A DNA stretch of 14,225 nucleotides, taken from the NCBI GenBank assembly GCA_036479435.1, contig JAZGFI010000124.1, forward strand, positions 1-14,225, in the 5' to 3' direction. The DNA is from Planctomycetota bacterium (GTDB lineage: Bacteria > Planctomycetota > GCA-002687715 > DRQF01). A model generated the notes under the pieces. That model saw nothing but the letters and a program-made list of their open reading frames with translations. It was not told where the DNA came from and searched no databases. Made by a program: the position numbers and the translations under genes. Numbering within the stretch: position 1 is the first letter of the stretch; every line of letters begins with the position of its first letter. Shown one piece after another: positions 1-14,225 of this stretch.

Positions 1-38
1 GCGAGCGTCTTCGGCTGGGCCATCTTGAAGGCCTTCAT
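1..38 (-). CDS. FAD-binding subunit of xanthine dehydrogenase-family molybdoenzyme (PaoB/YagS-like), N-terminal 12 codons only
   Basis: ATG at 38 overlaps the TGA of the Mo subunit (ATGA), with GGAG upstream. Reads MKAFKMAQPKTL, typical of the medium-subunit start. Runs off the window edge. Confidence 0.65.
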   Translation of the reverse strand, partial: MKAFKMAQPKTL

Positions 39-2335
39 TTCTTCTCCTTTTGGGCCAAGGCCTCAAGAACTTTTCTCGGGGTGATCGGGATCGAAGTGAC
101 GCGCACGCCGATCGCGTCGTAGACGGCGTTGGCGATCGCCGCGGCAGTCGCGATGACCGGGGGTTCTCCGAGGCCCATGACACTGGTGCTGTTGTAGCCG
201 TTGGCGACATCGACAAGTACGACGTCGATCTCGGGGCAATCGACCGGACCTGCGATCTTGTAGGTCTCCATGTTGTCGTTGAGCATGTGCCCGCCGACGG
301 AGTCCATGAGGCGGTTTTCAAAGAGCGCGTAGCTAACTCCCTGAATGACCCCGCCGCGGACTTGGCTGATCGAGGTCTTCTCGTTGATGATCTTGCCCGC
401 ATCGGCGATGGCGCAGACTTTGGTGACTTTGACTTCACCGGTTTCGGTGTCGACTTCCACCTCGGCAAATTGGGCTCCGGCGTTGGTGCCGCTGAAGCCG
501 GTGCGAGAGTTGCGGGGGCGCTTTGATGTCACGTCCACGAGGTCGTCCGTCATCAAGGCGCAGGCCTCTTTGAAGGTCATTTGTGCGACGTACTTGCTGC
601 CTTTTTTCTTCACCAGTTGACCGCCTTGGATATCGAGGTCATCGACTTTCCATTCCTTGGCTTCGGCGAGGATCTGCAAAAGCTCGACCTTGGCGTCGTG
701 AGCTGATTGTCGCGCGGCTGGCGTGAGGGTCGCAGCGGTGGTGGACCCGCCACTGGCGGGGCCGCGTGGGTCGCGCGTGTCGCCGATGAAGGTCTGGATG
801 TCCGACAGCTTCAACCCAAGCTCTTCGGCGACGACCATCCCGATGATAGTTCGGGTGCCGGTGCCAATATCCTGCGAACCGTTGCGCGCTTCGATCTGGC
901 CGTTCTTGTAGATGCGGATTTGGACTTGGGCGCCGCCCCCGCCGCGAGCAAACCACTCGCTACCGGCACAGCCAATGCCGCTTTTGACGCGACCCTTGTC
1001 AGAGCCAGCTTTGTTGCTGCGTTTTTTCTTCCAGTCAGTGCGCTGGGCACCCAGCTCAAACTCGTAGGGGCGAATCTTGTGGCCGTCGTTGCGCTGGCGG
1101 AACTCAATCGGGTCCATGCCGAGTTTTTCGGCCGCCATGTCCATCATTTGCTCAAGCGCGTAAACCCCTTGAGGAAATCCCGGAGCACGCATGGCGCGCA
1201 GAGCCCCGGTGTTCGTGCGTACGGCGTACTCGATCTTGTCGCGCTCACCGAGCTTGTACATGCCATCGTTGCGCGCGCCTGGCCCGTTACTGCCGCTGCC
1301 AGGAGTGCCCCAGACACGGGCCTGATAGCCGAGGATCGTGCCGTCTTTTTTGAGCGCCATGGTGATCTTTTGGATCGAATCCGGCCGGTTACCAACGGCG
1401 AGGTGTTCCTCGCTGCGGTTGAGCATCAGCTTGACCGGACGCTTTGTTTCACGGGCGAGCAAGCCGCCGGTGATGCCTTCGCGGCCCGCGGAGAACTTGG
1501 AACCAAAACCGCCGCCAACGTACTCGCAGAAGACGCGGATGTTGTCCATGTCGATGTGCTGATTGAGTTCGCGAGCCGTGTTGAAAGTGCCCTGCGTCGA
1601 GGCGTAGCAGATCATGTTGCCGCCGTTCCAATCACAGACGACGCCATGGGTCTCTAAGGAAGTGTGCGTTTGGCAGGGTGTGTCGAATTCGGCCTCGATG
1701 ACGTGGTCGGCTTCTTTTCGGGCCTGCTCAAAGCGTTCTTTACGGTCAGCCAACATCGCTTCGATGCGGGCAGCTCGATCCTGTTGAGACTCGCCTCGTT
1801 TGCCGCGCCCGGCGCGAACCTTTCGGAGGACGTTCTTTTGGTTATTGCGGCCGACCTTAGGTGCTCCGGGTTTCATCGCGTCAATCGTGTTCACCGCATG
1901 GGGCAAGAGCTCATACTCAACCTTGATGGCCTTGATGGCTTCTTCGGCGATGAACTCGGTGTCCGCGGCGACGGCGGCGATTTCACATCCGGCGAATCGA
2001 GCGGAAGAGGTGCGGAACTGCTTGGTGAGGTCTAAGGCCGCATGAACGCCCTTCATCTTGAGCGCAGGGCTGAGGTCGATCGATTTCACATCCGCATTGG
2101 GATGCGGGCTTCTCAAGATTCGACCGAAGAGCATCTTGGGCAGGTTGCGGTCGTAGGTGTACTTCGCCGCTCCGGTGACTTTGGCGATGCCGTCGACGCG
2201 GTCATCGCGACCGCCGACGACGCTGTACTCGCGATCGAGGTGGTAGGGAATCAGCTCACCGTCGCGCAGTTCCAGGGTGACCTCTTCGCGTTGGTCACCG
2301 AATCCGAGTTTGATTTTGATTTCTTGGCGGCTCAT
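35..2335 (-). CDS. Xanthine dehydrogenase-family molybdopterin-binding subunit (PaoC/YagR/CoxL-like), 766 aa
   Basis: Motifs KVTGAAKY, LRSPHPNA, GGGFGSK, MRAPG, QDIGTGTRT, SGGS, GGVIQG and GLGEPP. Start taken at ATG 2335 (ATGA overlap with the upstream gene, AAGGAG RBS), not 2518. Confidence 0.95.
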   Translation of the reverse strand: MSRQEIKIKLGFGDQREEVTLELRDGELIPYHLDREYSVVGGRDDRVDGIAKVTGAAKYTYDRNLPKMLFGRILRSPHPNADVKSIDLSPALKMKGVHAALDLTKQFRTSSARFAGCEIAAVAADTEFIAEEAIKAIKVEYELLPHAVNTIDAMKPGAPKVGRNNQKNVLRKVRAGRGKRGESQQDRAARIEAMLADRKERFEQARKEADHVIEAEFDTPCQTHTSLETHGVVCDWNGGNMICYASTQGTFNTARELNQHIDMDNIRVFCEYVGGGFGSKFSAGREGITGGLLARETKRPVKLMLNRSEEHLAVGNRPDSIQKITMALKKDGTILGYQARVWGTPGSGSNGPGARNDGMYKLGERDKIEYAVRTNTGALRAMRAPGFPQGVYALEQMMDMAAEKLGMDPIEFRQRNDGHKIRPYEFELGAQRTDWKKKRSNKAGSDKGRVKSGIGCAGSEWFARGGGGAQVQIRIYKNGQIEARNGSQDIGTGTRTIIGMVVAEELGLKLSDIQTFIGDTRDPRGPASGGSTTAATLTPAARQSAHDAKVELLQILAEAKEWKVDDLDIQGGQLVKKKGSKYVAQMTFKEACALMTDDLVDVTSKRPRNSRTGFSGTNAGAQFAEVEVDTETGEVKVTKVCAIADAGKIINEKTSISQVRGGVIQGVSYALFENRLMDSVGGHMLNDNMETYKIAGPVDCPEIDVVLVDVANGYNSTSVMGLGEPPVIATAAAIANAVYDAIGVRVTSIPITPRKVLEALAQKEKK

Positions 2336-2997
2336 TGTTTGCGCTCCTTCACCTGGCCGGTACTGGCAAGGGCAACGGCCTCGAAGATGTTTTCGTAGGT
2401 GCCGCAGCGGCAAATGTTGCCGGCGATGCCCTGGGCCACTTCGTCGCGCGTCGGCTTGGCGTTCTTGGCTAAAAGGGCGGTGCAGGACATGACCATGCCC
2501 GGCGTGCAGAATCCGCACTGAAGGGCATCACACTCCACAAAAGCGCTCTGCAAATCGCTGAGCTTGCCATCTTCGCCGACGAGACCTTCGACGGTGGTGA
2601 TGTCGTGGCCGGCGGCATCGACGGCCAGCGTGCAGCAAGCAGAGATCGTCTTACCGTCCATGAACACCGTGCAGGCCCCGCAAGCGCCGCGATCGCAAAC
2701 GCGTTTGGCGCCGGTGATGTCGAGGTCGTTGCGGAGGAAGTCGAGCAAGGTGGTGAAGGGGCTGGCCTTGGCGGTCGATTGTTTGCCGTTGACGGTCAAA
2801 GACAGAGGCGCTGGCCCGGGGCCGAGGATCTTCACCTCCTCAACGAGGCCCGGGGTCTTGGCGCCAGCGCTGGGGCTGACGACGCCCGCGGCGGCTACGG
2901 CAATACTCGCTCCCTTTAGGAATCCGCGCCGGCTCACGCCCTCGGTGGGCGGGCTGTCGTCGGCGGAGCCCGATCGGGGGTCCTGGGGTCGACTCAT
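2332..2997 (-). CDS. 2x[2Fe-2S] subunit with Tat signal (PaoA/YagT-like), 221 aa
   Basis: CDRGACGACTV...C, QCGFCTPG and GNICRCG motifs; SRRGFLK twin-arginine motif followed by a hydrophobic stretch. Start at ATG 2997 is a judgement. Confidence 0.95.
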   Translation of the reverse strand: MSRPQDPRSGSADDSPPTEGVSRRGFLKGASIAVAAAGVVSPSAGAKTPGLVEEVKILGPGPAPLSLTVNGKQSTAKASPFTTLLDFLRNDLDITGAKRVCDRGACGACTVFMDGKTISACCTLAVDAAGHDITTVEGLVGEDGKLSDLQSAFVECDALQCGFCTPGMVMSCTALLAKNAKPTRDEVAQGIAGNICRCGTYENIFEAVALASTGQVKERKQ

Positions 2998-3278
2998 GGT
3001 TTGCTTCTCGCGAATGGCATGATGGATGGAGCGCGCAAAAACCACGAAGTGGTTGAGCGCGGGGATCTAGGGGAATCATAGCAGACCCCTTTGCTCGTGG
3101 ATGCCCCGGGTTGACGTTTGACCGAGACAAAAGCGCCCAGGCCGCCATTCCTGTCTTCTCTAGTGGTACTCGATTGAAACCAGCTGGCGGAGTCAGCAAG
3201 ATCATATGGTGTCTTCGCGGTGCCCCGCAAACCGACCCCCAATCCGGACCACGCCCCTACCGAGACCGAGATTATCTC

Positions 3279-4931
3279 ATGGATTATGCCCAGCAGCTTG
3301 ACCAACTCCTTGGTCTGAAAGACCTTAGCTACCACTACAATCTGGAAAAGCGGGAGCTCTTTCAGGCTGCCATCGAAAATGACCGCGGCCGCGTCAAGGC
3401 TGGCGGCTCCTTCGATGAGCAAAAAGCCTTCGCGACCAAGCTCGGCGACCAAGGACCACTCGTCTATTACAGCGATCCGTCAGCGACCGGCCGCCGCGTA
3501 AAGGACACTTTCGCGGCCGACTATCCGGAGTTTGCGGACAAGGTCTGGTGGAAGAACGACTTTGGAAAGTACGATCACAAAGCCTATGAAGGCCTGTTGA
3601 AGCGTGTCGTCGCCTATCTGAACGAAAGAAAAGCCACGCTTTTCGTGCAGGACGTCTACGCCGGCTCCGATCCCGCCTACGCCTTGCCCTTCCGCTTCGT
3701 GGGCGAATACGCCACGCATGCTTTATTCGTGCAAACGATGTTTCCAAAGGGTGTGCAGGGCGTCGAGAACGCCGAGGCCAAGCGCTGGACCCTTTTGAAC
3801 GTGCCCAGCTTCCACACCGTCCCCGAACGTGACGGCAGTCGCTCAGAAGCGGCCATCATTGTCGACTTCAAGCGCCAGATCGCGCTGGTCTGCGGCCCGG
3901 CTGACTACTGTGGCACGAACAAAAAGACGATGTTCACCGTCTTGAACTACCTTTTGCCGGATCTCGGCTTCTTGCCGATGCACTGCTCGGCAAACGTGGG
4001 CGACAAAAATGACGCCGCGATCCTCTTCGGCTTGTCCGGAACGGGCAAAACGACCCTTTCGGCTGATCCTGAGCGCAAACTCATCGGAGACGATGAAATC
4101 GGTTGGACTGAAGGTGCCGTTTCCAACTTTGAAGACGGTTGCTACGCCAAGCTGATCGACCTCGACAAAAAAGCCGAGCCCGTGATCGCCGCGGCGCTTT
4201 CGATGCCCTGTACCCTCATCGAGAACGTCCCGCCCCTACCCGGCAAGGCCTTGGCGGACACCGATCCCCAAGAACTGGACCTCAGCGACAACAGCCTTAC
4301 CGAGAACACGCGCTTCGCCTACGGCCTCGACTGCAACCCCATGGTGATGGAAAACAGCCGCGGCCCGGCTCCGAAGACGATTGTTCTGCTGACGGCGGAC
4401 GCCTTTGGTGTCTTGCCTCCGGTGTCGATCCTCGACCCCGAAGACGTGATGTACCACTTCGTGTCGGGCTTCACCGCCAAGCTCGCCGGCACTGAAGTCG
4501 GCGTTACCGAGCCCAAAGCGGCCTTTAGCGCCTGTTTTGGCGCGCCCTTTATGGCGCGATTTCCGTCGGTTTACGCCGAGCTGCTGGCCAAGAAAATGGC
4601 CGATGCCAACGCGCGCTGTATCTTGCTGAACACCGGCTGGAGTGGCGGCGTCTACGGGGTTGGCAAGCGCATCTCCATCAAACACACCCGCGCTCTGCTG
4701 AATGCGGCGCTTCGCGGCGATCTCGACACCATCGAGACGGAGGTGCACCCCGTCTTCAACTTGAAGATGCCCAAAACCTGCCCCGATGTGCCCTCGGAGA
4801 TCTTGAATCCCCGCAACACCTGGGCCGACAAGGCGGCCTACGACGTGGAGGCCGAGAAGCTCCGGGAGATGTTCCAGGCGAACTTCAAAGCCAAGAACTT
4901 CGCCGAGCTGGGCATCAAAGCGGTCCTTTAG
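3279..4931 (+). CDS. pckA: Phosphoenolpyruvate carboxykinase (ATP), about 550 aa
   Basis: MHCSAN, P-loop GLSGTGKTTLS, LIGDDE, GCYAK, ENTR, LTADAFGVLPP, FSACFGAPF and LNTGWSGG. ATG 3279 gives the usual length. Confidence 0.96.
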   Translation: MDYAQQLDQLLGLKDLSYHYNLEKRELFQAAIENDRGRVKAGGSFDEQKAFATKLGDQGPLVYYSDPSATGRRVKDTFAADYPEFADKVWWKNDFGKYDHKAYEGLLKRVVAYLNERKATLFVQDVYAGSDPAYALPFRFVGEYATHALFVQTMFPKGVQGVENAEAKRWTLLNVPSFHTVPERDGSRSEAAIIVDFKRQIALVCGPADYCGTNKKTMFTVLNYLLPDLGFLPMHCSANVGDKNDAAILFGLSGTGKTTLSADPERKLIGDDEIGWTEGAVSNFEDGCYAKLIDLDKKAEPVIAAALSMPCTLIENVPPLPGKALADTDPQELDLSDNSLTENTRFAYGLDCNPMVMENSRGPAPKTIVLLTADAFGVLPPVSILDPEDVMYHFVSGFTAKLAGTEVGVTEPKAAFSACFGAPFMARFPSVYAELLAKKMADANARCILLNTGWSGGVYGVGKRISIKHTRALLNAALRGDLDTIETEVHPVFNLKMPKTCPDVPSEILNPRNTWADKAAYDVEAEKLREMFQANFKAKNFAELGIKAVL

Positions 4932-4965
4932 CCGGTTGATTCGGGGCCAAGAAGGCCTCAAACGC

Positions 4966-4995
4966 GCCTTCAGTCCCGGTTTTCGGGCTGAAGGC
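4966..4995. terminator. Hairpin downstream of pckA (possible terminator or stabiliser, no U-tract)
   Basis: GCCTTCAG(T)CCCG-GTTTT-CGGGCTGAAGGC, 12 bp with one bulge. Confidence 0.45.
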
Positions 4996-5026
4996 AGCAA
5001 ATTCGCTCCGCCAAAGAAACAGGGCC

Positions 5027-5054
5027 TTGATCGGACCCCGGCGGCGCTTAAAAT
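5027..5054 (+). promoter_or_regulatory. Putative sigma70 promoter of tRNA-Asp
   Basis: TTGATC-16 nt-TAAAAT, ending 14 nt before the tRNA. Confidence 0.55.
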
Positions 5055-5068
5055 CCCGACGCAATACT

Positions 5069-5142
5069 GGCCCAGTGGCGCAATTGGTTAGCGCACCGCC
5101 CTGTCACGGCGGGGGTTGTGGGTTCGAGTCCCATCTGGGTCG
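5069..5142 (+). tRNA. tRNA-Asp (GTC), CCA not encoded
   Basis: Acceptor GGCCCAG/CTGGGTC plus discriminator G; D arm GCGC/GCGC; anticodon arm CCGCC-CTGTCAC-GGCGG; T arm GTGGG-TTCGAGT-CCCAT. Confidence 0.97.
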
Positions 5143-5149
5143 CTGCAAT

Positions 5150-5237
5150 AACACACACGGTGCATCGCACCGTGTGTGTTTTTCATCAATCAAAAGCACG
5201 GTGTATCCCGCACCGTGCTTTTGTTTTCATCAATCAA
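5150..5237 (+). terminator. Two tandem related intrinsic terminators after the tRNA
   Basis: AACACACACGGTGC-ATC-GCACCGTGTGTGTT-TTT and CAAAAGCACGGTGT-ATCCC-GCACCGTGCTTTTG-TTTT, each followed by CATCAATCAA. Confidence 0.85.
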
Positions 5238-5284
5238 GATACCCGCAAGCTTTGCGACCTTTGAAGGTTGCCCCTTCCGGGCCT

Positions 5285-5458
5285 TCACCAGATGACCACG
5301 TATTGGCCATCGTCTTGCGCCGCCAAGGCGCGCATCAAACCGCCGGGGCCTCCGGTGCCGATCGCGATGGTGTGGATCTGAGTCTTTTTGAGTTCGTTCA
5401 TCTTCTGTACTTCGGCCAAGATGTTCGCCGAGGCGAAAGCCTCGGCCTCTACTTTCAT
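5285..5458 (-). pseudogene. C-terminal fragment of a VWA-domain-like protein (57 codons)
   Basis: Reads MKVEAEAFASANILAEVQKMNELKKTQIHTIAIGTGGPGGLMRALAAQDDGQYVVIW*, matching the IHTIAIG...LM..LA...GG.Y end of VWA domains. An out-of-frame IIIISD segment lies just upstream (about 5500-5520). Not in the ORF track. Confidence 0.55.
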
Positions 5459-5541
5459 CGATGCGGGGTGGCATCGACTTCTCCTAAACGCTCACTTTCT
5501 CATCGGAGATAATGATGATCGCGAAGCGGTGGATCATGAGA

Positions 5542-5569
5542 TTGACATCTAAGGGGCTACGAGTAGGGT
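5542..5569 (+). promoter_or_regulatory. Putative sigma70 promoter for the 5646-9133 gene run
   Basis: Perfect TTGACA, 16 nt spacer, TAGGGT (TAnnnT). Confidence 0.45.
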
Positions 5570-5645
5570 CGAAAGCTGAGTTGCGGACAAAGGTCGAGTG
5601 GCCATAGTTCACAAGACAAACGCCGTGCGGAGTCAGGAGATTAGA

Positions 5646-6599
5646 GTGGATCGTCGACGATTCTTGGAGTTGGCCGGAGTGCTTCCCCTTGCGGCAGCCG
5701 CGGCGAGTTGCACTCGGTATGAAGAGAGCTCAGGTCGGCGGGCCCCGACGAGTGGGCCGACGGGAGGTGACCTTGCCGAATCCGGTCCGCTCTATCAGGT
5801 TTCCTTGGCCGAGTGGTCGGTTAACCGATCTGTGCAGGCCAAAAAACTCGATCACCTCGATTTTCCCAAGTACGCCCGCAGCGTTGGCATCGACGCTGTG
5901 GAGTACGTCAGCACCTTGTTTGCAGATGGCAAGTGCGATGCCAAGTACGTCGCAGCATTGAAATCTCGCTGCGAGGGTGAAGGCGTTCAGAGTTTGCTGA
6001 TCATGGTCGATGGCGAGGGCAACCTCGGCGCCGCCGAGCCCGCCGCCCGGGCCCAAGCCGTCGCCAATCACCACCGCTGGGTTGAGGCCGCCGCCGATCT
6101 GGGCTGTCACGCGATTCGCGTGAATGCTCGGAGTAGCGGTAGCTACGACGAACAGGCTGACCGTGCTGCAGATGGCCTGCGACAGCTTTGCGACTACGGC
6201 GATCGCTTCGGCATCGACGTCATCGTCGAAAACCACGGCGGACTGTCCTCTGACGGCGCGTGGTTGGCCGCCGTCATGCGAAAGACCGATCATCCCCGCG
6301 TCGGCACGCTGCCGGATTTCGGCAATTTTTCGATCTCGAAAACCGAGGTCTACGATCGCTATAAGGGGGTCGAAGAGCTGATGCCCTTCGCGAAGGCGGT
6401 GAGCGGCAAAAGCTACGCTTTTGATGCTAAGGGTCGTGAAACTAAAATTGACTACGCACGCATGATGAAGATCGTTGTCGACGCCGGCTATCGCGGCTAC
6501 GTCGGCATCGAGTTCGAAGGGGCAGGCGCTGCGCGCGAAGGAATCCTCGCGACCAAGGCCTTGCTCGAATCCGTGCGCGCCGATCTAGCCAAGAACTAA
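5646..6599 (+). CDS. Sugar phosphate isomerase/epimerase (AP endonuclease 2 TIM barrel), probable Tat lipoprotein, 317 aa
   Basis: VENHGGLSS, GTLPDFGNF and YVGIEFEG motifs. GTG 5646 follows AGGAG. N-terminus DRRRFL...AAAASC is a twin-Arg motif plus lipobox. Confidence 0.9.
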   Translation: MDRRRFLELAGVLPLAAAAASCTRYEESSGRRAPTSGPTGGDLAESGPLYQVSLAEWSVNRSVQAKKLDHLDFPKYARSVGIDAVEYVSTLFADGKCDAKYVAALKSRCEGEGVQSLLIMVDGEGNLGAAEPAARAQAVANHHRWVEAAADLGCHAIRVNARSSGSYDEQADRAADGLRQLCDYGDRFGIDVIVENHGGLSSDGAWLAAVMRKTDHPRVGTLPDFGNFSISKTEVYDRYKGVEELMPFAKAVSGKSYAFDAKGRETKIDYARMMKIVVDAGYRGYVGIEFEGAGAAREGILATKALLESVRADLAKN

Positions 6600-6613
6600 G
6601 GGTAAAAGACCAA

Positions 6614-7123
6614 GTGAGCGAATCTCAGGACTTTTCGGACGGCAATCCCCAAGCGGTGGAAATCGACCCCGAACTGCTGCGGCGCGCAGCCCGCAACCAT
6701 GTCAGCACGCCGGCCATTGGGATGATCTTCACCGGCGCGTTGAGTATTTTCGTGATGGTCTGCTTTTCCATTGTCGTCACCACAAATCCCGATGGCTACG
6801 TCGATTTTGTGCAAGGGCTCGGCTGGGCTAACCCCGATGAGGTTGATTTAGAGGAAGAGGCGCTCATGAAAGAGCGCCTTAGGGAAGCTGTATCCGATGG
6901 CCCTCGCTTGTGGACCCTCGCCATATCGATCATCGGTAGCCTCATCGCGATCGCCGGCGGAATTTGCATGAAACGGCTGAAAGCCCGCAAATTCGCGATT
7001 TGCGCCGGAATTGTGGCCATGATCCCGGTTTTTGTGCCCTGTTGTATCGGAATCGTATTCGGCGGGTGGGCCATTATGGTCTTGTTGCGCGACGACGTCG
7101 CCAGCGTCTTCGAGAACGGATAG
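6614..7123 (+). CDS. Membrane protein of unknown function with PCC motif, 169 aa
   Basis: Hydrophobic segments; C-terminus AMIPVFVPCCIGIVFGGWAIMVL; paralogous to the next gene. Confidence 0.8.
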   Translation: MSESQDFSDGNPQAVEIDPELLRRAARNHVSTPAIGMIFTGALSIFVMVCFSIVVTTNPDGYVDFVQGLGWANPDEVDLEEEALMKERLREAVSDGPRLWTLAISIIGSLIAIAGGICMKRLKARKFAICAGIVAMIPVFVPCCIGIVFGGWAIMVLLRDDVASVFENG

Positions 7124-7168
7124 ACTGCGTCGAATAGGAAATACCGCGACATCGAAGGAGTCGAATTC

Positions 7169-7651
7169 ATGGAAGAGCAGAACGGCGTCGATCGCCAAGC
7201 GGCGATGAGCCGATTGAAGGGCCCCGCTATCGGACTATTGGTGGTGGGTGCGCTCGGCGCGCTCTTGAGCGTCGGGAGCATTCTTGGCATCGGGGGCGCT
7301 AGCACCACGGCGATAATGAAACCCTTTGCGGACATGATCGAAAACCAAGCCGACGAAGCCGCCACCCCGGAAGAAGCGGAGCAACTTCGCGAGCAAGCGG
7401 AACAGATGCGCAACCCTGTGGGATCTACGGGTTCGAGTATCTTCTCCGGCCTTCTTAGCCTCGCGATCTGTGGCTTGGTGATTTTTGGCGCGATGAAGAT
7501 GATGAAAGCCGAGAGTTTTGGCCTTTCGATGGCGGGAGCCATTCTCGCCATGATTCCCTGTCTGAGTCCTTGTTGTTGTCTCGGCATACCGCTTGGTATT
7601 TGGGCCCTGATGGTCATGAACAAAGCCGAAGTCAAAGAAGCCTTCGCCTAA
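7169..7651 (+). CDS. Membrane protein of unknown function with PCCC motif, 160 aa
   Basis: AAGGAG RBS; GPAIGLL N-terminal helix; AMIPCLSPCCCLGIPLGIWALMVM...VKEAF. Confidence 0.85.
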   Translation: MEEQNGVDRQAAMSRLKGPAIGLLVVGALGALLSVGSILGIGGASTTAIMKPFADMIENQADEAATPEEAEQLREQAEQMRNPVGSTGSSIFSGLLSLAICGLVIFGAMKMMKAESFGLSMAGAILAMIPCLSPCCCLGIPLGIWALMVMNKAEVKEAFA

Positions 7652-7655
7652 ACTC

Positions 7656-8410
7656 ATGCATCAAACCACCGTCGCTCGAAAGGCCTTGCTCAAAGCAACT
7701 CTTTTGATGCTGTGCCTCTGTGGTGGTCGTGCCTTGAAAGCCCCTCTCTGGATCGATCTTTGATCCTGGGCGAGGGCTTTCATCGTTACCGTTGGCAGCC
7801 AGACTTTTTCCGACTTCCCGAAAAGACAACTTGGGGCAAAGAGCTAAAGGCTGGTTTGCACGGTATGACTTTGGTGCGAGAAGGGGAACCGGAGTCCTCT
7901 ACCTCACCCACACCATTCGCGGCGAAGTCCTAAAGACGACGCTCGACGGCAAAGTGCTGTGGCGACTTGGGACGCCGAAGTTGCCCAAGATCTATGCGAA
8001 GAAAAACGAGTATCACCCGACGAGCGTCGCGGTCGCGTCCAGTGCTGAGTTCTTCGTCGCCGACGGCTACGGCAAGAGCGTCATCTTGCACTACTCGAAG
8101 GATCGAAAACTCTTGGGCACCTTCGGGGGATGGGGCGGTAAGCCCGGTCAGATGCGCGTGCCCCACGGGCTCTACATCGATCGCTACGCGGGCAAAGAGG
8201 AGCTGCTGGTCGCCGATCGAGAAAATACCGTTTGCAGCGCTTCAGTCTCAAGGGGGTGTGGCTCGATCAACTGAAAGGGCCCTTTCGAAGGCCCTGCAGC
8301 GTCCATGGTCACGGAGACTATTTGGTCGTGGCCGACCTGGCGGGGCGCGTGACCTTGTTGGATCGCGTCTCGAACGGGTCCACGTTGGGCCGGGCAAGAA
8401 CCACAAGTAG
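7656..8410 (+). pseudogene. Frameshifted, truncated secreted NHL-repeat (beta-propeller) protein
   Basis: Four successive frames give a signal-like MHQTTVARKALLKATLLMLCLCG, then LGEGFHRYRW...WGKELKAGLHGM, then LYLTH...PTSVAV...VADGYG...PHGL...VADREN, then LQRFSL...RRPC...DLAGRVTLLD. The end coordinate is approximate. Confidence 0.8.
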
Positions 8411-8416
8411 GGCAGC

Positions 8417-9133
8417 ATGGTCGACAAAAACGAGATTGAGATCGTGCGTGGGGACCTGGGTGTCTTCGCTTGCTTCGGCGAGTCGACACGACTCTTGTCA
8501 AAAGGCCCGGCGATCTGGGGCTTCGCGCTCGTGTGTTTCACCTACATCGCCGCGGCGTCGACCGTGCCCTTCGCTAGTCTCGCAGCCGGTGTGTTCATGG
8601 GCGGTATTCACCTCGGATTTACGCGGCTTATGGATGGCCGAAAAGTAGAAGCCGCCACGGGCTTTGAGGGCTTTTCTCATTTCGGTCAACTGCTGTTGGC
8701 GAACTTGATTCAGGCTGGGATCGCATTTGTCGTCGTGATGCCTTTTTACTGCCTCTTCACCACGTTGTTTGTCGTGGCAGTGGATTCGCTCCAAGGCCCG
8801 CAGGGAGCCGCGATCTCGGTGACCTTTTTAATGGGAATTCTCGTTGCGGGGATTTTGGCCCTACTCGTCCAGGTCTTCACCGTCTTCAACTATGTCTTAG
8901 TCGTAGATCGCGGCCTGAGTGCTTGGGGCGCCACCGTCGTTAGCTTTCGTGGCGTCAAAAAGAACCTTGTTTCCGTGATCTTGCTCGAACTCGCCTGCGG
9001 GCTGGTGTTGGTCGTTGCGACCTTGCTGTGCTGTTTGCCGCTGTTCGTCGCGATGCCCTGGGTCATTGGGGCGCAAACTGCGGCTTACGCGACGATCTTT
9101 CCTCGGGAAGGGCTCGCCGAGGTGTTTGATTAA
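8417..9133 (+). CDS. Multi-pass membrane protein of unknown function with LLCC motif, 238 aa
   Basis: About five hydrophobic helices; LVVDRGLSAWGA..VSF and LLCCLPLFVAMPW motifs; followed by a terminator. Confidence 0.85.
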   Translation: MVDKNEIEIVRGDLGVFACFGESTRLLSKGPAIWGFALVCFTYIAAASTVPFASLAAGVFMGGIHLGFTRLMDGRKVEAATGFEGFSHFGQLLLANLIQAGIAFVVVMPFYCLFTTLFVVAVDSLQGPQGAAISVTFLMGILVAGILALLVQVFTVFNYVLVVDRGLSAWGATVVSFRGVKKNLVSVILLELACGLVLVVATLLCCLPLFVAMPWVIGAQTAAYATIFPREGLAEVFD

Positions 9134-9161
9134 GCCAGGCTTCGGTGGCGGCAGCGTGACG

Positions 9162-9192
9162 AAAAAGGCGCGCCCTGTGGGCGCGCCTTTTT
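9162..9192. terminator. Bidirectional intrinsic terminator between convergent genes
   Basis: AAAAAGGCGCGCCC-TGT-GGGCGCGCCTTTTT. Confidence 0.9.
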
Positions 9193-9214
9193 GATTCACC
9201 GATGAGCTGACTTT

Positions 9215-9278
9215 GCTTAGAAGTCGAATTTCACTTCATGCCCTTCGCTTAGAAGTCGAATCGGACTTCATGTCCATT
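9215..9278. repeat. Imperfect 32-bp tandem duplication of the FG-GAP gene 3' end
   Basis: gcttagaagtcgaatttcacttcatgcccttc / gcttagaagtcgaatcggacttcatgtccatt, 26 of 32 identical. Confidence 0.85.
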
Positions 9279-10808
9279 CGACGCCGCATAGCTACCATTG
9301 TTGGCGATGGGCGTGAAGACGAGGGCTTGCGACATGAAGCGCATGCCGCCAATTGAGGCGGGTGTTGTGAAGAAGAAGGGATTGCCAGCGGCGGCGAGCG
9401 GCAGGTTCAAGATCACCAAGGGTCCTGATCCAAACTGATTCAGGTGCAGTCCCGGCAAGGCGCCCGGGGGCGAGAAGCCGGGGAAAAACAGCTGGAAGAC
9501 CAACAGCGCTTGGATGCCGTTAAAGGTCCCCATCGGCGAGATCATTCGAGTTTCGACGATTTCGCCGATCTGTGGTTTGTAGATGTGAGCGGCCTGCGGA
9601 ATGACTGGTGGGGTGTTGAGGCCCGTGCCGATGGCGAGGTCGTCGCCGGTACCCGGGTAAGGGGCGGCTGGCAGGTTGTTGGTGAACACCGACAAGACTG
9701 AGCCGCTAAAAGACAAGCAAGCCAAGTCGTCGTGGCAATCGCCAGTGAAGTCACCCGAGGTGACGTGGAAGGGGTTCGCCCCGACGAAACTAACGATCTG
9801 GTCGCTGAAGGCGCCTTGGCCGTTATTCGTCAAGACGCGCAGGTTGAAGGCGTCGAAAGTGACTACGGCGAGGTCGGTACCCAGCGTGTTGTCGACGTTG
9901 GTCGCGACGATATCGACCGGCGTGACATCCGTCGGATAGTCTTGGCGATTGAAGTTGAAGCTCCCCGTGTTCCTAAGGACCGAGATGTCGGACGAACCGA
10001 CGTTGCAAGTCGCGATGTCAATGGTGCCGTCGTTGTCGAGATCCGCGAGGACTAGCGAAAAAGGTGCGGCTCCGGTCGCGATGAAGTTGCCGGGGACCAA
10101 GGCGGTGCCGGTGTTCTCGAACAACAAGACCGCACTCGCGCCACTGGCGGTCAGGACGAGGTCATCATCTCCATCGCCGTCGAGGTCGCCGTAAGCACCG
10201 TCAGAGCAGCCTGGAATCCCGAAAATACTTCCCGCAAAAGCGAGCGTACCGCCAATGTTCGCGAGAAGAGAAGTGGCGCCGATGCTGATGTTGCACACGA
10301 CGATGTCGATGTCACCATCGCCATCCGCGTCACCGGGGATAATGCGGAAAGGGTCTGTGCCACCGGAGACGATGACGGGAGCTTGAAAACTACCGGTCCC
10401 GGTGTTGACCAGGACGTAGATTTGCGCCGAGAGGTTGCAGCAGACGACGAGGTCGTCCAGGCCGTCCCCAGAAATATCCGCGGCGACGATGTCAGTCGGA
10501 CCTGAGCCCACAATGCCGAAGCCGTTTGGGGTGAAGGTTCCCGTGCCGTCGTTGAAGAAATACTCAACTCGGTTGATGGATGAAAAGCAAATGGCCAGAT
10601 CCAGGTCGCCATCGGCGTCCAGATCTAGCTTCGCCGTCGCCGTTGGCGTGGCGCCGATACCCACCGGCGTCTTCGCCTGGTAACTGGCTTGCCCCTCGGC
10701 GTGAGAAGGATTCATGAGCAAGGCGATGGCGAGTAAAAGCGACGTCGTCAAGACGGACCTGGTGGCGGTCTTCGTCGCGATCTTCGTGTACTGATTGTCT
10801 TTAGTCAT
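9249..10808 (-). CDS. Secreted FG-GAP/VCBS-repeat protein with extra C-terminal domain, about 519 aa
   Basis: Seven DxDxDGxxD-like repeats (DLDADGDLD, DISGDGLDD, DADGDGDID, DLDGDGDDD, DLDNDGTID, NVDNTLGTD, DFTGDCHDD). A signal peptide follows ATG 10808. Confidence 0.9.
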   Translation of the reverse strand: MTKDNQYTKIATKTATRSVLTTSLLLAIALLMNPSHAEGQASYQAKTPVGIGATPTATAKLDLDADGDLDLAICFSSINRVEYFFNDGTGTFTPNGFGIVGSGPTDIVAADISGDGLDDLVVCCNLSAQIYVLVNTGTGSFQAPVIVSGGTDPFRIIPGDADGDGDIDIVVCNISIGATSLLANIGGTLAFAGSIFGIPGCSDGAYGDLDGDGDDDLVLTASGASAVLLFENTGTALVPGNFIATGAAPFSLVLADLDNDGTIDIATCNVGSSDISVLRNTGSFNFNRQDYPTDVTPVDIVATNVDNTLGTDLAVVTFDAFNLRVLTNNGQGAFSDQIVSFVGANPFHVTSGDFTGDCHDDLACLSFSGSVLSVFTNNLPAAPYPGTGDDLAIGTGLNTPPVIPQAAHIYKPQIGEIVETRMISPMGTFNGIQALLVFQLFFPGFSPPGALPGLHLNQFGSGPLVILNLPLAAAGNPFFFTTPASIGGMRFMSQALVFTPIANNGSYAASNGHEVRFDF

Positions 10809-11037
10809 TGCGGTCTCTCGTTCCAGCCGAACTCTCAGAATAGAGCAGCTGTCTCGTGGTGATTGGCGCATCTCCATGGCATCCCCACGCTTGGCACGAT
10901 CGGCACTTTCGATGGCGGGGAGCGTATTTAGCCTACGCTTAGTTGTTGTAGCGTACCCCCCCCTTTCTACCCAACCAGCTCTAGAATCCACCACCCTAAA
11001 TTCAGTGCGGGTTTTCAGCCAAACGGCCCGCAGGGAC

Positions 11038-11074
11038 AAAAAAAAACGCGGTCGCCGAGATCCCCGGCGACCGC
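11038..11074 (-). terminator. Intrinsic terminator of the candidate selenoprotein gene
   Basis: Minus strand GCGGTCGCCG-7 nt-CGGCGACCGC then G and T9, starting 26 nt after the TAA at 11101. Confidence 0.9.
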
Positions 11075-11100
11075 TGTCTTTCTTGCGAACTGGGCTAGAC

Positions 11101-11919
11101 TTAGGCCTGTCTCTTTTTCACCGTCGTCTTTTTGAAGGACTTCAACTTGAAGCCCCGGTGCTTCGCAATGAGGGCTTCGGCCGTCTTTTTAGACAAGGCC
11201 TGGTCCTTTTTGGCGAGGATCTTGACGCTAGAGGTGTCGCCAAAGGGCATGACGACGATGACGTCTTTGACACTGGTGAAGATCTCACGGATCTTCGCGC
11301 AAGTGTCGCCTCAGCCAACGCCGTCAACGACCAGTTTGTAAACAACGGCAGGTTTGGGCTGGGTGACTTTCTCGAGGGTGCTAATCGATGAGCGTAGGGG
11401 TTTCAGCGCGGCGCTAATGGCCTCGCGGCTGGGCTTTTTATCGTCAGTAGTCTTCATCCAAGCGGTGGCCGTCGAATCGACGACGACTGTCTTCATTCCT
11501 TTGACTTTTTCCAAGGCCGCACGGACCTTGTTGGCTTTCATGGCAGCGCCTCAGCCACCGCCTCGGGTGTAGACCATCTTCCAATAGGTCACCTTGTCGG
11601 CACCCTTGCCCTTGGGCTCTTGGAATGACACGAGCTCGAAGTTTGATTTGGTCAGCGCGGCCGAAACCACCTGGCGGTCGAGGCTATAGCCGTTCTTCAT
11701 GGTGATCCAGGCCTTGGCCTGGGCGCAGTCGACTTTGACTTGGCTGACGCCCTTCACCGATTTGAGAGCCGCACGGGCCTCATCGTGAAAGTTTCAGGCT
11801 AGGCCTTTCAGCGTGACAACGTAGACCTTGCCGCCGTCCAAGGACGGGGATGCTGTAAAGGCACTTCCAAGGCCCAGGGCGCCAAAGAGCGCCACCAGCC
11901 CGAATGCGAGAATTCGCAT
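11101..11919 (-). CDS. Candidate selenoprotein: signal peptide plus three HMA/MerP-like domains, Sec at codons 42, 123 and 203; 272 aa
   Basis: GAGG RBS and ATG 11919; one frame to TAA 11101, broken only by TGA at 11794-11796, 11551-11553 and 11311-11313. Contexts are VYVVTLKGLA-U-NFHDEARAALKSVKGV, YWKMVYTRGGG-U-GAAMKANKVRAALEKVKGM and VYKLVVDGVG-U-GDTCAKIREIFTSVKDV. Confidence 0.85.
11278..11296 (-). promoter_or_regulatory. Putative bacterial SECIS for UGA 203
   Basis: GAAGAUC-CGUGA-GAUCUUC, perfect 7-bp stem; loop begins 21 nt after the UGA. Confidence 0.75.
11512..11530 (-). promoter_or_regulatory. Putative bacterial SECIS for UGA 123
   Basis: CAAGGUC-CGUGC-GGCCUUG, 7-bp stem with one U-G pair; loop begins 27 nt after the UGA. 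Confidence 0.75.
11763..11782 (-). promoter_or_regulatory. Putative bacterial SECIS for UGA 42
   Basis: UGAGGCC-CGUGC-GGC(U)CUCA, 7 bp with one bulge; loop begins 18 nt after the UGA. Confidence 0.7.
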
Positions 11920-12227
11920 CTCAATTCCTCTCAGAGATTTGATTGAGGTTGGGGCTCCCTGCCCGCTCACCTGTCCCCTGATAACACCGTGATTGCCGAA
12001 GTGCTTCCATCTGATTCGAGAGATTTACTGCCATGGGCTGCTTGGCCCAAATACCCTAATAGATTTGTCCTAATTGGTTTACGGCAAAAGGACTCTCGTG
12101 AAAAAATCAAGAATTTTCGAAAGATGACAGGCGATTCCGTCTATGGAGCTTCTGGCCCCTGATCGCCGTTCTCGGGATGGCCCTCTGTGCGCTGCCGTTT
12201 TTTGCGAAACGACCGTGAGGGATTCTT

Positions 12228-13685
12228 ATGGCTGCCATTTATTGCCGTATTGCAGATTCCGAATCAAAATCATGGGTTAGTGGGGGATCGACAAGTGCGT
12301 CCGCCACGAGTCTTGCCACGACGACCTTCAATGACATTGGCGCTGAGCGCCGCGTCCTGAATCGGGCCGCCTTTGGACCTAATGCTGGCAACTTGGCTCA
12401 CATCCAGTCCATCGGCTGGCAGGCTTGGCTCGAAGAGCAGCTCGATTTTTCTTCGATTGACGATCGGACGAATGAAGAGGTGGTTGAAGCCGCCAATTTC
12501 AACGCTAAAGACGTAACGCGACTAGATCGTGCCTATCTGCAACGCTGCCTCGCGTCTCAGAACCAACTGCTGATGAAAATGACGGCCTTTTGGGAACGGC
12601 ATTTCAACACAGATCGTCGTAAGGCTCAGAACGACAATGAGATCTTTGAGCAGGAACGTTTTCGCAAGCTGGCATTTGGACGCTTCGAAGATCTGCTCAT
12701 CGGCAGTGCCACCAGCCCGGCGATGATTCGTTATCTCGACAACGCAAGCAATGTCGCCAGCGCTCCGAATGAGCACTACGCCCGCGAGGTTCTTGAGCTC
12801 CACACTTTGGGCATTGACGGTCCCTACACTGAAACAGATGTCGCCGAGCTGGCTCGCGTCTTTACTGGCTGGCGGGTGCTCAACAATCCGGGCCCGGGGC
12901 TTTACCGGCCCCAGATATTCAACTTTCGAATCGCCGCCCACGACCCTGGTCCCAAGTCGGTGATGACCTGGACCACATCCGGATTCAGCAACGAAGAGGG
13001 CGTCAACGAAGGCCTGACTTTTCTGCGCTACTTGGCGCGCCACCCCAAGACGATTGACTTCATCTCGAGAAAACTGTGCGCGTCGTTTCTTGAAGCCACT
13101 CCTCAAGAGTCCGAAATCGATCGGGTCAAAAGAACTCTGTCGAAACCAGGCGCGACGATCGCCGATGCTGTGCGCGTCCTTTTCGAGATCATCGCCAACA
13201 ACCCGCGCTACGGTCGCAGCAAGAGTCTCAGCAACTTCGAGTTTGTGATTTCGATGCACCGTCGCTTGGGGCTGACCACGGCCAACCTCAACCGTATGGC
13301 CAACGAACTCGAAAACATGGGCAGCCCCTTGTGCGAGTTTCCAGCACCGACCGGGCTCCCCGACGCCGGTCCCCGTTTCGAGGCCCCCGGTGTCTTGATC
13401 GAGCGCTGGAACTTCGTGCACGATCTTGCCCGCAATTCGATCAGCAACTCGACGGTTGATTACGCGACTCTGTTGGGATCACCCGCGCCCGCGACGGTGC
13501 TGGCTCTCATTACTCACGCCGCGGATCTTCTGCTCGACGGCGACCTCGATAGTAAGTCACGAGACCAACTGCAAGTCTGGGCTAGGAAGCGTGTCGGCTC
13601 GACGCCCACGCAAGGCCAAATCGACGGCTTGGCGCCCGACCTTTTTAGCATCTTGTTGCGTTTGCCCGCAGCTCAACTCAACTAA
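12228..13685 (+). CDS. DUF1800-family protein (true N-terminus uncertain, possibly disrupted)
   Basis: RRVLNRAAFGP, WLEEQL, MTAFWERHF, SPAMIRYLDN, PNEHYAREVLELHTLG, YTETDVAELARVFTGW and HDPGPK. Confidence 0.88.
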   Translation: MAAIYCRIADSESKSWVSGGSTSASATSLATTTFNDIGAERRVLNRAAFGPNAGNLAHIQSIGWQAWLEEQLDFSSIDDRTNEEVVEAANFNAKDVTRLDRAYLQRCLASQNQLLMKMTAFWERHFNTDRRKAQNDNEIFEQERFRKLAFGRFEDLLIGSATSPAMIRYLDNASNVASAPNEHYAREVLELHTLGIDGPYTETDVAELARVFTGWRVLNNPGPGLYRPQIFNFRIAAHDPGPKSVMTWTTSGFSNEEGVNEGLTFLRYLARHPKTIDFISRKLCASFLEATPQESEIDRVKRTLSKPGATIADAVRVLFEIIANNPRYGRSKSLSNFEFVISMHRRLGLTTANLNRMANELENMGSPLCEFPAPTGLPDAGPRFEAPGVLIERWNFVHDLARNSISNSTVDYATLLGSPAPATVLALITHAADLLLDGDLDSKSRDQLQVWARKRVGSTPTQGQIDGLAPDLFSILLRLPAAQLN

Positions 13686-13771
13686 CAAGGGGCTCCACTA
13701 AGTCGATCACAGGCCGCTCGAAGCTCACTGCGTGGGACCGTCGCGTTTTTGAGATCAAGCGCCTGACGCAG

Positions 13772-14201
13772 ATGACGACCTCGCCGAGCAACGCTTTGGT
13801 GCGGGCCCTCAAAGTGGGCGATTCCTCGCTGCGGGACGCGCTCGTCGGCAGCTGCCAGGCGCATGCGGCCCGGACGGTCTCCGACTATGATATCGATCTC
13901 ACCAACGCTGACATGCTTTGTCTCATGCGGGGACTCATCGACCGTTCGTCGGCGACAGGTCCGACCGCCGTCGCGGCCAAAAACCGCCTCAGCGCCGGCA
14001 GCCGCGGTGTCTTTGACCTCGTCGAGCACTTCGCGGGTTTGGATTTGGCAACTTACGTCCCGTTCGTTCCCTATCCCAACGGCGTCCTCGGTAATCATCT
14101 GTAGACGGCGGTTGATACCTGCGCGTAGATGGCGCTTTGCGCGTATGACCGCCGCGTTTATGGTCCACGTTAACTGGGCACCGAATTATCAATTGGCGTA
14201 G
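13772..14201 (+). pseudogene. Probable degraded DUF1501-family remnant
   Basis: Lies directly after DUF1800, the usual DUF1501 position. FDLVEHFAGLDLATYVP...YPNGVLGNHL*TAVD resembles the DUF1501 central YPxxxLGxxL segment. No N-terminal half; stop at 14102-14104. Limits approximate. Confidence 0.4.
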
Positions 14202-14225
14202 AGGTAGAGGTGCGGATGAGATCGA

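Follow-up and report, generated by a model that had tools for sequence, protein, structure and literature searches.

Three probable bacterial SECIS hairpins, one behind each in-frame UGA of a planctomycete gene for a predicted HMA-like selenoprotein

Results

A gene with three in-frame UGA codons and three HMA-like domains

The window, by which we mean the whole 14,225-nt stretch of DNA that was analyzed, comes from the genome of a Planctomycetota bacterium. On its minus strand lies a gene whose frame stays open across three TGA triplets as far as a TAA, after which comes a strong terminator-like hairpin (Table 1). When TGA is read as selenocysteine (Sec, U), the product has 272 amino acids, and the in-frame TGA triplets are codons 42, 123, and 203. 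A GAGG motif stands 7 nt 5' of the ATG. The protein has a signal-peptide-like N terminus followed by three domains resembling heavy-metal-associated (HMA) domains, each with the order beta-alpha-beta-beta-alpha-beta. Sec falls in the metal-binding loop of each domain (GLAU-NFH, GGGU-GAA, and GVGU-GDTC), so that the three motifs are U-only, U-only, and U-x3-C. The neighboring genes encode a xanthine-dehydrogenase-type molybdoenzyme, PEPCK, a TIM-barrel protein, a DUF1800 protein, and, immediately downstream, an FG-GAP repeat protein; they give no pointer to the function of the selenoprotein. The PEPCK sequence is closest to those of Planctomycetota MAGs (64 to 69% identity), in keeping with that phylum for the genome.

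Table 1. Features of the locus, numbered within the window
Feature	Position	Strand	Description and basis
Selenoprotein gene, 819 nt	11101..11919	(-)	ATG 11919 to TAA 11103-11101, TGA translated as U
UGA 1 (Sec42)	11794..11796	(-)	Translation; aligns with Sec of homologues, profile position 12
Probable SECIS 1	11782-11763	(-)	UGAGGCC/CGUGC/GGCUCUCA, bulged U on 3' arm; loop 11775-11771, Arg49 CGU; folding
UGA 2 (Sec123)	11551..11553	(-)	Translation
Probable SECIS 2	11530-11512	(-)	CAAGGUC/CGUGC/GGCCUUG, one G-U pair in stem; loop 11523-11519, Arg133 CGU; folding
UGA 3 (Sec203)	11311..11313	(-)	Translation
Probable SECIS 3	11296-11278	(-)	GAAGAUC/CGUGA/GAUCUUC, perfect 7-bp stem; loop 11289-11285, Arg211 CGU; folding
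Intrinsic-terminator-like hairpin	11048..11074	(-)	12-bp stem with 10 GC pairs, then nine T; 27 nt past TAA

The curated models gave subthreshold scores for this protein. Against the Pfam HMA model PF00403 the whole protein reached 19.3 bits, under the gathering threshold of 24.8, and the HMA domains of a paralogue on contig C96 exceeded that threshold (38.7 bits). The NCBIfam MerP, CopZ, and UxxU models matched weakly, all under their cutoffs. Membership in NF041115, the UxxU metal-binding (seleno)protein family, was rejected because the score was 19.2 bits against a curated cutoff of 95; the UxxU motif is absent from the protein. A profile built from 45 homologous domains (A2) matched HMA domains in the PDB with an E value of 3.8e-32, among them 1osd, 1afi, 6ff2, and 2kt2. 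An AF2 model of domain 3 had a pLDDT of 95.8, with strands at residues 2-6, 29-35, and 40-45 and helices at 13-24 and 53-61; Sec is residue 12, at the end of loop 1, and the arginine whose codon supplies the RNA loop described below is residue 20, within helix 13-24. The model shows the order beta-alpha-beta-beta-alpha, and model and profile matches are consistent with an HMA fold whose loop 1, or the start of whose helix 1, carries the metal ligand. In the printed profile alignment, this loop Arg stands opposite a Glu of helix 1 of ATP7B, the one canonical HMA domain compared. As judged from sequence, the gene belongs to a family of multi-Sec, apparently exported HMA-like proteins for which no NCBIfam or Pfam model scores above its cutoff. 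The family was not found in the accessible part of a 2026 review (PMC13188914), and a literature search on bacterial heavy-metal-associated or planctomycete selenoproteins returned nothing relevant; the family may still be published.

The genome itself (5.47 Mb in 299 contigs, 58% GC, 92% complete) carries tRNA-Sec, selA, selB (323 bits, above the cutoff; contig C237), and a selD gene with one in-frame TGA, so that the host has all four components of the Sec machinery.

A small hairpin follows each UGA

An initial annotation of this DNA had described a hairpin after each TGA, and folding reproduced what it had said of the loops: CGUGC, CGUGC, and CGUGA, each closed by a C-G pair and lying 18, 27, and 21 nt after the TGA in hairpins 1, 2, and 3. 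Its further statement that every stem has 7 bp and pairs throughout is correct for stems 2 and 3, whose seven pairs are contiguous; stem 1 consists of 4 + 3 pairs flanking a bulged U. Its count of arginine codons is exact. The gene has 10, and CGT is found solely at codons 49, 133, and 211, which are the loop sites; genome-wide, CGT makes up 14.5% of Arg codons (2,057 long ORFs). The loop is made of this CGU and the first two bases of the next codon. With codons numbered from the loop Arg, the 5' arm of the stem is codons -2 and -1, and the 3' arm takes in the final base of codon +1, all of codon +2, and two bases from codon +3. Each hairpin is encoded within the helix alpha-1 codons of its own HMA-like domain.

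The bSECIS model for bacterial selenocysteine insertion elements, in the accessible part of PMC13188914, has a loop of 3 to 9 nt with G among the first two positions and then usually G or U, a stem of 4 to 16 bp, a spacing of 16 to 37 nt, and an MFE of -7.5 or below. All three sites lie within these ranges, with 5-nt loops, 7-bp stems, G2-U3, the spacings given above, and energies of -8.5, -9.4, and -8.1 kcal/mol for the 25- to 26-nt hairpins 1, 2, and 3 (z of -1.70, -2.26, and -2.67). The bare stems gave -5.0, -7.8, and -6.6 kcal/mol, so hairpin 1 passes the -7.5 threshold only with dangling ends counted and is borderline. The stability of the hairpins by itself is modest and unremarkable. 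In 61-nt windows, z was -1.27, +0.07, and -2.45 at sites 1, 2, and 3; the values at sites 1 and 2 are not significant, and the case therefore rests on comparative data. A lower stem extends the third hairpin to 11269-11307 (41-nt form, -17.3 kcal/mol, z of -4.44), and we rejected it as a family feature since it is missing from the consensus of 18 orthologous sites. A comparable hairpin, defined as at least 6 bp with a 5-nt NGUNN loop 10 to 45 nt downstream, occurred at 216 of 20,000 random in-frame positions of long ORFs (1.08%) versus all three TGAs here. An Rfam scan of positions 11000-12000 at E <= 10 gave no match on the hairpins.

The hairpins are conserved and covary in Sec-encoding homologues

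Homologues were present in 24 of 61 related genomes, with the genome itself (G000) counted, and 29 of the 33 matched stretches contained one to three in-frame TGAs. All genomes of the two families nearest G000 matched (8/8), and none of a third family of the same order did (0/5). From 26 loci we collected 55 TGA sites, dropped 5 that lay upstream of the domains, and retained 50 domain sites in 25 loci. Loci excluded before this count were L031 (the same place as L024) and L027, L028, and L035 (weak, partial, or no BLAST match). The anchor was set by hand to the Arg codon at two of the 50 sites (L007 site 531 and L008 site 342), both with imperfect stems.

Loop position 2 was G at every one of the 50 sites. 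The loop was CGUGN at 44 (CGUGA 22, CGUGC 16, CGUGG 3, and CGUGU 3), and the remaining loops were CGGCG (3), GGUUC (1), AGUUC (1), and CGGGA (1). The variable spacing proposed in the initial annotation was borne out: measured from the T of the TGA, the loop began at 21 nt (6 sites), 24 nt (19 sites), 27 nt (10 sites), or 30 nt (15 sites), which corresponds to classes of 18, 21, 24, and 27 nt between UGA and loop.

In a gapless 25-nt alignment (A1), 93.5% of 336 stem cells paired versus 76.5 +/- 1.4% after shuffling (0 of 500 shuffles as high), a statistic that is inflated by kinship because many of the 50 sites are orthologues sharing their stems by descent. The slid and Cys controls therefore weigh more. 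When the partner was slid by one to three columns of A1, pairing fell to 33 to 49%. Six of the seven stem pairs had changes on both sides in the same alignment, compensatory cells numbered 64 against 22.3 in shuffles, and the covariation score was 0.586 against 0.263. For the 24-nt class, 18 sites were lined up at their TGA and folded with RNAalifold, whose sole prediction was the 7-bp stem with its 5-nt loop; no cell of this consensus was broken (0/126), and five of the seven pairs were compensatory.

Cys-encoding homologues lack the hairpin

A phylum-wide search with profile A2 gave matches in 180 of 301 genomes. We took as the Cys set the best 20 domains without a stop among the matches listed whose match covered the site, and as the distant Sec set 20 loci with further TGA forms from the phylum (24 domains, 22 distinct sites). 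After alignment to the profile, both sets were scored at the anchor used for the close Sec sites (Table 2). The position aligned with Sec is Cys in 20 of the 20 no-stop homologues fetched. A full stem occurs in a single Cys form, L038, where the loop is CAAGA. Most distant Sec forms without the anchored hairpin have, by eye, another hairpin nearby with a GGUC, GGGU, GGUUC, or CGUGC(U) loop, and one of the distant loci, L062, forms a CGUGC loop from different codons in a different register.

Table 2. Hairpin features at the anchored position in Sec- and Cys-encoding domains
Set	Distinct sites	At least 6/7 pairs	At least 5 contiguous pairs	GU loop	Arg as CGT
Sec, close relatives	49	45	39	46	44/48
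Sec, phylum-wide	22	11	11	9	11/16
Cys	20	5	1	0	0/6

Within the coding sequence, each hairpin comes immediately 3' of an in-frame UGA whose counterpart in homologues is Cys or Sec, and the covarying structure is found in Sec-encoding homologues and is absent from Cys-encoding ones. The decisive evidence that the hairpins exceed chance is this conservation and covariation in homologues and not stability. The initial annotation had identified the hairpins as SECIS elements, and its identification stands, as the hairpin is kept with compensatory changes in TGA homologues and is missing from the Cys-encoding ones. Its claim that the hairpins are evidence for Sec decoding separate from any alignment of the proteins also holds, through RNA covariation and the Cys control.

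The same comparison bears on another reading of the locus, in which each TGA is a genuine stop or a lesion. The hairpins would then have no relevance, and the locus would be either a pseudogene or a set of three small genes. Gene callers using table 11 would indeed split the gene, and ORFs of 58 to 76 amino acids lie between the TGAs. Against this, the position of TGA within the metal loop is the same in 50 domains from 25 loci and in 24 domains from 20 further loci of the phylum, and the 20 fetched no-stop domains have Cys there. The fragments past TGA 2 and TGA 3 would lack the first strand and the metal loop, the single terminator-like hairpin comes after the TAA, and the Sec machinery is complete. 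We consider true stops extremely improbable.

Codons and residues around the loop are constrained

Codon choice was counted at 48 distinct Sec sites, with usage in G000 as the reference. The loop Arg was CGT in 43 of 46 cases (0.14 in the genome). Codon -1 ended in C at 47 of the 48 sites (GTC for 27 of 28 Val, GCC for 13 of 13 Ala, and ATC for 7 of 7 Ile), and codon +1 ended in G at 46 of 48, with Ala at that position written GCG in 15 of 15 cases (0.32 in the genome).

The constraint also reaches the residues themselves. Among 51 close Sec rows, the residues at -1 and +2 were Val/Thr in 19, Ala/Ala in 14, Ile/Ile in 5, and Ile/Met in 2, with Val/Ala in 7 and Val/Ile in 3 (both giving G-U) and Ile/Thr in 1. 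A base pair is encoded at this stem position in every row except the single Ile/Thr, and more distant forms have the residues as Thr/Val. Several of the compensatory changes in the stem are nonsynonymous (Val/Thr, Ile/Ile, and Ala/Ala), and the RNA constraint is visible in the protein sequence through the covarying residues -1 and +2.

These data also speak to whether the hairpins could be a by-product of the protein, with a repeated helix motif (x-V/I/A-R-E/A-T/I/A-L) that becomes self-complementary when encoded and an RNA that has no function. The loop does sit on a nearly invariant Arg (at least 90% of the 45 domains), the three domains are homologous repeats, and 5 of the 20 Cys forms reach at least 6/7 pairs by chance. 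However, the Cys homologues share the fold and lack the hairpin (only one has five or more contiguous pairs and none has a GU loop), their Arg at the site is CGC or AGG and never CGT, and third-codon positions in the Sec forms are fixed far beyond genome codon usage. The Cys forms also contain residue combinations that do not pair (Val/Leu, Ile/Asp, Leu/Lys, and others), which are absent from the close Sec forms, and the hairpin of L062 builds its CGUGC loop from other codons in another register. A mere by-product of the helix is therefore very improbable, and we retain the SECIS reading.

CGUG is one of several loop types in the genome

The initial annotation had taken the CGUG loop for a lineage-specific consensus and suggested it for mining other selenoproteins. 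A scan of G000 for in-frame TGAs flanked upstream and downstream by sequence with coding potential gave 797 candidates. A hairpin with an NGUNN loop followed 30 of them (3.8%) versus 1.08% of control positions. A filter blind to hairpins reduced the 797 to 196. For family checks, 30 chosen candidates were compared with NCBIfam and 11 of these with Pfam; SelD was located by a selD family search. Candidates were picked partly with the help of the hairpin (NGU filter), so the loop frequencies that follow are biased.

Sixteen family-supported Sec sites outside the HMA family were tallied. CGUG was found at five: the ResA-like C141 and C279, the PrxQ-like C185, the DUF3179 protein C262, and the DsbD-like C271. 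GGUC(U) was found at six, as GGUCU in SelD, FdhA, and the AhpD-like C201 and as GGUC in the AhpD-like C62, the DF-family C249, and the ResA-like C263. Two sites had GGUU(C) (C96+ and the second site of C274), and two had AGUUU (the ArsC-like C70 and the VPGUxxT protein C274). At the remaining site, in the ResA-like C181 with W-U-T-P-C, enumeration gave no good hairpin (best, -2.0 kcal/mol). Among other Sec candidates, C147 (QueG) was rejected for a TGA upstream of the family match, and C6 and C56 were rejected as adjacent genes in the same frame.

CGUGN by itself was also tried for mining. Of 159 CGUGN hairpins of at least 6 bp genome-wide, 25 had an open-frame TGA 12 to 42 nt upstream. Eight of the 25 make credible Sec sites, and neither SelD nor FdhA was recovered. 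A pattern search of the genome contigs with the full protein gave 81 pattern matches, none of which was confirmed.

As it was put forward, the lineage-specific consensus is not supported, and the reading is right only in part: CGUG does recur in five non-HMA genes, but SelD, FdhA, and others use GGUC(U) or AGUUU. The signature shared across the genome is N-G-U in a small loop, which is that of the published bSECIS model as given in the accessible parts of PMC13188914 and PMC4605307. CGUG is a flavor of N-G-U that is anchored to this family and its codons and that is also found in some unrelated genes. Since it recurs in five family-supported genes outside the HMA family, a mild preference for CGUG in the genome is possible. 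It is a larger step to propose that C-G-closed CGUGN forms a distinct SECIS class, favored by the SelB of this lineage beyond the general NGU loop. The CGUG after the Sec codon in C141, C279, C185, C262, and C271 would fit such a class, as would the L062 hairpin with the same loop built from different codons; yet the core selenoprotein genes of the genome use GGUCU, GGUC, AGUUU, and GGUU(C), and one SelB must serve all of these loop types. We regard a distinct class as unlikely.

Discussion

Taken together, these results make it very probable that each UGA has its own bacterial SECIS element in one of the three hairpins, all of them set in the coding sequence of a predicted secreted protein with three HMA-like domains. 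They appear to belong to the known bSECIS kind, with no structural departure from it. By analogy with E. coli and Moorella, SelB-GTP with Sec-tRNA(Sec) would bind the apical hairpin just outside the mRNA entrance at each UGA, through the C-terminal winged-helix domains of SelB and the G-U at loop positions 2 and 3, and Sec would be delivered in place of termination. In the E. coli fdhF SECIS, recognition by the SelB winged-helix domains involves G23/U24. The variable spacing in the family can be set beside a description in the accessible part of PMC4605307, where SelB's WHD2-3 hinge takes up spacing differences.

A more ambitious reading joins the RNA to the protein. The SECIS hairpin may be built into the HMA-like domain as a dual-coding module that shapes helix alpha-1, together with a SelB that favors C-[CGUGN]-G. 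Such a module would fix Arg (CGU) at the loop, opposite the Glu of the one canonical HMA domain compared; residues -1 and +2 would covary to preserve pairs; and the module would be copied at each domain duplication. If true, this would explain the occurrence of two to three Sec residues per protein and the spread of the family across Planctomycetota. We hold this joint reading only tentatively, as a possibility with somewhat more against it than for it.

Whatever the fate of that proposal, the hairpins support one protein with three selenocysteines where standard annotation would give four pieces. They also provide RNA-level support for a widespread, apparently exported HMA-like selenoprotein family that is over the cutoff in no curated model scanned. 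The family offers a probable case of an RNA signal inside an ORF that constrains the protein through covarying residues, which is useful in teaching and in the design of recombinant selenoproteins. For annotation, the CGUG pattern alone is insufficient in this genome, and the N-G-U model combined with coding evidence leads to about 20 candidate Sec sites.

The protein and its hairpins can be set beside several known systems. With MerP and CopZ (PF00403), the domains have in common the beta-alpha-beta-beta-alpha-beta order and a metal ligand where the first loop ends and helix 1 starts; here, in contrast, Sec replaces the first Cys, and the second ligand either is missing or lies one residue away from its usual place. 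The NF041115 UxxU_metal_bind proteins and the UxxC HMA domain of Sec-containing cation-transporting ATPases, as described in the accessible part of PMC13188914, likewise place Sec in the metal-binding loop of a fold of the HMA type. Unlike them, the present protein has three tandem domains, a signal-peptide-like N terminus, and U-only, U-only, and U-x3-C motifs.

At the RNA level, the E. coli fdhF SECIS, in the accessible part of PMC4605307, has the same general build, with a stem of 6 to 8 bp and, about 20 nt past the UGA, a G that is conserved in the loop. In that system WHD3/4 of SelB bind near the mRNA entrance and the hinge tolerates differences in spacing; binding here is predicted by analogy. 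The present loop differs in being CGUGN, and the upper stem lacks a conserved bulged U, a bulge being found in hairpin 1 only. With the bSECIS model, again as given in the accessible part of PMC13188914, the three sites have in common an in-frame UGA followed by a stem-loop within the ORF, G2-U3, and sizes, spacing, and MFE in range. The peculiarity of the present case lies in a loop tied to an Arg CGU of a protein helix and in a hairpin that occurs three times in one gene and is conserved over a whole domain family.

Candidate selenoproteins in the genome of the window

The genome that contains the window looks rich in selenoproteins, with about 20 candidate selenocysteine (Sec) sites spread over many contigs. 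The candidates include SelD, FdhA, two AhpD-like proteins, ArsC-like, PrxQ-like, DUF3179, and DsbD-like proteins, a VPGUxxT protein with two Sec residues, several ResA/TlpA-like thioredoxins, and three more HMA-like genes, on contigs C96, C109, and C146. Two FG-GAP repeat proteins (see the table) matched none of the selenoprotein models. In both of their genes, a hairpin with a GU loop lies 3' of the TGA (AGUUU on C295 and GGU on C220), and the two proteins may represent an uncatalogued selenoprotein family.

Features of the window and of the FG-GAP genes
Feature	Location	Strand	Description
Third SECIS with lower stem	window 11269-11307	-	6-bp lower stem, GACACU/AGUGUC
Intrinsic-terminator-like hairpin	window 11048-11074	-	strong, with run of nine T
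FG-GAP repeat protein L089	same genome, C295 6577-7875		in-frame TGA in W-U-C motif
FG-GAP repeat protein L096	same genome, C220 660-1862		in-frame TGA in W-U-C motif

Structures around the selenoprotein gene

With its lower stem, the third SECIS of the window gene spans 39 nt and folds at -17.3 kcal/mol (z -4.44); the lower stem is not conserved among orthologues. The terminator-like hairpin separates the selenoprotein gene from an FG-GAP gene. Because the first possible start of this FG-GAP open reading frame, TTG 11039, falls inside the terminator T run, the true start is probably further downstream.

Hairpins of homologues

HMA forms with two Sec residues (U-x3-U or U-x2-U) occur in other genomes of the phylum (loci L058, L059, L064, L065, and L066), and all five lack the CGUG hairpin. 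In four of them, some 46 nt away from the first UGA, there is a CC-N-GCC/UGGA(A/U)/GGCGUGG-type hairpin, which may serve the second UGA or both; none of this type was seen by eye in L058. The homologue L027 (G047:C158) has two TGA codons side by side (U-U-G-K); downstream of them lies a hairpin with 7 bp and the loop GGUCC. Where the SECIS would lie, a Cys-encoding homologue with C-x4-C, L038 (G145:C114), retains a perfect stem of 7 bp that closes the loop CAAGA, and this stem may be a SECIS relic left by Sec-to-Cys replacement. Finally, homologue L062 (G102:C40) carries a CGUGC loop 3' of its Sec codon that is made of the codons GCC-GTG-CGC, a register shift that hints at selection on the loop sequence itself; this register differs from the Arg-CGU register of the family.
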